Assembly (NCBI GenBank): GCA_019358935.1
Contig: JAHHIK010000016.1
Span: 1-64,000 of the forward strand
Direction: 5' to 3'
Source: Tolypothrix carrinoi HA7290-LM1
GTDB taxonomy: Bacteria > Cyanobacteriota > Cyanobacteriia > Cyanobacteriales > Nostocaceae
Length of the DNA stretch: 64,000 nucleotides
How positions within the stretch are numbered: position 1 is the stretch's first letter; each line of letters opens with the position of its first letter. The translations under genes were made by a program, and so were the position numbers. This document shows positions 1 through 64,000 of this stretch, piece after piece. The notes under the pieces were generated by a model. The model saw only the letters and a program-made list of their open reading frames with translations. It searched no databases and was not told where the DNA came from.

Positions 1-119
1 TGAATACTGGTAACAACGGCATCGGCACGTTGGCGCTACGCACCAACGCCACTTTGTTGTACGCGATCGCATGAATTGAGTGATCACAAGCCGTATCAAT
101 CGATAACCCGCAACTTGGG

Positions 120-1007
120 TTAATATGTTTTGCCGTCAATTTCTAAAGTTTCCACTTCAGCAGCGGTAGACACCAAGCCGAAAATTGTCGCCGCTGCTTC
201 GGAATAACCGAAGGAGTGAAACAAACCTTTGACTCGTTTATAAGAAATGGAGGGGAAAAAGTCCTTTAAATCAAAGTTGATAATTACATCAGCGCCGACA
301 TGGGGTGTAGCATTGGTGACGATAGAGCGATCGCGTCTAAAGCCATGTGCAGCGTCATGAAGTTCCAGCTTTTCCAAAATATTCGCCAAAATCCAGTGCT
401 GTGCCTGTTTTAAATTCGGCATCGGTGCGGAAATTATTCTTTCTCCCCCCGTCTTTTTCGGCATTCTGAAGCGGATGTAGTGCGAAACTGTGGAGGTTTT
501 GCGGTCAAATGCCAGAAAGCGGAGTTTTCCTACAGTAATTCCCATCGCAGCGGCAATTTGTTCGGCGTTGTTGCATAACGGTAAACCTAGGGAGTGCAAC
601 CTTTCCTCATTGCCTTGAGTGTTATTTAACCCAGCAGATACATCCTCCCCAAGATAGATAATATCTTGCTGCTGTTTCTGCTTCCAAACTTCCGCACGCG
701 ATCGCCGTTCTTGTTCGCGGCGTTCTTTTGTTTCTTGACGCTTGCGTTTGGATTCTTCTAAACGTTGCTTTAATAAGCGCTTTCGTAATTCCTTTTCATC
801 CTGTAATTTTCGACTTTCTTGCCGCAGTTCGTTGAGTTCGCGGCGAATTTCTCCAGCGCGGCGAATTTCATCTGCTGGATCTTGCGGCATTTCGCCTTGT
901 GCAGACCAGAAACCATAACGTATCATTTCTTCAAGGATAAATTCCTCTGTGCCAACTTGTCGAATGCGATCGTATAGTTCTTGGCGGGTACGTGGCTGGT
1001 CAGACAT
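120..1007 (-). pseudogene. Retron-type reverse transcriptase, truncated or interrupted after RT motif 3
   Basis: N-terminal coiled-coil extension followed by RMPKKTGGERIISAP, AAHGF, NATPH and DLKDFFPSI motifs. Stops at DGKTY*. No LPQG or YADD in any minus-strand frame of 1-120. Confidence 0.85.
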
Positions 1008-1092
1008 ATATATGATGTTGTAGAGACCCTAAATATGACGTTTCTACCTTAACCTTGGTGTTTTCGAGTTGCCTAGTGTATCTTCTACTAAA

Positions 1093-1201
1093 TCTCACGC
1101 AAAGACGCAAAGACGCAAAGAAGTTGTTCTTGGCGCTTTCATCGCCTCAAACTCCTCCACCCCCGCACGGCGCTGGCTTGTCTTTGCGTCTTTGCGTGAG
1201 A
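1093..1201. repeat. Perfect 22-bp inverted repeat of the CGCAAAGA-type cyanobacterial dispersed repeat
   Basis: tctcacgcaaagacgcaaagac (1093-1114) / gtctttgcgtctttgcgtgaga (1180-1201). Related units at 7929-8127, 41338-41372, 59982-60009 and 62118-62148. Confidence 0.85.
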
Positions 1202-1205
1202 CAAA

Positions 1206-1450
1206 AAATCACGCGCAACACAAGTGCGAATTATCCCTTCGTAAACCTCTCAGGACTAGACTGCTCTACTCAGCGGAGCCACCAAGCACCCCATAGTCAT
1301 TAGTTTCACGGAAACTAAACCGTAGTACGGGGGGTGGCTCCGCAAAGTAGAGAGCAGGCTAGTGATGCATGGTTAGACTAAGCGCAAGGACGACGAACCA
1401 TCGTCCGGTTTGCAAGGTTGTTTCGCGTAGCTTACAGATGCGCGTGAGTT
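1206..1450 (-). ncRNA. Retron msr-msd-like ncRNA, copy A (RT-proximal)
   Basis: Terminal IR tcacgcgca (1209-1217) / tgcgcgtga (1439-1447). Short msr-like hairpin ggacga..tcgtcc. Long msd-like hairpin 1256-1362 with stem gcggagccacc/ggtggctccgc. Lies upstream of the RT, with a paralog at 6005-6273. Confidence 0.8.
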
Positions 1451-1516
1451 GTATCCAGTTTATTCGCAGTTTGCCGATTTTGGGAAGATGTGGGGATAAA
1501 CTACGAGTTTGACAAA

Positions 1517-2326
1517 CTAAGATTGCAGGTATTTTAGCAAGGTTTCGGCGTAAAGTTTAGGATCGCGCAGATACATCAGGGGACTGCCGTGTAGAACTTT
1601 GGTGGTAGAATGCGGAACAAGTCGGGCAGTGTCCTCAATAAAAGGTGTAAACATGGTGTCTTGTATTGCCCACATTAGTAAAGTGGGAACACAGATAAGT
1701 GGTAAACGGCTTGCTTCATCGTACCTCAAGACTGCTTCTATCCCCTCGTAGGTGCGCTTTTGCCGAGACATCACTTCTTGAAAATAGATTTCAAAACATT
1801 CAGGGGGTTCATCAATACATAGTGATTTTATTCGTTGCCAATTAATGCTGTAGTGGCTGCCATCTTCTTTTACTTCTGGTGGTCCATAAAAGAATGGTAA
1901 TTGACGTAAATCTTGACGTGCTGCTTCGTCTTTCCAACGAGGCATTCCAAAAAGTACCAGTTTTTTAATTCTAGTTGAACAAATAACCGCCGCTTCGCAA
2001 GCAATTGCAGCTCCGGTGCTGTTGCCTACTAAGTAAAAATCTTCAACTTTCAGTGTGTCCAGTACCTCAAATAAATCTGTAGCATACTGTGGAATAGTCC
2101 ACTGAGTAGGTGGATTTTCTGACTCGCCTTGACCGGGAGTATCTAAGACAATTACCCGAAAATGAGGAGCTAATAGCGGCATAACTCTGATAAAACTACG
2201 AGAAGAAAAGTAAGTTTTATGGGTGAGTATTAGTGCTGGACCATTGCCTGCTGTCCGGTAATGCACTTGACCCCACGACCGATCCACAAAGCCTCTTTTA
2301 ATTTTGATTGCCTGTTGTTGAATCAT
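1517..2326 (-). CDS. Alpha/beta fold hydrolase
   Basis: LDTPGQGES and GNSTG nucleophile elbow, 269 aa. Confidence 0.9.
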   Translation of the reverse strand: MIQQQAIKIKRGFVDRSWGQVHYRTAGNGPALILTHKTYFSSRSFIRVMPLLAPHFRVIVLDTPGQGESENPPTQWTIPQYATDLFEVLDTLKVEDFYLVGNSTGAAIACEAAVICSTRIKKLVLFGMPRWKDEAARQDLRQLPFFYGPPEVKEDGSHYSINWQRIKSLCIDEPPECFEIYFQEVMSRQKRTYEGIEAVLRYDEASRLPLICVPTLLMWAIQDTMFTPFIEDTARLVPHSTTKVLHGSPLMYLRDPKLYAETLLKYLQS

Positions 2327-2774
2327 TTTCTATTGTGTACACAGCAGCCCTAAAATAATTATCCCGTGCAACAGACGTATTTTTGGATTTGGTGTTGTCA
2401 GCTGCGATCGCTAGGAGCGAGGGAAAAAATTTTACTGCCTTATTTTTCACACACTTATATAATTTTTATCCAGCAAAGATTAGAGAAGTTACTATCCCAT
2501 AACGGGCGGTGTGCAGTCGGCTGTTATCTCTAGTCTCAGCCATCTTATATTTACCTCCTAAATCTCTGGAATTCAAGCTTATACTTCTGTAGGTTTGTGT
2601 AGATACTATTTCTATAAAATCTGTTACTGACTATGCGTATCAGTATTCCAGATAACCTGAAGAAAAGGTTTCACGTAGCCTGTGCTATCCGTGGACTGAA
2701 AATGAGTCAAGTCATAACTGAGCTAATAGAACAATGGTTAACCAAGTTTTTTTATTTAGTGAGCCAAAATCCTA

Positions 2775-3734
2775 ATGAAGAAAATTTTGATTTTGTCAGC
2801 AAATCCTATTAATACAGGGAGACTGCGCTTGGATAAAGAAATGCGGGAAATTCAATTGGCATTAGAAAGGTCTAGAAGCTGTGAGGAGTTTGAACTAATC
2901 TCCAGAGGGGCAGTTCGTATTGATGACTTGCGTCGTGCATTACTGGATAACGAACCACAAGTTGTACATTTTTCCGGTCACGGGACTGGAACTAATGGCA
3001 TAGTGTTGGAGGATAGTTCTAGTGATGCCCAACTGGTTAGTACGGAATCATTAAGTAATCTATTTGATCTATTCAAAGCCAAAGTCGAGTGTGTTTTGCT
3101 CAATGCCTGTTACTCAGAAATACAAGCTGAAATAATCCATCGCTATATTGATTGTGTGATTGGTATGGAACACGCCGTCAGTCATATTGCTGCTATTAAT
3201 TTCTCTACAGCATTTTATGACGCTCTTGGTGCTGGAAGAAGTTATGCAGAAAGTTTTGAATTCGGTCGTAATAATATTGACCTGCATGGTATACCAGAGT
3301 CTTTTACCCCTAAAATCAAAGTTAGAAATAACTCTAAAACCTTATTCTCTAAGAAGGAACCAAAATCTAATATGACTGGGAACCGCAATATTCACATTGT
3401 TAGTGGCAATTACAACGAGCGTATTGAGGGTGATTATATTCAAGGGAATAACTACGAGAATGGCAGGCATCAAGACCTTGCTGACGCTGCTGCTGAAATT
3501 CAAAAGCTTCTAGAACAGTTAGACAAATCCTATCCTACTGATACAACTTTGGGCAAGATGCAAGTAGCAGCCGAAACTATTAAGGCTATTGAAAACAATC
3601 CTAAGAGGGCGCAACGGGTAACTAGTGCTTTAAAGGCTGGTAGTATTCAGGCTTTAGCGCAACTACTTAATCATCCTGCGGCTAGTTTTGTCATTGATGC
3701 ATTAGAAGATTGGCAGAAAACTAAGAGTAGTTAA
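2775..3734 (+). CDS. CHAT (caspase-like) domain protein with N/G-rich linker motif and C-terminal helical domain
   Basis: KKILILSANP start, HFSGHG (His) and LNACYS (Cys) catalytic dyad motifs. Confidence 0.9.
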   Translation: MKKILILSANPINTGRLRLDKEMREIQLALERSRSCEEFELISRGAVRIDDLRRALLDNEPQVVHFSGHGTGTNGIVLEDSSSDAQLVSTESLSNLFDLFKAKVECVLLNACYSEIQAEIIHRYIDCVIGMEHAVSHIAAINFSTAFYDALGAGRSYAESFEFGRNNIDLHGIPESFTPKIKVRNNSKTLFSKKEPKSNMTGNRNIHIVSGNYNERIEGDYIQGNNYENGRHQDLADAAAEIQKLLEQLDKSYPTDTTLGKMQVAAETIKAIENNPKRAQRVTSALKAGSIQALAQLLNHPAASFVIDALEDWQKTKSS

Positions 3735-3796
3735 ATCTTTTTTATAAGCAGGTATTAACTTTCTTTGATATCGAATATACTTACTCAAATTTAATC

Positions 3797-5809
3797 ATGA
3801 CAGAAAATCAGAAGCCAGAGAATCGCAATACCCACATCAATCAAGGCAATAACTTTGAGTCAGTTGGCAGAGATGTTGTTACTAATTATCATTTTCTAAA
3901 TAACCTACTTAACCGACGACATATTCACTTTATTCAGTTTTTAATTGTAGGTGTAGGTTTGGCTTTTATTTACTTAGGATTCGCAAAGTTATTAATAAAT
4001 GGTCATTTGAATAGTAAAGTTATAATCTCACTCGGTTCAGGTTGTTTAATACTTGCGCTTTTTTGTAGTTACTATGCTTTATTCTGGAACCCAAATAAAT
4101 TAAGTGTTAAAGTCTGGGTCTGGAGACGTTTGGCTGCTGTAGGTATAGTTGGAATTCCCTTTTTAACGGTCGTGGGAGTTGCTTTTTGGATGATCGATCC
4201 GACTAATACAATTGTCACTCTCGCTAAATATACTGTAAATGGAGAATACCCTAATCAACATTTAGAACAAAATGCATCAAATAGCGAGAGATTAAAACAA
4301 GATATTTATTTTTTAAGTAACAATAATCTTCATTTTTTAAAAAAAGAACAATTTGTAGAAAAACCAGATGTTCAAATTAAACAAATAGAAGAAGCCTTTA
4401 AAGATTCGCAAAGGGAACAAGCTAGGAACGAAGCTAAAAATTGGAGAGCAACTGTTGCAATCTGGGGAGATTACTCCACTTATTATAAAAACAAAGATGA
4501 GATATTCATCACTTCTAATATTGACTTATTGAAAGAACAATTACTTCTTTTTCTGCCAAATTATAAAAATAATAAAAAGGGTGAAATTGAAATACCTGAT
4601 ATTAAAGATGCAATCAGACCGTCTGAGCTAAATATAACAGTAACTCAAAATAAAAATGAGCCAGAAGATTTTTCCAAAATGCAAGCATACTATATCAATT
4701 TCATTGCTGGGCTAGCTGAGTACAAGTCTGGGTTAGCTCATTGCGTTCATAAAAAAGATAAAATACCTGAAGAAGCTAAAAAAAGCTTGGGTAAATCTCA
4801 ACAATACCTAAAAAAAGCAAACCGATACCTAGAAGAAGCAAATAAATGGCTAAACAAGATAGAAAATGAGTCTTCATTGAGTAACTTTCCAGACAAGCAA
4901 CAGCTTGTTGATTTTCTTAAGGGTGTCACTGAGTTTTCTAATGGCAATGCCAGTTTATATAATGAATATTGTTCCAAACAACCTAATTCCTATGATTTAG
5001 CAATCAACAGCTTTACCGAAGCAATTAAACATGTTCATAAGCAACTTGTTACCTTGGATGACAGGCAGAATTCTTATGTTCCTGAGTATCCTTACAAGCT
5101 TATTCCTGCCAGTTATAGGCAGAATTCTTATGTTCCTGAGTATCCTTACAAGCTTATTCCTGCCAGTTCTGACCCAGAAGAAATACTTGATTTAGATTTT
5201 AATGATAGTGATGACAACCAAAAAACTTGTGGTCACAAAAGGGATAAAAATATTAGGGTCAGTGATAACAACCGTTCTGACTCTAAAATTTTATTATCAA
5301 GAATTCACCATAATCGAGGAATTGCTTATCAGATGAAAGGAAATATTGAAAAGGCTTTAGAAGATTATGAGCAGGCAATTAAATACGATCCCAGAACATA
5401 TGCATTTTGTATGAGTATAAAAACTGCTTATGCTAATCTGAATAATTACAAATCTGCTATTAATGGCAGTCGCCTAAGTGTCAATGTTCCAAATGTTGAA
5501 GATAGTCTTGCCTATTACAATAAGGGTAATATTTATTTAAGGCAACGTGAATATAAGCAGGCTGTTGGAGAATATCTACAAGCAATTAGATTAGATTTAA
5601 ATTTTTATGAGGCTTACAACAATTTAAAAATAGCTGTCTCTGAGGCTTCTCAAAAATTATACTCCAGTTTTACACAAGCAGCGGGTAAAAGTTTTGAAAA
5701 GATGCTTGAAGACTTGCCTAATCTGTTGCCTAGATTGTTTAAGGGGTTAATTGAGGAAGTAATACCATCCCTTGTAAAGGCGCTAGCCATATATAGTAAT
5801 TTAAAATGA
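3797..5809 (+). CDS. Membrane-anchored tetratricopeptide repeat protein
   Basis: About 3 N-terminal hydrophobic helices and C-terminal TPRs (HHNRGIAY..ALEDYEQAIKYDP, AYYNKGNIY..EYLQAIRLD). AT-rich gene. Confidence 0.8.
   Translation: MTENQKPENRNTHINQGNNFESVGRDVVTNYHFLNNLLNRRHIHFIQFLIVGVGLAFIYLGFAKLLINGHLNSKVIISLGSGCLILALFCSYYALFWNPNKLSVKVWVWRRLAAVGIVGIPFLTVVGVAFWMIDPTNTIVTLAKYTVNGEYPNQHLEQNASNSERLKQDIYFLSNNNLHFLKKEQFVEKPDVQIKQIEEAFKDSQREQARNEAKNWRATVAIWGDYSTYYKNKDEIFITSNIDLLKEQLLLFLPNYKNNKKGEIEIPDIKDAIRPSELNITVTQNKNEPEDFSKMQAYYINFIAGLAEYKSGLAHCVHKKDKIPEEAKKSLGKSQQYLKKANRYLEEANKWLNKIENESSLSNFPDKQQLVDFLKGVTEFSNGNASLYNEYCSKQPNSYDLAINSFTEAIKHVHKQLVTLDDRQNSYVPEYPYKLIPASYRQNSYVPEYPYKLIPASSDPEEILDLDFNDSDDNQKTCGHKRDKNIRVSDNNRSDSKILLSRIHHNRGIAYQMKGNIEKALEDYEQAIKYDPRTYAFCMSIKTAYANLNNYKSAINGSRLSVNVPNVEDSLAYYNKGNIYLRQREYKQAVGEYLQAIRLDLNFYEAYNNLKIAVSEASQKLYSSFTQAAGKSFEKMLEDLPNLLPRLFKGLIEEVIPSLVKALAIYSNLK
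5063..5168 (+). repeat. In-frame 54-bp tandem duplication inside the TPR gene
   Basis: Identical 52-nt blocks starting at 5063 and 5117, encoding RQNSYVPEYPYKLIPAS twice. Confidence 0.95.
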
Positions 5810-6004
5810 AGCTACATAGAAAAGAGCTTCTAAAATGAAGTTATAGGCGTTACTAGCAAAGCTGTCACTCTCTACTATGTAATGACTAAGCAGGGTAGTT
5901 TCATACAAGTAGAGAAAAATTTTTCTCAAGCTGGTTTGATAAAATACGTTATGTGTAGGCGCGAATTTTATTCGCCAGCCTAATTAGTGCAAGATAAATA
6001 TAAA

Positions 6005-6273
6005 AAATCACGCGCTATTTTTTGTTGGTTTCCCTTCGTAAATCCCTCTGGACTAGACTACTCAACTCAAGCTAGGCTCGGTACTACCGGACTCATTCAC
6101 TTCGTAGAAGTCAAACCGGAATGTCCGGTAGTACCGAATGCCTAGCACAGTCAAGAGTAGGCTAGTGATGTATGATTAGGCTAAACGCAAGGACGGCGAT
6201 GCCTGCGGCAACTGCTGACGCAGAACGCACCGCCCAAATTGCAAGGTTTCAACTCAACAAATGCGCGTGATTT
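6005..6273 (-). ncRNA. Retron msr-msd-like ncRNA, copy B (begins at the SWIM gene stop codon)
   Basis: Perfect 11-bp terminal IR aaatcacgcgc (6005-6015) / gcgcgtgattt (6263-6273). Long hairpin 6053-6165 with perfect 15-bp stem tcggtactaccggac/gtccggtagtaccga. Scaffold motifs shared with copy A. Confidence 0.8.
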
Positions 6274-7909
6274 ATCTACACTGACGAGCGTGTTGCATTC
6301 GCAGTGCCAGAATGTGTTCGCAAGGACCTTTATACAGCTTGTTTTGCTGATGCCAGTTGCAAGTACATTCTGCGTCGATTATACGCTCATCTCTATCAAT
6401 CGTCAAAGATAAATTTAAAGTTTTATCTTTGTCGTTAACGCTACCTTGCAAAATCAACGCGCCATTGTCACTTACTGAAGTCACGCGCACTGCATTTTGA
6501 CTCAAAAACCGAGTTGCGCTTTCTTCTCGTGCGTTGGCGAAGCGCAAACGCTCGATTGGTAGCGGTTCGCGGCTGAGTTCTCGCACGCGATAAACTTGTT
6601 TATTTAAGTCGTAAATTGCACGTCCGGCTTGCGTGTAAGCACTTAAAGCACCCAACACCGCCGTGCGACTTAAATTTAAGCGTTCTGCAAGGCGATCGGG
6701 ACTTTCTAACCAATTTTCCCGCAGCGCGTCAAAAATCAGCTTTTGCGTCCATTCGTCAACGTCAGCGCGGGGTGCCATTAAATCAAAATTACCAGATTGC
6801 GCCCAATCGTTTGCCGTCCATCCAGATAAACCGAGGGTAAAGGACATATCGCCCAAATCAGCGACGTAGAATGAAGGCATACCCGTACCCAACAGATGAA
6901 CGGTGAACTTTTTGGCAACCGGGATGAGACGTTCTAAAATGTTCAGCCGGCGACGTCCCCAAACGCGAATTGTTTGGGGTTGAATTCCGGTGTAAGGCGA
7001 TCGCGCACAAACTACTTCAATATTCCACGGTTCAAATACCACCCGCACGGGTTCACCTGGGTTCAGATGATAGCGCATACTGCGCGGTCCGGTTGTCTCT
7101 TTATGGCGACGCAAGACAAAACAGATATTGTGGATATCCATCGGGTGTAAATCGAACTGCGTCGCGGGTAAAGACATCGCCGAACTAACTTGTAAAAAGC
7201 CTCTTACCCAACTATCAGGTAAATCGATTTTGACTTCTTTATAAGCTTCTTCGTTTGTAGTTTGAACTTCAAACCCAGAAGGATCAACTTGTAATTGAGT
7301 ACTCTTATAACTGCGGATTTTCTGAAACTCATCGTACAGCGCTGCCGAGTAATCAACATTCGTTGTACCGCAAGCGAATTCATTAATATTTTTAAAGACT
7401 TCGTAACTTGCACTCAAGCGTCCATAACTCGATTCATCTACGCTAAAGCACTCAAAAAATACTTCATCCGGATGAACTGTGATTACTGGATCGAAGACAA
7501 AATAAAAGTCTAATTGCTTTTGCCAAACATAACGCCTAAATTTGTCTCTAGCTTTATAATAAGGAGCAAAGCGTTCATAACTGCGCTTGCTTAACTGATT
7601 TAATTCTTCTTGTAGTGGTTTAATTTTGGCAGCGACATCTTGACGCATAGCTGCAACTAATTGCCAATCAATTTCATCTTGCTTCGCACGCCATTCTTTG
7701 TAAGCAGTTTTGTCTTTTGGTTGAAAACGCATATCAGAGACAACCACATCATGTAAAGCGCTAATCGCTTCACGAAAAGCGACATTTTGCCGCAATTCTC
7801 CGACAAAGTAAGTCGGTGGACGTTTCGTATCTGGAGAAAATGACATTTGAGTGTTTCCACCGCTTTCGCTAACAGCGGTACTTTGTTTATAAGCGTAGTT
7901 AAATTCCAT
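6272..7909 (-). CDS. SWIM zinc-finger protein (retron-associated)
   Basis: C-terminal CTC-x-GPCEHILA SWIM motif and DPVITVHPD/WVRGFLQV conserved blocks. Lies between the WGR gene and the RT. Confidence 0.88.
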   Translation of the reverse strand: MEFNYAYKQSTAVSESGGNTQMSFSPDTKRPPTYFVGELRQNVAFREAISALHDVVVSDMRFQPKDKTAYKEWRAKQDEIDWQLVAAMRQDVAAKIKPLQEELNQLSKRSYERFAPYYKARDKFRRYVWQKQLDFYFVFDPVITVHPDEVFFECFSVDESSYGRLSASYEVFKNINEFACGTTNVDYSAALYDEFQKIRSYKSTQLQVDPSGFEVQTTNEEAYKEVKIDLPDSWVRGFLQVSSAMSLPATQFDLHPMDIHNICFVLRRHKETTGPRSMRYHLNPGEPVRVVFEPWNIEVVCARSPYTGIQPQTIRVWGRRRLNILERLIPVAKKFTVHLLGTGMPSFYVADLGDMSFTLGLSGWTANDWAQSGNFDLMAPRADVDEWTQKLIFDALRENWLESPDRLAERLNLSRTAVLGALSAYTQAGRAIYDLNKQVYRVRELSREPLPIERLRFANAREESATRFLSQNAVRVTSVSDNGALILQGSVNDKDKTLNLSLTIDRDERIIDAECTCNWHQQNKLYKGPCEHILALRMQHARQCR

Positions 7910-7928
7910 AATTTTCCTTATATTTTTA

Positions 7929-8127
7929 AACGAACCGCAAAGACGCGAAGAACGCGAAGATAAAACGTAGAAAGAGAGGATAAAGAAAATCGCGAATTAA
8001 TAGAACTAATCTGGATATTCAAGTAGAAACTTTGATTGTTTATAATCAAAACAAAAAAATATTTGTCAACGTCTACCTCTTTTCTTTTTTCTCTTGCTTC
8101 GCGTTCTTCGCGCCTTTGCGGTTCGTT
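7929..8127. repeat. 31-bp near-perfect inverted repeat flanking the WGR-SWIM intergenic region
   Basis: aacgaaccgcaaagacgcgaagaacgcgaag / cttcgcgttcttcgcgcctttgcggttcgtt (1 mismatch). Confidence 0.85.
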
Positions 8128-8133
8128 ATTTTA

Positions 8134-11100
8134 TTAAATTCTAACTTCAGCAACAGGCTTTACATCAATCGGCAACGAAAACTGAGGATAAATTTTATTA
8201 ATTTTTAACATAATTTGTATCGCCTTTGCTTTATCTCCAATTGCCATAGTTACCGATTGTCTCGTCATAATCTCAGCAACAACTTTAGCGGCTTCTTCGC
8301 TTTTTTGTGCTTCAGCATCCAGAAAAGCAAAAATTCGCTTTTTCGCAACACGTCCGCAATTGACGCGGCATAATACACTTATAAAATAAGGCATCAACTC
8401 CCGCAAACGTTCTGGATTATCTACAGCATACTCTTGCAAATAGTTAGTTGCAAATAACTGCATATCTGCTGATGGATGTTCGCTGAATTTCAAGAGATAT
8501 TCTTGTCCATCTGCTTGTTGAAAATTGCGAGTTAATAAATCACGTCCAAGTTTACGCGCATCTTCACGCACACTATCACAAATGCTTACCAAAATTTTCG
8601 GGGTGAATTCTTCTGAACCAAATTCTGTAGTAAATATCCTCAAAGCAAATTCTCGCGAATCTTGCCATTTTGACTCTAGCATCCGCACCGCTGATAACAT
8701 TTCTTCGGAATCTAAACGCAAGCGATTTAATATTTGTAAAAACATCTGCCGTGCAGCTTCTCGCACTGATAAAATTTCGTGATTGGCAAGTTTGACAATT
8801 TCGCTAGCGGCAAATTCTGTTATCCAAGCGTTGCTATTTGCACCCAGCACTACACCACCTAATTCTTGTGCAGGTGAAGACTTTGCTGCAAGTAAATTTA
8901 AAGCGATTTCTTTAGTAACGCTTGTCATCCATCCCTGCAAATCTTCCCGCAACAAACGTACTAAATAACTGTGAACACCTTCATGTTTTTCGGGAGTTAG
9001 CAGCACTTCGGTAAAATCAAATGCTAAATCGATGCTGAAAGCTGGATAAGCGGCTCCTAAACGGTGGATAATAGGTTTAATCGCATTGCGAATTTCTGCA
9101 TTTGCATTCACTGCCATTGCGACAATTAAAATGCTTTCCTCACCTATGAGTTTCTCATCAGGTAATTGTCCAAAAAGCCTAATACCGAAAACTTGCAATA
9201 ATTCGTAAGGTGATGCCAATAATGATTCAATTATGTGGGATGGCAAGTTTTCGGCACTAATTTCGTGATTTAATAAAATCTGATCGGCTAATTCTTGAGT
9301 TTCCACTAGCGGATGTGTCAACAAATCATTGATGACACTTAAACCTAAGTTACGCAATTGAGGTGCAAAACTGAAGAGTAAAGTTTCACCAATTTCTTTT
9401 GCCATCTCCCCTTGGTTTGAGGATAATGTTAATAATTCGGCAATGATGCGTCCAATTAATACTTTTGCTGTGGTATCTGTGAGAATAGTAGAACTTAAAA
9501 GTCTCCGGGCAAAGGTGCGAGTGTCAGTCTGTTGACTGGTGACTAAAGCAGCGATCGCATTACTATCTTGCAAAAAGTATTCGCGTTTTTCATCTATCCA
9601 GTGGTAAGCTTGAATACGAGCGCGTTCATACACGCAATTGGCTAAGGCAAGAACTAATTCAATGTTGGGTGAGGTGGAATTGTAGTTAAGCAGCGCTAGT
9701 TCAAATGCAAATTGCGCTGTAACTTCATAAGGTTGATTAACAAGTTTGATGATTGTAGGTATATTTACATAAGCACAGAACTCAGGATTCGCTCGTAAGA
9801 CTTTGACTGCAAAATGATGAACGCGATCGCACTCACTCTGCAATAATAAATCTAAAAGCGCATCTGGGTTTTGCTCCCAAAGTTGCCCAAAGGCTTCTTC
9901 TCTAACTGCCGGTTCTGCATCTCCCGGTTTATAACCTTCCCGACACTGCCACGCTTGAGAATTGCGTTTCAACTCATAGCGGGGACTGTTTTCGTAAAGT
10001 ATATGGTTAAATGTCAAATATCCAGCAAAATCATCCCAATTGCGTCGAAACTCAGTGCGTCTCCTAATAGACGGGTTCCAGCGATAGAAAACTGACTCTC
10101 TTACTTCTTCAGCATCTTCATCAGAATATTGAAGAAGAACACCTACAGCCATTTTAACATAGTCAGGGTCACTTTCTTCGCCTAATTGTTTGAGAGTACG
10201 CCACACCCGACGTAGCAAATATTCACGAGTATTGCTGCTGTAAGCGATTCTTGACTGAGGATGTTTTAGTTCGGCTTCAACTTCACTACCTTTAGATTCA
10301 TAACGCCCTGTTTGGCGATTATAATTACCCCATAAAGTCTTTCTTAAATGTCCCCCGCTTGGCAGACTAACATAATAAGATTTGCTAAAGAAACCCGCTT
10401 TCTCTATCTCTAACCTATAAGCAAGAATACCAAACACTTCAGCATCGTGGCGATATTCCGCCATTTTGAAAATATGGCGAAGTTGTTTAAAATAGTTTGG
10501 TTTGAAAGGTGCGGTGCATAAAATATCAAGTAGTGCAGGACGAACGTATTGATTATCAATTTGATAAATCGTGTCTAAGACGGCAAAATGCTTGTAGTTA
10601 CCGTGTTCTAGATAGTTAGATAAAGCTGTTGCAAACTCCTCTGACGAACCATTTCGCGTTAAATTTTGTAACTCAGGTGGTAAAAATTCAATTAATTCAG
10701 CTTGCAAAGAAGCTGTCTTTTCGGCATCAGATAGTTTTAAGAGTGCTTCAAAAGCGATGCGGCGAACAAATTCGGGATTTGAGAGATTATTATAAAGGTG
10801 AGTGACGGGAGCGATCGCACTATCATCCCCACACCAACCCAAAGCCCAAGCAATGCAATAATCTCTTAGTGGTTCACCAGTACCAATAAGTTTGATTAGT
10901 AAAGGTGTCGCTTCACTAATTTTAAGTTCTCCGGCTCGCCAAATTGCCCTTTCTAACTTTGATTTACTCGGTTTGTCGTCAGCAAGGCGATTGAGAATTG
11001 CTTGTTTGCGTGGATCGTCGCTAGACTCAACTGGCGATGGTGTCGATTCTAAATTAACTGGTTGAGCGTTAACATCACGATATCCCTTTTTGGTCTTTTC

Positions 11101-11316
11101 GCCAACCAGCTTGTCGAAGACTTGTTGCGCTTCTGTTAAAGGTACGGAAGAAGTAGTTTTGGTACCTTCTTTTAGATTAGTGCCCCGCCGTCCGTAACGG
11201 AAGTTAACTACATAACGATCTTCACCAGTCTGACAAAGATCCACTTCGTAGATTTTATCAGAAGTTCCTTCTTGATAGTGCAGTGTAGTCTGTTTAATTA
11301 ATTTCATCGCACCCAT
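8134..11316 (-). CDS. WGR-domain protein with long ARM/HEAT-like helical region (retron-associated)
   Basis: N-terminal SDKIYEV..VNFRYGRRG..EKTKKGY WGR signature, then about 950 aa of helical repeats. Confidence 0.88.
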   Translation of the reverse strand: MGAMKLIKQTTLHYQEGTSDKIYEVDLCQTGEDRYVVNFRYGRRGTNLKEGTKTTSSVPLTEAQQVFDKLVGEKTKKGYRDVNAQPVNLESTPSPVESSDDPRKQAILNRLADDKPSKSKLERAIWRAGELKISEATPLLIKLIGTGEPLRDYCIAWALGWCGDDSAIAPVTHLYNNLSNPEFVRRIAFEALLKLSDAEKTASLQAELIEFLPPELQNLTRNGSSEEFATALSNYLEHGNYKHFAVLDTIYQIDNQYVRPALLDILCTAPFKPNYFKQLRHIFKMAEYRHDAEVFGILAYRLEIEKAGFFSKSYYVSLPSGGHLRKTLWGNYNRQTGRYESKGSEVEAELKHPQSRIAYSSNTREYLLRRVWRTLKQLGEESDPDYVKMAVGVLLQYSDEDAEEVRESVFYRWNPSIRRRTEFRRNWDDFAGYLTFNHILYENSPRYELKRNSQAWQCREGYKPGDAEPAVREEAFGQLWEQNPDALLDLLLQSECDRVHHFAVKVLRANPEFCAYVNIPTIIKLVNQPYEVTAQFAFELALLNYNSTSPNIELVLALANCVYERARIQAYHWIDEKREYFLQDSNAIAALVTSQQTDTRTFARRLLSSTILTDTTAKVLIGRIIAELLTLSSNQGEMAKEIGETLLFSFAPQLRNLGLSVINDLLTHPLVETQELADQILLNHEISAENLPSHIIESLLASPYELLQVFGIRLFGQLPDEKLIGEESILIVAMAVNANAEIRNAIKPIIHRLGAAYPAFSIDLAFDFTEVLLTPEKHEGVHSYLVRLLREDLQGWMTSVTKEIALNLLAAKSSPAQELGGVVLGANSNAWITEFAASEIVKLANHEILSVREAARQMFLQILNRLRLDSEEMLSAVRMLESKWQDSREFALRIFTTEFGSEEFTPKILVSICDSVREDARKLGRDLLTRNFQQADGQEYLLKFSEHPSADMQLFATNYLQEYAVDNPERLRELMPYFISVLCRVNCGRVAKKRIFAFLDAEAQKSEEAAKVVAEIMTRQSVTMAIGDKAKAIQIMLKINKIYPQFSLPIDVKPVAEVRI

Positions 11317-11641
11317 CTTGCTACTGTGCCGATGACAATCTATTGTGGCTCGATTTTGCCAGAGTTGCCAGATGTGGGGTAGTTAGAAATTGTGTTTTTA
11401 TACAACACCTTCCCAAAAGGCTACATCTTATAAGGATACAAAAGAGCGAATCAGGGGTCTTGCCCCTTATATAACGATTTTCGTCATTCCACACGATTGT
11501 AGAGACGTGACGGTGGAACGTCTCTACGAGGGTTTTTTGGTATAATCAGGGGTCAGACCTAGCATTCGCCAACGGTATCCTTCTAGGGTGTTGGATTTTG
11601 GCAAAGATTATTGTTCTCAAAACCCAATTTCTTGAAGTCAA

Positions 11642-12253
11642 TTATTTCATCAATTGGAAAGTTGAAATAATCCGTTGAAAGTCTTGTCTAATTTTGTCTG
11701 ACTTGTTTCCGTAACCGACATTTAGTATTATAATATACTGCCCTTTTTTACTGGGTAAGACTATATTATCACCACAGATCAGCCCACACCAGGAATAAGA
11801 TATAGCACTTTGACCGACAAAATTTAAAGTTTGATAATTACCTTGACGGAAACGTTTAAAATTTGACTGGGGAGTATTTTGAGTTACCCATTGCAGCGCT
11901 GAAAGTTTATTAGGATTACTGAATGCAGAAATGCTGATACTGCTAGATGGTGCTTCAGTCGTAAATAATTTTCCAGCCTGAATTGCTTGATAGTCAGAAT
12001 TTTTCCACAGTGTTAGATATCCTTGGTCAGGATATTTATTTTCAAAGGTTTTATCTAAAGTGTAGCTATTAGGATATGTGATTTTGAAACCAAATTTCTG
12101 ACTTTGGTAAGTTACCTGACTACTTGCTGCAAAAATTTGGGTACTACCAATTTTTGGTATGACAAAGATGCTAGTTGGTATCATGCAAAAAAGTGCTAAA
12201 AATAACACCTTTTTGAATGTTAAACCAGTTAATTTACTGGTAAATTGAGACAT
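11642..12253 (-). CDS. Secreted hypothetical protein
   Basis: Signal-peptide-like N-terminus and FGFKITYP motif. Confidence 0.7.
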   Translation of the reverse strand: MSQFTSKLTGLTFKKVLFLALFCMIPTSIFVIPKIGSTQIFAASSQVTYQSQKFGFKITYPNSYTLDKTFENKYPDQGYLTLWKNSDYQAIQAGKLFTTEAPSSSISISAFSNPNKLSALQWVTQNTPQSNFKRFRQGNYQTLNFVGQSAISYSWCGLICGDNIVLPSKKGQYIIILNVGYGNKSDKIRQDFQRIISTFQLMK

Positions 12254-12320
12254 TTTCCTAAATTCAAAATTAAAACGCTATCCGTCAAATGACAGGCAAA
12301 ATGCCTGTCTGAGAATAATG

Positions 12321-13094
12321 TTAATATTTGTAACTTAAAAGTTGAATTGCGCCATTTTCTGGTAAGCTTCCAGAGCTAATAGCAAGAGTGTCACTATTGC
12401 TACGACGTACATTCACGCCCTGCATCAAAGTTAAAAAATCATCAAGTGGGGAAATATCGCAAGTAGCGGTATCTGCGGCTTGTGTACGATATTGGGTAGG
12501 AATTATCAGCTTGGGATTTAACACTTGAACTGCTTGCTTGGCTTCTTGGGCATTGTAAGCTTTGACACCACCTCCCACGGGGATGAATGCTACATCAGGA
12601 CGCCCCATGAGGATTTTTTGCTCAATTGAAATCGGTGCGGCGGCTCCTCCTAAGTGTAAGATATTAATTCCGCCTTGCTTCCAACTCCAAGCGGTGTTAA
12701 TGCCAAACTGCTTACCGCCTTTGCGATCGTGGTCTATGGCTATTCCCTGGAATTTTATGCCTTGAAATTCGTAAACTCCCGGTTCGTAGATTAGCTTTGG
12801 ATTTCCCGATAATCCTTCCACCGCACCTTCATCCAGCAGTTGACTGCTAATCAGTACTAAATCTGCGGTGACGACTTGGGGAGGACGATATTTAGCAGTA
12901 CAGCCGATCGCCCGAAACGGATTTACGAGAATTTTTGTACCACCACCAGTAAACAGAAAGCAAGAATGACCCAACCACTGAACTGATAATGAACCGCTAG
13001 ATTGTGCGTTAGCTTGAAGGTGTGAACTAAAGTCAGTAACCAAGGCTGTTAGTAACCCCGTCCCAGCATACCCCATCAACTGTCGTCGTTTCAT
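12321..13094 (-). CDS. MBL-fold metallo-hydrolase with Tat-like signal
   Basis: MKRRQLM start and WLGHSCFL motif. Confidence 0.88.
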   Translation of the reverse strand: MKRRQLMGYAGTGLLTALVTDFSSHLQANAQSSGSLSVQWLGHSCFLFTGGGTKILVNPFRAIGCTAKYRPPQVVTADLVLISSQLLDEGAVEGLSGNPKLIYEPGVYEFQGIKFQGIAIDHDRKGGKQFGINTAWSWKQGGINILHLGGAAAPISIEQKILMGRPDVAFIPVGGGVKAYNAQEAKQAVQVLNPKLIIPTQYRTQAADTATCDISPLDDFLTLMQGVNVRRSNSDTLAISSGSLPENGAIQLLSYKY

Positions 13095-13096
13095 TA

Positions 13097-13693
13097 CTAT
13101 CTCGACTGTAATTGTTCCAGAAAGTTTCGCAATAACTGCTTACCTGAAGATGTCAGGACACTCTCTGGGTGAAACTGGACGCCTTCAATGTGAGGATAGT
13201 TCCGGTGTCGCACTCCCATAATAGTTCCGTCTTCTACCCAAGCAGTGATTTCTAACACGTCCGGGCAAGTTTCGCGGTCGATCGCTAAACTATGATATCT
13301 GGTTGCGGTCATAGGATTCTCTAAACTCCGAAAAACTCCTACTCCTGCGTGAGATACAAGAGAAGTTTTGCCATGCATCAATTCAGGGGCAGAAACGATT
13401 TTACCACCGAATACTTGACCAATGCTTTGATGTCCTAAACATACGCCCAAAATAGGCAAGTTAGATCCGAGATTTTCAATCAAATCTAGACAAATTCCCG
13501 CATCTTCTGGTCGTCCTGGTCCTGGGGAAATCACGACTGCATCAGGCTTTAGTGACCGAATTTCCGAAACAGATATCTTATCGTTACGAAAAACTTTTAT
13601 ATCCTCTGCTACTGGAAACTCTGCTGCTAGTTCTCCCAAATACTGCACCAAGTTATAGGTAAAGCTGTCGTAATTATCGATGACTACAAGCAC
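13097..13693 (-). CDS. trpG: Anthranilate/aminodeoxychorismate synthase component II (glutamine amidotransferase, TrpG/PabA)
   Basis: [23 protein letters not shown] and QFHPES motifs. Confidence 0.93.
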
Positions 13694-13883
13694 AGCGATT
13701 AACTCCTGGTTTTACAACTGAATATAATGAGCGTTTTACTCTCGCCAGATTTGAATAGCTGTGTGGTCATCTGAATATAAGACACGATTAATCATGCCTA
13801 ATTAATGTTAGATTGAATATTTTATCAAATTTGGGAGGTTCTCCGGGCAACTCAGTCACCTCCTTTAAAGGGGCGATCGCTTC

Positions 13884-14345
13884 TTAGGATTTCAATGCCG
13901 ACAAAATTAAGGTAAACAACGAAGGAAGTAAAAGTATACCAGCAACCAGCACCGCGACTAAAGCAGAAACTAGCACAGCACCAGCAGCACAGTCTTTAGC
14001 AATTTTTGCTAAATCATGATACGTTTGCTTGACTGTTAAATCTACCAGAGATTCGAGCGCTGTATTCAGCAACTCTAGCGCCAAAACTAAACCGCTAGTT
14101 AAGGCAATCACCGCTATTTCCACTGCTTGTAGATGTAAAAAAAGGCTCAAGCCGATTGCTAAAACGCAAACAGCTACATGAATGCGAAAGTTGCGTTGAC
14201 TTTGAAAAGCGTAACTGATTCCAGCCCAGGCATACTTAAAACTAACAAATAAATTAGAGGCAACGCGCCAGGAGAGTGAGCGATCGTTGGTCACAATTGT
14301 TTCTAAGTGGTTTGGCGTGGGTGATGAAGAAACTTGTTTGGACAT
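13884..14345 (-). CDS. dgkA: Diacylglycerol kinase family protein
   Basis: ELLNTALESLVD and AKDCAAGAVL motifs. Start placed at the ATG of MSKQ. Confidence 0.9.
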   Translation of the reverse strand: MSKQVSSSPTPNHLETIVTNDRSLSWRVASNLFVSFKYAWAGISYAFQSQRNFRIHVAVCVLAIGLSLFLHLQAVEIAVIALTSGLVLALELLNTALESLVDLTVKQTYHDLAKIAKDCAAGAVLVSALVAVLVAGILLLPSLFTLILSALKS

Positions 14346-14487
14346 AGGCTGAAAATATAACAGCAGATTAAATAAAGTGGCAATCTTAGCTGATTTTAAT
14401 CGCCCAATCAATTTTTCGGTAATTTTCTACACAAGTATTATATAAATAATGACAAAAAATTAACACTTACGGTCACGCAGGCAAGTG

Positions 14488-15012
14488 TTATTCTATGTCA
14501 ATGGCAATACCAATTGCCTTCAGTAATATCGCTTGCTGTTTCAGCATTCGCGTTTCTGTTTCTTCATCAGGATGATCCCAGCCTAGTAGATGCAATAAAC
14601 CGTGAGCCGCTAACCATGCTAATTCCGTTGCTAAACTATGCCCCTGCTGTTGAGCTTGACGTTTAGCGGTATCTACAGAAATAACTATATCACCTAGATA
14701 TAAAGGCATTGCTCCACTTATTTCCTGACTTTGAGGAAATACCTCTAATGTTGCAAAAGATAAAACATCTGTCGGCTTGTTTTGCTGACGATACTGGGCA
14801 TTTAAAGCCTGAATTTCTGCATCGTCTGTCAAACGTAAGCCGATTTCATAAATTGATTTTTGGGAAATATCAGGTTGTAATATTTCCAACCAGCGACGAA
14901 ACCAGTTTGACCAAGTTTCCGCTGAAATTGTCATCTCAGCCTCCCCAAGATTTACAGCTTCGGCTGGGGGAGACTCATCAAAACAATTTTCTACATATAA
15001 TTCGACTTGCAC
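14488..15012 (-). CDS. ybeY: rRNA maturation RNase YbeY
   Basis: PTDVLSF, LGDIVIS and [11 protein letters not shown] motifs. GTG start at 15012 is likely. Confidence 0.95.
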
Positions 15013-15054
15013 TTTTCTCCACAAAGTAGGACGGTGCGAACAGCGAGGGTATCG

Positions 15055-15210
15055 TCAGTGAGTCAGATAAGCAAGACCTACCAAGACAGCCACAATCCCG
15101 ACTCCGGTTAGCGCAAAATGTTTTAGAGAAGTGCCACCCTTACGCACCATGTTTCGCATGGCGAGTTTGACGTAGCTTGGTTTAGGTTCGGTTTTATGAG
15201 AGTTGCTCAT
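15055..15210 (-). CDS. Small membrane protein, DUF3285-like (51 aa, absent from ORF track)
   Basis: MSNSHKTEPKPSYVKLAMRNMVRKGGTSLKHFALTGVGIVAVLVGLAYLTH, located between prfB and ybeY. Confidence 0.85.
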   Translation of the reverse strand: MSNSHKTEPKPSYVKLAMRNMVRKGGTSLKHFALTGVGIVAVLVGLAYLTH

Positions 15211-15278
15211 GATGATTTGATAACAAACTCATTTATAAATGTAACAGTTTGGTGAGGCGACAGTTGCCAGTTTGGCAA

Positions 15279-15445
15279 ATTGGGAATGGGGAATGGGGCA
15301 TTGGGCATGGGGCATTGGGCATGGGGCATGGGGCATTGGGCATGGGGCATTGGGCATGGAAAGAATCCTATTAGAACGCGCATCAAAAATCAAGCGTCTT
15401 TAATTCGCATTGCCCTATGCCCATTGCCCATTGCCCAATTCCCCC
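15279..15445. repeat. STRR heptamer tract (GGGCATT/GGGCATG) with inverted partner
   Basis: Tandem heptamers at 15279-15358 and the complementary tract at 15409-15445. Confidence 0.9.
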
Positions 15446-15448
15446 TTC

Positions 15449-16565
15449 CTATTTACTTTCTACCAACTGGTTTTCTTGGCGCAAGTAAGATTGGATGAAC
15501 ATGTCAATTTCGCCGTTCATCACATCGCCGATCGCTGTCGTTTCTACATTGGTACGCAAGTCTTTTACCATTTGGTAAGGGTGAAACACATAGTTACGGA
15601 TTTGGTTTCCCCAAGAGGCTTCGACCATATCACCCCGAATTTGGGCAATTTCTTGGGCGTGTTGCTCTTTGGCGATAACTAGCAGCTTTGCTTTCAAACG
15701 GGCGAGGGCTTTCTCTTTATTTTGCAGTTGGCTGCGTTCTTCTGTACAACGGACGGCAAGACCGGTGGGAAGGTGAACAACTCGCACTGCTGTTTCCACT
15801 TTGTTGACATTTTGCCCACCTTTACCACCAGCTCTAGATGTGGTAATTTCCAAATCCTTATCTGGAATATCTAGTTGTACGGTATTATCTATTTGCGGCA
15901 TTACTTCCACCCCTGCAAAACTAGTTTGGCGTTTGCCGTTGGCATTGAAGGGTGAAATTCGCACTAAGCGATGAGTGCCTGTTTCCGATCGCAAGTACCC
16001 GTAGGCATAGCGACCTGTAATTTCTATGGTTACTGATTTGATTCCGGCTTCATCACCTTCGGAAAGTTCGCTGGAGGTGACTTTATAACCTTGCTTTTCT
16101 GCCCAACGAGTGTACATCCGCAACAGCATTTCTGTCCAGTCTTGGGCATCTGTTCCGCCAGCGCCGGCGTTAATTGTCAGGACTGCGCCTTTGTCGTCGA
16201 ATTGACCGGAAAGTAACTGTTGTAATTCCCATTGGTCAAGTTCGCGATTCAGGTTGCTGAGGGTGGTTTGTGCTTCTTGCAGTAATCCCTCATCGGTTTC
16301 TAACTCCAAAAGCTCAAAAACTGCTTTGGTATCTTCTAGGCTGGCTTGCCACTGATGATACTGCGATAAATGTACTTTCAGGTTGTCGAGTTCTTGTAAA
16401 GTTTCTTGAGCCTGGGTTTTATCTTCCCAAAATTCCGGCTGTGCCGATATTTGTTCTAAATCTTGAATTTTAGCAGTCAGTGCAGGGATGTCAAAGATAG
16501 TCCTGAGTTTTACCCAGGCGATTAGACAACGTTTCGATTTCGCGTTTGAGTTCTAAAACTTCCAT
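15449..16565 (-). CDS. prfB: Peptide chain release factor 2 with programmed +1 frameshift
   Basis: 24 codons (MEVLELK..QDYL), then CTT TGA C at 16496-16490. The +1 frame continues through the SPF and GGQ motifs, about 371 aa total. Confidence 0.97.
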
Positions 16566-16747
16566 AGGCTTGGGTGAGAATAGAGTGCTTTATATTTTAG
16601 GCGATCGCTCTATATCTATTGATTTTAGCTATAGTTGACCAAATTGAGGTCTACATAACTCACGTTTTTAAGGGCACTTGAAATCAGACTTTGGAAAGTC
16701 CTTATATTTTTACCACAGCGTTATTATTTACTTAAAAGATACTGGAG

Positions 16748-17464
16748 TTGAGTATGATATTTTGGGGAAACCACACTGGTCAACCAATGCCTTATAGAGG
16801 CTGGAATGTAGTTGTAGGTGAGAGGAATAACACAAAAGCTAAATTTACTGCCTCTATCAAAAGACTACTTAAGTGGTTGCAAGAGTATACATCGGTAGAT
16901 ACAGTCACGCTTTTGCTTCCTGTGGAAAACCAACAGCATCTTGCCGTATACGCCACTTTCGGACTAGAGGAGGAAATTAGACAACAGATCCGTATCCCCA
17001 TCGGGCAAGGAATTGCCGGTCGCATTGCCGAGAATATGCTGCCGATGATAATTGATGATGTGTCGGCGGTAGAAGTCTATAGTCCAATTCTCCGCCAGAA
17101 AGGTTTGCGATCGCTTGTCGGTATCCCAATACCTATCAATGAACAATCGGTTGGAGTTCTACACGTCGGTAAGTTTAATTCTCATCAGTTTAACGAACGC
17201 GATGTACAGCAACTGCAACTGATTGCACATCGTCTGAAGTTGATGATAGGCGATGGAGATGTGTTAAATTTCGAGTGCGCTCGGCATCACAATGTCGGAA
17301 AACTTATATCTGACATGAATATTATCCATCGGGAATTTTTGCTTAATTTATCTGCCTTGAAAAAGCAATTTATTAAATTAAAAAACGTTATGAAAAATTT
17401 ATATAATTCATCTATCCAGAGATATATTTATGTATTCAGCGTCATGCGATCGCAAGTAGATTAA
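16748..17464 (+). CDS. GAF-domain protein
   Basis: IRIPIGQGIAGRIA..SLVGIPI..VGVLHVG..FNERDVQQLQLIA. Confidence 0.8.
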   Translation: MSMIFWGNHTGQPMPYRGWNVVVGERNNTKAKFTASIKRLLKWLQEYTSVDTVTLLLPVENQQHLAVYATFGLEEEIRQQIRIPIGQGIAGRIAENMLPMIIDDVSAVEVYSPILRQKGLRSLVGIPIPINEQSVGVLHVGKFNSHQFNERDVQQLQLIAHRLKLMIGDGDVLNFECARHHNVGKLISDMNIIHREFLLNLSALKKQFIKLKNVMKNLYNSSIQRYIYVFSVMRSQVD

Positions 17465-18089
17465 GATTTTTATTATTTATTTTGCAGCCTTGGTAAATAA
17501 ATAGTTTTCTTAATTGCCATAAAGCCTTATGCAGGTAAGAGATAGCTATTTTCTGTGTACTGTTTTATAAACATACTCCAAAATAACTTCATTAATACTT
17601 TACAAAAAAGAGTGAAGTTACAGTAAAAATATTGTTATACTTGTATTCCAACTGTTAAGTAGTCAGTTATTTAATCATCTTTATTTGTAGTGAACACAAT
17701 ATTAGACGGTACAAACTGGCGACAAAAAAGCCGTTACAGCAGTAGGGGAAGTAGATACTTATTTAGCCCAATGGTGGACTTTAATGTGATGTCCGAAGTT
17801 GGAGATACTCCGCCCTAGATTGCGTGTAGCCGTCTAAAAAATGTAAACAAAAATTGAATAATTACATCCAGGTATAAAGCGAAATTGCTTGTAGCAATTA
17901 TCTTTTGAGGAAAATTCAATTGAATATCTCATCAACTCAACAACTTGATTTTGACAAGATGATGAGGAAATTTAAGACGATTACAGCGGTTACTAAAAAA
18001 GTATTATTTGACTCTTGATAGCAATTGAAACTTTTGATAGTGTAGTTGCTTCAATATTCACAGCAAATTTCTTTGGGAGTTATCAAAAA

Positions 18090-19322
18090 ATGAATACAAA
18101 ACAATCTGCTTCAAGATGGATGCGATTGAGGGAAGTTTTAGTTACGACAATCCTTGGATGGATTCCGTCAATTGCTCTGGGTGCAAAGTTAAGAAATGTA
18201 CTGTATCGTAGTATTTTTGCCCGTATTGGTAGCTCAGTTTATATTCAAAACGGCGTTGAATTTCTTGGCGCTTCTAGCATAGAAATAAGCGATGGAGTGC
18301 ATATTTTCAAGAATGTTCGTTTAGATGGAAGAGGACATGAAAATAATAAAATTTATCTTGGAGAGCGAGTAGCCCTAGAGCGTGGTGTTGAAATTGGAGC
18401 GTTAGACAACACCTATATTCACATTGATGAAAATACATATATCGCTCCTTACGTTTGTATCGCTGGTCCTGGCAACGTTAAAATTGGTAAGCACTGTATG
18501 ATTGCGTCTCACTCAGGGATATATGCTAACAATCATAATTTTGCCGACCTGACTGTGTTAATCAGAGAACAAGGTGTGACTCGCAAAGGAATTATTATAG
18601 AGGATAACTGTTGGGTTGGGCATGGAGTGACAGTATTAGATGGAGTCACCATCGGTCAAGGTAGTGTGATTGGTGCAGGATCGGTTGTTAGCAAAGATAT
18701 CCCTCCGTTTGCGGTTGCAGTGGGTGTGCCGGCAAAAGTGATCCGCGATCGCCAAGATAAAGAACTAGATAATAATAACAGTCGCCTCGACATTAAGCTA
18801 AGTGCAGCTCTAGCTCAAATTGAGAAGACTGCTGAACTAAGTTATCCCCAGACAGTAGATGATACTGTATTTCCTCATTTTGTTTTAGAAAATCTGTTTT
18901 CCGTGCTGCTTGACTGCATCCGTCAAGTAATGAATGTGGATACAATTACGATTTTATTGCCAACAAAGAGCGGGCAGCAATTAGCTGTATGCGCTACCAT
19001 CGGTCTTGAAGAAGAAATTGTAGAAGCTGTGCGAATTCCGATAGGGCAAGGCTTTGCAGGTCGTATAGCCGCAAGTGGCAAGCAAATGATTGTAGACGAT
19101 TTGTCAAAAGTAGAAGTTGTGAGTCCGATTTTGCGAAATAGGGGAATTCAATCAATGATAGGTGTCCCTTTGCTGCTTAAAGACAAAACGATCGGTGTTT
19201 TCCATGTTGGCACGTTTCGTCACTGTGAATTCACCAAAGATGATGTGCAGCGACTGCAACTTGTAGGCGATCGCATTGGGTCGGCGATTGAACCGTTTGT
19301 TACAGATATACTGGAAACTTAA
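18090..19322 (+). CDS. Hexapeptide-repeat (LbH) acyltransferase fused to a C-terminal GAF domain
   Basis: IIIEDNCWVG..GVTIGQGSVIGAGSVV..GVPAKVI followed by a GAF domain. ATG at 18090 is the likely start. Confidence 0.85.
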   Translation: MNTKQSASRWMRLREVLVTTILGWIPSIALGAKLRNVLYRSIFARIGSSVYIQNGVEFLGASSIEISDGVHIFKNVRLDGRGHENNKIYLGERVALERGVEIGALDNTYIHIDENTYIAPYVCIAGPGNVKIGKHCMIASHSGIYANNHNFADLTVLIREQGVTRKGIIIEDNCWVGHGVTVLDGVTIGQGSVIGAGSVVSKDIPPFAVAVGVPAKVIRDRQDKELDNNNSRLDIKLSAALAQIEKTAELSYPQTVDDTVFPHFVLENLFSVLLDCIRQVMNVDTITILLPTKSGQQLAVCATIGLEEEIVEAVRIPIGQGFAGRIAASGKQMIVDDLSKVEVVSPILRNRGIQSMIGVPLLLKDKTIGVFHVGTFRHCEFTKDDVQRLQLVGDRIGSAIEPFVTDILET

Positions 19323-19331
19323 ACTGTCAAA

Positions 19332-19964
19332 ATGAAACTTGACTCATCATTATTTTGTCAGTGGCAGCACACACTCTCTGGTTTTGAAGTAGACCAAGTA
19401 GCGGCACAGAAAGCATTTAATCTTTTAGTTGAGGCTTACTCTAGTAGCGATCGCTATTACCATACGCTCAAACACATTTACCACGTTCTCAAAATTATTG
19501 ACAATTTGCAAGCTTATACCAGAAACCTAGCTGCGGTTCAACTTGCTGCCTGGTTTCACGATGTAGTTTATGACACTAAAGCTCAAAATAATGAAGAAAG
19601 AAGTGCTGCGGTGGCTTGTGAATTGCTGAGTAGTTTGGGCATTCCTCTTAGTAATGTTACTGCTGTAACTCGTCTGATTATAAATACCAAAAACCATCAA
19701 GCTGCGGCAGATGACTTTGATAGTCAAGTTTTACTTGATGCTGATTTGGCAATTTTGGCTGCTAACCCAGTCCAATATCGAGAATACGCTCTTTACATTC
19801 GTCAGGAATATGCTTGGGTGTCAGAAGCAGAATATATTGTTGGTCGCGCTCATGTTTTAGAGAGATTTTTGCAGCGTCAGCGTATTTACTTTACAACTTT
19901 GATGTTTGAGGTTGGGGAAAAAGCTGCTCGTCGCAATCTCAATGCAGAAATTCAATCTTTATAG
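19332..19964 (+). CDS. HD-superfamily metal-dependent phosphohydrolase
   Basis: RYYHTLKH, AAWFHDVVYD and LLDADLAIL motifs. Confidence 0.88.
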   Translation: MKLDSSLFCQWQHTLSGFEVDQVAAQKAFNLLVEAYSSSDRYYHTLKHIYHVLKIIDNLQAYTRNLAAVQLAAWFHDVVYDTKAQNNEERSAAVACELLSSLGIPLSNVTAVTRLIINTKNHQAAADDFDSQVLLDADLAILAANPVQYREYALYIRQEYAWVSEAEYIVGRAHVLERFLQRQRIYFTTLMFEVGEKAARRNLNAEIQSL

Positions 19965-20010
19965 CTGAATAATTTTAGTAACTTTAATTTCTGCTAATGT
20001 ACAAATAAAA

Positions 20011-20205
20011 GAAGCTGGAATTTTAGATGACTGGATTGTTAACTTAAATGCTCGTCAATTAGAACGTTACAATCAGCCATATCAAAATGCTGAAGGCGAA
20101 TTTAATTATTTGAGCAAGCAAATTTCTCTACCTAATCAGTCAGTTGCAATTCCTGGGTTTGAAGATACTTTATTAGACTTGAGTCGGATTTTTCCGGCTT
20201 TGTGA
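20011..20205 (+). pseudogene. C-terminal remnant of a Uma2 (DUF820) endonuclease
   Basis: EAGILDDWIVNLNARQLERYNQP..LDLSRIFPAL*, with no start or N-terminal part. Confidence 0.7.
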
Positions 20206-20253
20206 TTTGGGTTAGGGCGATCGCACCAACCCAAAACTTCACGCTTGTTCTTG

Positions 20254-20532
20254 TTAAGCGGTTTGCTTGTTGCTAGCATTCTCGATATGGCGACGTAATA
20301 CTGAGTTGATGAGTGTTTTGTATTCTCCACCCTGTGCTTGAAACCAAGCTATGACATCTGGATCGAGTTTAACCAAATTTTTACCTTGAGCAGATGGGAC
20401 TCTTAACACTGCTTTCTCAAAAAAATCGTCCGTCAATGGTGGAATATCAGAGTAGTCAATATCATCATCTGACATTGATTCTAATGCTGTCCAATTAGTA
20501 CGAGAGGTATTTCTCAAATCGTTGTCGTTCAT
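20254..20532 (-). CDS. brnA: BrnA family antitoxin
   Basis: DIDYSDIPPL..VKLDPDVIAWFQAQG..YKTLINSVLR. Confidence 0.9.
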   Translation of the reverse strand: MNDNDLRNTSRTNWTALESMSDDDIDYSDIPPLTDDFFEKAVLRVPSAQGKNLVKLDPDVIAWFQAQGGEYKTLINSVLRRHIENASNKQTA

Positions 20533-20774
20533 ATCGAGAAAGCTCTTCGTGCTGATATAATTCTGATGATATCATCCTGTCGTTCTGTCCAGACAACAAC
20601 TGCTACACCGGTTCCTAAAAAGCCGATTCCAAACCAACGGTCTTCACCGTAATCAAAACGTTCGTCTAGCTCAATCAACATCGAACTGTCAAACATTTCG
20701 GGAACATCTGCGAAGTCAATTTTGTGTTTACGAATGTTTTCGAGGTTTTTCGCTTCGTCCCACTCAAACTGCAT
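20495..20774 (-). pseudogene. brnT: BrnT family toxin, frameshifted near the C-terminus
   Basis: FEWDEAKN..KHKIDF..RIISARRA. The expected tail RYERQRFEKYLSY* lies in the +1 frame. Confidence 0.75.
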
Positions 20775-20934
20775 GAAGCTCTAAGAGATGCTAACTGGGT
20801 TATCTTTATATTTTACAAGGGCGATCGCTCGAACTCGATATCTAAGAAAAAGTGATCGCGCACTCGCCAAAATTTGAATAAGTGCGATCGCTTTAACACT
20901 GAGTTATCACTTTCATCCCAGAGAAAGCAAATTT

Positions 20935-21516
20935 TTAGGTGGTGAAATATTTCTCCAGCTTAAATTCATCTTTGTTAAGAGCATATATTAAAACCTCTTG
21001 ACCATGACCTTCATAAACGAATCTATTCTCTAGTTTCAAGCCAGCTTTTTCCAGAACTCGAATCGAAGCTACGTTTGCAGCCAAAGCAACGGACACAACA
21101 CGCTGCGTTCCCAACTCAGAGAAGCCCTTAAAAATCAGTGCTTTAGACCCTTCGGTTGCATAACCTTTCCCCCAAGCGGCTTTTTGCAAGCGGTATCCTA
21201 TCTCAACGTCACTCTCGTTTGAAAATACAGAATTGAAGTAAGATGCGTGTACTGCGGGTCTAAAGTAGAACCAACCAATGAATGCTTGGCTCGACTTTTC
21301 AATCGTTGCCCAAACTCCATAATTATCGTATTGTTCGTAGTATGCAAAAAATCTAGGTAAAAGTTGGGTTTGAATGACTGTGTAGTTCTTTGGTTTACCT
21401 GCATCTGGTGTAAAACGGATGACTTCAGGATCGCTGTCTAACTCAAACAAGTTATTAGCATCATATTCTGTAAATTGCCGCAGAATCAATCGCTCCGTTT
21501 CTAAGAAAATCTTCAT
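20935..21516 (-). CDS. GNAT family N-acetyltransferase (RimJ/RimL-like)
   Basis: LETERLILR, WGKGYATE and ASIRVLEKAG motifs. Confidence 0.9.
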   Translation of the reverse strand: MKIFLETERLILRQFTEYDANNLFELDSDPEVIRFTPDAGKPKNYTVIQTQLLPRFFAYYEQYDNYGVWATIEKSSQAFIGWFYFRPAVHASYFNSVFSNESDVEIGYRLQKAAWGKGYATEGSKALIFKGFSELGTQRVVSVALAANVASIRVLEKAGLKLENRFVYEGHGQEVLIYALNKDEFKLEKYFTT

Positions 21517-21550
21517 ACATTTCTAATTGATTTATTGCTTGCATCTGACC

Positions 21551-21649
21551 AAAAAAAACTACTGGGTCTAGTCTCCACTTAACGCAACTTTCAGCTAACA
21601 GAAAAACTATCAGCTAATTGTCGTATCAACACGGAAACCAGACCCAGTA
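21551..21649 (-). terminator. Putative terminator stem-loop after the cpc operon
   Basis: tactgggtct / agacccagta IR followed by a T-run on the minus strand. Confidence 0.5.
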
Positions 21650-21678
21650 TAAAATTTTAGGTATTTCTAGTTGAAATC

Positions 21679-22443
21679 CTAGCGTCTACCACGAGATGGC
21701 ACGAGGCTGAGAAAATCGCCGAGGTCAAAAGCAGAAACCTTTTGCGCGTAATTACCTGAAGCATCTAGAGATGCTGCCATATCCGCATATTTGCGGGGGT
21801 CGCCTTCTGCCAAGCGGCGTTCTTTGGACTTGCTGCTGTAGTATTTGTCCAGGGTGAAGCGCCAGTCTGTTTGAACGGTGCCTTCTCTTTCTTGGAAGTC
21901 TTCGCCGTAGCGAGGAGTTACCAAGTTGTAGGGGCGTCCTTCCATGCGCTTGCGTTGGTAAGGCACGGTGTTTTCGCCAAATGCGCTGGTGTACTCTTCA
22001 CTGTCAACTAAGGCATCAACAAAGCCACCCCATCCAAGGGTTGCTATTTTGATTGACCAAGCAATTTCTTCTTCTTTGTTATAAGAAGAACGACCTAACA
22101 ACCGCTTGAGAGAGATATCTACTAAGCGATAGTTGTTGTTAACTGAGACAACCAAACGGTAGAAAGCCTCGGATTTGGCTAAACCACGGATGAAGTCGCG
22201 TACAGTTAGCGAGCCATTTTTCAGTTGAGATTCGAGATTTTTCTGGCGGTTAAACCTGAGAATCTCATGTTCGCTGAAAACTTGGCGATAGCCCGCCCAA
22301 ATGATATTTTCCATGTCAGTATAGCTGCTGACATCTTCTATTCTGTAGATATATGGTGTTTCTTCATCAAGGTCAGCTTTGCCAAAGCTTTTGACTCGTT
22401 GATTTTGACTGCTGGGTTTGTATTGAAGTAATGGCAGTGCCAT
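21679..22443 (-). CDS. cpcG4: Phycobilisome rod-core linker (CpcG4 type)
   Basis: [29 protein letters not shown] linker domain. Confidence 0.85.
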
Positions 22444-22599
22444 GCTGCAATCTTCCTCGTAATTTATTAATGAATTAAACGTTATTGCAAGAGAAACTGA
22501 AAACTGAAAGAGGCTTGATTGCTCAAAATCCTCATTCTTTATTTATTGTCCCTTATTTGGATTTGAGATTTGGGATTTTAGATTTAATCTCAAATCGAT

Positions 22600-23343
22600 T
22601 TACCGCACGGGAAAACTAGCGCTGGGACTAACAGAAACGGGAATACCTTGGGGCTTAGTATTCTTTGTCATGTCGGGAATTTGGATACTGGCAGTGCTAA
22701 CTGGTGTATAGTTAACTGTCCTAATCTGAATTCCACTCGCCATGTCTAGGAAATTACTGATATCGCCAGACTTGTAACGCTCAGTTTCTTCCTTATCGCG
22801 CCAGTAATTACCGTAGCGAGGTGTCACCAAGTTAAAGGGTCTGTCTTTGAAGCGGCGCCGTTGATAGGGAACTGTATTCTCGCCAAAGTTGGTTATATAC
22901 TCTTCGCTATCTACCAATGCATCGACAAAGCCACCCCAACCGAGGGTTGCTATCTTGATTGACCAAGCGATTTCTTCGTCTTTATTATAAGACGTGCGCC
23001 CCAAAAGCCGTTTGAGACAAACTTCGACGATGCGGTAGTTAGAGTTTGTCTCTACTACCAAACGCCGAAACGCTTCTGACTTTGCCAAACCTCGGATGAA
23101 GTCGCGCACGGTAATTGCGCGGTTCTTCAACTGAGATTCGAGATTTTTCTGGCGGTGAAATTTCAGGGTTTCGTGTTCGCTGAAAATCTGCCGATAAGCA
23201 GCCCAAATTAATTCTTGGATTTCGCCATCATAACCACAGTCTTCTGCGCGGTAAGTTCTGGGGGTGTCTTCGTTACCGACTTCGTAACCGGCTACGCGCT
23301 GGTTTTGAGAACTGGGTTTGTATTGTAGTAAAGGGATTGACAT
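22600..23343 (-). CDS. cpcG2: Phycobilisome rod-core linker
   Basis: PBS linker domain, second cpcG in the operon. Confidence 0.85.
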
Positions 23344-23355
23344 TGGTATTTGTCT

Positions 23356-23605
23356 TGTTGTTGGTTGTTGGTTGTTAGTTGTTGGTTGTTAGTTGTTGGT
23401 TGTTGGTGAACCACTGCGTTGCGGAGCCAGTGCTGTGCGGAGGTCACGAACGTTGAGGCACCTGGCGTGGGGTTCCCCCCGTTGTAGCAAGTGGTGAACC
23501 CGAAGGGTTGTTGATTGCTAGTTGTTGGTTGTTGGTTGTTGGTTGTTGGTTGCTAACCACTATCTACTATCTACTAACCACTAACCACTAACCACTAACC
23601 ATTAC
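23356..23605. repeat. STRR tracts (GTTGTTG/ACTAACC) flanking a nested small dispersed repeat
   Basis: Heptamer tracts around a 23410-23507 element homologous to 38304-38390 and 54942-54986. Confidence 0.8.
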
Positions 23606-23613
23606 CCCATTTC

Positions 23614-24447
23614 CTAGGTTGTTTTGTTTCCTGGGATGTAACGGTAAGGTAAAGCAACTTCCGTAGGTTTGACGGTAGCTTCTGTAACTTGTTTTGATGT
23701 CTCAGGCAGCTTGACACCGGAGATGTAATTTCTGGCGCGATCGCTCGATCGCTGGTAGTTCATCCCGCCTGGTGATATACTCGCTGCCATTGACAAGAAT
23801 GTGTCCGGAATCGCTTCCCGAACTCCGCGTTGTACAGATTCTCCTGTGCGTACCGCTTGATAAAAGGTACGTCCTTGTAAGTATTGTCCCAATAGGCGAT
23901 TGCGATAATCTGCATCGTACCGGGGGTTAACTAAGTTGAAGGGTCTATCTTTGAAGCGGCGGCGTTGGAAGGGTACAATGTCGTTGCCAAAGTTGCTTAG
24001 ATACTCTTCGGAGTCAAGCAAGGTGTCGATGAAACCGTGCAAGCCTTTGGTGGCAATTATAATTGACCATGCAATTTCTTCGTCTTTGCCGTAGCTAGCA
24101 CGTCCTAAAAACCGCTTTAAGGTGATGTCAACTAGGCGGTAGTTAGAGTTGGTTTCTCCTACTAGTTCCCAGTAAACTTCAGTTTTACCCAATCCGCGAA
24201 TGAAATCCCGAACGGTAATCGCTCGATTTCGCAGTTGTGATTCTAAAAAGGGTTGGCGATGTCTTTTTAAAATTAAGTGTTCGCTGAAGATTTGCCGATA
24301 TCCTGCCCAAATTATGGCATCAATATCTGGAACTTCAGAGGTTGGTGTTAACCGATAAGGTTGTGGGGTGTCTTCGCTGGGTACTTCGTATCCTTCAACA
24401 CGCTGATTTTGCGAGTTGGGAGTATATCCAAGTAGTGGGATTGACAT
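23614..24447 (-). CDS. cpcG1: Phycobilisome rod-core linker
   Basis: PBS linker domain, C-terminal VALPYRYIP. Confidence 0.88.
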   Translation of the reverse strand: MSIPLLGYTPNSQNQRVEGYEVPSEDTPQPYRLTPTSEVPDIDAIIWAGYRQIFSEHLILKRHRQPFLESQLRNRAITVRDFIRGLGKTEVYWELVGETNSNYRLVDITLKRFLGRASYGKDEEIAWSIIIATKGLHGFIDTLLDSEEYLSNFGNDIVPFQRRRFKDRPFNLVNPRYDADYRNRLLGQYLQGRTFYQAVRTGESVQRGVREAIPDTFLSMAASISPGGMNYQRSSDRARNYISGVKLPETSKQVTEATVKPTEVALPYRYIPGNKTT

Positions 24448-24501
24448 CTTGACTTTTGCCTTTTTTTATGATATAAATCCATGACGCGATAAATCGTGTC
24501 T

Positions 24502-25107
24502 CTAGACTGCTAATTGCGCTAGTTGTACGCGGGCACAAACTGCTTTCTGGGTGTCGCTGATAAGCATTTCTTTGAATCTAGCCTGAATGGGCGATCGCAA
24601 ATCAGGAATTTTCGCCAATGCTTGCAACCCGACGACAGCAGCATAACGAATTGACCAGTCTGAGTCAGTAGAAATATTGAGTAATGTTTCCAAACATCGA
24701 GACAGGGCAGATGCGCGATCTTTATCGTTCAGTTTATGCCAGTGTAAGTTTCCTAGCCCTTTGGCAGCGGCACGGCGGACACTTGGGGCAAAGTCGGTGG
24801 CAGCAGCGGTGAGTAATATTTCTATGGCGCGGGGGTCTGCGATCGCACTCAAAGCACGAATCGAGTAAGCCCGTGCGCCATAGTTATAATCATCAATTTG
24901 AGAGAGCAACTGTGGTACTGCCACTTCCCCCAATTCCACCAGTCCGGCAACTGCCGCCACTGCTGCGGTTGGGTTATTATAACCAAACACAGCAATTAAG
25001 GTAGAAATTGCCGCTTCATCTTTCGCCGCTGCTAACTTTTGCACCGCTGCCACCATCAAGGCAGGTGAATCAGCCGACTCGACGGCGCGAATTAGTTCTT
25101 TAGTCAT
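24502..25107 (-). CDS. cpcF: Phycocyanin alpha-subunit PCB lyase subunit F
   Basis: HEAT repeats with YNYGARAY and DFAPSVRRAAA, downstream of cpcE. Confidence 0.93.
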   Translation of the reverse strand: MTKELIRAVESADSPALMVAAVQKLAAAKDEAAISTLIAVFGYNNPTAAVAAVAGLVELGEVAVPQLLSQIDDYNYGARAYSIRALSAIADPRAIEILLTAAATDFAPSVRRAAAKGLGNLHWHKLNDKDRASALSRCLETLLNISTDSDWSIRYAAVVGLQALAKIPDLRSPIQARFKEMLISDTQKAVCARVQLAQLAV

Positions 25108-25117
25108 TGGTAAGAGT

Positions 25118-25243
25118 GTTAGGTGTTAGTTGTTAGTTGTTAGTTGTTAGTTGTTAGTTGTTGGTTTTTGACCACTAACACTTAACCAATAACTACTAAC
25201 ACTTAACCACTAACCACTAACACTTAACCACTAACCAATAACT
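25118..25243. repeat. STRR heptamer tracts (GTTAGTT/ACTAACC)
   Basis: Tandem heptamers in inverted arrangement. Confidence 0.85.
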
Positions 25244-26066
25244 ACAACAGCGCATCCATCAGGTTCATTACGCGGATGGTATCCTCTGAAAGGGAAACAT
25301 CTAATGATGGAAGTTGATGCTCTAACAATCCTTTGAGGGCGATGAGTTTGAAGCTATTTTCAACTTTTGCCTGAGCGATCGCATCTGCTGCTGCTAGATA
25401 TCCGATTGCACCCAAATCCCCTAATGCAACGCGGCGCAATTTCAGATCGTCACTGTCCAACACTTTCACTAAGCGATCGCCATAACTGGCATCTTGTGTT
25501 AGTTGGTACATTGCTCTGGTTGCGGCGCATTGCACTCGTGGTAGTGGATGCTCTAGGAACGGTTGAATTAGAGAAATAGCTTCTTTTGCCCCAATCGCTC
25601 CCAAAGCTTCTAATACCGCTTCGTAGGGTTGGACTAAGTGCGGGCGTCCGGGTACTTGGACGGCTGCGGCAACACCCCCTTCTAATAGTTTTGCCAGTGC
25701 TGGGGCGGCAACTGGATCGCGCAACATTTCCAGAGACTGGGCAGATGCTTCGCGCACGTAGAAGTCGGAGCATTCCAAGCACTTAATTAAGCCATCAACG
25801 GCTTGTGTATCGCCTAATTTCCCCAACGCTCTTGCTGCGTTGCGTCGTAGAGGATAGCCTCCGAGTTCTGTTCTGTCGGCTTCATCCTCTAACGCTGCAA
25901 TTAAAGCATTTACAGCAGAAGAGGAATTAACGCGGAATTTGCCCAGCCACCAAGCAGCGTAATAGCGAAGACTTATATCTGGTGATGTCAGATTGGCGAT
26001 CGCTTGCTCTTCATTTAGCGGTGGTGCGTTTTCTGGTATATATTCTTCCGCGTCATTTTCTCTCAT
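25242..26066 (-). CDS. cpcE: Phycocyanin alpha-subunit PCB lyase subunit E
   Basis: RYYAAWWLG and GGYPLRRNAARALG motifs. Confidence 0.95.
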   Translation of the reverse strand: MRENDAEEYIPENAPPLNEEQAIANLTSPDISLRYYAAWWLGKFRVNSSSAVNALIAALEDEADRTELGGYPLRRNAARALGKLGDTQAVDGLIKCLECSDFYVREASAQSLEMLRDPVAAPALAKLLEGGVAAAVQVPGRPHLVQPYEAVLEALGAIGAKEAISLIQPFLEHPLPRVQCAATRAMYQLTQDASYGDRLVKVLDSDDLKLRRVALGDLGAIGYLAAADAIAQAKVENSFKLIALKGLLEHQLPSLDVSLSEDTIRVMNLMDALL

Positions 26067-26077
26067 TGCCGTCGTCG

Positions 26078-26353
26078 TTAGTTTTGCCCTTGAGATTCGC
26101 TATCTGGCTTCAGTGCTGATTCAGCAGTCAACGGCTCAATTTTGACAATTGTGCCGCCCATGCGGGTAATCCGCTGCATTTCTTCGTTCATCCGGTTGTA
26201 TGGAACTGTGACATACACGCTGCCACTGTTACGGATTTCATAGTTATTTTTGTCGTTTTCGGAATTTTGCCGCAAGCCTGTGACTTCGTAACGGAACATC
26301 CGGCTACTTGCGCTAGAAATTCCACCAGTTCCAACTGTGGTTTGACCGAACAT
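26078..26353 (-). CDS. cpcD: Rod-capping linker
   Basis: MFGQTT..VPYNRMNEEMQRITRMGG. Confidence 0.95.
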   Translation of the reverse strand: MFGQTTVGTGGISSASSRMFRYEVTGLRQNSENDKNNYEIRNSGSVYVTVPYNRMNEEMQRITRMGGTIVKIEPLTAESALKPDSESQGQN

Positions 26354-26481
26354 ATGATTAATTTCTCCTTTAATATTTTGCTAAATCATTGTTAGTTGTT
26401 AGTTGTTAGTTGTTAATTGTTAATTGTTAATTCAATTTCTTGACAACTATCTACTAACTACTAACTACTAACTACTACCAA

Positions 26482-27342
26482 TTAAGCTGGTGACACGCTG
26501 ACGATTTTGCCACCTTGCTTTTGAATTTGCTGCATCTTTTCGGAAAGCCGTTCGTAGGGTACGACGATCGCGTAGCTGCTGCGACGCACGCGGGGATACC
26601 CTGGACTTAGCTGTCCGGTGACTTCGATGCGGTAAACGCGATCGCCTACGCCAACTGCGTTACCCATATTCTTCTTGGGTGTTACATCTGCGCTGGCGCG
26701 GAAATTCCAGTTCTCGTTGCTACCTGATGGTCCGACAATTGAGGAAGCGCTATTGGTTCCTAATTCCCGTGCTAGACGAGTTTTTGTGCCTTCTACTTGC
26801 GAGGTATCGCTGTTAGCATAACCCCGGTATAACCTAAACATCCGGTTAAAGCCTACGGTTTTTTGCCCTGTTTGGGTAGCAAAGCCGCGATAGTAGGGCA
26901 CAATATTGTCGCCGAAGTTGGTTTGATATTCGGTTGAATCGATGTATGAGTCTATTTCCGCGTCGTATCCTTGGTTTTCGTAAATGTCCAAGTGATAAAC
27001 TACTTCTGACTCATCATAGGGAGCGCGACCCAACAAATGCTTGTAGTTGAGTTCGATTACTCTGGTTTGGAAACTGTTGTAGAAAAACTTTTTTTTGTAA
27101 AGTTCTGATTTAGCAACGCTACGCACAAATTCCCGCACTGTTAGGTTGCCATCTCGCAGTAGTGATTCGGCACTTTTGAGGCGTTCTGATGCCATCAAAT
27201 AGTCATTTCCTAAGACTTGCCGATAAACGGCACGAATCACTCCTTCGATGTCTTCTTTCGTGGCATAGGGACGCAGTTCTACTCGTCCTGCTTCACTAAA
27301 AGCTTCTGTTCCTAGCCTGGATGCTGCTGCTGTAATCGCCAT
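26482..27342 (-). CDS. cpcC: Phycocyanin-associated rod linker
   Basis: [11 protein letters not shown] start, linker plus CpcD-like domains. Confidence 0.95.
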
Positions 27343-27433
27343 TTTTATTTCCCCCTTGTCGAAAGCACTACGTCGGCTGCTACTAGCAGCGTGCGTGATA
27401 AGTATTTTTTATCTATATTCCAGATAAAACGAT

Positions 27434-27493
27434 GCCCGGAGCGAGATCCAACTGCTAGGTGATTCCATCCAGCACTTGCATCCCTCTCCGGGC
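27434..27493 (-). terminator. Stem-loop between cpcA and cpcC (attenuating or mRNA-stabilising)
   Basis: gcccggag / ctccgggc arms just downstream of cpcA. Confidence 0.6.
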
Positions 27494-27504
27494 CCGATCG
27501 CTAT

Positions 27505-27993
27505 CTAGCTTAATGCGTTGATTGCGTAATCGATGTAGGTGTTAGCTTCGTTACCTGCTTGACCAGTCAAACCATGATTTGATTTGATGTTCTTCAGAGC
27601 TTCTACGTACCAGCTGGGGGACAAGTCGAAGGAGCGGTTGATTTCATCCAAACCAGCAATTAGGTATTCATCCATTGGACCGGTGCCACCAGCTACCAAA
27701 CAGTAGGTTACCATCCGCAGGTAGTGACCGACGTCACGGGCGCACTTGGATTTACCACGAGAATCAGCGGCGAATTGAGGACCGCTCATTTGGGTGGTGT
27801 AGGGGAACTTCTGATAAACAGCTTGAGCTGCACCATCAATCAAGCGTTGAGCGTTCGAGGTCAATCCACGAGCTGCTTCCATGCTGGCAGCAGCGCGTTC
27901 AAAACGACCGTTAACTGCTTGCAGTTCGGTGTTGCTCAAAAAACGTCCTTGGGTATCAGCTGCTGCGATCGCTTCGGTAATTGGTGTTTTCAT
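27505..27993 (-). CDS. cpcA: C-phycocyanin alpha subunit
   Basis: [19 protein letters not shown], 162 aa. Confidence 0.98.
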
Positions 27994-28066
27994 GGTCTAT
28001 AATCTCCTTCTTTTTTCGTAGCTTTTGCCTATCAACCTAAATCTTTAGGCTTTTCAAAGTTTTTAA

Positions 28067-28585
28067 TTAAGCAACCGCAGCTGCTGCGCGATCGAAGTAG
28101 CTAGCTAATTCTGAGATCAAGCTGCTGCAATCGCCTTTGGTGATACCGTTAGGATCGTTAGCAATCTTGATTGCTGCATCCTTCATCTTTTGAACACCAA
28201 CTGCCACGGAAGAACCAGGTGTACCCAAAGCTTGGTATGTTTCGCGCAAGCCGTTCAAGCAGCGGTCATCTAACACGCTTGCATCACCAGCTAACTGAGC
28301 GTAGGTGACATAGCGTAAGATGATTTCCATATCGCGTAGGCAAGCAGCCATGCGACGGTTGGTGTAAGCGTTACCACCAGGAGCAATCAAGTTGGGCTGT
28401 TCTTCAAACAAAGAACGAGCCGCGTTGGTAACGATTGTGGAAGCATTGCTGGTGATGCGGTTGACGGTATCCAAACGGGAGTTGCCGTCTTTTACCAACT
28501 TGGTGAGTGCATCAAGTTGCTCGGTGCTTAGGAATTCTCCACGAGAATCAGCTTGAGAAACTACTTTTGCAAATGCGTCTAACAT
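28067..28585 (-). CDS. cpcB: C-phycocyanin beta subunit
   Basis: [13 protein letters not shown] and [10 protein letters not shown], 172 aa. Confidence 0.98.
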
Positions 28586-29147
28586 GGACTGTTTTCTCCT
28601 AATTCCTTACGTTGAGTGCTGTCTTGATTAAAACTGGCAATGTTTTATCAATGCGGAACTGCTAAACAACAGACTTCAAATAAAACTGTTTCTCAACTCC
28701 TCTCACATTCCCCTTTCACTGTCTGAAAGACAAATTATGAGAACTTGGGGTGATTTTATGAGAAACCAGCAACCTTTACGAATTGATTGCCTCGTTTAAC
28801 TTTTGTCTGTTCTTTAACCCCTCCAGCTTATGTTTATACAACGCCATAGATCCATAATTTGTTACAAATTGTGAAGAAATAAGTTGCACAGATAAGAAAA
28901 GCCTCAAATCCTTTACATACAAGGGCTGCGCCTGAGAAAAAAGAAGATTTTATGTAACAAAACTTAATAAATTGGGGATGTTTATGCAAAACATTACTGT
29001 TTTAATATTTTCTTAATTTTTCCGCCAAGCCTTACGATACATATATTACAGTCTCATATAGTCTTCACGGCTCAGGGCAGATTTATTACAAAAAGTTAAA
29101 TTTACCTTTCAAAAGATTGTTGCAAATTTTTTAAATTCTTCGTCCCA

Positions 29148-29366
29148 AGGGGGGAGGGGGGGAGGGGGGGATGGGGAGAGGGGGGGATGGGGAGACAAGG
29201 GAGACAAGGAGGACAAGGGAGACAAGGAGGACAGGGAGACAAGGGGGACAGGGAGACAAGGAGACAAGGAGAATAATTCTTTCCCCCTGTCTCCCCCTCT
29301 CCCCATCCCCCCCTCTCCCCATCTCCCCCTGTCCCCCTGTCCCCCTGTCTCCCTACCCCCTACCCC
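29148..29366. repeat. G-rich/C-rich short tandem repeats (GGGGAGA, GACAAGG) in inverted arrangement
   Basis: Purine tract at 29148-29272 and complementary tract at 29281-29366. Same family at 31019-31181 and 58226-58380. Confidence 0.85.
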
Positions 29367-29989
29367 ACGCCAAGCGCTTCTAAGGCGGTTGTAATGCGAT
29401 GAAGGACAACTTTATCGGTTTCTTGGGTTAAAGCGTGTTGTAGGGCTACTAGAGCCTCTGGTGTAGCAATTTCTGCCAGAGAAACTACAGCAGCGTAACG
29501 CAGTCCCCAATCTTCGGGAGAGGACAACGCCCAAGTTAGCTTGTCCAAAGTACAGCGGATGTTTTCTGGGTTGTTAGAATTCTGCGCGATTCGTCCGAGT
29601 CCTCGTGCGGCGATGCGGCGGACATTTCCCTGACAGTGATTGGCGACTGATGTACCGATAAGTTCAGCTAATACTTCAATTGCTTCTGGGTCGCCAATTT
29701 GGGCTAAAGCCTGAATAATATGAGCTTGTAACCCCTGATCGCTAGAAGTATGAAAAGCCGCAATTAACGGTTTTACTGATGCAGGTGCTAATTGCACCAA
29801 AAGTTTAACAGCAGCAGCACCAACAGAAGGATGGTGATGACTCAAAGCTGAAATTAACGCTGCTGCTACTGATTGTTCTTTTATACCAGTAGCAGCTATG
29901 GCAGAAATTGAAGCGATCGCATCCGTTGGCGTCGAGGCGTGGTTTAATTGCAAAATCAAGCCGTCAATATCGTGATTGATTGTATTCAT
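29360..29989 (-). CDS. pecF: Phycoerythrocyanin lyase-isomerase subunit F
   Basis: NHCQGNVRR motif, HEAT repeats, position in the pec operon. Confidence 0.92.
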   Translation of the reverse strand: MNTINHDIDGLILQLNHASTPTDAIASISAIAATGIKEQSVAAALISALSHHHPSVGAAAVKLLVQLAPASVKPLIAAFHTSSDQGLQAHIIQALAQIGDPEAIEVLAELIGTSVANHCQGNVRRIAARGLGRIAQNSNNPENIRCTLDKLTWALSSPEDWGLRYAAVVSLAEIATPEALVALQHALTQETDKVVLHRITTALEALGVG

Positions 29990-30087
29990 AGTTAACTGAT
30001 ATTGGTTAGTGGATATTGGTTAATGGTTAGTGGTTACTAAAATAACCAACAAATAACAATCCCTAAGGCGTGTTTTCAAACCTTATT

Positions 30088-30190
30088 AGCCTTCAGGCTG
30101 AAGCCTGAGGCTACACGAACAAAGCCCACGAAGGTGGGCTAAAAAACTTTATTATTAGTCAGCGCAGGCGGACTTTGTTCGTATAGTCGC
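30088..30190. repeat. REP/MITE-like palindromic element
   Basis: caggctgaagcctg, agcccacgaaggtgggct and gactttgttcgtatag. Related copies at 53452-53565 and 59931-59968. Confidence 0.7.
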
Positions 30191-30241
30191 ACCCTTCCTT
30201 TCTTGTCGGGTACTCGCGAAAACACAACCTAATCGCTAATC

Positions 30242-31012
30242 TCAAAGTTGAAATAACAAATCATCAATTGCTTTGAAAATTAACTGCGATGTTTCCTTTT
30301 GTGAGTGCTGATTATCCAAAACAGCTTCTAAAATTCGCTTCAAATTTAGCAGCTTCAAACTGTTAGGAACCTTAGCTGTCAAAATCGCCTCTACAGCTTG
30401 CTGATGACCAACAGATCCTAAATCAAATATCGCTGCCCAACGCAAATACATATTCTCATGGTTGAGATTTTTAACAATACGTTCAATGTACTGGGGCTGT
30501 TGAGTCAAAAGATACATATACCGCGCCGCTGCACATTGTACCCGCTCAGAAGGATGATGAAGAAAAGGTTCAACTAAAGAGCGAGCTGACCAAACTTGCA
30601 AAGTGGCTAGTGCTTCAATTAGCGCTTCATAAGGTTGCTCTTGGGTGGATTGCAAAAGCTGAAGCAAAGGAGTAGACGCTTTTTCGTCACCAATAGCCGC
30701 TAAAGCTTGAATTGCTGCTTCCCGCAGACGCAAATCAGTATCACATTCTAACGCTGCAATTAACGCGCTAACGGCTTGCGGATTTTGCAGTTGTCCCAGC
30801 GCTCGTGCGGCTTGACGGCGCAGAGGATACCCACCTGACGGGATGCGATAGTTTGCATCCGCAAGGGCATTACACAGCGCCTCACAGCCGGATTGTACCC
30901 GATGCTTCCCCAGCCACCAAGCAGCATAATAACGAATTTGATTATCTTCGCAAGACAGCGCCGCGATCGCTGAATCCGGAGACAAAATCGGTTCGGGGTG
31001 TTGAGTATTCAT
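30242..31012 (-). CDS. pecE: Phycoerythrocyanin lyase-isomerase subunit E
   Basis: RYYAAWWLG and GGYPLRRQAARALG motifs. True start is MNTQHPEP at 31012. Confidence 0.92.
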   Translation of the reverse strand: MNTQHPEPILSPDSAIAALSCEDNQIRYYAAWWLGKHRVQSGCEALCNALADANYRIPSGGYPLRRQAARALGQLQNPQAVSALIAALECDTDLRLREAAIQALAAIGDEKASTPLLQLLQSTQEQPYEALIEALATLQVWSARSLVEPFLHHPSERVQCAAARYMYLLTQQPQYIERIVKNLNHENMYLRWAAIFDLGSVGHQQAVEAILTAKVPNSLKLLNLKRILEAVLDNQHSQKETSQLIFKAIDDLLFQL

Positions 31013-31181
31013 AAGAATTGGGAGTGGGGAGTGGGGAGTGGGGGAGTGGGGGGACAAGGGGGAGAGGGGATGAGGGGGATGAGGGAGAAATTCCTCCTTG
31101 TCCCCCTTGTCCTCCTTGTCTCCTTGTCCCCTTGTCTCCTTGTCCCCCCCTCTCCCCATCCCCCCCTCTCCCCCTCCTCTC

Positions 31182-32012
31182 CTACACTTGGGAAATGTTA
31201 ACGATCTTCCCACCGCGCTTGTGGATTTCTTGGTATGTGGCGGAGAGTCGTTCGTAGGGTACGGTGTAAACTTGTACGCTACGACGCACTGCTGCTTTAG
31301 AACCAATTCCACCAGCGATCGCTTGAATCACAAACATGCGAGAATCTCCTTTTGGAGCCGCACTAATTAACGTTGGTGCTGTTGAGGCAAAGTGACTGCC
31401 TGGTGATGAAGGTGGCGAAATCCAGTTAGCCGAATTCGTTGATATTTTTGACCGCAAGCGTGAATTTTTACGCCCCATTTGCGCGTTATCACTGTTCCCG
31501 TCACCGCGATAAAGTTCAAATATGCGGTTATATCCTACAGTCTTCATTCCCGGAATTGATTGAAATCCACGGTAATAAGGAACGACAGAAGTACCAAAAG
31601 CATTTTCGTATTCTGTGCCGTAAATGTAAGACTCAATATCCGCATCGTAGCCACGAGATGCGTAAAGGTCTGTATGATAAGCAATTTCTGATTGATCGTA
31701 GGGAGCGCGTCCTAATAAGTGCTTGTAGTTCAACTCAATAAAACGCCCTTGGGAATTACTGTAAAAAAAGCATTCCTTGTAAAATTCAGATTTTGCTAAA
31801 ATCTCAATGAATTGTTGAACGTTGATTTTGCCGTTACGTAACAAAGCTTCAGCGCTAGTAAATTTTTGACTTGCGTATACTCCTTGACGCCCAAAAACTT
31901 GTTCGTAAGCAGCCTTGAATAGTATTCGCAAATCATCTTGAGTCCAATTTTGGCGAAGCTCAACTTTTTTGCCGATTAAATCTCTAACCCCTAGTCTTTC
32001 TGCAACAGTCAT
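31182..32012 (-). CDS. pecC: Phycoerythrocyanin-associated rod linker
   Basis: PBS linker plus CpcD domain, follows pecA. Confidence 0.93.
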
Positions 32013-32056
32013 CTTGCTAATCGCTCCTTTGCATTCGATTTTTCTTATTAATAAAA

Positions 32057-32188
32057 TTGGGTCTTTGAAATTACATAAAGACTGAAAACAAAGATAAACA
32101 ATACTGTTTGTAGTAGCGCTACACTACGACAAAACATTTAATTTTGCCTATCTAATTAATCAGTAATTATCTACTTCCAAAGACCCAA
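32057..32188 (-). terminator. Long inverted repeat between pecA and pecC
   Basis: ttgggtctttg / caaagacccaa 11-bp arms. Confidence 0.5.
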
Positions 32189-32198
32189 GAGTTTTGCC

Positions 32199-32687
32199 TT
32201 AGCTCAATGCGTTGATTGCATAATTGAGGTAAGTATTAGCTTCACCAGCTACGTCACCACTCAAACCATGATTGTCACGGACAAATTCTAAAGCGGCTAC
32301 ATACCAGCTAGGAGATAAACCAAGAGCGCTGTTGAGTTCGCTCAAACCTGCAACTACATATTCATCTAAAGGTCCAGTTCCACCAACTACACAGCAATAG
32401 CTGATAGTGCGGAGGTAGTGGTCGATGTCACGCACGCACTTAGATTTACCTTCGCTTGAAGAAGCGTATTGGGGTCCTTGCATTTGCGTGGTGTAGGGGA
32501 ACTTTTGATAAACGTGATTGGCTGCTGCTTCCGACCATTTCTTACCATTATCAGAGAAAGCTTTGGCGGCGTCTAAACCTGCACGAGCGCGGTTGAAACG
32601 ACCAAATACCGCTTGCATTTCGGTATTGCTGAGGTAAGATCCGCGAACATCTGCGGAGGCGATCGCTTCAGTCAATGGGGTTTTCAT
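32199..32687 (-). CDS. pecA: Phycoerythrocyanin alpha subunit
   Basis: [19 protein letters not shown] and ISYCCVVGG. Confidence 0.97.
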
Positions 32688-32741
32688 GAGTCTCTTTTTC
32701 TCCGATAATTACTAAAAAAAATGCTTTGAAAAAACGCTTGC

Positions 32742-33260
32742 TTAAGCAACTGCGGAAGCTGCGCGATCGAAATAGCTAGCCACTTCAGACATCAACTGGC
32801 TGCAATCACCTTTGGTGATATTGTTGGGGTCATTGGCAATATTCAGTGCAGATTCTTTCATCTTTTGAATTCCTGATGCTACTGCATCACCAGGAGTACC
32901 AAGTGCTTGATAAGTTTCACGCAAACCGTTCAAGCAGCGATCGTCCATTGCACTGGCATCGCCTGATAATATTGAATAGGTGACATAACGCAGAATAAAT
33001 CCCATGTCGCGGATGCAAGCAGCTTGATTGCGGTTGTGGAAGCAAGCACCACCAGCATTAAATACTTGGGGACGTTCTGCAACTAAGGCGCGATAAGCAT
33101 TCGCCACAATCGAGGAAGCATTACTGGTAAGTCTGTTGACTGTATCTAAGCGCTTATTGCTATCACCAACCAATGCTGATAGAGCATTGATTTCGTCACT
33201 GCTTAGGTAAGAACCTTTTCTGTCGGCTTGTTCAACTACTCTGGAAAAAGCGTCAAGCAT
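32742..33260 (-). CDS. pecB: Phycoerythrocyanin beta subunit
   Basis: [13 protein letters not shown] and [16 protein letters not shown]. Confidence 0.97.
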
Positions 33261-33909
33261 TTCTTAAATTCCTCTGAAAATCATGGCAGTTATTTTTCGG
33301 TTAAAAACAATTAACTAATCATTGCCATTAATATAAATCTGGCAATAATCGCACATCAAAAATACTCGATGCACTGTATTAATTTGCAATCAAGTAATTT
33401 GAAACAACTGTGTTTTTTTGCTTGTTGTAATTGCTTTTAAAACCTTCTTTGTATTTTATATATCGATTGAGTTCCTTTTTTATTAAGTTTTTTCAATTTG
33501 TGTAAAACTCTACAGCAATTCGGGAAAATCATTACCAGTAAGGGTTTGTTCAAATTTATTTACTAAATGCTTTACAATTGCATACTTTTCTTTACATCGC
33601 TTCATACAATCGGGTTTATACTGATTTTCGTAGTCATCAAAAAATTAATAACCTCTAAGTATTGCAGTCTGCTAAAGCGTTATGGAGATTATGTAAAGAA
33701 AATTTTGTATCTTATGTCACAAGTTTCTGTAAATTAAGTAGAGTAAAAATGCTCATCATCTAAAACTGCAAATGTCAAGCTGAAATCCTTGATACAAGCG
33801 GTTATTGCCGCGATTTAGGGCAACTTTGATGCAGCAGTTATTTATAACTTTTTGTAAAGCTTAATTAAGAAAACTCGAAAAAATTTATCAGATTTCTCAG
33901 ATTTTATGT

Positions 33910-34842
33910 CTAAGAGGAGATGGCAGCGCGTCTTCGGAGAACTTCTAGCAGAGTTGTGAAAGTTTGGGGAGGGGGTGCTGTTACCTCAATCAACTCTCCA
34001 GACAGCGGATGTTGTAACTTGAGTTGCCAAGCGTGCAATGCTTGACCAGGTAAATTTACACCTATGGAACGATTGGAACTATAAATAGGGTCGCCGACAA
34101 TGGGATGATTAATTTGGGCGCTATGTACGCGAATTTGATGGGTGCGACCAGTTTCTAGCTGAAAGTGGATTAATGTATAGTTGCCCAAGCGTTCTAATAT
34201 TCGCCAATGAGTGACAGCGTTGCGTCCACCTTGTTCAACGGGTACGATCGCCATTTTTTTGCGGTCTTGTGGATGACGCCCAATCGGGAGTTCAATTGTA
34301 CCACTTTCAGTTTTAGTAGCACCGTAGACAATGCCCAAATATTCTCGACGTGCGGTTTTGGCTTTGAGTTGCGCTTGGAGATGTTGATGAGCAAGTTCTG
34401 TTTTGGCGATCGCGATCGCTCCGGTTGTATCCTTATCTAATCGATGGACAATTCCCGGACGTTGCACACCACCGATACCTGGTAAATTAGGACAATGAGC
34501 CAACAAAGCATTTACTAACGTTCCATCTGGATGACCGGGTGCAGGATGAACGACTAAGCCAGCGGGTTTGTTGAGAATTAATAGAGAATCGTCTTCGTAG
34601 AGAATATCTAAGGGAATATCTTCAGCTTGCAGTTTTAAAGGTTCCGCTTCTGGTATTTGTAGAGTAATGCGATCGCCTGCTTTGACATTTATCTTTTTAG
34701 ATGTGCAGACTTTGCCGTTGAGTTGAAGTTGACCTTGTTCGATTAACTGTTGAATGCGCGATCGCGATAATGGTAATTCTTGGGTAAGATAGCGGTCTAA
34801 GCGTACCCCGTTTTCTTCGACTTGTAAATTAAATTCAGTCAC
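33910..34842 (-). CDS. rluD: RluA/RluD family pseudouridine synthase
   Basis: S4 domain with HRLDKDTTG and TGRTHQIRVH motifs. Confidence 0.9.
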   Translation of the reverse strand: MTEFNLQVEENGVRLDRYLTQELPLSRSRIQQLIEQGQLQLNGKVCTSKKINVKAGDRITLQIPEAEPLKLQAEDIPLDILYEDDSLLILNKPAGLVVHPAPGHPDGTLVNALLAHCPNLPGIGGVQRPGIVHRLDKDTTGAIAIAKTELAHQHLQAQLKAKTARREYLGIVYGATKTESGTIELPIGRHPQDRKKMAIVPVEQGGRNAVTHWRILERLGNYTLIHFQLETGRTHQIRVHSAQINHPIVGDPIYSSNRSIGVNLPGQALHAWQLKLQHPLSGELIEVTAPPPQTFTTLLEVLRRRAAISS

Positions 34843-35534
34843 AATTGTTCTGGATTAATTCCTCTTTCTTTTAGTAAAGTACGAAGAGCTTGCAACTGTG
34901 CTTCAGCTTGCTCTGCTCTTGCTTCAGCTTCTTCTGCTCTTGCTTCAGCCTGCTGTCGTTGTTGATCTAGTTCTAAATAGGTGAAAAATGGCTTACCTGA
35001 GGGTGAGAAAATTTGTAGTTTTTCCTTCGATAACTCAAAGCGCACCCCTAATCTCGGACTCACCCAACCAGTCATCTGGTCAATTACTTCTAAACTTGAT
35101 TCACGACGCCGCCAACCTGTAAAGTCTACAACATCAGGTTTATACAGATAATATTCTTCTACACCGTAGCGTTCATAAAACTCAAATTTCTTAGCCATCT
35201 GGGAGAGACGGTTTCCTGGGGACCAAATTTCAAACACTACCTGCGGGGGAATGTTATCTTCTAGCCACTGTTGATAAGAGCCTCGGTATCCTTTCGGTCT
35301 GCCAAATACTACCATTACGTCAGGAGCTAGGCGAAGGTTATTATCGCCTTCAACTGGATACCATAGTAAGTCACCAGCCACAAACACATGCGGATCGTTA
35401 GCAAACAACAACTCTAAGTTTTCTTTAATCCAGACAATTAATTGAAACTGTTCAGTATTGTCCGCCATTGGTTCTCCGTCGCTGTCGGGGTAGATGATAT
35501 CTTTTCGGCTGGACGATGACAAGTGTGTAACCAT
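34839..35534 (-). CDS. Uma2 (DUF820) family endonuclease
   Basis: YPDSDGEPMADN, APDVMVVFG and FEIWSPGN motifs, coiled-coil tail. Confidence 0.92.
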   Translation of the reverse strand: MVTHLSSSSRKDIIYPDSDGEPMADNTEQFQLIVWIKENLELLFANDPHVFVAGDLLWYPVEGDNNLRLAPDVMVVFGRPKGYRGSYQQWLEDNIPPQVVFEIWSPGNRLSQMAKKFEFYERYGVEEYYLYKPDVVDFTGWRRRESSLEVIDQMTGWVSPRLGVRFELSKEKLQIFSPSGKPFFTYLELDQQRQQAEARAEEAEARAEQAEAQLQALRTLLKERGINPEQL

Positions 35535-36580
35535 TGCTGTCAGTTTTTTTGACTGGTGGTGTTATTAATTTTAACGAAAGTGGCGATCGCTTTTTTCCAA
35601 ACAAAATGTTATTCCTTGGCAGATAGCAAAAGAATCTATACAAAACTGTTTTTCTTTATACGATTATTATAATTAAGTAAAAGCACGTAATATATTATAA
35701 TTGATAAAATATTTCCGACTAATTATATATTTATCGTTCATAGTTTCTTTACTTTATCCCAATTATTTTTACATAGTTTTTAACTGTTTTGAAAAATTTG
35801 GAGTAACCTAAATACTAGGAGTAGCTTACTTACATCTACCATTTAGGTGAAAATTTTCCTTTTCTAGATATGCACTATGGTTTTTGAGTTTCGCTGCCAA
35901 GTTGAGAATTTGGTATTTAGAATTCTCCAGGTGAATACTCATCACCAAACAACGCGATTAGCATGTTTTGTGTACTGATGAAGGAATTGCCTTCTTCTGA
36001 GTGATTAGCCGCTGCATCTGATTACACTCCTTCGCTACGTAAATTATCAGATACTTCACTTTTATTAGGAGTTTGCCATTTTTGTTTCTAAAGCGAAGAT
36101 ATTGCCCAAACTTGGGAAAAAAGCTCTACAATCCGACGTTTGGGTAATATTTTCAACTTTGATAAACTAGATACGCAATTTAAGTGCAGCTTTGCACTCT
36201 TAGTTGCGAGAAGTCGTGCAATGGTTGTGAGACAAGTTGATTAAGGAGCAAATTTTGCTTTTTTTTGCAAGAAAATAAATTACAATCTCACACCTCGAAA
36301 CACGCTCAACAGCGTTATTCTAGCACCGTGCTGAGTAGCGCTGAACCTCTATGTCGGCGTTTAAGCTACTGTTAGATTAGCGAAAGATACAGAATGTACA
36401 ATCTGATTTTTGGAATACTGTTGAATGGCAATAATTTGAGCCATTTTGCTATTTGGCAATAATAGCATGGCGTGTCTCTTCTATTCGCCCCCAGTAACCA
36501 TGACAATATACCTGTGAATTCCGGACAGGATATTGACCAATTTCAATTGCAAATATTAATTTTATATAAGAGCCGTAGCA

Positions 36581-37666
36581 ATGAAGACACTTCCCATTAG
36601 TAGATACAGATTTTTCCAGAAGCTACAACCCCTCTCTCTATTGACCAAAATTAGTAATAAGTCTGTTACTGGTTGTTTGCAAGTATTTAGTACCACAGGT
36701 TCTTGGTCAATCTATATAGAGTCAGGTAAATTAACTTATGGCTGCTACTCAGATCGCGTCTTTGAAATGCTTTACAAAAATTTGCAGCGATTGAGTCAAC
36801 ATATTCCTGCTTTTCCGAAAGGAATTTACGAGCAGTTACGGGCAATATTTGAAACAGGTATTGATAATGAAGCAATACCGAATCCAGATTATCTAGCTAT
36901 TTGCTGGTTAGTTAATCAAAAGTATCTTAGCCCAACGCAAGCGGGGATTTTGATAGAGCAATTAGCAATAGAAGTTTTGGAATCGTTTTTGAGATTACAA
37001 GAGGGAAGTTATGAGTTTACTCATGAAAGCTTTCTTGATGATATGCCAAAGTTCTGTCATTTGAATTTGCGATCGCTTGTCGAAAAGAGTCAGAAGCGAG
37101 CTTCATACCGCAAAAATACTCAGTCCCAAGTTTCCCTAGCACAGCGATCGCAATTTTTACGCGAACCTCAACCAAAATCGCAACAATTACCCAGACAAAA
37201 CGGCTATAAACCACAAGAAAATCCTAACTCGGCTTCACCCCGCGATGTTCACATTGCTGATAAAAGTATAGAGCAAAACAACCAGCAATCAACGGAGAAG
37301 AAACTTTATAAAATCTTCTGCATTGATGATAGTCCCACAGTATTGAATGCAATGAAAAGCTTTTTAGATGAGCAAATGTTTTCTGTTATTGCAGTTAACG
37401 AACCATTAAAAGCTTTAATGCAAATTCTCCGTACCAAACCAGATGTGATTTTACTAGACATTGAAATGCCGAATTTAGATGGATATGAATTATGCTCTTT
37501 GTTGCGGAAACATTCATATTTTAAAAACACACCTGTGATTATGGTTACAGGTAGGACAGGATTAATAGATAGAGCTAAAGCAAAGATAGTTAGAGCGTCT
37601 GGCTATTTAACTAAGCCTTTTACACAAGCAGATTTATTGAAAACTGTTTTTCAACACATTGTTTAA
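36581..37666 (+). CDS. patA: Heterocyst pattern protein PatA (PATAN plus receiver domain)
   Basis: MKTLPISRYRFFQKLQPLSLL start and C-terminal REC domain (IDDS, LLDIEMP, YLTKPF). Confidence 0.9.
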   Translation: MKTLPISRYRFFQKLQPLSLLTKISNKSVTGCLQVFSTTGSWSIYIESGKLTYGCYSDRVFEMLYKNLQRLSQHIPAFPKGIYEQLRAIFETGIDNEAIPNPDYLAICWLVNQKYLSPTQAGILIEQLAIEVLESFLRLQEGSYEFTHESFLDDMPKFCHLNLRSLVEKSQKRASYRKNTQSQVSLAQRSQFLREPQPKSQQLPRQNGYKPQENPNSASPRDVHIADKSIEQNNQQSTEKKLYKIFCIDDSPTVLNAMKSFLDEQMFSVIAVNEPLKALMQILRTKPDVILLDIEMPNLDGYELCSLLRKHSYFKNTPVIMVTGRTGLIDRAKAKIVRASGYLTKPFTQADLLKTVFQHIV

Positions 37667-38183
37667 TTCAGCAATCAGATTGTCAAGACGCTAAACTAAC
37701 TTATTTATGCTAAAATATTTAACTTTTAGTGTTAGTTGCTTTGGCATAATTATGATGCTCAAAGATGCTTGCATTCCAACACTATTAAAGTGACTGGCGT
37801 TGTGTTGCTTTCTCAAAATAAATCTGGTTAATCAACAAGTTTTGAGTGTAATTTCCAGTTACAAAAATTAAGCGAATCAGCATTTTATGACTTGGAGATA
37901 AAATGCTGACACCTATAACTCAAGCTTTACAGCCGCAAACAGCTTCTGGTGCAATTTAATTAGTGGCTGCATGGATCTACATTCTATCATGAGCAGGTCA
38001 AAAATTGCAATTCATACCTGACAAATCTAATCTTACTAAGCTATAGCGATCGCATATGTCAAAACCCTTATTTATTAGTATCTTTGATTTGATTGATTAA
38101 AGAAAATTACTAATAATAAAGAAAGTTTTGCGCGACTGGTTACAATTTTTGCTAAATAACAAGGGCTGCGTTCTTTGATTTGT

Positions 38184-38434
38184 AGGACTTACGCACAGCT
38201 CACGGAAAAACGTTCGCCCTTGGCGTTGCCGTTGGCGAAGCCTCTCGTTCGCCCTTGGCGTCTTTGAAGGAGAAGAGAAGGCTACCGCAGAGAACGCAGA
38301 GAAGCCAGTGCGTTGCGGAGCCAGCGCCGTGGGCGGGTTTCCCGACTTGAGGCGACTGGCGTGGGGTTCCCCCCGTTGTAGCACCTGGCGCGACACGGAA
38401 GTTGAGAGTTTGGGAGAGTTTTTGCGTAAGTCCC
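38184..38434. mobile_element. MITE-like element with GGACTTACGCA terminal inverted repeats carrying nested small repeats
   Basis: aggacttacgca (38184-38195) / tgcgtaagtccc (38423-38434). gatttg occurs on both flanks. No transposase. Confidence 0.75.
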
Positions 38435-38554
38435 GATTTGAATAAAATCGACCATTAAAGTTTACGTAAGCTGCATAAATAGCACATAAAGTCACCTATT
38501 ACTTTATATCAGGGATGTAGAAAGAATCGAGAGTGATTCAATAGGGGCGCACTT

Positions 38555-41266
38555 ATGGCTAAACGTATCTACCGAAAGCTTTTAACTCATATTAGTTTAT
38601 GTGCGATCGCTATTTCATCGCCTTTACTTTTGACCGGCATCAGTTGGGCGCAAACCTCCACCGACACCAAAGTTGAGCAAATTCAGCAGCAAAAGCCAGA
38701 AGATATCCAAAAGCGTTCAAATCAAATCAATGCTTTAATTAAACGCAATTCGCCAGATGCTATTGTTGAGCTAAAAAAGGCTTTGAAAGACAGTAATCAA
38801 GAGATGCGTAGCTATGCAACCGATGGTCTGAGGAGCATCGGTACAGGTGCTGAAGCTGCTTTGCCTGACCTGATTGAGACTCTTAAAAAAGACCCAGATA
38901 AGGATGTGCGTGCTGGTGCAGTCAGGGCTATCAGAGCGATCGCTCCAGAAGCAGGTGTCCCTGCATTCATCCAAGCTTTCAAACAAGACTCAGATGCTAG
39001 AGTGCGCGAACTAGCTGCCCAAGCTTTAGGGGAGGTTCCGACAAAAGCCAAACAAGCTATTCCTGACTTGATCGAAGCTCTTCTAAACAACCCGAAGCTA
39101 GACGTGCGTAAAGGTGCGGCTGAAGCCTTGGCAAAGATAGAGTTGCATCGAGATGCTGTGCCTGACCTGAGAAAGGCACTAAAAGACACAAGTTGGCAGG
39201 TGCGTCGCTCTGCTGCTGAAGCTTTAGGAAATATTGGTGCAGAAGCTTCATCCGCTGTACCTGACCTAATTTCTGCTCTCAAAAAAGACCGTAACTATAC
39301 CATGCGTCGCTCTGCTGCTGAAGCTTTAGGAAATATTGGTATGAAAGCTTCATCCGCTGTACCTCAACTAATTGCCGCTCTGAAAGACCAAAATTTTAAG
39401 GTACGTGGCTCTGCTGCTGAAGCCTTGGGAAAGATGGGTATAGAAGCTTCATCAGCTATGCCGAATCTGATTATAAATCTCAAAGACGAGAATAAAGATG
39501 TGCGTCGCAAGACAGTCACTGCCCTGAGCCAGATTGGTCTTAGCCTTAAGACCAAGGCAAGCAATAATCAGCTATCCATCTCAGAATTGAATCGAGGCAT
39601 ATCGCCTTTGGAGACAGCCTTAAAAATTGTAGAAGAGCCTAAGAATAAGTTCTCAACAGAAGATATGGAAAAAATAAAACAAGTTCTCAATCTTCTTAAT
39701 AGCAAAAAAACAGAACACTTATTCATCAATCAGATTCTCAAGAATCCGTTAGTATGGGGAGTTGGAATTTACTTTATCTTACTCTTCGGGATTTTTTGGT
39801 TACGCCCTCTGTGGTTGCTAAAAATTGATAAATTCCTAAAACCTATAGGTTTTAAAGTGCCTGTTGTCGGTACAGAAATATCGCTGAACTTTTTATTGTT
39901 GCTGCTGAAAGACCACCCCAGAGCGCTAGATGCTTGGGTAGCTGCACACCTGAAATCAGTTAGAGAGGAATTTCAGGAAAAGGATACAATCAGCAATAGA
40001 AATGTTTATATATCTATCCCTGTTATACACAACGGTAAAACCGTAGCCCAAATTAACGGCAAAGATTTGTACGCTAGCTTTAAAAAACACCGAGATTGCT
40101 TGCTGATTCAGGGTGAAGGCGGAGTAGGTAAGACCAGCCTTGCCTGTCAAATCGCGAAGTGGGCAATGTCTGAAGATGAGGCAGAACGCCTCTGCCAGCA
40201 CCCGATGTTACCAGTGCTAATTGAGGAAGAACTGGATTTGCAATCAGCAGATGATACACGAGTAGCAGCTAAACGAGCTTTGATGGCGGCTATCAGGGGA
40301 CAGGTGCAAGATTTGACCAACCAAGCAGAGCCACCCTCCGAGGAATTACTGGAACTCCTCCTTAAGCATCGGCGAATTTTGGTAATTGTAGATCACTTTT
40401 CGGAAATGAGCGAAGCCACACGCAAAGCAATTCGCCCTGAATCTCCGGATTTTCCGATCAACGCTTTAATTGTCACCTCACGCTTTGAGGAAAAGCTGGG
40501 TGGAGTAACCAAAACTACCTTAAAGCCTTTGCGAATTGAGGGTAATCGCCTGTCGTCGTTTATGGAAGCCTACTTAACTCAGCAAGGCAAGCGTGACTTG
40601 TTTACCGATACAGAGTTTTTCAATGCTTGCAGTCGCCTGTCGCTGATGGTGGGTCAGCGAAACATCACCGCACTACTAGCGAAACTGTATGCCGAACAAC
40701 TGATTGCTGTCAAGGTTGAGGGGATGAAGGAGTTAGCCTTACAGATGCCTGATAGTATCCCGGATTTGATGCTTTCTTACCTAAACGAACTTAACGCAAG
40801 CGTGAGCGGGGTAAAATTGAGCGATCGCACTGTACACAAAGATGCGAGTGCGATCGCTTGGGAATGCCTCAAACAAACTCTTCGACCTGCAACTGCTAAT
40901 ACAGAGGTGGCGATCGCTATCCTGGGTGGTAACAATGCGGAAACTCGCCTCAAGTATCTAGAAGACCGTCTCCGGTTGATCCAAACTATCGGTGCTGCAC
41001 AAGACCAAATCCGCTTTGCCCTTGACCCCTTAGCAGAATATCTGGCGGCTTTGCACTTAATAGACTTTTACGGCAAAGACTCGCAATTATGGCAGGAGTT
41101 CTTACAACAAGCAGAGGCTATACCCGGATCGCCAGATTCAATCAAAGGTTTCCTCCTCGCACTGCGAGATTGTTGCCTTATCAAAGGCAAACAAGCAAAC
41201 GTGCCAAACTTTGTAGCAGAGGAATTGGGAAAACTGGCGAGTTTATCTCCACTTGTAGCAGTTTAA
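38555..41266 (+). CDS. Signal peptide, HEAT repeats, TM helix and NACHT/STAND-like P-loop NTPase
   Basis: VRRSAAEALGNIG repeats, TM LVWGVGIYFILLFGIFW, Walker A GEGGVGKT and Walker B ILVIVD. Confidence 0.85.
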   Translation: MAKRIYRKLLTHISLCAIAISSPLLLTGISWAQTSTDTKVEQIQQQKPEDIQKRSNQINALIKRNSPDAIVELKKALKDSNQEMRSYATDGLRSIGTGAEAALPDLIETLKKDPDKDVRAGAVRAIRAIAPEAGVPAFIQAFKQDSDARVRELAAQALGEVPTKAKQAIPDLIEALLNNPKLDVRKGAAEALAKIELHRDAVPDLRKALKDTSWQVRRSAAEALGNIGAEASSAVPDLISALKKDRNYTMRRSAAEALGNIGMKASSAVPQLIAALKDQNFKVRGSAAEALGKMGIEASSAMPNLIINLKDENKDVRRKTVTALSQIGLSLKTKASNNQLSISELNRGISPLETALKIVEEPKNKFSTEDMEKIKQVLNLLNSKKTEHLFINQILKNPLVWGVGIYFILLFGIFWLRPLWLLKIDKFLKPIGFKVPVVGTEISLNFLLLLLKDHPRALDAWVAAHLKSVREEFQEKDTISNRNVYISIPVIHNGKTVAQINGKDLYASFKKHRDCLLIQGEGGVGKTSLACQIAKWAMSEDEAERLCQHPMLPVLIEEELDLQSADDTRVAAKRALMAAIRGQVQDLTNQAEPPSEELLELLLKHRRILVIVDHFSEMSEATRKAIRPESPDFPINALIVTSRFEEKLGGVTKTTLKPLRIEGNRLSSFMEAYLTQQGKRDLFTDTEFFNACSRLSLMVGQRNITALLAKLYAEQLIAVKVEGMKELALQMPDSIPDLMLSYLNELNASVSGVKLSDRTVHKDASAIAWECLKQTLRPATANTEVAIAILGGNNAETRLKYLEDRLRLIQTIGAAQDQIRFALDPLAEYLAALHLIDFYGKDSQLWQEFLQQAEAIPGSPDSIKGFLLALRDCCLIKGKQANVPNFVAEELGKLASLSPLVAV

Positions 41267-41319
41267 TTTCTATAGTGTCAAACCGGACGACAAGCAGATA
41301 CTCCCTTCCCGCTACAAAA

Positions 41320-42168
41320 TTACCTATCTTCTTTTTCTTCTTCCTTCGTGTCCTTCGTGTCTTCGCGGTTCGTTAGATAAATATTCTTCGAGCGGGAAGA
41401 AAATAAAATGCTGTGCATGTTCACCACAGATCCAATAACAGCGATCGCCGGCGCTCCAAATCCAGTTGTCTCTACTTGCTCTACAATTGTCTTTAATTTA
41501 CCAATTAATTCTTCTTGATCCGGTCGCGTACCCCAACGCACTAAAGCGATCGGCGTTTCTAAATCCAACCCGGCAGAATGTAACTCTTGGACAATGTAAG
41601 GTAGATTGTGAATTCCCATATAAATCACAATCGTTTCTGAACCGCGAGCGATCGCATTCCAGTTTACCGTCGGTTGGTACTTCCCCGCTGCCTCGTGACC
41701 CGTGACAAATGTCACCGAAGAACTATACAAGCGATGAGTTAAAGGAATACCCGCATAAGCTGGAGCGGCGATTCCCGATGTAATACCGGGCACAACTTCG
41801 GTGGATATCCCAGCTTTCAGCAATTCTTCCATTTCTTCGCCACCGCGACCAAAGATAAACGGATCGCCACCTTTTAGCCGCACCACAACTGCATTAGTAT
41901 GTGCTTTATCAATCAATAACTGCGTAGTTTCTGACTGTAATAAAGAATGTCGCCCCATTCGCTTACCGGCGTTTATTTTCTCTGCGTTAGGATTAATCAT
42001 TGCGAGAATTGCCGGACTTACTAAAGCATCATAAATGACGACATCGGCACATTCCAACAAAGCTTTACCCTTGAGAGTCATTAATCCCGGATCGCCGGGT
42101 CCCGCACCGACTAAATAAACTTTTCCCAAATATTTCTTTTCTACTTCGTTAGTGTCTTCGCGGTTCAT
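41320..42168 (-). CDS. cobA: Uroporphyrinogen-III C-methyltransferase
   Basis: VYLVGAGPGDPGL and RLKGGDPFIFGRGGEE motifs. ATG at 42168 overlaps the upstream stop. Confidence 0.95.
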   Translation of the reverse strand: MNREDTNEVEKKYLGKVYLVGAGPGDPGLMTLKGKALLECADVVIYDALVSPAILAMINPNAEKINAGKRMGRHSLLQSETTQLLIDKAHTNAVVVRLKGGDPFIFGRGGEEMEELLKAGISTEVVPGITSGIAAPAYAGIPLTHRLYSSSVTFVTGHEAAGKYQPTVNWNAIARGSETIVIYMGIHNLPYIVQELHSAGLDLETPIALVRWGTRPDQEELIGKLKTIVEQVETTGFGAPAIAVIGSVVNMHSILFSSRSKNIYLTNREDTKDTKEEEKEDR

Positions 42169-42929
42169 TTGTGAATCAAATCCCAAATCAGATCGGCTAA
42201 TTCTGCACTTGCTCCCAAAGGTTCAGCCAGTTGGAAACGCACAGCAGGGAATTGTAATTTTAACTCTTGTTCAGAGCGAGCGATCGCATCTGTGATACCG
42301 CCAGCAAATAAAAAGTATGGCAAAATAGTAATATTTTTACAACCAGCACTCACCAACTCTTTCACTCGTGATTCTAAACTAGGAGCCACAGACCAATAAG
42401 CTGTTAATACTCCCAAATTCGCTGCCATTGCTTCGACTTGTTTTTTAGAACCAGGACGACGGCTACCATGAGTTAAAAGAATCCATCCTTGGTTGTAACA
42501 ATTTTCGCTGCTTTGGGCAATTTGCTTTGCTAGCAAATGTTCTACACCAGCATGACTACCTAAATATGGTTGCAACTCAATTATGATATCTTCAGCCGCC
42601 TGTTGAGCCAGAGCCACTTCACCGGGAATATCTTCCATTACATGCACCCCAGGCAGCAGAAATAATGGTAATATTTTTAGGCGATGATACCCATTCGCTT
42701 TCAGCATTTGGGCAAATCTTTTAATCTGCTCGTGCAAAGGTTCAGGCTTCAATTCTAAGTATGCAGTACCTACCAATTCGCATCTTGGCGGCGACATTAC
42801 ACCACCAATGATAGACCTTTGTAAGTTGCTTTCCAGCTTATTATTTACCAGTTTTGCCAATTGCTGCATAGCAATTTCCTGGCGCGGATCGCGACTTCCG
42901 TGAGACACCAACAGATATGCAGATAGCAT
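42165..42929 (-). CDS. sirB: Sirohydrochlorin chelatase (CbiX/SirB)
   Basis: Two HGSR motifs and PLFLLPGVHV. Confidence 0.88.
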   Translation of the reverse strand: MLSAYLLVSHGSRDPRQEIAMQQLAKLVNNKLESNLQRSIIGGVMSPPRCELVGTAYLELKPEPLHEQIKRFAQMLKANGYHRLKILPLFLLPGVHVMEDIPGEVALAQQAAEDIIIELQPYLGSHAGVEHLLAKQIAQSSENCYNQGWILLTHGSRRPGSKKQVEAMAANLGVLTAYWSVAPSLESRVKELVSAGCKNITILPYFLFAGGITDAIARSEQELKLQFPAVRFQLAEPLGASAELADLIWDLIHK

Positions 42930-43098
42930 TAGCGATCGCTTACTCAAAGCGCAAATTTTATATATCTTATCAAATTATTAAGTTGCGTAGACGCAAATCT
43001 AATTCGCGTCTACGCAGCCCTAACTATATAACCTGCAAAGCTGATAAATTAACTTTTAGGATAGGATATTCTCCTCTTCGTTTTCCTAAAAATTAAAA

Positions 43099-43782
43099 CT
43101 ATTTTGCCGCACCTGGGTCAGCAACGTAACGGAAAGTCGGTTCCGAATTCCAAGGACCGCGTTCATCCTTACCGTTGGTAGATAGGTTGTAGTAAATATC
43201 CACAGTGTTATCTGGTTGGATATTTCCAAAGAACGGGTCAGTTAACTTACCCAAAGAATCCAACGCTTTCATAAACATTTGGGTATGAGAAATTTCCCGT
43301 GTCAACAGATGAACGAGCGTATTTTTCGTTCCTTCATCAGTCGCTAGTTTAATCAAGGATTCGTATGTTTGACGTGCCCCAGCTTCAGCAGCAAGGTTAG
43401 CCCGCAAATCGCGCACTACATCACCACCTTCATTTACATAACTGGCACTCCAAGTATTACCTTGACTATCTAATAAGTGTGGTCCCATACCCCGCACTGC
43501 AAACAAAGTGCTTTTGTAAGCTTCAGTTTGGTCAACATTTTTGGTGTGAACTTCAATCAATTGACCCACCATTTCTAAGTGACCGAACTCTTCTAAGGCA
43601 ATATCTTGCAGCATATCGCGAATACCTGGGTCTTCGCAATGAAAGGATTGAGTCCAATATTGCAAAGCTGCTGTTAATTCACCAGTTGCACCACCAAATT
43701 GCTCTAAAAGCAGTTGAGCAAAGCGCGGATTTGGCTCTTTGACATCAACAGAATGAATCGGGTCTTTTTTGTGAAAAAACAT
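43099..43782 (-). CDS. Manganese catalase
   Basis: LLEQFGGATGEL, EEFGHLEMV and REISHTQMF motifs. Confidence 0.93.
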   Translation of the reverse strand: MFFHKKDPIHSVDVKEPNPRFAQLLLEQFGGATGELTAALQYWTQSFHCEDPGIRDMLQDIALEEFGHLEMVGQLIEVHTKNVDQTEAYKSTLFAVRGMGPHLLDSQGNTWSASYVNEGGDVVRDLRANLAAEAGARQTYESLIKLATDEGTKNTLVHLLTREISHTQMFMKALDSLGKLTDPFFGNIQPDNTVDIYYNLSTNGKDERGPWNSEPTFRYVADPGAAK

Positions 43783-44045
43783 CAGCGTCTCCCTCTCTTT
43801 TTATGGCACATTTCAGCATTGGAAATGTAATTTTTTTCACAAAATTACAAGTCATCTGGAAATGCTCGGCACACATCTAATCATGTTAGATATCACATCC
43901 AATCTTTACATGAACCTTGAGAATGACTTACTTGATAAGCATCTCTAACCAAAGTTTGATTTTGTCGATGAGAAAATGGAAATAAAAATAACTCTAAGAG
44001 AAGAAAGCGTCTTTGAAGGGAAGAGCAAGAAATTACGCTTCTTTT

Positions 44046-44426
44046 CTACTGCTGTTCGGCGCTGTAAGTATAAAAGCTTTCAAATGCTCCTACACTCTCA
44101 AATGTATAAGAAGGCAGCCATGAATTCAGTTTTAAATCTGTACGATAAATACTAAAAATAATAAAATCTTGCCGTTCCGTTGTGCCTGCAATAAGTTCGC
44201 GCACTTGTGGACTAGCGGAGTCTACTAGTTTATCGCAATCTAATTTAATTAAATTTTCTAACATCTTTGGTGTTTTTTTGCAGACATCGCTTTTTAAGTA
44301 TTTTGTCAACTGTTGCACGGCATATTCTTCATATTCCGCTTGACTGGGATTTGTCTTCGTCATCGTCACTCCCAAGAGAACTAGTCCTGCTGCCCCCACA
44401 TATGTCATAATTGTTGAGAGTCTCAT
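44046..44426 (-). CDS. DUF4359-like protein
   Basis: N-terminal TM, TNPSQAEYEEYA and FIIFSIYRT. Confidence 0.75.
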   Translation of the reverse strand: MRLSTIMTYVGAAGLVLLGVTMTKTNPSQAEYEEYAVQQLTKYLKSDVCKKTPKMLENLIKLDCDKLVDSASPQVRELIAGTTERQDFIIFSIYRTDLKLNSWLPSYTFESVGAFESFYTYSAEQQ

Positions 44427-44518
44427 TTTTCCTAACTGTTAATCACTGAAGTCTCTTGACTCTAGATTAACTGACTCCGTTCCTTAAACAAAAACTCTGG
44501 ATAAATTCGCCGGGGCTA

Positions 44519-44527
44519 TGTTATAAT
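44519..44527 (+). promoter_or_regulatory. Extended -10 promoter element of tRNA-His
   Basis: TGtTATAAT about 12 nt upstream of the tRNA. Confidence 0.65.
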
Positions 44528-44539
44528 GAATCGAAGAAT

Positions 44540-44613
44540 GGCGAGCGTAGCCAAGTGGTTAAGGCAGTGGTTTGTGGTACCACCATTCGTGGGTTCAAGT
44601 CCCATCGTTCGCC
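44540..44613 (+). tRNA. trnH: tRNA-His(GTG)
   Basis: G-1, acceptor stem GCGAGCG/CGTTCGC, anticodon stem gtggt/accac with loop ttGTGgt, T-loop GGTTCAAGTCC, CCA not encoded. Confidence 0.96.
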
Positions 44614-44614
44614 C

Positions 44615-45190
44615 TTATTTCAGAATAAGACCAACAGCACGGCGGATATATGCTTCGACTGGTTCAACGCTAGGCATAAATACCAGCGCGTAAAGCATGA
44701 TTCCGCTCATCAGGTCAAAAACTAAATCGCTATCTGTATCAGCGTGGATTTCATTTCTAATCTTAGCCCGCTCGATCGCAACCTGAAAAGCTTGGCGTCG
44801 TGGTAAAAGGTATTTTGTCCAATAAACTTGGGCAAATTGCGGACTGCTGGAAGCAGCACCGATAATCATCGCCAGAATTTGACGACCCAAAGGTGTGAGA
44901 GTAGTTTTCACCGCAATCTCAATAATGCAGTCTATATCGCTTGAAAGCGTACCTGTATCAGGTATTTCAATTTCTTCGCGAACACTTTCAATCGCGTCAG
45001 CCACTAGTTCTTCTTTAGAAGCATACCATCGATAGATTGTGGTTTTGCCAACACCAGCCGATCGCGCGATCGCATCAATACTCAGGCGATCGTAACCCAT
45101 CTGAGAAAGCAAATCGAGAGTTGCCTTGATGATGGCTTGATGAGATTCTGCACTGCGCGGTCTTCCTGGTTTTTTGTCTGATTTCGTCAT
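44615..45190 (-). CDS. TetR/AcrR family transcriptional regulator
   Basis: GRPRS..IARSAGVGKTTIYRWY HTH. ATG at 45190 is the likely start. Confidence 0.92.
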   Translation of the reverse strand: MTKSDKKPGRPRSAESHQAIIKATLDLLSQMGYDRLSIDAIARSAGVGKTTIYRWYASKEELVADAIESVREEIEIPDTGTLSSDIDCIIEIAVKTTLTPLGRQILAMIIGAASSSPQFAQVYWTKYLLPRRQAFQVAIERAKIRNEIHADTDSDLVFDLMSGIMLYALVFMPSVEPVEAYIRRAVGLILK

Positions 45191-45550
45191 GATTGGGGAC
45201 GCTTGGACGCTTAGATTAGGGATTAGGGACGCTTGGACTGGTGAGTCCTGCACAATTGTCTTGGTTTCCCTCTCAATCACAAAGACGCTTCGCGTTCACG
45301 AAGCAATACAGTTGAGTTAGAGAAAGGAAAAGGTGCAAAGGTGAATGTTTTAAATTTTATTTCACCTTTACCTTTCTCCTATCAGAGTCTATTCCACGCA
45401 ACCGAAAACCCTTATATTGGTACTTAGTCTGAAAAACTACACAATTGACATGGGGTAGCAATACACGGTACATGATGATTCAACAGTTAAATTTTTGAAG
45501 ATGAAAAATTTGATTAATTGCAAGTTTGATCAGCACAAGGAGGGGTGGTA

Positions 45551-46519
45551 ATGGATGCTAGCTTAATCGTTTCCAACATCCTGAATCCGCCAATCTTATT
45601 TTTCTTTCTGGGGATGACTGCTGTTTTTGTCAAGTCCGATCTAGAAATTCCGGCACCAATACCCAAACTTTTGTCGCTTTATCTGCTGTTTGCGATTGGT
45701 TTTAAAGGGGGAGTAGAACTGATCAAAAGCGGTATCACTCAAGAAGTAGTGCTAACAATGTTGGCAGCCATGTTAATGGCTTGTTTTGTGCCAATTTACA
45801 CCTTTTTCATTCTGAAGCTGAAGCTGGATACTTACGATGCGGCGGCGATCGCAGCAACCTACGGCTCTATTAGTGCTGTCACCTTCATCACTGCTAGTGC
45901 CTTTCTGGATGAGCTTGGCATTGCTTATGATGGCTACATGGTTGCAGCCCTTGCCCTGATGGAATCTCCAGCAATTATTGTTGGACTCATCCTGGTGAAT
46001 ATATTTACCGCCGATGGGAAGCGGGACTTTTCCTGGACGGAAGTCTTACAAGAGGCATTTCTCAATAGTTCAGTTTTTCTTCTAGTCGGTAGCCTCCTGA
46101 TTGGTGTCTTAACAGGAGAACATGGTTGGCACGTATTAGAACCCTTTACTCAAGGCTTATTTTATGGTGTTCTTACCTTCTTTTTGCTGGACATGGGACT
46201 AGTCGCTGCCAGAAGAATTAAAGACTTGCAAAAAACCGGATTTTTTCTCATTTCATTTGCCATACTAATTCCAATACTCAATGCAGGCATTGGGTTGCTG
46301 ATTGCTAAATTCATCGGTATGCATCAGGGAGATTCACTCTTGTTTGCTGTGTTATCTGCCAGCGCGTCTTATATCGCTGTCCCAGCTGCAATACGGATGA
46401 CTGTTCCAGAAGCGAACCCCAGCCTGTACGTTTCTACCGCTCTGGCAGTAACATTCCCGTTCAACATTATCGTGGGTATTCCGTTATATCTATACGGAAT
46501 TAACCTGTTTTGGAGGTAA
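45551..46519 (+). CDS. sbtA: Sodium-dependent bicarbonate transporter family permease
   Basis: KSDLEIP, YGSISAVTF and ASASYIAVPAA motifs, multiple TMs. Confidence 0.9.
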   Translation: MDASLIVSNILNPPILFFFLGMTAVFVKSDLEIPAPIPKLLSLYLLFAIGFKGGVELIKSGITQEVVLTMLAAMLMACFVPIYTFFILKLKLDTYDAAAIAATYGSISAVTFITASAFLDELGIAYDGYMVAALALMESPAIIVGLILVNIFTADGKRDFSWTEVLQEAFLNSSVFLLVGSLLIGVLTGEHGWHVLEPFTQGLFYGVLTFFLLDMGLVAARRIKDLQKTGFFLISFAILIPILNAGIGLLIAKFIGMHQGDSLLFAVLSASASYIAVPAAIRMTVPEANPSLYVSTALAVTFPFNIIVGIPLYLYGINLFWR

Positions 46520-46523
46520 TAAT

Positions 46524-46835
46524 ATGCACCTAGTTAAGAAAATAGAAGTTATTGCTAACGCCTTTGAGCTTGGCAAAATTTTAGATAGTTTAGACAAGTC
46601 AGGTGTACATAGTCATATTGTGATTCGCAATGTTGCTGGTAAAGGATTGCGAGGAACCGCAGAAGATTTAGACATGACAATGCTTGATAATGTTTACATC
46701 ATCGCGTTTTGTATGCCAGAGCAAATCAAGCCTGTACTCGAAAACATCAGACCACTGCTCAACAAATTTGGGGGTACTTGTTACATCTCAGATGTAATGG
46801 AGATTCGCTCTGTAAAATGTGTGGCGTCGCTGTAA
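46524..46835 (+). CDS. sbtB: PII-like regulator SbtB
   Basis: KKIEVI..IRNVAGKG PII fold, directly after sbtA. Confidence 0.85.
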   Translation: MHLVKKIEVIANAFELGKILDSLDKSGVHSHIVIRNVAGKGLRGTAEDLDMTMLDNVYIIAFCMPEQIKPVLENIRPLLNKFGGTCYISDVMEIRSVKCVASL

Positions 46836-46851
46836 GAGGTTGATAAATCTA

Positions 46852-47574
46852 ATGAAGCATTTCATAGAACGTCGTGACTTTTTGAAGTTAGGGGTTACGG
46901 GAGCATTTGGGATGATGGTAACTGCCGGTGATTTACTTTGGCAGGTCGAACAAGCTAAAGCCGCCGGATTGCCAAATGGCTCTTTAGCTACCCCTCAATC
47001 CCTTAGTGCCGATGCTGTGCTGCAAAAGTTGATCGAAGGAAATCAGCGGTTTGTGCAACATAAACCTGAATATCCCGATCAATCTGCGGCTCGATTGCAG
47101 GAAGTCGCTCAAGCTCAACATCCATTTGCAACTATCCTTAGTTGTGCTGATTCACGGGTGCCGGCAGAAATTATTTTCGATCAGGGTATTGGAGACATCT
47201 TTGATGTACGGGTTGCTGGAAATATTGCCACGCCGGAAACACTCGGCAGTATTGAATATGCGGTTGTACTGTTAGGCACGCCGTTAGTGATGGTGCTGGG
47301 TCATGAACGATGCGGGGCAGTCACCGCAGCTGTACAAAACGAATCGCTGCTGGGCGAAATTGGTAGCTTTGTGAAAGCAATCAAGCCAGCCGTGAAAAGA
47401 GTCAAGGATCAGCCAGGCGATGCGGTTGATAACGCTGTGGTGGCAAATGTGCAATATCAAATTGAACGGTTGAAGCGATCGAAGCTCTTAACTGAACAGA
47501 TCGAGGCGGGCAAGTTAAAAATTGTGGGGGGTCGTTATGACTTGGATACAGGCAGTGTGACTATGATTACCTAA
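46852..47574 (+). CDS. Beta-class carbonic anhydrase with Tat signal
   Basis: RRDFLK signal, CADSRVP and LGHERCGAV motifs. Confidence 0.93.
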   Translation: MKHFIERRDFLKLGVTGAFGMMVTAGDLLWQVEQAKAAGLPNGSLATPQSLSADAVLQKLIEGNQRFVQHKPEYPDQSAARLQEVAQAQHPFATILSCADSRVPAEIIFDQGIGDIFDVRVAGNIATPETLGSIEYAVVLLGTPLVMVLGHERCGAVTAAVQNESLLGEIGSFVKAIKPAVKRVKDQPGDAVDNAVVANVQYQIERLKRSKLLTEQIEAGKLKIVGGRYDLDTGSVTMIT

Positions 47575-47814
47575 TTAGGCAGAGGTTACAATACACACTG
47601 GCTATTCAGCCTGATTGAACTTGTACTTGGTGTAACGTTTCCAAAGTTCAATAATTTTGTGTGTAACGTTGGGTGTAATGTCAAGCTCGATTGTACTGAG
47701 TAGGTAAGGCTTCAGAAAAGTGAAATTGAGCGATAAATCGCTCACTACGAAAACATCAAAATTAATCACACATACCACTAAGTATGGGCAAGCTTGACAT
47801 TTACGCCGAAAAAT

Positions 47815-47831
47815 TACGATACTGTATCGTA
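47815..47831. promoter_or_regulatory. Perfect palindromic operator overlapping a promoter
   Basis: TACGATAC-T-GTATCGTA downstream of TTGACA (47794-47799). Confidence 0.65.
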
Positions 47832-47841
47832 TCGTTAGCAA

Positions 47842-48342
47842 TTGGTGCAAATTATGAGGCGTACTCGTCCCCAATATACCGATAAAAGCAGCACTCAAAC
47901 CCTACGGCAAGGAATCGAAGAGTTTTACGCAGTAAATCCACATCTGACCAATCCAAACGAAATGCCGCCGGATTTTGCGAAAATCTTAATTGCTCATGAT
48001 GTTACGCATGTCATCTTGGGCTGCGATACCGATATGTATGATGAACTGAGACTTTTGCCATTGTGCTTTTTAACTAGTGACTTCAAGTTTCGTGACTATT
48101 TACGGGAGCGAAAAAACCCGGCTGTTGATGTGATGTATAAAGACTTGGTAAAGCAACATGGGCTGCTGTGGTTGTATAGCTCAATATTTGTTGTATTGCC
48201 GCGATTATTGCCACAAGTTGTGGTAATGTGGTTCAAAACTCGCGGAACACGTAAGTACTATCCATTTTTCGACTTTGAACCTCTACTTGACCGTTCTCTG
48301 TTAGAGATTCGCTCCTGTTTTAACCTGTTACCACTGCTTTGA
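47842..48342 (+). CDS. Hypothetical protein with Coq4-like HDxxH motif
   Basis: AHDVTHVILG..DE. Start uncertain. Confidence 0.6.
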   Translation: MVQIMRRTRPQYTDKSSTQTLRQGIEEFYAVNPHLTNPNEMPPDFAKILIAHDVTHVILGCDTDMYDELRLLPLCFLTSDFKFRDYLRERKNPAVDVMYKDLVKQHGLLWLYSSIFVVLPRLLPQVVVMWFKTRGTRKYYPFFDFEPLLDRSLLEIRSCFNLLPLL

Positions 48343-48578
48343 TGCAGAAGACAAAATATTAACCGATCGGGGGTAATGCGATCGCGCTCTTTTTCTTTGA
48401 TTACCGTAAGAAGTGTCCGACAATAATTAAAGCCGAATGAATCTAAGAAGCTTTGCAAACTAAAGAATTAGCTATATTAACCAGGTAGTGAGAATGAAAA
48501 TTGACATACAGAGGTAAATTTTGGCTAATCCCGATAAAGTGGAATGAAAGAGAAACAGTTTGATAAAAAATTCAGGAC

Positions 48579-48839
48579 ATGGAAAATTCTGCCGAACAAC
48601 CACAACCTTTGAAATTGCAAGCTGCCGCCATTCGCAGTTTGCCAACTCTGAATTTTGGTGACTCTGGTGACTCTGTAAAAGTCTTACAGCGGCTTTTATC
48701 ACAGAATGGCTATCCTGTTCGAGTTGATGGCAATTTTGGTGCGTTAACAGAAACAGCCGTCAAAGCCTTTCAAAGCCGGCACAACTTAACTGCGGATGGA
48801 GTAGTCGGTTCGAGGACTTGGCGTGAGTTGACAAGCTAG
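48579..48839 (+). CDS. Small peptidoglycan-binding domain protein
   Basis: VKVLQRLL..DGNFGALTETAVKAFQ..DGVVGSRTW. Confidence 0.9.
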   Translation: MENSAEQPQPLKLQAAAIRSLPTLNFGDSGDSVKVLQRLLSQNGYPVRVDGNFGALTETAVKAFQSRHNLTADGVVGSRTWRELTS

Positions 48840-49431
48840 TTAACAATTAAAAATTAAAAGTTATTAACCCATCAATCAAATAAGAGGTTGGGAATTAGGA
48901 TGCGTTGTGTTTTTTAACAATATTAAAACACAATTATTTATTTTATCATTAATATTTAAAATTTATTTATTATAAAAATCTGACTCACCTACCACCCATA
49001 GTGCATGAAGGCAAAAGGGAGGAAAGCTTATTTTACAAGCTTTTCAACTGGATAGTTATTTATGCCACGCTGCAAAGCGCGATTTTTATGCTCTCAAGCT
49101 TATTGATGGGTAATAGGTTTGACAGAATTATTTTGCCAAGAGAGATAAAATTGCACAAAGTTTAATAATCGACTCATTAGACAAGAGTGACAAGTTTAGA
49201 GATTTAGGGATAAAAGGAAGTGAGAATTTTTAGACGAGACTTGTGTGTGAATAATCGACTTATCCGTCTATCCCACATTTTTATCAACCAGATATTACAA
49301 GTGCAAATACTTAATAAATGATTTTATCGCCAAAATAATTACATTTTTTTAACTTATAGCTACGCATTATTCCTGAGGAACAACTATTTTGTCTGTCAAG
49401 GGAAATATGGGTGTTAGTAAAATGAAATACG

Positions 49432-50094
49432 ATGAGTCATATTGGTCTGCTGATGACCGGTGTCTTAACAACAGGACAACCGTCTTTGCCCAAGTTACCC
49501 GTACAGCCATTATTTCAGTCAGACAAGCCGGTGCAGCAGTCAACAGAGGAGCGCTCAAATGATGTCGTTGCCGCTCCTGAAATCACACCGCCTGAATTCA
49601 TACAGCTAGATGGTAATCTCCAAGTCGCCCACTCACCGCTGAAGAAAGAGCAGCAAAATATACTAAGTGATTTAACGGAAAAAATCAAGTCAATACAATC
49701 TAAATTTTCCCATGTAGGAAAGGACACCGCTGTAGAAGGCTGGACGCTGGGGGAAATTTCAGTTGTTGCTGCTGTGAATTCTCTGATTATAAAAGAAGAT
49801 GAACAAAGTAGTGATGAGTTAGTTATTGGGCGATCGCGAAGTGTCTCCAAAGGAGAATCAAAAAAACTAAGACCAAAATTTATTAACCAAAATCTGCCAA
49901 CTCTGGGTTTTGGTAGCTCAGGTGTTTCTGTCAAAGTTTTGCAACGCCTATTATTATCTAACGGCTATGCTGTTCGAGTTGATGGAGTTTTTGGTGCGCT
50001 GACAGAAAGTGCTGTTAAAGCCTTTCAAAATCGGCGCAATTTAGGTGTGGATGGAGTTGTTGGTTCTAGAACTTGGCGAGAATTAACTAGGTAG
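49432..50094 (+). CDS. Peptidoglycan-binding domain protein
   Basis: C-terminal PG_binding_1 domain closely similar to the upstream paralog. Confidence 0.88.
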   Translation: MSHIGLLMTGVLTTGQPSLPKLPVQPLFQSDKPVQQSTEERSNDVVAAPEITPPEFIQLDGNLQVAHSPLKKEQQNILSDLTEKIKSIQSKFSHVGKDTAVEGWTLGEISVVAAVNSLIIKEDEQSSDELVIGRSRSVSKGESKKLRPKFINQNLPTLGFGSSGVSVKVLQRLLLSNGYAVRVDGVFGALTESAVKAFQNRRNLGVDGVVGSRTWRELTR

Positions 50095-50227
50095 TTAGGA
50101 GGAGCGGAGTTAGACAGAAGATTGAGCGATTTTATTTCACTCCTGACTTGTGACTTGTAACTCCGCTCCTTTGCGCCGACCGTACAGACGTTCCACGCTT
50201 TACGTCTCTACCGCTTTTCCTAACTTT

Positions 50228-52639
50228 TTACCGATGCTTATGCTCTTCTAAAATTGCTTGCGCTCTTGGCTTGTAAATCAAATAGAACAAAGTCTCAATG
50301 TAGCGCAACAAATCCTCCCGATTTTCCTTAGAGTTAAAGTTCCAGAAGCCATAAATCCGTGCTAATGATAGCAGCTTGGTAGTGTGAATTTTCCAAGTGT
50401 AGGTGCTATAAACTCGGTTAATAGCTTGCTGAGAAACTTCATTCCAATAGTTCGGATTTTGTTCGCACTTCAGCACAAATTCGATAATTTTATCGGCTGT
50501 CTCTTCTAAATTTGTGGGGTTAATGTAAAAGCCATTAACTTTATTTTGGATAATTTCCAAAGGACCACCAAACTGAGTAGCAAAAGTTGGTAATCCGGAA
50601 ATCATTGCTTCCAAAATAGTCAAACCGAAAGCTTCAAATAAAGCTGGCTGGACAAACACACCTTGATGGTCAGCAATTACTCGGTAAACTTCACCAGATT
50701 GACCTTTAGACAAACGCACACCTAACCAACGAATCTTGCCATGAAGATTGTATTGCTCAATGATGTTGTAAAGTTTGATAATTTCGTCGCGTTCTTCGTT
50801 GTCGCCTGATTCTTCAACTCGCAACTTACCGGCGATTAAAATTAAGTTGAAATGCTCTTGCAATTCTGGACTTTTACCAAAGCATTCGGCTAAACCTGTC
50901 ATGTTCTTAATGCGGTCGAGACGTGCCATTGAGAACAGCGGACGCTTGTTGGGGTCGTCGAGTCTGCCAAATATCTGTGAGGAGTCGTCTAAGGTAAAGA
51001 GCATTTCTTCAATTCTCAGGCGATCGCTCTCTACACGGTCTTCATGACGCGTGTAGGGGAAGTAAGCTTTTTCATTTACTCCCGGTGGTACTACATTAAA
51101 CTTGGGACTAAACAGTTCAATTCCATTCACCACATGATACAAATCTGGCATGGTGAAGCATTTGTAAGACTCATATTGTCCGACACTATCCGGCGTACCG
51201 ACAATTTCTTGATAGGTGCTGCTGATGATGAAGTTAGCAGCATTCATTGCAATCAAATCAGCAGTAAACTGTAAGGAAAAATGATATTTATCCTCCAAAT
51301 CATTCCAGTAAAGGTTACTGAACAAGTATTTGGACTTTTCCAAAGCGTGGGCAATGTTACACTGCGTTACTTTCAGACGCCGCGCCAGGAGAAACGCCAC
51401 CAAATTTCCATCAGTATAGTTACCCACAATTAAGTCAGGTTTACCTTGAAATTCTGCCAGCAATTCTTTTTCAGAATCAATGGCGAAAGTTTCTAAATAA
51501 GGCCAAAACTCAAATCGAGAAATCCAGTTTTGCGTCATGTTGGGATTAAATTCCCGCAGAGGTACGCGCAAAATCCAGGCATTTTCGGTGCCATGAACTT
51601 TTTCTAAACGTTGGTTACAAAGAGTGCCATCACTGTTGGGTATTAAGCGGGTGAGAATAATTACTTTTGGCTCAACATTGAGTTTTTCTAAGCCAGCTAA
51701 GATGGCATCTTCTTGTAACTGTTGTTCGAGAGTTTTTGCTTGGTCGAGGACGTAAACTACCTGACCACCAGTATCGGGACGTCCTAAAACTCCTTCTTGT
51801 CCAAACCAACCGTGAGCTGACACCAAGACGATTTTAAAAATCATCGGGATGCGAGAGATAAACGCTTCTAGGGTTTGGGGGTCGGGAGAGTCGATTAATT
51901 CATCAAGAATTTCTAAGCTTTCGCGGACGCGAGAAGCGGTGTTACCCCAACCCGGTTCAAAGCCCATCATTTGCAATTGAAACCGGAATTCTTCGTAGGG
52001 TTCATCAGTTGGGCGATCGCTTACAAATCCGATTGCTTTTTTAACTTGTTCGGAAAGTTGCTGCTGTGTTTGAATGTTGTTATTGATCAGCAGTTGGATG
52101 CCGTTGTATTGGTGCAAGCGCAGAAAATTAAACAAGCCTTCTAGCCATTCCTTCGGGTCTTGGAACAACTTGCTGGAGAGATAACGGTTGAGGTACTGCA
52201 CCCCTTTGCCAATATTTTTCGGATCGCGAATTGTCGGGGTATAGTCGTAAAATGGACCGAAATCCAATTCTAGCAGATCGCCTTCTTGAGGGTGAAATCG
52301 GTTTACTAGGCGATCGCGCAGATCCAAAAGTTCGTCCACCGATATCGATTCCACACTCAAGTCTTCCGTCAGCCGATAAACTTCTTGACTGGCTATTTTT
52401 GGGCGAAAAATGAAACAGAGATTTGTACTGTCCTGAATAATTTCCTGAGTATAGTAAATTAGCTTGCCTAAGAGCGAAAAAGGCTGCTCTTTCTGGTGTT
52501 TAGAGCAAAATTCACTGTACACGTTCAGGATGTCGTTTCGCAGCAAATACCCCTTTTCTTGGCTGCGTAACTCGCTAATAAACGAACGCAAATCGCTTTT
52601 TTCTTCGCTGTTCAAGACTGCATGAATCAATTCAGACAT
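50228..52639 (-). CDS. susA: Sucrose synthase
   Basis: LGRPDTGGQVVYVLDQ, AHALEKSKY and EAFGLT motifs, 803 aa. Confidence 0.95.
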   Translation of the reverse strand: MSELIHAVLNSEEKSDLRSFISELRSQEKGYLLRNDILNVYSEFCSKHQKEQPFSLLGKLIYYTQEIIQDSTNLCFIFRPKIASQEVYRLTEDLSVESISVDELLDLRDRLVNRFHPQEGDLLELDFGPFYDYTPTIRDPKNIGKGVQYLNRYLSSKLFQDPKEWLEGLFNFLRLHQYNGIQLLINNNIQTQQQLSEQVKKAIGFVSDRPTDEPYEEFRFQLQMMGFEPGWGNTASRVRESLEILDELIDSPDPQTLEAFISRIPMIFKIVLVSAHGWFGQEGVLGRPDTGGQVVYVLDQAKTLEQQLQEDAILAGLEKLNVEPKVIILTRLIPNSDGTLCNQRLEKVHGTENAWILRVPLREFNPNMTQNWISRFEFWPYLETFAIDSEKELLAEFQGKPDLIVGNYTDGNLVAFLLARRLKVTQCNIAHALEKSKYLFSNLYWNDLEDKYHFSLQFTADLIAMNAANFIISSTYQEIVGTPDSVGQYESYKCFTMPDLYHVVNGIELFSPKFNVVPPGVNEKAYFPYTRHEDRVESDRLRIEEMLFTLDDSSQIFGRLDDPNKRPLFSMARLDRIKNMTGLAECFGKSPELQEHFNLILIAGKLRVEESGDNEERDEIIKLYNIIEQYNLHGKIRWLGVRLSKGQSGEVYRVIADHQGVFVQPALFEAFGLTILEAMISGLPTFATQFGGPLEIIQNKVNGFYINPTNLEETADKIIEFVLKCEQNPNYWNEVSQQAINRVYSTYTWKIHTTKLLSLARIYGFWNFNSKENREDLLRYIETLFYLIYKPRAQAILEEHKHR

Positions 52640-53451
52640 GGGAACCCCACTTATCGATTTTTGATTTTAGCTTTTGTTTAGATTTTGACTGGATAATGCC
52701 TCAAAAGTCAAAAAAAGCAACATCAAGGCAAAAAAAAGCAGATTTTTCCTTTTTACTTTGACCTTTTCTGTTTACCCATCAATTTCATCTCCTTTCTACG
52801 CATATCTTATTGCTGAACAAATTTCCCTCTAACTAAAGACGTACAATTTGAGATTTTTTCATTGACAGGAAAAATTTTCTCAGTGTCAAGTAACCCAAGG
52901 GCTATTTTGGGAGATACTCGCTATAAAGAAATTTTTGTTATTACCTGTAACAATTATCAAGTTAGATTTATAACGTGGCTGACAAAATTTTGCAAGCTTA
53001 TTTGTTACTGATTAACAAGCATCGTTAATTTGAGGCTCAACTAAATTTTAATAGTTGATATTGCTGGGTATTAATGCTTATTTTTATACTTTGGTGCAGA
53101 AAAGCTATTTTTAAAAGCCACAGGATTTATGAGAGAATGATTAATTTTTGTCAACAACAAAAATTAATTGTTTGCAAGTAAATATACTCAAAATGTTTAA
53201 CTTAAATGAATTAAAATCAACTTTTGGATGTTAACTAGAAAATGCCTGATTCAATGTGTTTATAATTTCAGCATAAAGTCGTAGAAATCAGGTTGTTTCA
53301 TATGGCTACAAATACACAAAAAGCAACATCTGACCACAGCGTAGGCAACATAGTTATTATGTCCTTGCTTGCCTTCTGTGGGTTGACCGTCATCTTTCTG
53401 CTTGGTCTTTTTTAACTAGAAATTAAAGTAGTCAACACCCTATAAGGGTGT

Positions 53452-53565
53452 CGCTATACAAACAAAGCCCGCCTACGCGGGCTGGAATCTCATAGCCCGC
53501 GTAGGCGGGCTTCCCTTCGGGACGCTGCGCGAACGTTCATGTAGCCCCAGGCTTCCAGCCTGAGG
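53452..53565. repeat. REP/MITE-like palindromic element
   Basis: agcccgcctacgcgggct / agcccgcgtaggcgggct and caggcttccagcctg. Confidence 0.75.
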
Positions 53566-53687
53566 GTAGTAGTATTCAAAATTTAAAGTAACAAAAAGCG
53601 ATGTCTGACGACATCGCTATTGATATTTAACTAATTTTTTTGTTGGGTAGTAATTTTTAATTTCCCCGCAGAAAGTTGACGTTACAA

Positions 53688-54773
53688 CTAACCCATGCCA
53701 TCGATTACGGGATGAAAGTAGAAAGCGAACCCCAACACTGTATAAGCGGCTAATAGCAATGTGCCTTCTAGCCAATTGGATTTCCCATCAGAACTAATAG
53801 AATTTGCAATTAACACCGATACAGCCACAGCCACTAATTCAAAGGGTTTAAAATCTAAATCCATCGGCTGACCGAATATTCGCCCTGCTATCACTAAAAC
53901 AGGAGCGACAAATAAAGCAATCTGCATACTCGATCCCACAGCCACGGAAACGGAAAGATCCATCTTATCTTTCATTGCCACCGTAACTGCGGTAGCATGT
54001 TCAGCGGCATTACCGACGATGGGAACCAAAATCACCCCTGTAAACAGTGCCGTCAAACCAAGCTGGGATGTGGCTACTTCCAAAGAATCTACCAGCATTT
54101 CTGACTCAAGCGCCACTAAAAGAGTACACGCTAACAGCACGCCAGTCCACAACAAAATATTTGGCTTAGTATGAGAAGTTTCCTCAGACTCGACTAAACC
54201 CACCTCATAAAGATAAGCGTGGGTTTTCATCGAAAATAGCAGCGTCAAAGCGTAAACCACGATTAATACTATTGCCACCGCAAGCGAAAAATTTTCTACG
54301 GTTTGTTGACTAATTCCAACAGAAGTTACGTTCATCGCTGTTGGCAGCAAAATCGCAATCACTGCCAAATTCATAGAAGCAGCATTTACCCGCGCTACAA
54401 TTGGCTGAAATGTCTGTTCTTTGTAGCGAAGTCCTCCCAACAGCATAGAAAGACCCATCACAAGTAGTAAGTTGCCAATAATCGAGCCGGTTATACTGGC
54501 TTTGACTACATTTACCAACCCAGCTTTTAGGGCAATTAAAGCAATGATCAATTCTGTGGCGTTACCAAAGGTGGCGTTTAATAATCCTCCTAGCGTTGGA
54601 CCAACTACCACAGCAATTTCTTCTGTAGCTGTACCCATCCAAGCTGCTAACGGCAAAATCGCTAGTGCAGCGGTGATGAAAACTGTCAACTCTCCCCACT
54701 TGAGAAATTCGGCTGCTAAGGAAACGGGGATAAACAATAACAGAACGAGAAAGAGAATGTTTTTACCGGACAT
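53688..54773 (-). CDS. cax: Calcium/proton antiporter
   Basis: LLNATFGNATELI and GNAAEH motifs. Confidence 0.95.
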   Translation of the reverse strand: MSGKNILFLVLLLFIPVSLAAEFLKWGELTVFITAALAILPLAAWMGTATEEIAVVVGPTLGGLLNATFGNATELIIALIALKAGLVNVVKASITGSIIGNLLLVMGLSMLLGGLRYKEQTFQPIVARVNAASMNLAVIAILLPTAMNVTSVGISQQTVENFSLAVAIVLIVVYALTLLFSMKTHAYLYEVGLVESEETSHTKPNILLWTGVLLACTLLVALESEMLVDSLEVATSQLGLTALFTGVILVPIVGNAAEHATAVTVAMKDKMDLSVSVAVGSSMQIALFVAPVLVIAGRIFGQPMDLDFKPFELVAVAVSVLIANSISSDGKSNWLEGTLLLAAYTVLGFAFYFHPVIDGMG

Positions 54774-54825
54774 TTGTTATCTAAATTCTAGGGGATCAAT
54801 GAAAATAGTTGGTTGTGAGTTGTTG

Positions 54826-55128
54826 GTGGGCATTGGGCAATGGGCATTGGGCATTGGGAATTGGGAATGGGTAATGGGTAATGGGTAATAATTCTTTTTC
54901 CAGTCGCCATGACGCGGCTATGCTTCAAGTCGGCAGAGCCGACGGCAGGTGCTACAACGGGGGGAAAATACGCAACGCACTGCCTCCCCAACGCACTGGC
55001 TCCCCCATGCCCCATGCCCCATGACGCGGCTATGCTTCAAGTCGGCAGAGCCGCCCAACGCACTGGCTCCCCCATGCCCCATGCCCCACTATCCACTATC
55101 CACTATCCACTTCCACTATCCACTTCCA
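54826..55128. repeat. STRR tracts with a duplicated small dispersed repeat, one copy carrying a 45-bp insert
   Basis: atgacgcggctatgcttcaagtcggcagagccg..cccaacgcactggctcccc occurs twice, with the insert at 54942-54986. Confidence 0.85.
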
Positions 55129-55568
55129 AAGACTAGATTCTAGGATACTCTCTACCCTGCGGTAGAACGGCTCAGAGATTCTACTGTTTGCACTTTTTGG
55201 CTAGATATGTAAAATTAAATTGCGATTTGTGCAGCTTTCGCAATCTTTAGTTACAAATCTATCAATTTAAGCCCGAATCCTACACCAAAAATGGGGTTTA
55301 ATATATTAAAAGACAATTAAGTTTTTTCGGGCTGCAAACCAAATAACCCGTTAACTAAGGCTTTTGACAATGGATAATTCATTCATGCCTGCGGTTCGGC
55401 TGAAGTTTGAGAAAGCAGATGACCCGCAAGACTAAAGCAAGATGTCAAAAATTAGCAAGTTTTGTCATAGTTGTTTATACCGAGCGAAGCGAAGATGGCG
55501 CGGTAACGATTTTTGCATAGATATTCGATAGCACAACTGTAATTTTTAGTGATTCAGGATAAAGATAC

Positions 55569-58226
55569 ATGACTTCAGCTGCTGAAATGCCAGCTAGTAC
55601 TGGCTCCAGATCGATGTCAAACCAAAGTACTGCATACACCCAGCAACCCGATCCATTGAGAACGGCTAGCGGTGTTTACGTAGCTGTACACGGTCATTTT
55701 TACCAACCGCCACGGGAAAATCCTTATTTGGATGCGATTGAACGCCAACCTGGTGCCGCACCTTTCCATGACTGGAATGAGCGGATTCACTGGGAATGTT
55801 ACCGCCCAAATGCCTTTGCCAGGGTGTTAAACAACCGAGGTGAAGTGCTGGGGATCGTGAATAATTACGAGTATTTCAGCTTTAATATTGGACCTACGTT
55901 GATGTCGTGGCTAGAACGCCATGATGTGGAGGTTTATCAACGGATTTTAGAGGCAGATCGTTCAAGTTGCGATCGCCTAAACGGTCATGGCAATGCGATC
56001 GCGCAAGTATACAATCACATCATCATGCCTCTCGCCAACGAGCGCGACAAACAAACTCAAATCCACTGGGGTAAAGAAGACTTCCGATCCCGCTTTGGAC
56101 GCGATCCCGAAGGTATGTGGCTAGCAGAAGCTGCCGTAGATTACGCAACCTTAGAAGCTTTAGTTGCTGAAGGCATTCGCTTTATCGTCCTCGCACCTTC
56201 TCAAGCACTACGTTGTCGTCCCTTACCAAATAACGAGAATCCGCACCCAGGATGGCACGAAGTCGGTGGCGCTCAAATTGATTCTACCCGCCCTTATCGT
56301 TGTTATTTGAAAGAAAGTGGGGAAAATGACGATCCCCCATACATTGATATTTTCTTCTACGATGGTCCGATATCGCGGGATATGGGTTTTAGTGATGTGG
56401 TTTACAATTCCAGTCACTTTACAGGACGCATCGGTTCAGCGGTGCGCGGGGATCATCGTCCTGCACAGTTAATTTCTGTAGCGACGGATGGGGAAACCTT
56501 TGGACATCATAAGAAAGGAACTGAGAAAACTCTCGCTTACGCATTCATCGAAGAATTTCCCCGCCAAGGTTGGACGGTAACGAACTTTGCCCACTACCTC
56601 AGCTTAGAAGCGCCTGCTTGGGAAGTTGAATTAAAGCCTGTCACGGCATGGAGTTGCGCCCACGGTGTCGATAGATGGCAAGATGATTGCGGTTGTGGTG
56701 GTGAAGGTGGAGTATGGCATCAAAAATGGCGGCGTCCGTTGCGAGATGCGCTAAATTGGCTGCGCGATCGCTTAGTTGATGTATATGAAGAATATGGCAG
56801 ACAGCTTTTTAGCGATCCCTGGCAAGCGAGAAATGAATATATCGAGGTGATGCGCGATCGCTCTCCAGCGAATATTAACAGATTCCTCAGCCGCCATCAA
56901 ACTCACAAACTGACAGCCGCCGAACAAGTAGACGCATTACGACTTTTAGAAATGCAGCGTCATGCTTTACTGATGTTTACTAGTTGCGGTTGGTTTTTTG
57001 AAGAAATTTCCCGCCCAGAAGGAACGCAGATTATGCGCTATGCGGCGCGGGCGATGGAATTGGCGGGAGATGTGGCAGGTGTACAGTTAGAAAAAGGCTT
57101 TGTTAAACGCCTTGGTTTAGCCCCCAGTAATGTTGATATATTCAAGCATGGTGGGGAAATTTATCGCCAATTGGTGCTAACAGCGCAAGTCGGTTTTAAG
57201 CAAGTTGCCGCACATTACGCGATTACTTCATTATTTGGGAATAGCGATCGCAAACCGACAGAAACCCGCAATTCTGCAACTAAGCTTCCGCATCCTTACC
57301 AAAAGCGGGTTTATTGCTACACGGCAAATGAGCTAGATTACCAAATGCAACGCCTGGGATCGCTAACTTTGGCGATGGGACAAGTAAAGCTGGTGTCAGA
57401 AATTACTTGGGAGAGCGAGCATTTAGTCTTTGCCGTGCTGCATTTGGGAGGCTGGGATTTTCATTGCTGCATTCAACCTTTTGAGGGTAGACGTAGTTAC
57501 AGCCAGTTAAAAGAAAAGCTGTTTGCAGCGCTGGAACAAGCGAGTGCGGCTCATACTATCTTGGCGATGACGCAGTTGTTTGGCGAAGAACCTTTCAGCT
57601 TGCAGAATTTATTCGCCGAGGAACGCCATCGAATTATGCGGTTATTGAGTCAGGAAACACTGACACGTTTAAATGAGCTTTATACTCAAACGTACCGGGA
57701 TAATTACGGAGTGATGATGGCATTCCACCGGGATCAACTGGAAGTACCGCAAGAATTGCAGGTGGCAGCGGAAATTGCCTTAGGGCATCGGTGTATGATG
57801 ACATTGCGATCGCTTGAGCAAGACATCGCCGAGCCGCAACTAAGCGCGAATCATCTGGTAGAATTAGAGGCGATCGCCAAAGAAGCGAAACATCTGCATT
57901 GTCGGTTGAACATTCACGACGGCAAGGTGATGTTAGAGCAATTGATTTTGCGATCGCTTTGGCAATTATTGCACGATCCCAACGGCACATTCGATGCAGA
58001 TATCCAACGCTTAGAAAGGTTGATAGATATTGGCTATGACATGAATATCGGTATTTCTTTGGAGCGATCCCAGGAATTATACTTTAGCTGTCTGCACAGT
58101 CAAATATTACCGCATTGTGCGGCTGCGATCGCTAGTGGGAAAGATACTCATCAGTGTCGGCATTTGTTGAAGTTGGGACAAAAGTTAGCTGTTGATGTTA
58201 GTCCTTGGTTGAGTCAGTTCGGGTAA
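55569..58226 (+). CDS. Glycoside hydrolase family 57 / DUF3536 protein
   Basis: HGHFYQPPRENP, GMWLAE, ATDGETFGHH and MFTSCGWFF motifs. Confidence 0.92.
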   Translation: MTSAAEMPASTGSRSMSNQSTAYTQQPDPLRTASGVYVAVHGHFYQPPRENPYLDAIERQPGAAPFHDWNERIHWECYRPNAFARVLNNRGEVLGIVNNYEYFSFNIGPTLMSWLERHDVEVYQRILEADRSSCDRLNGHGNAIAQVYNHIIMPLANERDKQTQIHWGKEDFRSRFGRDPEGMWLAEAAVDYATLEALVAEGIRFIVLAPSQALRCRPLPNNENPHPGWHEVGGAQIDSTRPYRCYLKESGENDDPPYIDIFFYDGPISRDMGFSDVVYNSSHFTGRIGSAVRGDHRPAQLISVATDGETFGHHKKGTEKTLAYAFIEEFPRQGWTVTNFAHYLSLEAPAWEVELKPVTAWSCAHGVDRWQDDCGCGGEGGVWHQKWRRPLRDALNWLRDRLVDVYEEYGRQLFSDPWQARNEYIEVMRDRSPANINRFLSRHQTHKLTAAEQVDALRLLEMQRHALLMFTSCGWFFEEISRPEGTQIMRYAARAMELAGDVAGVQLEKGFVKRLGLAPSNVDIFKHGGEIYRQLVLTAQVGFKQVAAHYAITSLFGNSDRKPTETRNSATKLPHPYQKRVYCYTANELDYQMQRLGSLTLAMGQVKLVSEITWESEHLVFAVLHLGGWDFHCCIQPFEGRRSYSQLKEKLFAALEQASAAHTILAMTQLFGEEPFSLQNLFAEERHRIMRLLSQETLTRLNELYTQTYRDNYGVMMAFHRDQLEVPQELQVAAEIALGHRCMMTLRSLEQDIAEPQLSANHLVELEAIAKEAKHLHCRLNIHDGKVMLEQLILRSLWQLLHDPNGTFDADIQRLERLIDIGYDMNIGISLERSQELYFSCLHSQILPHCAAAIASGKDTHQCRHLLKLGQKLAVDVSPWLSQFG

Positions 58227-58385
58227 GGGGACAAGGGGGAGAAGGGAGACAAGGGGGATGAGGGGGACAAGGGAGACAAGGAGGACAAGGGGGAGTTTGT
58301 CTCCTCGTCTTCCTTGTCTCCCCCCTCTCCCTTGTCTCCCCCCTCTCCCCCACTCCTCCACTCCCCCACTCCTCCACTTTCCTAG

Positions 58386-58652
58386 TTAAATGTGACGGTG
58401 AGTATTTTTTGAAGAGGCTTCGCGATCGCAATGGTAGGGATAAAGCCACTCACATTTGAAGAGTCCGTGGCTGTATTTTTCAAAAACAGTACCGGCATGT
58501 ATTCCTGGTGCTAAATCAATCCCGGCTTTTGTTTTGATTTCGTATAGCTTGGGAAAAGCTGCGATAAAAACAGCTATAACCACGAAAAAGCAAAAGAAAA
58601 GAGTTGTAACTTTGGGAACTTTTTGGTAATTGCTGTTAAGGTTTTTAGACAT
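58386..58652 (-). CDS. Small membrane-anchored hypothetical protein
   Basis: One TM helix and a coherent 88-aa ORF in operon orientation. Confidence 0.65.
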   Translation of the reverse strand: MSKNLNSNYQKVPKVTTLFFCFFVVIAVFIAAFPKLYEIKTKAGIDLAPGIHAGTVFEKYSHGLFKCEWLYPYHCDREASSKNTHRHI

Positions 58653-58682
58653 ATTGCCAAGAAACTAACAGTTAATATTATC

Positions 58683-58928
58683 CTATAAATCAAAATGTCG
58701 CCGAAAGCGGTGATCAGTTTTATCTGTTTTTTGAAGGTTGCAGGTAAAGCAGAGTGTTTGTAAGTTACTGATATCATTTTGACCACCACGGGCGAGGGGT
58801 ATAATATGGTCAATAGTGAGATTAGTTTCGTCATTTGCTTTACCACAACTTTGACATTGATATTTGTCGCGTTGAAATACATATTTCCTCACCTCGGTCG
58901 GGATGCGAATGCGGGGAGTTTTACTCAT
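58683..58928 (-). CDS. HNH endonuclease
   Basis: CQSC, TIDHIIPLARGG..NLQTLC..CN. Confidence 0.92.
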   Translation of the reverse strand: MSKTPRIRIPTEVRKYVFQRDKYQCQSCGKANDETNLTIDHIIPLARGGQNDISNLQTLCFTCNLQKTDKTDHRFRRHFDL

Positions 58929-59371
58929 GTGCTGACTTCGTTTATCATGCGACGAATGTCATCAAGTGGTGACTCTGGTTGAGTGATTTCGGGTTCATCT
59001 GGGGAGAATTCTAAGATAAACTGAATTTTAGCTTTTTCAGTTGTATTAGGAAAAAACTCTATAAAAGCTTGAGTTCTAAGTTTTCCTTTTTGCCAGCTTT
59101 TAGCACCAAGTCTAAGAATTTCACATTCTTTACCTTCTTTTGGTGAACTTAAATTAATAGTTAAATCACATTGTCCAAAAGATAGATATATTAAAGAATA
59201 AATCCTTTGTACTGTACCAGCACGTTGGTCTTCTTTTCCATAAAGATGATTTACTTTTTTCTTAAATTCATTTTCTAAATCGCTTTTTAATTTAGCAAAT
59301 TTTACTAAATTCCCATTAAATGACACAACATCATCATCATTACATTCTAAAAGTTTAAATTTATTGTTCAT
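58925..59371 (-). CDS. KGK domain protein
   Basis: CEILRLGAKSWQKGK..EFSPDEPE..ESPLDDIRR. Confidence 0.9.
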   Translation of the reverse strand: MNNKFKLLECNDDDVVSFNGNLVKFAKLKSDLENEFKKKVNHLYGKEDQRAGTVQRIYSLIYLSFGQCDLTINLSSPKEGKECEILRLGAKSWQKGKLRTQAFIEFFPNTTEKAKIQFILEFSPDEPEITQPESPLDDIRRMINEVST

Positions 59372-59405
59372 ATTAATTTATATTTTTTATTTACCTAAAA
59401 ATATC

Positions 59406-59804
59406 TCAAAAGCTGCTTTCATTAGCCATGCGACGGATGTCCTCAAGTGGTGATTCCGGTTCGGTGATTTGTGGTCTTTCTTTAATTTCCGGTTCATCAG
59501 GACAAAATTCTATAGTAACTTTGATTTTTATTTTTCCTTGCTGCCAGCCTTTTCCACCAACTTTTAGGACTTCACAATCTAAACCCTCGCCAAACCATTT
59601 CCAGGTTCTCAAACTTCCATGATTATTGCATCCCGGATCTATTTCAATTTTTTTGGATATTAATGATTTATGTAGTGTCTCTGCTAATACTCCCCGAAAT
59701 ATTTCTTTGATTGCGTGCTTGACATGACCAATTTTAAATGCTTGATTTTTAACTGACAAAGCATCATCATTATTACAATTTTGCAGATTAAAATTTTCTT
59801 CCAT
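59406..59804 (-). CDS. KGK domain protein
   Basis: CEVLKVGGKGWQQGK..EFCPDEPE..ESPLEDIRR. Confidence 0.9.
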   Translation of the reverse strand: MEENFNLQNCNNDDALSVKNQAFKIGHVKHAIKEIFRGVLAETLHKSLISKKIEIDPGCNNHGSLRTWKWFGEGLDCEVLKVGGKGWQQGKIKIKVTIEFCPDEPEIKERPQITEPESPLEDIRRMANESSF

Positions 59805-60176
59805 ATCAACCTTGATTTTTGAAATTGTTTTACAACTGTACTCAACAATTGTATTCGCATCAAATATAAATCGTCACTACATCGGCGAAACGCCCTGCGC
59901 CAAGCGCACGCTACGCGAACAGAATAGAATTCTGGGGCTATACAAACAAAGTCCGCCTACGCGGACTTCAAACAACTCTTCTCTTTGCGTCTTTGCGCCT
60001 TTGCGTGAGTAAAAAGAATATCAAACTACAGATAAATACAGATAATTACCTGTATTTACCTAAGCACATAATCGCATAAATCCCTAACGAATTCAAATCA
60101 GAAAACCTCTGCGATCCTCTGCGCTTACTTTGTGTTCCTCTGCGTTTAAAAACGCGCTCATTTTCACGCTTAGATT

Positions 60177-61604
60177 CTAATCCTCCTCTACAACATCCCC
60201 TAAACCATCTGATATGAGAAAACCATTACTCAAAATACTTCTTTTACTAGCTTCCGAAACCTCATAAATTTTCAGCGAATCATCAAATAGAGGTAACAAA
60301 CAGTCATATAACTTCATCGCTTGCAAACAACTATTAATTGCCGAAACTGCTGAATTATACTGCTCAATCTTTTGTTCAACAGTAAGTAATAACCGTCGAT
60401 TATTCAAGATTTTATTCTCAGCTTCTTGTGCAAGCGTTTCTTCTAAATAAGCACGCGCATGAGAGTATTGTTGCAAAATCTCATCCGCTTGCTTATCAGC
60501 CATTGGTAACAACTGACTTTTGATAGTTTGGTTAATAGTCTGGCGGAAGTTTTTGCGGATGGTTTCGGAAACTTTCGGCTCAAAATCTAACTTTAATAAT
60601 TGCCTAATTGCGGGTTCCGCTTCTACCATGCTTTCGCAATCGTAACCTTGAGAAGTTTGCAGCAATGTTTGCCGAAATTGATATATTGAAAAAGTGCCTT
60701 CATCGTAAAATCTGGGACTTTCTCGAACAAAGCGATCGCGAATTCCCCCATTCCCCCGCATCGTTTCCAAAAGTTCCGTTTCTTCCTTCGTCATATCACC
60801 CGCTGAAGCAGGTTTCAAGACACACACCACCGCAGATGTATCAGAATGTTGAATTTTCGCGTAAGTTAACTGTGCATCCTTCTCAACTGGCGCATCAATT
60901 CCCGGTGTGTCGATAATCACATTTCCATCCTGCAACAAAGGATGATGACAGTAATATTCAATGCGTTTCAAAACAGCACTATTGCTACCACGACGCGCAT
61001 ATCCAGCAGCTTCCTTCAAATTAGAAAAGTTGAATTGCTCCATCGAATATGTGGCATTATTAACTGTATGAATGCGTTCTCGATTTGCCACATATCCATC
61101 AAGCAATAAAATTAACGCCTTCGCTTGTTTCGCACGTTCCGATTTATTCTCACCACCCTCTTGCTGAATAATTGCTTCACATCCTTGATGCAACAAATCA
61201 ATTACTTCAACTTTATTAATATTGATTCCTTCCTTAAATTTCAACAGTTGACACAAAGAAGTTGCTTGTTCTCGAATTTCAACTTCACTTAAAAACGTTA
61301 AAACAACTCGTTCCTTATTAACTTCCGCATACTCAATTTTGCATTCCGTGCCAGTAGCATGTCCCTCTGCACTATACAACAATTCCCGCTCCAACAGCGC
61401 ATTAATTAGCATCGACTTCCCCGCGCTAAACGCACCCGCAAACACAATTTCAAACTTCGGAGAAATCGCTTTACCCAAAGAAGTTTGCACTGATGTAACG
61501 TCATGGCTTCGCAAACTTGGTTCTTGCTGTAAAAGTTGTAATATAAACTCAACTTGTTCTTTCAGATTTTTACACTGAAGCGGTAGATATGACATATTCG
61601 ACAC
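60177..61604 (-). pseudogene. Dynamin-like GTPase, apparently with an in-frame internal deletion
   Basis: G1 GAFSAGKS and G3 DTPG present, no G4 (NxxD). Abrupt IRDR|FVRESP junction on a HIP1 site at 60732-60739. Confidence 0.65.
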
Positions 61605-61697
61605 CTAAAAATATATTAATATAGTTTAAGAATATTTCTCTACTCAATGGTTCAGTAAAATTACTAGGTTAGTTTCTCATTCCCAACCACACCAAAA

Positions 61698-62099
61698 ATG
61701 AAAATCTTTCCTCTCAGACTCAAACCCGACCAAGATTTGAGACAAAATTTAAAAAACTTCGCCAATCAAGAAAATATCAAAGCAGGTTTTATACTAAGTG
61801 CTATTGGTAGCCTCAAACAAGCAAAAATCCGCTTTGCAAATCAATCAAATAGCATATTATTAACAGATAAATTTGAAATTATTTCCCTCAACGGAACAAT
61901 AGCAACTTCCGGCGTACATTTACATATTGCTATTTCCGATAAACAAGGTAAAACTATCGGCGGACATCTTGACAATGAATGCATCATCTACACAACCGCC
62001 GAAATAATAATTGGTACAACAGAACAATTCATCTTTAATAGAACTATCGACGAACAAACAGGCTATAAAGAACTAGAAATTATCCCCAATAACTCCTAA
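61698..62099 (+). CDS. PPC/DUF296 domain protein
   Basis: LRLKPDQDL, FEIISLNGT, HLHI and GGHL motifs. Confidence 0.9.
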   Translation: MKIFPLRLKPDQDLRQNLKNFANQENIKAGFILSAIGSLKQAKIRFANQSNSILLTDKFEIISLNGTIATSGVHLHIAISDKQGKTIGGHLDNECIIYTTAEIIIGTTEQFIFNRTIDEQTGYKELEIIPNNS

Positions 62100-62446
62100 T
62101 CTCTTCCTTTCCCTCTTTCTTCGTGTCCTTAGCGACTTCGCGGTTCGTATTCTTATCAGTAGTAAGCGATTTATCGCTTCTTTTAAGCACTAAAGTGCTC
62201 ACTACGAGTTGAAATTTACATTTACTTTTCACAAAACCATCAGTCAAACTGTCACATAAGAACAATTTAATAAAACTGTTGGCATCATACTAATAATATT
62301 CTGACCGCCTGATAGCAATCCGCATAGTGATTCGTGAACGGTGGTAGGTGGGGATTGTCTTCTGCGTTACATCCATCTCTGCTCACCCTGTCAAATCACA
62401 ATATAAAATGGAGCATTGCTATGACTAAACGGCATTGGAGATTGTC

Positions 62447-63859
62447 ATGGTATTAGACAATTTTCGCCGAAAACTACGCCAAGAAGCACAAAAATGGCGG
62501 GATGAAGGAATTATTAGTTCTTCATGTTACCAAGACCTAGGAAAACGTTATCAATTTGATAACCTGGAAATAGCTGCACGCGATCGCTTCGTTTTCATCG
62601 TGATTGCGATCGGCAGCATTTTGTTAAGCTTAGGCATAATTACCTTTGTAGCCGCAAACTGGCAAGCATGGTCACGAGATGTCAAATTTGTGATTTTGAT
62701 CAGTTTGTTTTTCGCAACTACTATCACAGGTTTTTACTCTTTTAGAGAACCTACACTTAATGCCCAAGGAAAAAAGCAGCCACGCAGCAAACAACTATTA
62801 GGAGAAAGTTTGCTAATTTTAGGCGCTTTGATATTAGGTGCAAATATTGCGTTGATGGCGCAAATGTTTAATATCAGCGGTTCAACTTCCCAACTATTTC
62901 TTTGCTGGGGGTTGGGTGTTTTAATCATGACATATGGACTTAGCTTGACTTCTTTAGGAATCTTATCAATTATCCTTTTACAAATAGGATATTGGACAGG
63001 ATTAGGAGAATTATCTTACTCTGCAAGTGACTTTAGTTGGTCGCGATTATTGGTGCAACATATGCCATTATTTATTTGGTTGCTGTTTGTACCCTTAGCT
63101 TATTTATGCCGATCGCGTTGGATATTTGCACTCGCAGCGATCGCCTTTACCATTTCCTTGCAATTCAACCTCAATCCACTGCAACGTTTAGCTTATAATA
63201 ATACAGCGCCTTGGGTTGCATCTTTTGCTTTTGCACTTCCAGCCGCATTATTTTGGAGTTACGATGACCTACTATTCCCCACAATAAATTTTAGGTTATT
63301 TCAACCCCTCGCCCAAAGTCTCTCGCTATGGTTTTTCGGAACTCTATTTTACGTCCTTTCCTTTTATTGGGTTTGGCAATATCCATCCTCCGGATTTTAT
63401 CCCCTAACAACCAACTCACCGATTAGGTCATTTCCCCTAATTGATTTAGGAATTTTCAGCGGTTTAGTAGTATTGCAATGGTTGTTTATGCTGCGTTATC
63501 GCAACAGCCTAACCCGTCGAGGAATGGATATCACCAACGTCTTCATTACCAGCTTTATTGTCATCGTCGCCTTGATACCTTTTTGGCATCAAGCTGTTAC
63601 TCGCATTCCCGGTTTAGCAGTTTTTATCTTCAATATTCTTCTGGGAATATTTGCCTTTGGACTTATGCGACACGGCATAGAATACGGCGATAGACGCACA
63701 TTTTGGGGCGGAATGCTGTTATTAACACTGCAAATTATTAGCCGCATGTGGGAATATGACACAGACTTAATTTTCAAGTCATTTGTCTTTGCTATGTGCG
63801 GCATCGGTATCATTAGCGCCGGACTTTGGTTTGAACGGCGTTTAACAGTTAGTCGATAG
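62447..63859 (+). CDS. DUF2157 membrane protein
   Basis: WRDEGII, FVAANW and LMAQMFNI motifs, multiple TMs. Confidence 0.88.
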   Translation: MVLDNFRRKLRQEAQKWRDEGIISSSCYQDLGKRYQFDNLEIAARDRFVFIVIAIGSILLSLGIITFVAANWQAWSRDVKFVILISLFFATTITGFYSFREPTLNAQGKKQPRSKQLLGESLLILGALILGANIALMAQMFNISGSTSQLFLCWGLGVLIMTYGLSLTSLGILSIILLQIGYWTGLGELSYSASDFSWSRLLVQHMPLFIWLLFVPLAYLCRSRWIFALAAIAFTISLQFNLNPLQRLAYNNTAPWVASFAFALPAALFWSYDDLLFPTINFRLFQPLAQSLSLWFFGTLFYVLSFYWVWQYPSSGFYPLTTNSPIRSFPLIDLGIFSGLVVLQWLFMLRYRNSLTRRGMDITNVFITSFIVIVALIPFWHQAVTRIPGLAVFIFNILLGIFAFGLMRHGIEYGDRRTFWGGMLLLTLQIISRMWEYDTDLIFKSFVFAMCGIGIISAGLWFERRLTVSR

Positions 63860-64000
63860 TGGATAGTGGTTAGTGGATAGTGGTTAGTGGTTAGTGGTTA
63901 GTCGATAGTGGTTAGTGGATAGTGGATAGTCGATAGTCGAGAACTGTTAACCGTCAACTAACAACCAACAACTAACAACCAACAATTAACAACCATCAAC
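63855..64000. repeat. STRR heptamer tracts (TAGTGGA/TAGTGGT and ACAACCA)
   Basis: Tandem heptamers running to the window end. Confidence 0.85.

What the first reader, a model, noticed from the sequence alone, without database searches (positions are those of the whole stretch)
1206..6273. One retron RT with two paralogous ncRNAs: shared scaffold, different msd stems
Seen in sequence: 1206-1450 and 6005-6273 are same-orientation paralogs. Both have a1/a2-like terminal IRs (TCACGCGC..GCGCGTGA). Both share the blocks TCCCTTCGTAAA, GGACTAGACT, AGGCTAGTGATG, CGCAAGGACG and TTGCAAGGTT in the same order. Both fold a 107-113 nt hairpin closed by CTAG/CTAG, but the stems are unrelated in sequence (gcggagccacc/ggtggctccgc versus tcggtactaccggac/gtccggtagtaccga) while pairing is kept, which suggests selection on structure. 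The msr-like hairpin also differs in length but stays paired. Established: retrons normally have one msr-msd per RT. Inference: this is a multi-ncRNA retron making two different msDNAs, perhaps sensing different phage triggers through one RT and effector.
Basis: partly seen in the sequence, partly recalled or inferred. Interest (0 to 1): 0.93.

Follow-up and report, generated by a model that had tools for sequence, protein, structure and literature searches.

The report
Known retron with two template RNAs
This is a retron of an already classified kind (type XIII) that carries two different, well-folded copies of its template RNA gene, one beside the effector genes and one in front of the reverse transcriptase, but here the reverse transcriptase gene is broken by an insertion element.

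Summary
1203-1450 and 6002-6274 are the only two copies in this genome of a structured RNA gene, read on the minus strand: a1, msr hairpin, 109-115 nt msd hairpin, a2, T-run.

The locus is a known type XIII retron. PADLOC matches WGR_XIII (8134-11316), SWIM_XIII (6272-7909) and RT_XIII (123-1007).

Copy B abuts the SWIM stop codon, as in 21 of 24 related loci. Copy A sits behind a conserved promoter-like motif in front of the RT. It belongs to a different ncRNA lineage, and that lineage follows the RT tree rather than the SWIM tree.

In a sample of 151 genomes of the same family, 24 carry the RNA motif, the same 24 that carry the SWIM gene. Five of them have two copies in one locus. A sixth two-copy locus lies in another family.

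In at least seven relatives an intact RT lies far from the single ncRNA, up to 1.5 Mb away. The RT therefore probably works in trans, which makes one RT with two templates plausible.

Caveats:
- The RT here is split by a multicopy IS982-like element.
- One congener has lost copy A.
- No msDNA was shown.
- The phage-trigger idea is untested.

This is a new variant of a known kind, of moderate interest.

The parts
1203..1450 (-). ncRNA copy A (msr-msd A). Read 5'->3' on the minus strand: a1 at 1447->1440, msr hairpin about 1417->1383, msd hairpin 1363->1255, a2 at 1216->1209, T-run at 1208->1203.
   Evidence: nhmmer profile match, E 3e-55. Folds. Alignment and covariation.
6002..6274 (-). ncRNA copy B (msr-msd B). 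Read 5'->3' on the minus strand: a1 at 6270->6263, msr hairpin about 6245->6187 with a 26-nt insertion specific to this genome, msd hairpin 6166->6052, a2 at 6015->6008, T-run at 6007->6002. It begins at the SWIM stop codon.
   Evidence: nhmmer, E 6e-63. Folds. The position relative to the SWIM stop is conserved in 21 of 24 loci.
123..1007 (-). 5' part (295 codons) of the type XIII retron RT gene. An in-frame stop at 120-122 is created by the insertion. The remaining 175 codons lie at the start of another contig (C65, about 125-650).
   Evidence: PADLOC RT_XIII, 8e-112, covering profile positions 7-263 of 469. Translation. C65 reading. The two halves are contiguous in 12 relatives' loci.
1..122 (.). 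End of a multicopy IS982-like insertion element inside the RT gene. It starts with the terminal inverted repeat TAACCCAAGTTGC. The contig ends here.
   Evidence: The same 122 nt lie at about 15 other contig ends, and the matching other end lies at about 13 more. An 85% similar end in a congener belongs to a 1.1-kb element with inverted ends and IS982-family transposase ORFs.
1454..1491 (-). Promoter-like motif directly upstream of copy A: TTCCCA, 18 nt, TAAACT. It would place a transcript start about at a1.
   Evidence: The regex motif occurs once in this genome. It lies upstream of copy A in 4 of 4 loci that have an RT-proximal copy. It lies upstream of the RT start in 7 of 8 loci where the RT stands without an ncRNA (sequences). 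Its function is inferred.
1072..1202 (.). Palindromic element built of dispersed short repeats, inserted between copy A and the RT leader. It is absent from the congener G025.
   Evidence: Synteny breakpoints. 74 partial matches across the genome and a fold of -61 kcal/mol.
1517..2326 (-). Alpha/beta-hydrolase gene lying between the two ncRNAs. It is cargo and is shared only with congener G025.
   Evidence: Pfam Abhydrolase_1, 2e-21. No PADLOC hit. Synteny.
2379..5948 (+). Insertion specific to this genome, on the opposite strand: RHH protein (2633-2812), CHAT protease-like protein (2775-3734), TPR protein (3797-5809).
   Evidence: Pfam and PADLOC chat model. Absent from G025 and G150.
6272..7909 (-). 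SWIM zinc-finger protein of type XIII retrons, full length.
   Evidence: PADLOC SWIM_XIII, 1.9e-240, residues 1-541. Pfam SWIM.
8134..11316 (-). WGR plus HEAT/ARM repeat protein of type XIII retrons, full length.
   Evidence: PADLOC WGR_XIII, E 0. Pfam WGR and HEAT_2.

Best explanation
The locus is a type XIII retron (WGR-HEAT/ARM protein, SWIM protein, msr-msd RNA, RT) that has become composite.

Copy B is the ancestral RNA gene linked to the effector genes. It starts at the SWIM stop codon and ends in a2 plus a T-run. Copy A is a second complete RNA gene from a different ncRNA lineage. It forms the 5' leader of the RT transcription unit, behind its own promoter-like motif. Unrelated cargo genes have been inserted between the two.

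Both copies keep every invariant scaffold position and a near-perfect msd hairpin. In relatives the RT works on an ncRNA encoded far away. The single RT therefore most likely accepts both RNAs and would make two msDNAs with different stems. This holds for strains with an intact RT, such as congener G025.

In this genome an IS982-like element has split the RT, so the system is probably inactive now.

Shown: the anatomy, the family assignment, the covariation, the copy numbers, the synteny and the RT disruption. Inferred: transcription of both copies, use of both by the RT, and any role in defence.
For: Family assignment: PADLOC RT_XIII, SWIM_XIII and WGR_XIII.

Structure, on 26 sequences:
- 58 pairs, 36 of them with changes on both sides.
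- 94.7% of cells paired, against 33-40% when the partners are slid.
- 0 of 500 shuffles reach the observed values.

Specificity: the 3' motif occurs in 25 of 151 family genomes. Those are the 24 genomes with the SWIM gene plus one chance-like hit with 2 mismatches. The reversed control gives 11 hits.

Two copies in one locus:
- G000, G025, G037, G095 and G080.
- G392, in another family. Its two copies have nearly identical scaffolds but unrelated msd stems.

Copy A is not decaying:
- L045_A and L046_A are 93.5% identical in the scaffold but 26% in the inner stem, and both stems are fully paired.
- A conserved promoter-like motif precedes copy A.

The RT acts in trans. An intact RT with no ncRNA nearby, and a single ncRNA in the genome, are seen in G072, G073, G116, G145, G058, G125 and G086. 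The distances are 1.56 and 1.42 Mb in the two near-complete assemblies.

Lineage:
- In the ncRNA tree, copy A groups with the ncRNA of a second system, L047 (98/96).
- In the RT tree, the genus RTs group with L047's RT (SH-aLRT 94).
- In the SWIM tree, the genus SWIMs group with L030 (99).

RNA: contigs from an RNA library of a related strain cover both copy A and copy B.
Against: - No msDNA and no defined transcript ends were seen. The RNA-library contigs cannot exclude carried-over DNA, and they come from a relative that is only 90-97% alike.
- 19 of the 24 family genomes with the system have one ncRNA only.
- Congener G150 keeps B and an intact RT, but only the last 25 nt or so of A. Copy A is therefore dispensable.
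- The RT here is broken.
- The RT-tree grouping with L047 has only moderate support (94, short search).
Copy numbers rest on nhmmer, BLAST and a motif.
Confidence: 0.6

Rival explanations
1. Only copy B, the conserved copy beside SWIM, is the working template. Copy A is a leftover of a recombination or duplication event that still looks intact but is on its way to loss.
For: B is present in all 24 family genomes with the system, and A-like second copies in 5 of them. G150 has lost nearly all of A while keeping B and the RT. In seven genomes the RT stands behind the same promoter-like motif without any ncRNA.
Against: A keeps all invariant positions, a1/a2 pairing and a perfect msd hairpin. The RT-proximal copies of G037 and G095 have exchanged their whole inner stem while keeping it paired. 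That is not expected of a dead gene. RNA-library contigs cover an A-type copy.
Confidence: 0.25
2. Copy A, in cis with the RT, is the template. Copy B is not reverse transcribed. It serves the effector operon instead, as a structured 3' end or terminator, or as an RNA partner of the SWIM and WGR proteins.
For: B starts at the SWIM stop codon and ends in a stem plus T-run in most relatives. An RNA-library contig joins B to the SWIM 3' end.
Against: In 19 genomes B is the only ncRNA. In compact loci the RT starts 19-23 nt after it, the classical msr-msd-RT order. B carries the same msr and msd elements as A.
Confidence: 0.1
3. The two elements are copies of a generic dispersed repeat or a miniature transposable element with terminal inverted repeats, unrelated to the retron.
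For: Terminal inverted repeats and hairpin structure. The region does hold real dispersed repeats at 1072-1202.
Against: There are only two copies in 8 Mb. Every credible match in 151 + 401 genomes lies in a genome with the type XIII genes, and next to SWIM wherever the locus was fetched. The G-U pairs are strand-specific and covariation is strong.
Confidence: 0.01

Closest known systems
Type XIII retrons (RT clade 10) of Mestre et al. 2020, PMC7736814: Retron-Mxa1 (Mx162), Mxa2 (Mx65), Sau1 (Sa163), Nex2 (Ne144). Passages read.
   Same: The gene set is the same: RT with an N-terminal extension, a SWIM/winged-helix protein, and a WGR plus HEAT/ARM protein, all matched by the PADLOC type XIII models. 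The structured ncRNA has a1/a2, an msr hairpin and a long msd hairpin. That paper and the review PMC6868368 (passages) already place putative cyanobacterial RTs in this group.
   Different: [quoted passage not shown] Here there are two ncRNA genes. The conserved one travels with SWIM rather than with the RT, and in several relatives the RT is encoded far away. I did not see the paper's supplementary figure of the type XIII consensus structure, so I could not compare the fold directly.
Myxococcus xanthus with two retrons, Mx162 and Mx65. Both are listed as type XIII in Table 1 of PMC7736814. That each has its own RT is recalled, not checked.
   Same: One cell with two different msDNA templates of the same retron type.
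   Different: There, each template has its own RT. Here a single RT gene of this type exists in the genome.
Engineered retron editors that supply the msr-msd RNA and the RT separately (bioRxiv 10.1101/2024.07.21.604473, one passage read).
   Same: A retron RT acting on an ncRNA that is not encoded in cis.
   Different: That set-up is artificial. Here the separation is natural and is conserved between genera.
   Same: Same retron type and same idea of one RT with two template genes.
   Different: There the two units are in tandem in front of the RT. Here they are 4.55 kb apart, one after SWIM and one before the RT. That note is an unchecked AI note on other DNA.

Membership tests
Type XIII retron (Mestre et al. 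2020) | RT of retron clade 10, with an N-terminal extension | tested here: met
   PADLOC RT_XIII, 8.3e-112, far above the other retron RT models at <=1.6e-40. The gene is split, and both halves were found. YADD is read in the C65 half. The NAxxH and VTG motifs, also read, are retron hallmarks that I recall rather than take from a call.
Type XIII retron (Mestre et al. 2020) | Linked protein with a winged helix and a C-terminal SWIM zinc finger (cluster 114) | tested here: met
   PADLOC SWIM_XIII, 1.9e-240 over residues 1-541. Pfam SWIM at residues 507-536.
Type XIII retron (Mestre et al. 2020) | Preceding WGR-like plus HEAT/ARM repeat protein (cluster 216) | tested here: met
   PADLOC WGR_XIII, E 0, and the HEAT-ARM_XIII models. 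Pfam WGR and HEAT_2.
Type XIII retron (Mestre et al. 2020) | Structured msr-msd ncRNA with a1/a2 inverted repeats, of the type XIII consensus fold | tested here: inconclusive
   a1/a2, the msr hairpin and the msd hairpin are supported by covariation. I could not compare with the published type XIII consensus because the supplementary figure was not seen. Rfam has no matching family.
Retron in general | One ncRNA gene contiguous with the RT gene | tested here: not met
   There are two ncRNA genes. Copy A ends 196 nt before the RT start, and copy B ends 4995 nt before it. In seven relatives the only ncRNA is on another contig or more than 1.4 Mb from the RT.
Retron in general | Production of branched msDNA by 2'-OH priming from a conserved G | not testable with these tools
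   No experiment was possible. I did not assign the priming G.
Dispersed repeat / MITE | Many copies scattered over the genome, unlinked to particular genes | tested here: not met
   Two copies in this genome. The matches co-occur exactly with the SWIM gene across 151 genomes.
Diversity-generating retroelement (template and variable repeat) | Two repeats that differ at adenines, one of them inside the 3' end of a target gene, with a DGR-type RT | tested here: not met
   Both copies are non-coding. The differences are whole-stem replacements and indels, not adenine-specific. The RT matches retron models.

The most novel reading that the evidence does not exclude
In this order of cyanobacteria, type XIII retrons are natural split, multi-template systems.
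- The template RNA gene is tied to the SWIM/WGR effector genes rather than to the RT.
- One RT, often encoded megabases away, serves one or two templates that share a conserved recognition scaffold.
- The msd stems are exchanged as whole cassettes between lineages, under selection for novelty with pairing preserved.
- Carrying two templates then gives one effector set two different msDNA 'keys', widening what the system can sense or resist.
Probability: 0.3. Interest if true: 0.75.

Novelty: new variant of a known kind. Interest (0 to 1): 0.55.

Why it matters
Retrons are defined and searched for as an RT with one contiguous ncRNA. These loci show three departures for one retron type:
- the ncRNA can stay with the effector genes while the RT moves away;
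- a second, different template can be kept;
- the msd stem turns over as a unit while the scaffold stays fixed.

If one RT really makes two msDNAs, that is a natural case of multiplexing. It bears on how msDNA identity matters for defence, and it is of practical interest for retron-based editing. It also means that surveys which look for an ncRNA only upstream of the RT will miss or mis-assign templates in this group.

Tried and rejected
- **Covariance model.** I used an nhmmer profile, BLAST and a 35-nt motif instead. R-scape was not available, so the count of structure pairs served in its place.
- **Rfam.** No family matched at gathering or at E<=10. Only two chance miRNA hits appeared.
- **DGR and MITE readings.** Both were considered and rejected (see Membership tests).
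- **Literature.** Searches for a retron with two ncRNAs ('two ncRNAs', 'two msr-msd', 'second ncRNA', 'multiple ncRNAs', 'second msr-msd'; 'two msDNAs', 'two different msDNAs', 'tandem msr', 'two msd', 'dual ncRNA') gave nothing relevant. The one retron hit for 'two ncRNAs' means an sgRNA plus an msr-msd. The one for 'two msd' (PMC12804668) was seen as a listing only. bioRxiv supplements are closed, and I did not read the PMC supplements of Mestre 2020, which may list ncRNA positions.
- **RNA evidence.** One metatranscriptome run held 5% of the sampled words. When it was laid, the RT part 900-1136 and 1407-5949 had no cover, which proves nothing. One contig ends at 1203 against adapter-like letters. 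Another adapter-tailed contig end lies inside SWIM at 7024, so this is not evidence of an RNA end.
- **Old 'A-class' msd allele.** The idea was that W_A, L047_x and G392_nc2 share one. It rests only on a shared arm (TGGCTCC..CTGAGT) and on weak global identities: 61.6 and 57.9%, against 56.0% to W_B. I do not rely on it.
- **Target-site duplication of the IS.** It could not be fixed from the junctions.
- **IS interior.** It is not in this assembly, whose smallest contig is 10 kb. Pfam found nothing in the related element's ORFs. NCBIfam did.
- **Earlier scan notes.** Look-ups by place and by sequence returned nothing.
Full report
**What is there**

The window is the first 64 kb of contig C16 of an 8-Mb assembly. 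The two elements align over their whole length.

Each folds much better than shuffles on either strand, with z between -6.9 and -8.7. BLASTN of the whole assembly finds no third copy.

I did not check that the organism is a cyanobacterium.

**What the genes are**

PADLOC models give:
- RT_XIII for 123-1007(-), E 8e-112, covering only profile positions 7-263 of 469;
- SWIM_XIII for 6272-7909(-), E 2e-240;
- WGR_XIII for 8134-11316(-), E 0.

Pfam agrees: RVT_1, SWIM, WGR and HEAT_2. This is therefore the type XIII retron of Mestre et al. 2020 (PMC7736814, passages read). That type includes Mx162, Mx65, Sa163 and Ne144. The review PMC6868368 already places putative cyanobacterial RTs in it (passages).

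Between the two RNA genes lie three things:
- an alpha/beta hydrolase on the retron strand;
- an RHH-CHAT-TPR set on the opposite strand;
- a palindromic element made of dispersed repeats, at 1072-1202.

**The RT is broken**

The RT frame stops at 120-122. The sequence beyond it is an inverted-repeat end. The remaining 175 codons, with YADD, start at about base 125 of contig C65, behind the matching inverted end. In 12 relatives' loci the two halves are contiguous.

The 122 nt at the start of C16 recur at about 15 other contig ends. The 126 nt at the start of C65 recur at about 13 more. An 85% similar end in congener G025 belongs to a 1.1-kb element with 26-nt inverted ends and two ORFs that match the IS982-family transposase.

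No other RT of this type is in the genome. The other RVT_1 matches belong to other kinds.

**Strand and structure**

I collected 26 copies from 21 loci and aligned them on the strand of SWIM and RT. RNAalifold predicts 58 pairs, 36 with compensatory changes.

Counting those pairs gives 94.7% of cells paired, against 33-40% for slid partners. It gives 181 cells with changes on both sides, against 19-45. None of 500 shuffles reaches any observed measure. All 8 a1/a2 pairs and all 10 pairs of the inner msd stem covary.

Several conserved pairs are G-U (for example 39-96, 53-85, 131-269 and 132-268), and a T-run follows a2. The RNA is therefore read on the window's minus strand, in this order: a1, msr hairpin, long msd hairpin, a2.

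A further helix inside a1/a2 (GUUGG/CCAAC in B-type copies, GCGAA/UUCGC in copy A, AGCGAGU/ACUUGCU in L045_A) is visible by eye. It was not counted, because MAFFT does not align it consistently.

Rfam has no family for this RNA.

**Where the copies sit in relatives**

In a sample of 151 genomes of the same family, 24 have the SWIM gene. A 35-nt motif from the 3' part of the RNA hits exactly those 24. It also gives one chance-like hit with 2 mismatches, and the reversed control gives 11 hits. The RNA is therefore not a dispersed repeat.

The SWIM-proximal copy starts -4 to +14 nt from the end of the stop codon in 21 of 24 loci. The exceptions are L044 at +49, L047 at +85 and L055 at +334.

Five of the 24 genomes have two copies in one locus:
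- G000 and G025 (one genus), with one copy after SWIM and one before the RT;
- G037 and G095 (another genus), with the same layout;
- G080, with one copy upstream of WGR and one after SWIM.

In a sample of 401 genomes of the phylum, the motif gave credible hits in seven genomes outside the family. One of them, G392, has two copies 1.3 kb apart downstream of SWIM. A Phd/ParE-like pair and small ORFs lie around them, and its RT is on another contig. Its two copies have nearly identical scaffolds but unrelated msd stems.

**The RT is often elsewhere**

In G072 and G073 the intact RT lies 1.56 and 1.42 Mb from SWIM and the ncRNA. In G116, G145, G058, G125 and G086 it is on another contig. In G078 it is upstream of WGR.

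None of these RTs has an ncRNA within about 3-4 kb. Their genomes hold a single copy.

In G072 and G073, which belong to different genera, the RT sits next to the same rubrerythrin-domain gene and housekeeping genes. The separation is therefore old and stable.

Outside the family, the RT and ncRNA are 3.4 Mb apart in G177 and 0.67 Mb apart in G399. If these systems work, the RT acts in trans.

**Origin of copy A**

On scaffold columns (columns 55-80 and 140-258 left out), W_A and L028_A group with the ncRNA of G095's second system, L047 (98/96). W_B groups with L028_B and L029_B (97/99).

In a tree of the first 295 RT residues (22 rows, fragments under 250 aa left out), the genus RTs group with L047's RT at SH-aLRT 94. 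In the SWIM tree (22 rows, broken genes left out), they group with L030 at 99, and L047 lies apart.

So A goes with the RT and B goes with SWIM. That fits an exchange or addition of an ncRNA-RT module. Support on the RT side is only moderate.

Nucleotide synteny shows a nested history:
- G025 has B, the hydrolase, A and an intact RT.
- G000 added the CHAT/TPR block (2379-5948), the palindromic element (1072-1202) and the IS.

G150 has B, two dispersed repeats, only the last 25 nt or so of A (a2 and T-run), then the shared leader and an intact RT. The pair was therefore present in the genus ancestor, and A has been lost once.

**Signs that A is a live gene**

A motif TTCCCA-18 nt-TAAACT lies just upstream of a1 of copy A. 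It occurs once in this genome. It recurs upstream of the RT-proximal copy in G025, G095 and G037. It also lies directly upstream of seven of the eight stand-alone RTs. The generic promoter scan did not score it, because it matches 8 of 12 positions and the cut-off is 9. That scan did find an 11-of-12 site inside SWIM, about 100 nt upstream of copy B.

All msd hairpins fold at -40 to -66 kcal/mol, with z between -4.9 and -10, except the enlarged L047 copy.

The RT-proximal copies of G095 and G037 are 93.5% identical in the scaffold and 26% in the inner stem. The stem of L045_A is 74% identical to that of L040_B, although their scaffolds are only 58.7% alike. Stems are thus replaced as units with pairing kept, in the extra copies as well as in the conserved ones.

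**RNA evidence**

One plant-associated metatranscriptome held a small share of the region. Its contigs, 90-97% alike and therefore from a relative, cover two parts:
- an A-type copy at 1203-1282 and 1331-1406, at depth 10.8, with 88 other letters in place of the 48 between;
- a B-type copy joined to the SWIM 3' end at 6018-6631, at depth 66.6, lacking the 26-nt insertion of this genome.

This shows that both kinds of copy are present in an RNA library. It does not prove transcription.

**Reading**

The retron is of a known type. The two-template layout is a variant that I did not find described in the library searches I ran.

That both RNAs are templates for one RT is plausible, because the scaffold is conserved and the RT evidently works in trans in relatives. 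It is untested, and in this genome the RT is disrupted. Nothing here addresses the suggestion of different phage triggers.

Noticed in passing
window 1-122, and contig C65 1-126 of the same genome: A multicopy IS982-like element with ends TAACCCAAGTTGC breaks the assembly at about 30 contig ends. One copy sits inside the retron RT gene.
   Followed up: yes
L048-L054 and L060 (relatives' RT loci); G177 and G399: In many relatives the type XIII RT gene is intact but lies far from SWIM, WGR and the only ncRNA, up to 3.4 Mb away. In two genera it sits beside the same rubrerythrin-domain gene. This is a natural split retron.
   Followed up: partly
alignment A3 columns 140-258; L045:8269-8522 against L046:6627-6880: The inner msd stem is replaced as a whole between close relatives (scaffold 93.5% identical, stem 26%) and is shared between distant scaffolds (L045_A and L040_B, 74%). 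This suggests cassette exchange of msd stems.
   Followed up: partly
window 6200-6227: Copy B has a 26-nt insertion that lengthens the msr hairpin. The insertion is absent from all 25 other aligned copies and from the RNA-library contig.
   Followed up: partly
window 1072-1202: A 131-bp palindromic element with GACGCAAA repeats and 22-nt inverted arms lies between copy A and the RT leader. It is absent from the congener, and its parts recur about 74 times in the genome.
   Followed up: partly
window 2633-5809: An RHH-CHAT-TPR gene set on the opposite strand is inserted only in this genome. The TPR gene holds an exact tandem duplication of about 57 nt, near 5064-5170.
   Followed up: no
L029:5930-6119, and many contigs of this genome: A dispersed repeat of about 57 nt (GAGTCCGCG..GGACTTTGT..GCCGCGACTTCCAGTCGCTAGGG) stands twice where copy A was lost in G150. 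It is abundant in the window's genome.
   Followed up: no
L030:7435-8112 and 6857-7147: In G045 an RNase III gene lies directly upstream of the retron RT, and an HNH gene lies nearby, between the ncRNA and the RT. Other loci hold TA modules, PG-binding, Tudor-like or SDR genes at the same site. The gap between ncRNA and RT looks like an insertion hotspot.
   Followed up: no
window 6378-6406 (minus strand): A near-consensus promoter-like site (TTGACG, 17 nt, TATAAT) lies inside the SWIM coding region, about 100 nt upstream of copy B.
   Followed up: no
G027 (L041): This genome has WGR, SWIM and the ncRNA, but no RT match at E<=1e-30. The assembly is 99% complete.
   Followed up: no

Follow-up and report, generated by a model that had tools for sequence, protein, structure and literature searches.

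The window analysed here, the whole 64,000-nt stretch of Tolypothrix carrinoi HA7290-LM1, holds two adjacent genes that lie among the parts of a type XIII retron and share a short N/G-rich peptide. Do they form a receptor and a protease that signal through this peptide? In our best full explanation, to which we give a probability of roughly 0.55, the pair is a sensor–effector module coupled by a homotypic motif of amyloid type (cross-beta). What would be new in it is that the motif lies within the effector, ahead of a helical domain that has no family name, that translation probably also starts internally, and that the membrane receptor is free of an NTPase.

The first gene (2775..3734; forward strand, as are all features of the pair) is a 319-aa ORF that matched PF12770 with an E-value of 3.9e-12 (46.6 bits against a cut-off of 24). 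The top fold match of its modelled CHAT domain was SAVED-CHAT (8tl0; E 3.7e-12, 26% identity). The catalytic His69 in HFSGHG (2979..2981) is near-invariant among 53 homologues, and the catalytic Cys112 in NAC (3108..3110) forms an invariant alignment column, so that the intact His/Cys dyad reported in a preliminary description of this DNA is present. By its sequence, the ORF is a CHAT (caspase-HetF) protease with predicted activity. The effector-side motif copy (3381..3446), N/G/Y/I-rich and of class A, was disordered in both structure models and was placed in a linker directly behind the protease domain; from nt 3381 (aa 203) the ORF reads NRNIHIVSGNYNERIEGDYIQG. The motif is internal, a point absent from the preliminary description, and is followed by an 87-aa helical domain. 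An in-frame ATG just ahead of it (Met200, 3372..3374) is a candidate internal start for a 120-aa protein of motif plus helical domain. This position is Met in 30 of 33 fused proteins, its sequence context is start-like, and stand-alone genes with the same form as the putative product were found. Internal initiation at Met200 is likely on these grounds.

The conserved C-terminal helical domain (aa 233-319; 3471..3731) gave a confident helical model. The window member reached the cut-off of no Pfam or NCBIfam family, showing scattered weak matches only, and Foldseek returned nothing at E<=0.001, the top VIA Z of 5.8 corresponding to a common helical arrangement. Matches among PDB sequences were mainly to designed armadillo repeats, with no single significant stretch, and no structural or profile match to a death-like, Bell/HeLo or EAD fold could be assigned. 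The Atlas search returned unnamed cyanobacterial clusters of 97-121 aa. The sole hint of identity, TCAD2 with a score of 0.88, is a lead only.

The second gene (3797..5809) is a 670-aa ORF that follows the CHAT ORF collinearly after a gap of 62 nt; promoter and terminator scans gave no excess over shuffles. It encodes a receptor-like protein with the order motif, three TM helices, alpha/beta domain and TPR region. The motif copy (aa 9-30; 3821..3886) is diverged; its sequence, starting at nt 3821 (aa 9), is NRNTHINQGNNFESVGRDVVTN. Hydropathy and charge count predict TM helices at aa 49-67, 75-93 and 112-130 (3941..4186) and a topology that is likely to leave the N-terminus in the cytoplasm and the remainder outside. 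The alpha/beta domain (A.xxIWG.Y; 4199..4726) resembles the DUF3280/TolB_N/FlgO type by alignment, and its structure rows in the Atlas, with TM 0.39-0.48 by query, are a lead only. The TPR region contains a perfect 54-nt tandem duplication (5063..5168) and two recognisable repeats (aa 502-533 and 572-610; 5300..5626), the other repeats being degenerate. No NTPase domain, NACHT/NB-ARC or Walker A was detected in the window protein.

A word-index search for homologues of this receptor returned generic TPR proteins only and was set aside; a profile search recovered a 3TM–alpha/beta–TPR family of 1,119 clusters, with which the TM and alpha/beta region of the window protein aligns, and no close homologue was found. 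Among the 150 top-scoring representatives of the family, the window receptor is the only class-A carrier; the N-terminus of most others is short and plain. Elsewhere in the family, N-termini are fused to PNP_UDP_1, TIR_2 or EAD10. All-in-one fusions join CHAT to the 3TM-TPR protein at L134, P0129 and P0134, and receptors at L133 and L144 carry a motif matching the published BASS cluster C06 beside a Bell-like gene.

The claim that the CHAT linker and the TPR N-terminus share a motif was borne out at the protein level, where the two copies agree at 9 of 22 residues and 0 of 5,000 shuffles attained the local score of 53. The consensus given in the preliminary description matches only these two among 27,747 genome ORFs, and all four genome matches of a looser pattern fall within two adjacent gene pairs. 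On a receptor profile built from 30 other partner N-termini, with the window protein left out, the TPR N-terminus ranked second of 7,997 genome N-termini (35.4 bits, E 2.7e-9; next best 8.5 bits). The further claim that the two copies are alike as DNA failed: 36 of 66 nt are identical, as in chance windows of the same stretch (37 and 36 of 66).

Pairing of the motif in neighbouring genes elsewhere, proposed earlier as a check, was found in strength and in many cyanobacteria. The core of the motif family is GNYNERIEGDYIQG. A profile built from effectors only detected the motif at the N-terminus of the downstream neighbour in 29 of the 35 motif+helix genes that have one, against 5 of 1,586 control ORFs, all five of which sit in loci that also contain a motif+helix gene; the related proteins in these counts are kin, not independent. 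When ORFs of at least 60 aa were counted, with a receptor profile built from 30 of the same partners, 32 of 40 genes not at a contig end had a motif partner (24 with Walker A), and 8 of 40 had no partner with an N-terminal motif. Partners scanned were NACHT, NB-ARC-TPR and nSTAND1-WD40 proteins, and the usual partner of the motif is a STAND/NLR-type NTPase. The proposed "membrane TPR sensor, not an NLR" thus describes this locus and a minority of others, but not the usual arrangement. No NNFE-type receptor subfamily was found in 389 genomes, the inspected matches of that type being ordinary class A receptors. Counting against coupling, many proteins with the helical domain, such as pentapeptide-repeat fusions, showed no matching neighbour, as did the 8 genes just named. 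C-terminal copies of the motif exist in four other proteins.

The motif falls into classes, with mean local scores of 84, 67 and 49 within classes A, B and C and 25-30 between classes. Class labels switch 10 times on the CHAT tree and the neighbours match in class; a class-C pair is nested in a starred class-A clade. Pair-specific co-evolution within class A was considered and rejected (cognate mean 90.5 against non-cognate 89.1, 18 pairs). These sequence comparisons place the specificity of the motif at the level of the class, and the CHAT protease may therefore equally answer to a class-matched NACHT-TM protein encoded on contig C48.

According to our preferred reading, the 3TM-TPR protein would cluster once it has bound a ligand on the outer side of the cytoplasmic membrane, and the motif at its cytoplasmic N-terminus would in turn template the CHAT motif into a filament. 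Crowding in the filament would turn on the His69/Cys112 protease, as suggested by analogy with the filaments of SAVED-CHAT (8tl0). The protease would act on a substrate with defence or regulated cell death as the probable outcome, and the C48 protein may fire it equally. The signal would be strengthened or weakened by the 120-aa isoform translated from the ATG at 3372.

The strongest competitor accepts that coupling in the family is real and of amyloid type and holds that coupling is absent from the pair studied here, either with the TM-TPR gene in decay or with its motif drifted out of register, so that the CHAT protein is orphaned or served by the C48 NACHT-TM protein only. We regard this as possible, with well under even odds. 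The receptor motif is the most diverged copy seen: it shares 8-9 of 22 residues with its neighbour, the lowest cognate identity of 23 pairs (median of the other 22 pairs 15, range 10-18), and scored 0-2 bits on the effector-side profile. Six of its 23 positions are unmatched in any of 28 family receptors, including both tyrosines, of which the second is invariant in 28 of 28 and the first was part of the pattern used to select those receptors. Both tyrosines have been lost, and the pair may therefore be uncoupled. The CHAT motif scored 92 with the C48 NACHT N-terminus against 53 with its own neighbour. Broken partners of 81, 106 and 71 aa are known in the family. The partners of the five closest CHAT relatives, all NACHT-type and that at L155 being a 106-aa fragment, tell against the preferred reading. 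The degenerate repeats, the 54-nt duplication, a GC content of 33% and the lack of a close homologue of the TM-TPR protein also fit decay. Against this, the 670-codon frame is open, its product can be aligned to the family across the TM helices and the alpha/beta domain, and the motif retains the G-N-x-x-E core and the alternating pattern. Moreover, when compared with 59 effector tails, the TPR motif gave its highest scores for the adjacent CHAT protein and close relatives of it (56, 53, 50, 49, 48), which may reflect co-adaptation.

Less probable, and in our view doubtful, is a homotypic adaptor that is not amyloid, acting within a finite complex, as globular EADs do, by ordinary beta-strand addition or as a small beta-helix. 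EAD-like or TIR-like domains, judged by eye, occupy the motif slot in 4 of 59 pairs, and two folded domains flank the effector motif and might hinder long fibrils. In composition the motif is raised in N, Y, G and I and depleted in L, P and K, with Q flat and V low, and this absence of Q and V enrichment also fits a non-amyloid adaptor. Its length, N/G-rich make-up and placement at STAND N-termini nevertheless match fibril-forming families, and the NB-ARC partner at L159 carries class A and C06-type motifs in tandem, that is, together with a published BASS cluster. RHIM and cRHIM amyloid motifs can adjoin folded domains, according to the sections of PMC13506858 drawn on here, and every tested member of comparable motif families formed fibrils in the portions used of 10.1101/2020.01.06.895854 and 10.1101/2024.11.07.622273. 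A four-copy complex prediction of the motif scored 0.02, which has no bearing either way.

It is very unlikely that the motif is instead a recognition or cleavage site at which the CHAT protease cuts both the adjacent membrane protein and its own chain, the latter cut freeing the helical domain. Its position in a disordered linker behind the protease and the retained acidic E4 and D9 suit such a site, and caspase auto-processing has been proposed for related membrane systems (PMC7159879, in part). However, matched pairs exist without CHAT, with stand-alone motif+helix genes at L004, L257 and L263 and a pentapeptide fusion at L251; unrelated motif classes swap although the CHAT domains remain close; and the all-in-one CHAT-receptor fusion at L134 lacks the motif.

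The preliminary description had also called the pair nested in the retron, which is correct by position. The flanking RT, SWIM, WGR-HEAT and ncRNA belong to the type XIII retron, whose parts list, in the sections used of PMC7736814, includes no CHAT or TPR component. On the reverse strand lie the first 295 of about 470 codons of the RT (120..1007; PADLOC RT_XIII), ncRNA copy A, msr-msd-like (1203..1450), an alpha/beta hydrolase (1517..2326) that is older cargo between the ncRNA copies and is also found in the close relative G223, ncRNA copy B, also msr-msd-like (6003..6270), and the SWIM and WGR-HEAT genes (6272..11316; PADLOC SWIM_XIII, WGR_XIII). The fold of copy B (z -7.4) comprises terminal arms and one long hairpin; Rfam gave no match for either copy. 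The RT is interrupted by a multi-copy element, its remainder lying on contig C65. The CHAT and TM-TPR genes sit in a 35% GC insert (2379..5948) that is absent at the same site in G223. Contigs of sequencing run X1, possibly from the source sample, span the insert and both junctions, and one breaks at the 54-nt repeat. None of the 20 other retron loci examined has the pair in this interval, not even that of G223, whose SWIM and RT are 99% identical, and elsewhere the interval holds unrelated cargo. The pair is therefore a recent insertion into the retron interval and is nested there in position only. A role as the effector arm of the retron, suggested by the location between two ncRNA-like copies and between SWIM and RT, is scarcely tenable and largely refuted by this locus comparison, by the opposite strand of the pair, by the interrupted RT, and by the paralogue on C48, around which inspection of the ORF list found no retron gene within 19 kb.

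If the sensor–effector module is real, bacterial amyloid signalling would extend beyond cytoplasmic NLR-like or TGP sensors, and amyloid coupling would link a large 3TM-TPR family that has no name yet, and the signals it receives beyond the membrane, to a caspase-like protease inside. The system is a small, directly testable case for how amyloid assembly might activate a bacterial caspase, with natural matched and mismatched pairs as ready specificity controls. The motif family is the better experimental target, and the CHAT/TM-TPR locus is an odd member that shows receptor swapping.

Among known systems, the closest is BASS1-10, in which, according to the parts of 10.1101/2020.01.06.895854 drawn on here, collinear adjacent genes of filamentous cyanobacteria, effector first, share an N/G-rich motif of roughly 25 aa between the effector and the receptor N-terminus, with CHAT effectors (CHAT-BASS/NLR pairs) and all-in-one versions, as here. 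In composition the picture is mixed: BASS motifs are raised in N, G, Q, V and I and lowered in K, P and L, a bias that the present motif comes close to without enrichment of Q and V. The effector motif here differs in lying internally before a helical domain, with a candidate internal start, rather than at the C-terminus, and the window receptor spans the membrane without NACHT/NB-ARC, whereas 24 of the 32 motif partners in the family have Walker A. In the part of the BASS training and NLR-side sets of PMC8086366 searched by text and eye, none matched the motif family; GNYNE and ERIEG were absent there and YNE first occurred only in negative sets. No paper containing GNYNERI was found, and the literature searched, which covered only part of the BASS figures and supplements that may bear on novelty, described neither the motif nor the helical domain, nor any TM receptor carrying a BASS motif.

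The Bab/Agp system (BASS11), antiphage in E. coli, is similar in that a non-NLR TPR sensor activates a neighbouring effector through an N-terminal amyloid motif; BASS11 also occurs with CHAT (10.1101/2024.11.07.622273, in part). There, Agp is TPR-GreA/B-PIN and Bab a Bell-like membrane-targeting protein, as opposed to a 3TM receptor and a protease here, and the few BASS11 residues quoted there, to which the comparison was confined, showed no match to class A on visual inspection. The EAD conflict and EACC1-caspase systems, as covered in parts of PMC7159879 and PMC8195603, likewise duplicate a homotypic module on effector and sensor and combine caspase-like effectors with membrane sensing. Relatives of the CHAT protein have EAD-like domains in the same slot, and the receptor family includes EAD10 fusions. 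Here, however, a short unfolded peptide takes the place of a globular EAD as coupler, and EACC1, mainly actinobacterial, has one TM helix, unlike the window receptor.

SAVED-CHAT (8tl0), the closest structural match to the CHAT domain, is activated together with filament formation. It is polymerised by its nucleotide-binding SAVED domain, whereas the trigger proposed here is a peptide motif and a membrane receptor. In flies, PGRP-LC is a membrane receptor, Imd has a death domain and DREDD is a caspase. The Drosophila PGRP-LC/Imd cRHIM pathway (PMC13506858, in part) would be a functional analogy, in which a membrane receptor bearing a cytoplasmic amyloid motif acts with a caspase and with an adaptor that joins the motif to a helical domain; no sequence relation was seen, and the helical domain here is unmatched to a death domain. 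Tentatively, and with clearly less confidence than in the module itself, we suggest a cyanobacterial receptor–adaptor–caspase pathway like that of the fly, in which an NTPase-free TM TPR receptor, sensing outside the cell, and a new amyloid motif would act with a protease and an internal-start adaptor from one gene, all proteins of a class within a genome forming a shared amyloid signalling network and orthogonal classes being swapped.

The window opens contig C16 of the 7.96 Mb genome and holds two plus-strand ORFs 62 nt apart, a CHAT gene (2775–3734; 319 aa) and a TM-TPR gene (3797–5809; 670 aa). The two peptides described earlier, in the CHAT linker and at the TPR N-terminus, were confirmed in position. 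They are identical at 9 of 22 residues, and 5,000 shuffles never produced as high a local score. With a profile built from 30 other partner N-termini, the TPR N-terminus came second among the 7,997 N-termini of the genome, at 35.4 bits (E 2.7e-9), with third place at 8.5 bits. The DNA likeness once offered as further evidence (36/66 nt) adds none, since unrelated windows equal it.

The CHAT domain (PF12770, approximately aa 1–185), whose close relatives are found in filamentous cyanobacteria, has the intact dyad previously noted (His69 and Cys112), and its model best matches the activated SAVED-CHAT filament 8tl0. The motif (aa 203–224) is disordered in both structure models. Next comes a helical domain (aa 230–318) that is modelled with confidence and for which family and fold searches gave no assignable match. 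Matches to the motif–helix module came from 86 of 201 order-wide genomes and, at a stricter cut-off, from 73 of 301 genomes in the family. The module forms the C-terminal end of CHAT proteins, of pentapeptide-repeat proteins and of others, and is also found as a free-standing protein (~120 aa). In the CHAT proteins of L049, L069, L076, L078, L084, L085, L087, L090, L096, L099 and L101, motifs of classes B, C and others are followed by a C-terminal helical domain of a different kind, so two or more helical families share the motif-then-helix layout.

Of 33 fused proteins, 30 have a methionine ahead of the motif. The start-context score of this methionine, which a lysine-rich linker could inflate, has a median of 3.3 bits, equal to that of true starts, versus −2.0 for other internal methionines of the same genes; that of the window scores 2.3 bits, above 96% of internal methionines. 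Decay of the CHAT part in loci L243 and L246 has spared the frame from the pre-motif ATG, although it is shortened to 96 aa in L243. An internal start producing a short motif–helix protein is likely.

Pairing of the motif in neighbouring genes elsewhere, as anticipated in the preliminary description, was found in 29 of 35 motif–helix genes, whose neighbour carried it within the first 60 residues, versus 5 of 1,586 other ORFs, using a profile made from effectors only. The fetched loci held 51 class-A motif–helix ORFs (class A being the N/G/Y/I-rich family of the window pair), or 43 once duplicates were removed, of which eight lacking a downstream ORF of at least 80 aa were left out. The window gene is one of the six misses; two others are L035, where the wrong ORF was chosen and the true partner is among the five control matches, and L235, whose membrane-protein neighbour has the motif at aa 299. 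A partly circular count, made with the receptor-side profile on ORFs of at least 60 aa, covered 40 genes away from contig ends: 32 had a motif partner (24 with and 8 without Walker A) and 8 had none. The typical receptor is NLR-like, because the scanned partners were NACHT, NB-ARC-TPR or nSTAND1-WD40 proteins by Pfam and 24 of 32 carry Walker A; the proposal of a membrane TPR sensor rather than an NLR thus holds at this locus and for a minority of pairs, not as a family rule. All four genome matches to a loose motif pattern fall in the window pair and a second pair, on the minus strand of contig C48 (14422–17720; L001:8423–11721), comprising a CHAT-motif-helix protein (350 aa) and a motif-NACHT-multi-TM-zinc ribbon protein (721 aa). 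This pair is canonical and the better test subject. Further NTPase-free partners with matched motifs (L049:7153–7863, L096:7277–7819, L101:7139–7858, L004:1881–2357, L235:1985–3181 and L168:5149–6195) comprise short proteins with multiple TM segments (some possibly NACHT deletions), one with a single TM segment, a TM protein whose motif lies close to the C-terminus, and a TPR-like protein that is soluble. Clusters of three or four class-A proteins (L034:1224–9303, L035, L036 and L041) contain NB-ARC-TPR, NACHT, CHAT-motif-helix and pentapeptide-repeat proteins, the last with a C-terminal motif, and suggest many-to-one networks.

Several motif classes, unrelated to one another, were seen in a set of 59 short CHAT genes that have a neighbour, and for each class the neighbour carried a match. 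Mean scores within classes set by our own patterns, which left 19 of 59 pairs unclassed, were 84 (A), 67 (B) and 49 (C) versus 25–30 between classes; kin are not independent in the pairing and class counts, and hence no P value is given. Fitting the class labels onto the CHAT tree takes 10 changes. A starred clade of class A includes the class-C pair L049, and L038 and L157, where both partners bear a variant of class A, belong to separate branches. The partners in four pairs (L217, L230, L098 and L228) instead share a globular domain that looked EAD-like or TIR-like by eye, and about eight of the 59 pairs have nothing in common. The motif is an exchangeable plug. Its specificity lies at class level, since cognate and non-cognate scores are equal within class A (90.5 vs 89.1).

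In the receptor the motif precedes three hydrophobic helices, and basic residues ahead of TM1 and between TM2 and TM3 suggest a cytoplasmic N-terminus, with the alpha/beta domain and TPRs outside. A homologue search found no close homologue; three weak matches among 61 genomes (L133, L134 and L135) led to a family of 1,119 clusters. The single CHAT-3TM-alpha/beta-TPR protein of L134, without a motif, is the fused equivalent of the pair. L143 is a PNP_UDP_1 fusion, and the N-terminal region of L135 is long and unnamed. In L133 (608–2880) and L144 (803–3369), a 3TM-TPR receptor shares a motif with an upstream gene that is Bell-like by eye. This motif matches, again by eye, cluster C06 of the BASS dataset portion in PMC8086366 (file 1), probably BASS4 by order and size; a membrane receptor that is not an NLR thus carries an amyloid motif already known. 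Among the best 150 family representatives, CHAT stands first in three, a peptide judged C06-like by eye in about 10, and class A only in that of the window; most have a short plain tail. Twelve of 19 long N-termini were scanned, giving three PNP_UDP_1, one TIR_2, one EAD10, one CHAT and six unnamed. Immune effectors are thus accepted in the slot before TM1, either directly or via a coupler. An NB-ARC-type partner (L159:5009–5845) carries class A then a C06-type motif, tying class A to BASS, and these tandem motifs would connect one sensor with two effector types; in the published NLR N-terminus BAZ20405.1, class B precedes C06. A 156–162 aa helical protein of another kind lies upstream of some family members (L145, L150, L151 and L153).

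The window receptor motif is the most diverged seen, with 8–9 of 22 identities versus a median of 15 (range 10–18) in 22 pairs, eight more not being alignable by the anchor pattern. Six of its 23 positions, including both tyrosines, are found in none of 28 receptors, and the TPR region is degenerate, with a perfect 54-nt duplication. The receptor was probably swapped in, since the nearest CHAT relatives have NACHT-type partners; the CHAT motif scores 92 with the C48 NACHT protein versus 53 with its own neighbour, and that protein is a possible cross-activator. In favour of a working pair, the TM-TPR frame is open over 670 codons; the receptor copy scores best with the clade of its own CHAT neighbour.

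The surrounding RT, SWIM and WGR-HEAT genes were assigned to retron type XIII, and two msr-msd-like ncRNA copies (1203–1450 and 6003–6270; no Rfam match) flank a hydrolase, CHAT and TPR. Nesting in the retron is correct by position, not as membership: TM-TPR is absent from all 20 retron loci fetched (of 25 SWIM matches), and a close relative (G223) keeps both copies and the hydrolase and lacks 2379–5948. The insert has 35% GC versus 42% for the genome. RT lies downstream in 12 loci, often with unrelated genes between, was not found downstream of the ncRNA within the fetched stretch in 7 of 20 (one ending at a contig end), and is upstream in L130. The host RT is split (window 1–125 and C65:122–649): at codon 295 it runs into a multi-copy element that recurs at the ends of 14 or more contigs, and codons 295–470, the catalytic half, lie on contig C65. 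The pair is a recent insertion into a permissive site, in a retron that is probably inactive. Two diverged copies with cargo between also occur in type XIII loci L112, L117, L126 and L127. In L129 a different pair lies ~4.5 kb beyond the ncRNA of a type XIII retron, an unrelated CHAT whose C-terminal motif is matched by the N-terminus of the next gene (1–1474). Short repeats common in the genome (ACGCAAAG units) flank the retron genes (1090–1200 and 7930–8130).

In the most likely reading, a ligand outside the cell would bind and cluster the receptor, whose cytoplasmic motif would nucleate a cross-beta assembly; CHAT proteins would join through their motif and be activated by proximity, and the short isoform would adjust the threshold. 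We put homotypic coupling in the motif family at about 0.85; an amyloid basis is probable, and for the window pair itself the chance of working this way is slightly better than even. The data show the pairing, the matching of classes, the equivalence of fusions and the intact dyad; amyloid state, ligand, substrate and death are proposed by analogy with BASS and Bab/Agp. Class A was not found among the BASS1–10 sequences searched, a part of the published set. No description of the motif, of the helical domain or of a BASS receptor spanning the membrane turned up in the literature searched, which included passages of PMC8195603, PMC7159879, PMC7889193, PMC13506858, PMC10907252, 10.1101/2022.07.19.500537, PMC12261475, PMC8086366 (with file 1), PMC7736814 and, through its supplementary files, PMC9815663; figures and supplements outside that search may bear on novelty. 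CHAT-BASS/NLR pairs (Dyrka et al., 10.1101/2020.01.06.895854) and a non-NLR TPR-type sensor (Ibarlosa et al., 10.1101/2024.11.07.622273) are already known from the parts of those reports consulted. The window pair has neither the C-terminal effector motif nor the NLR receptor that define a BASS pair, yet would work alike.
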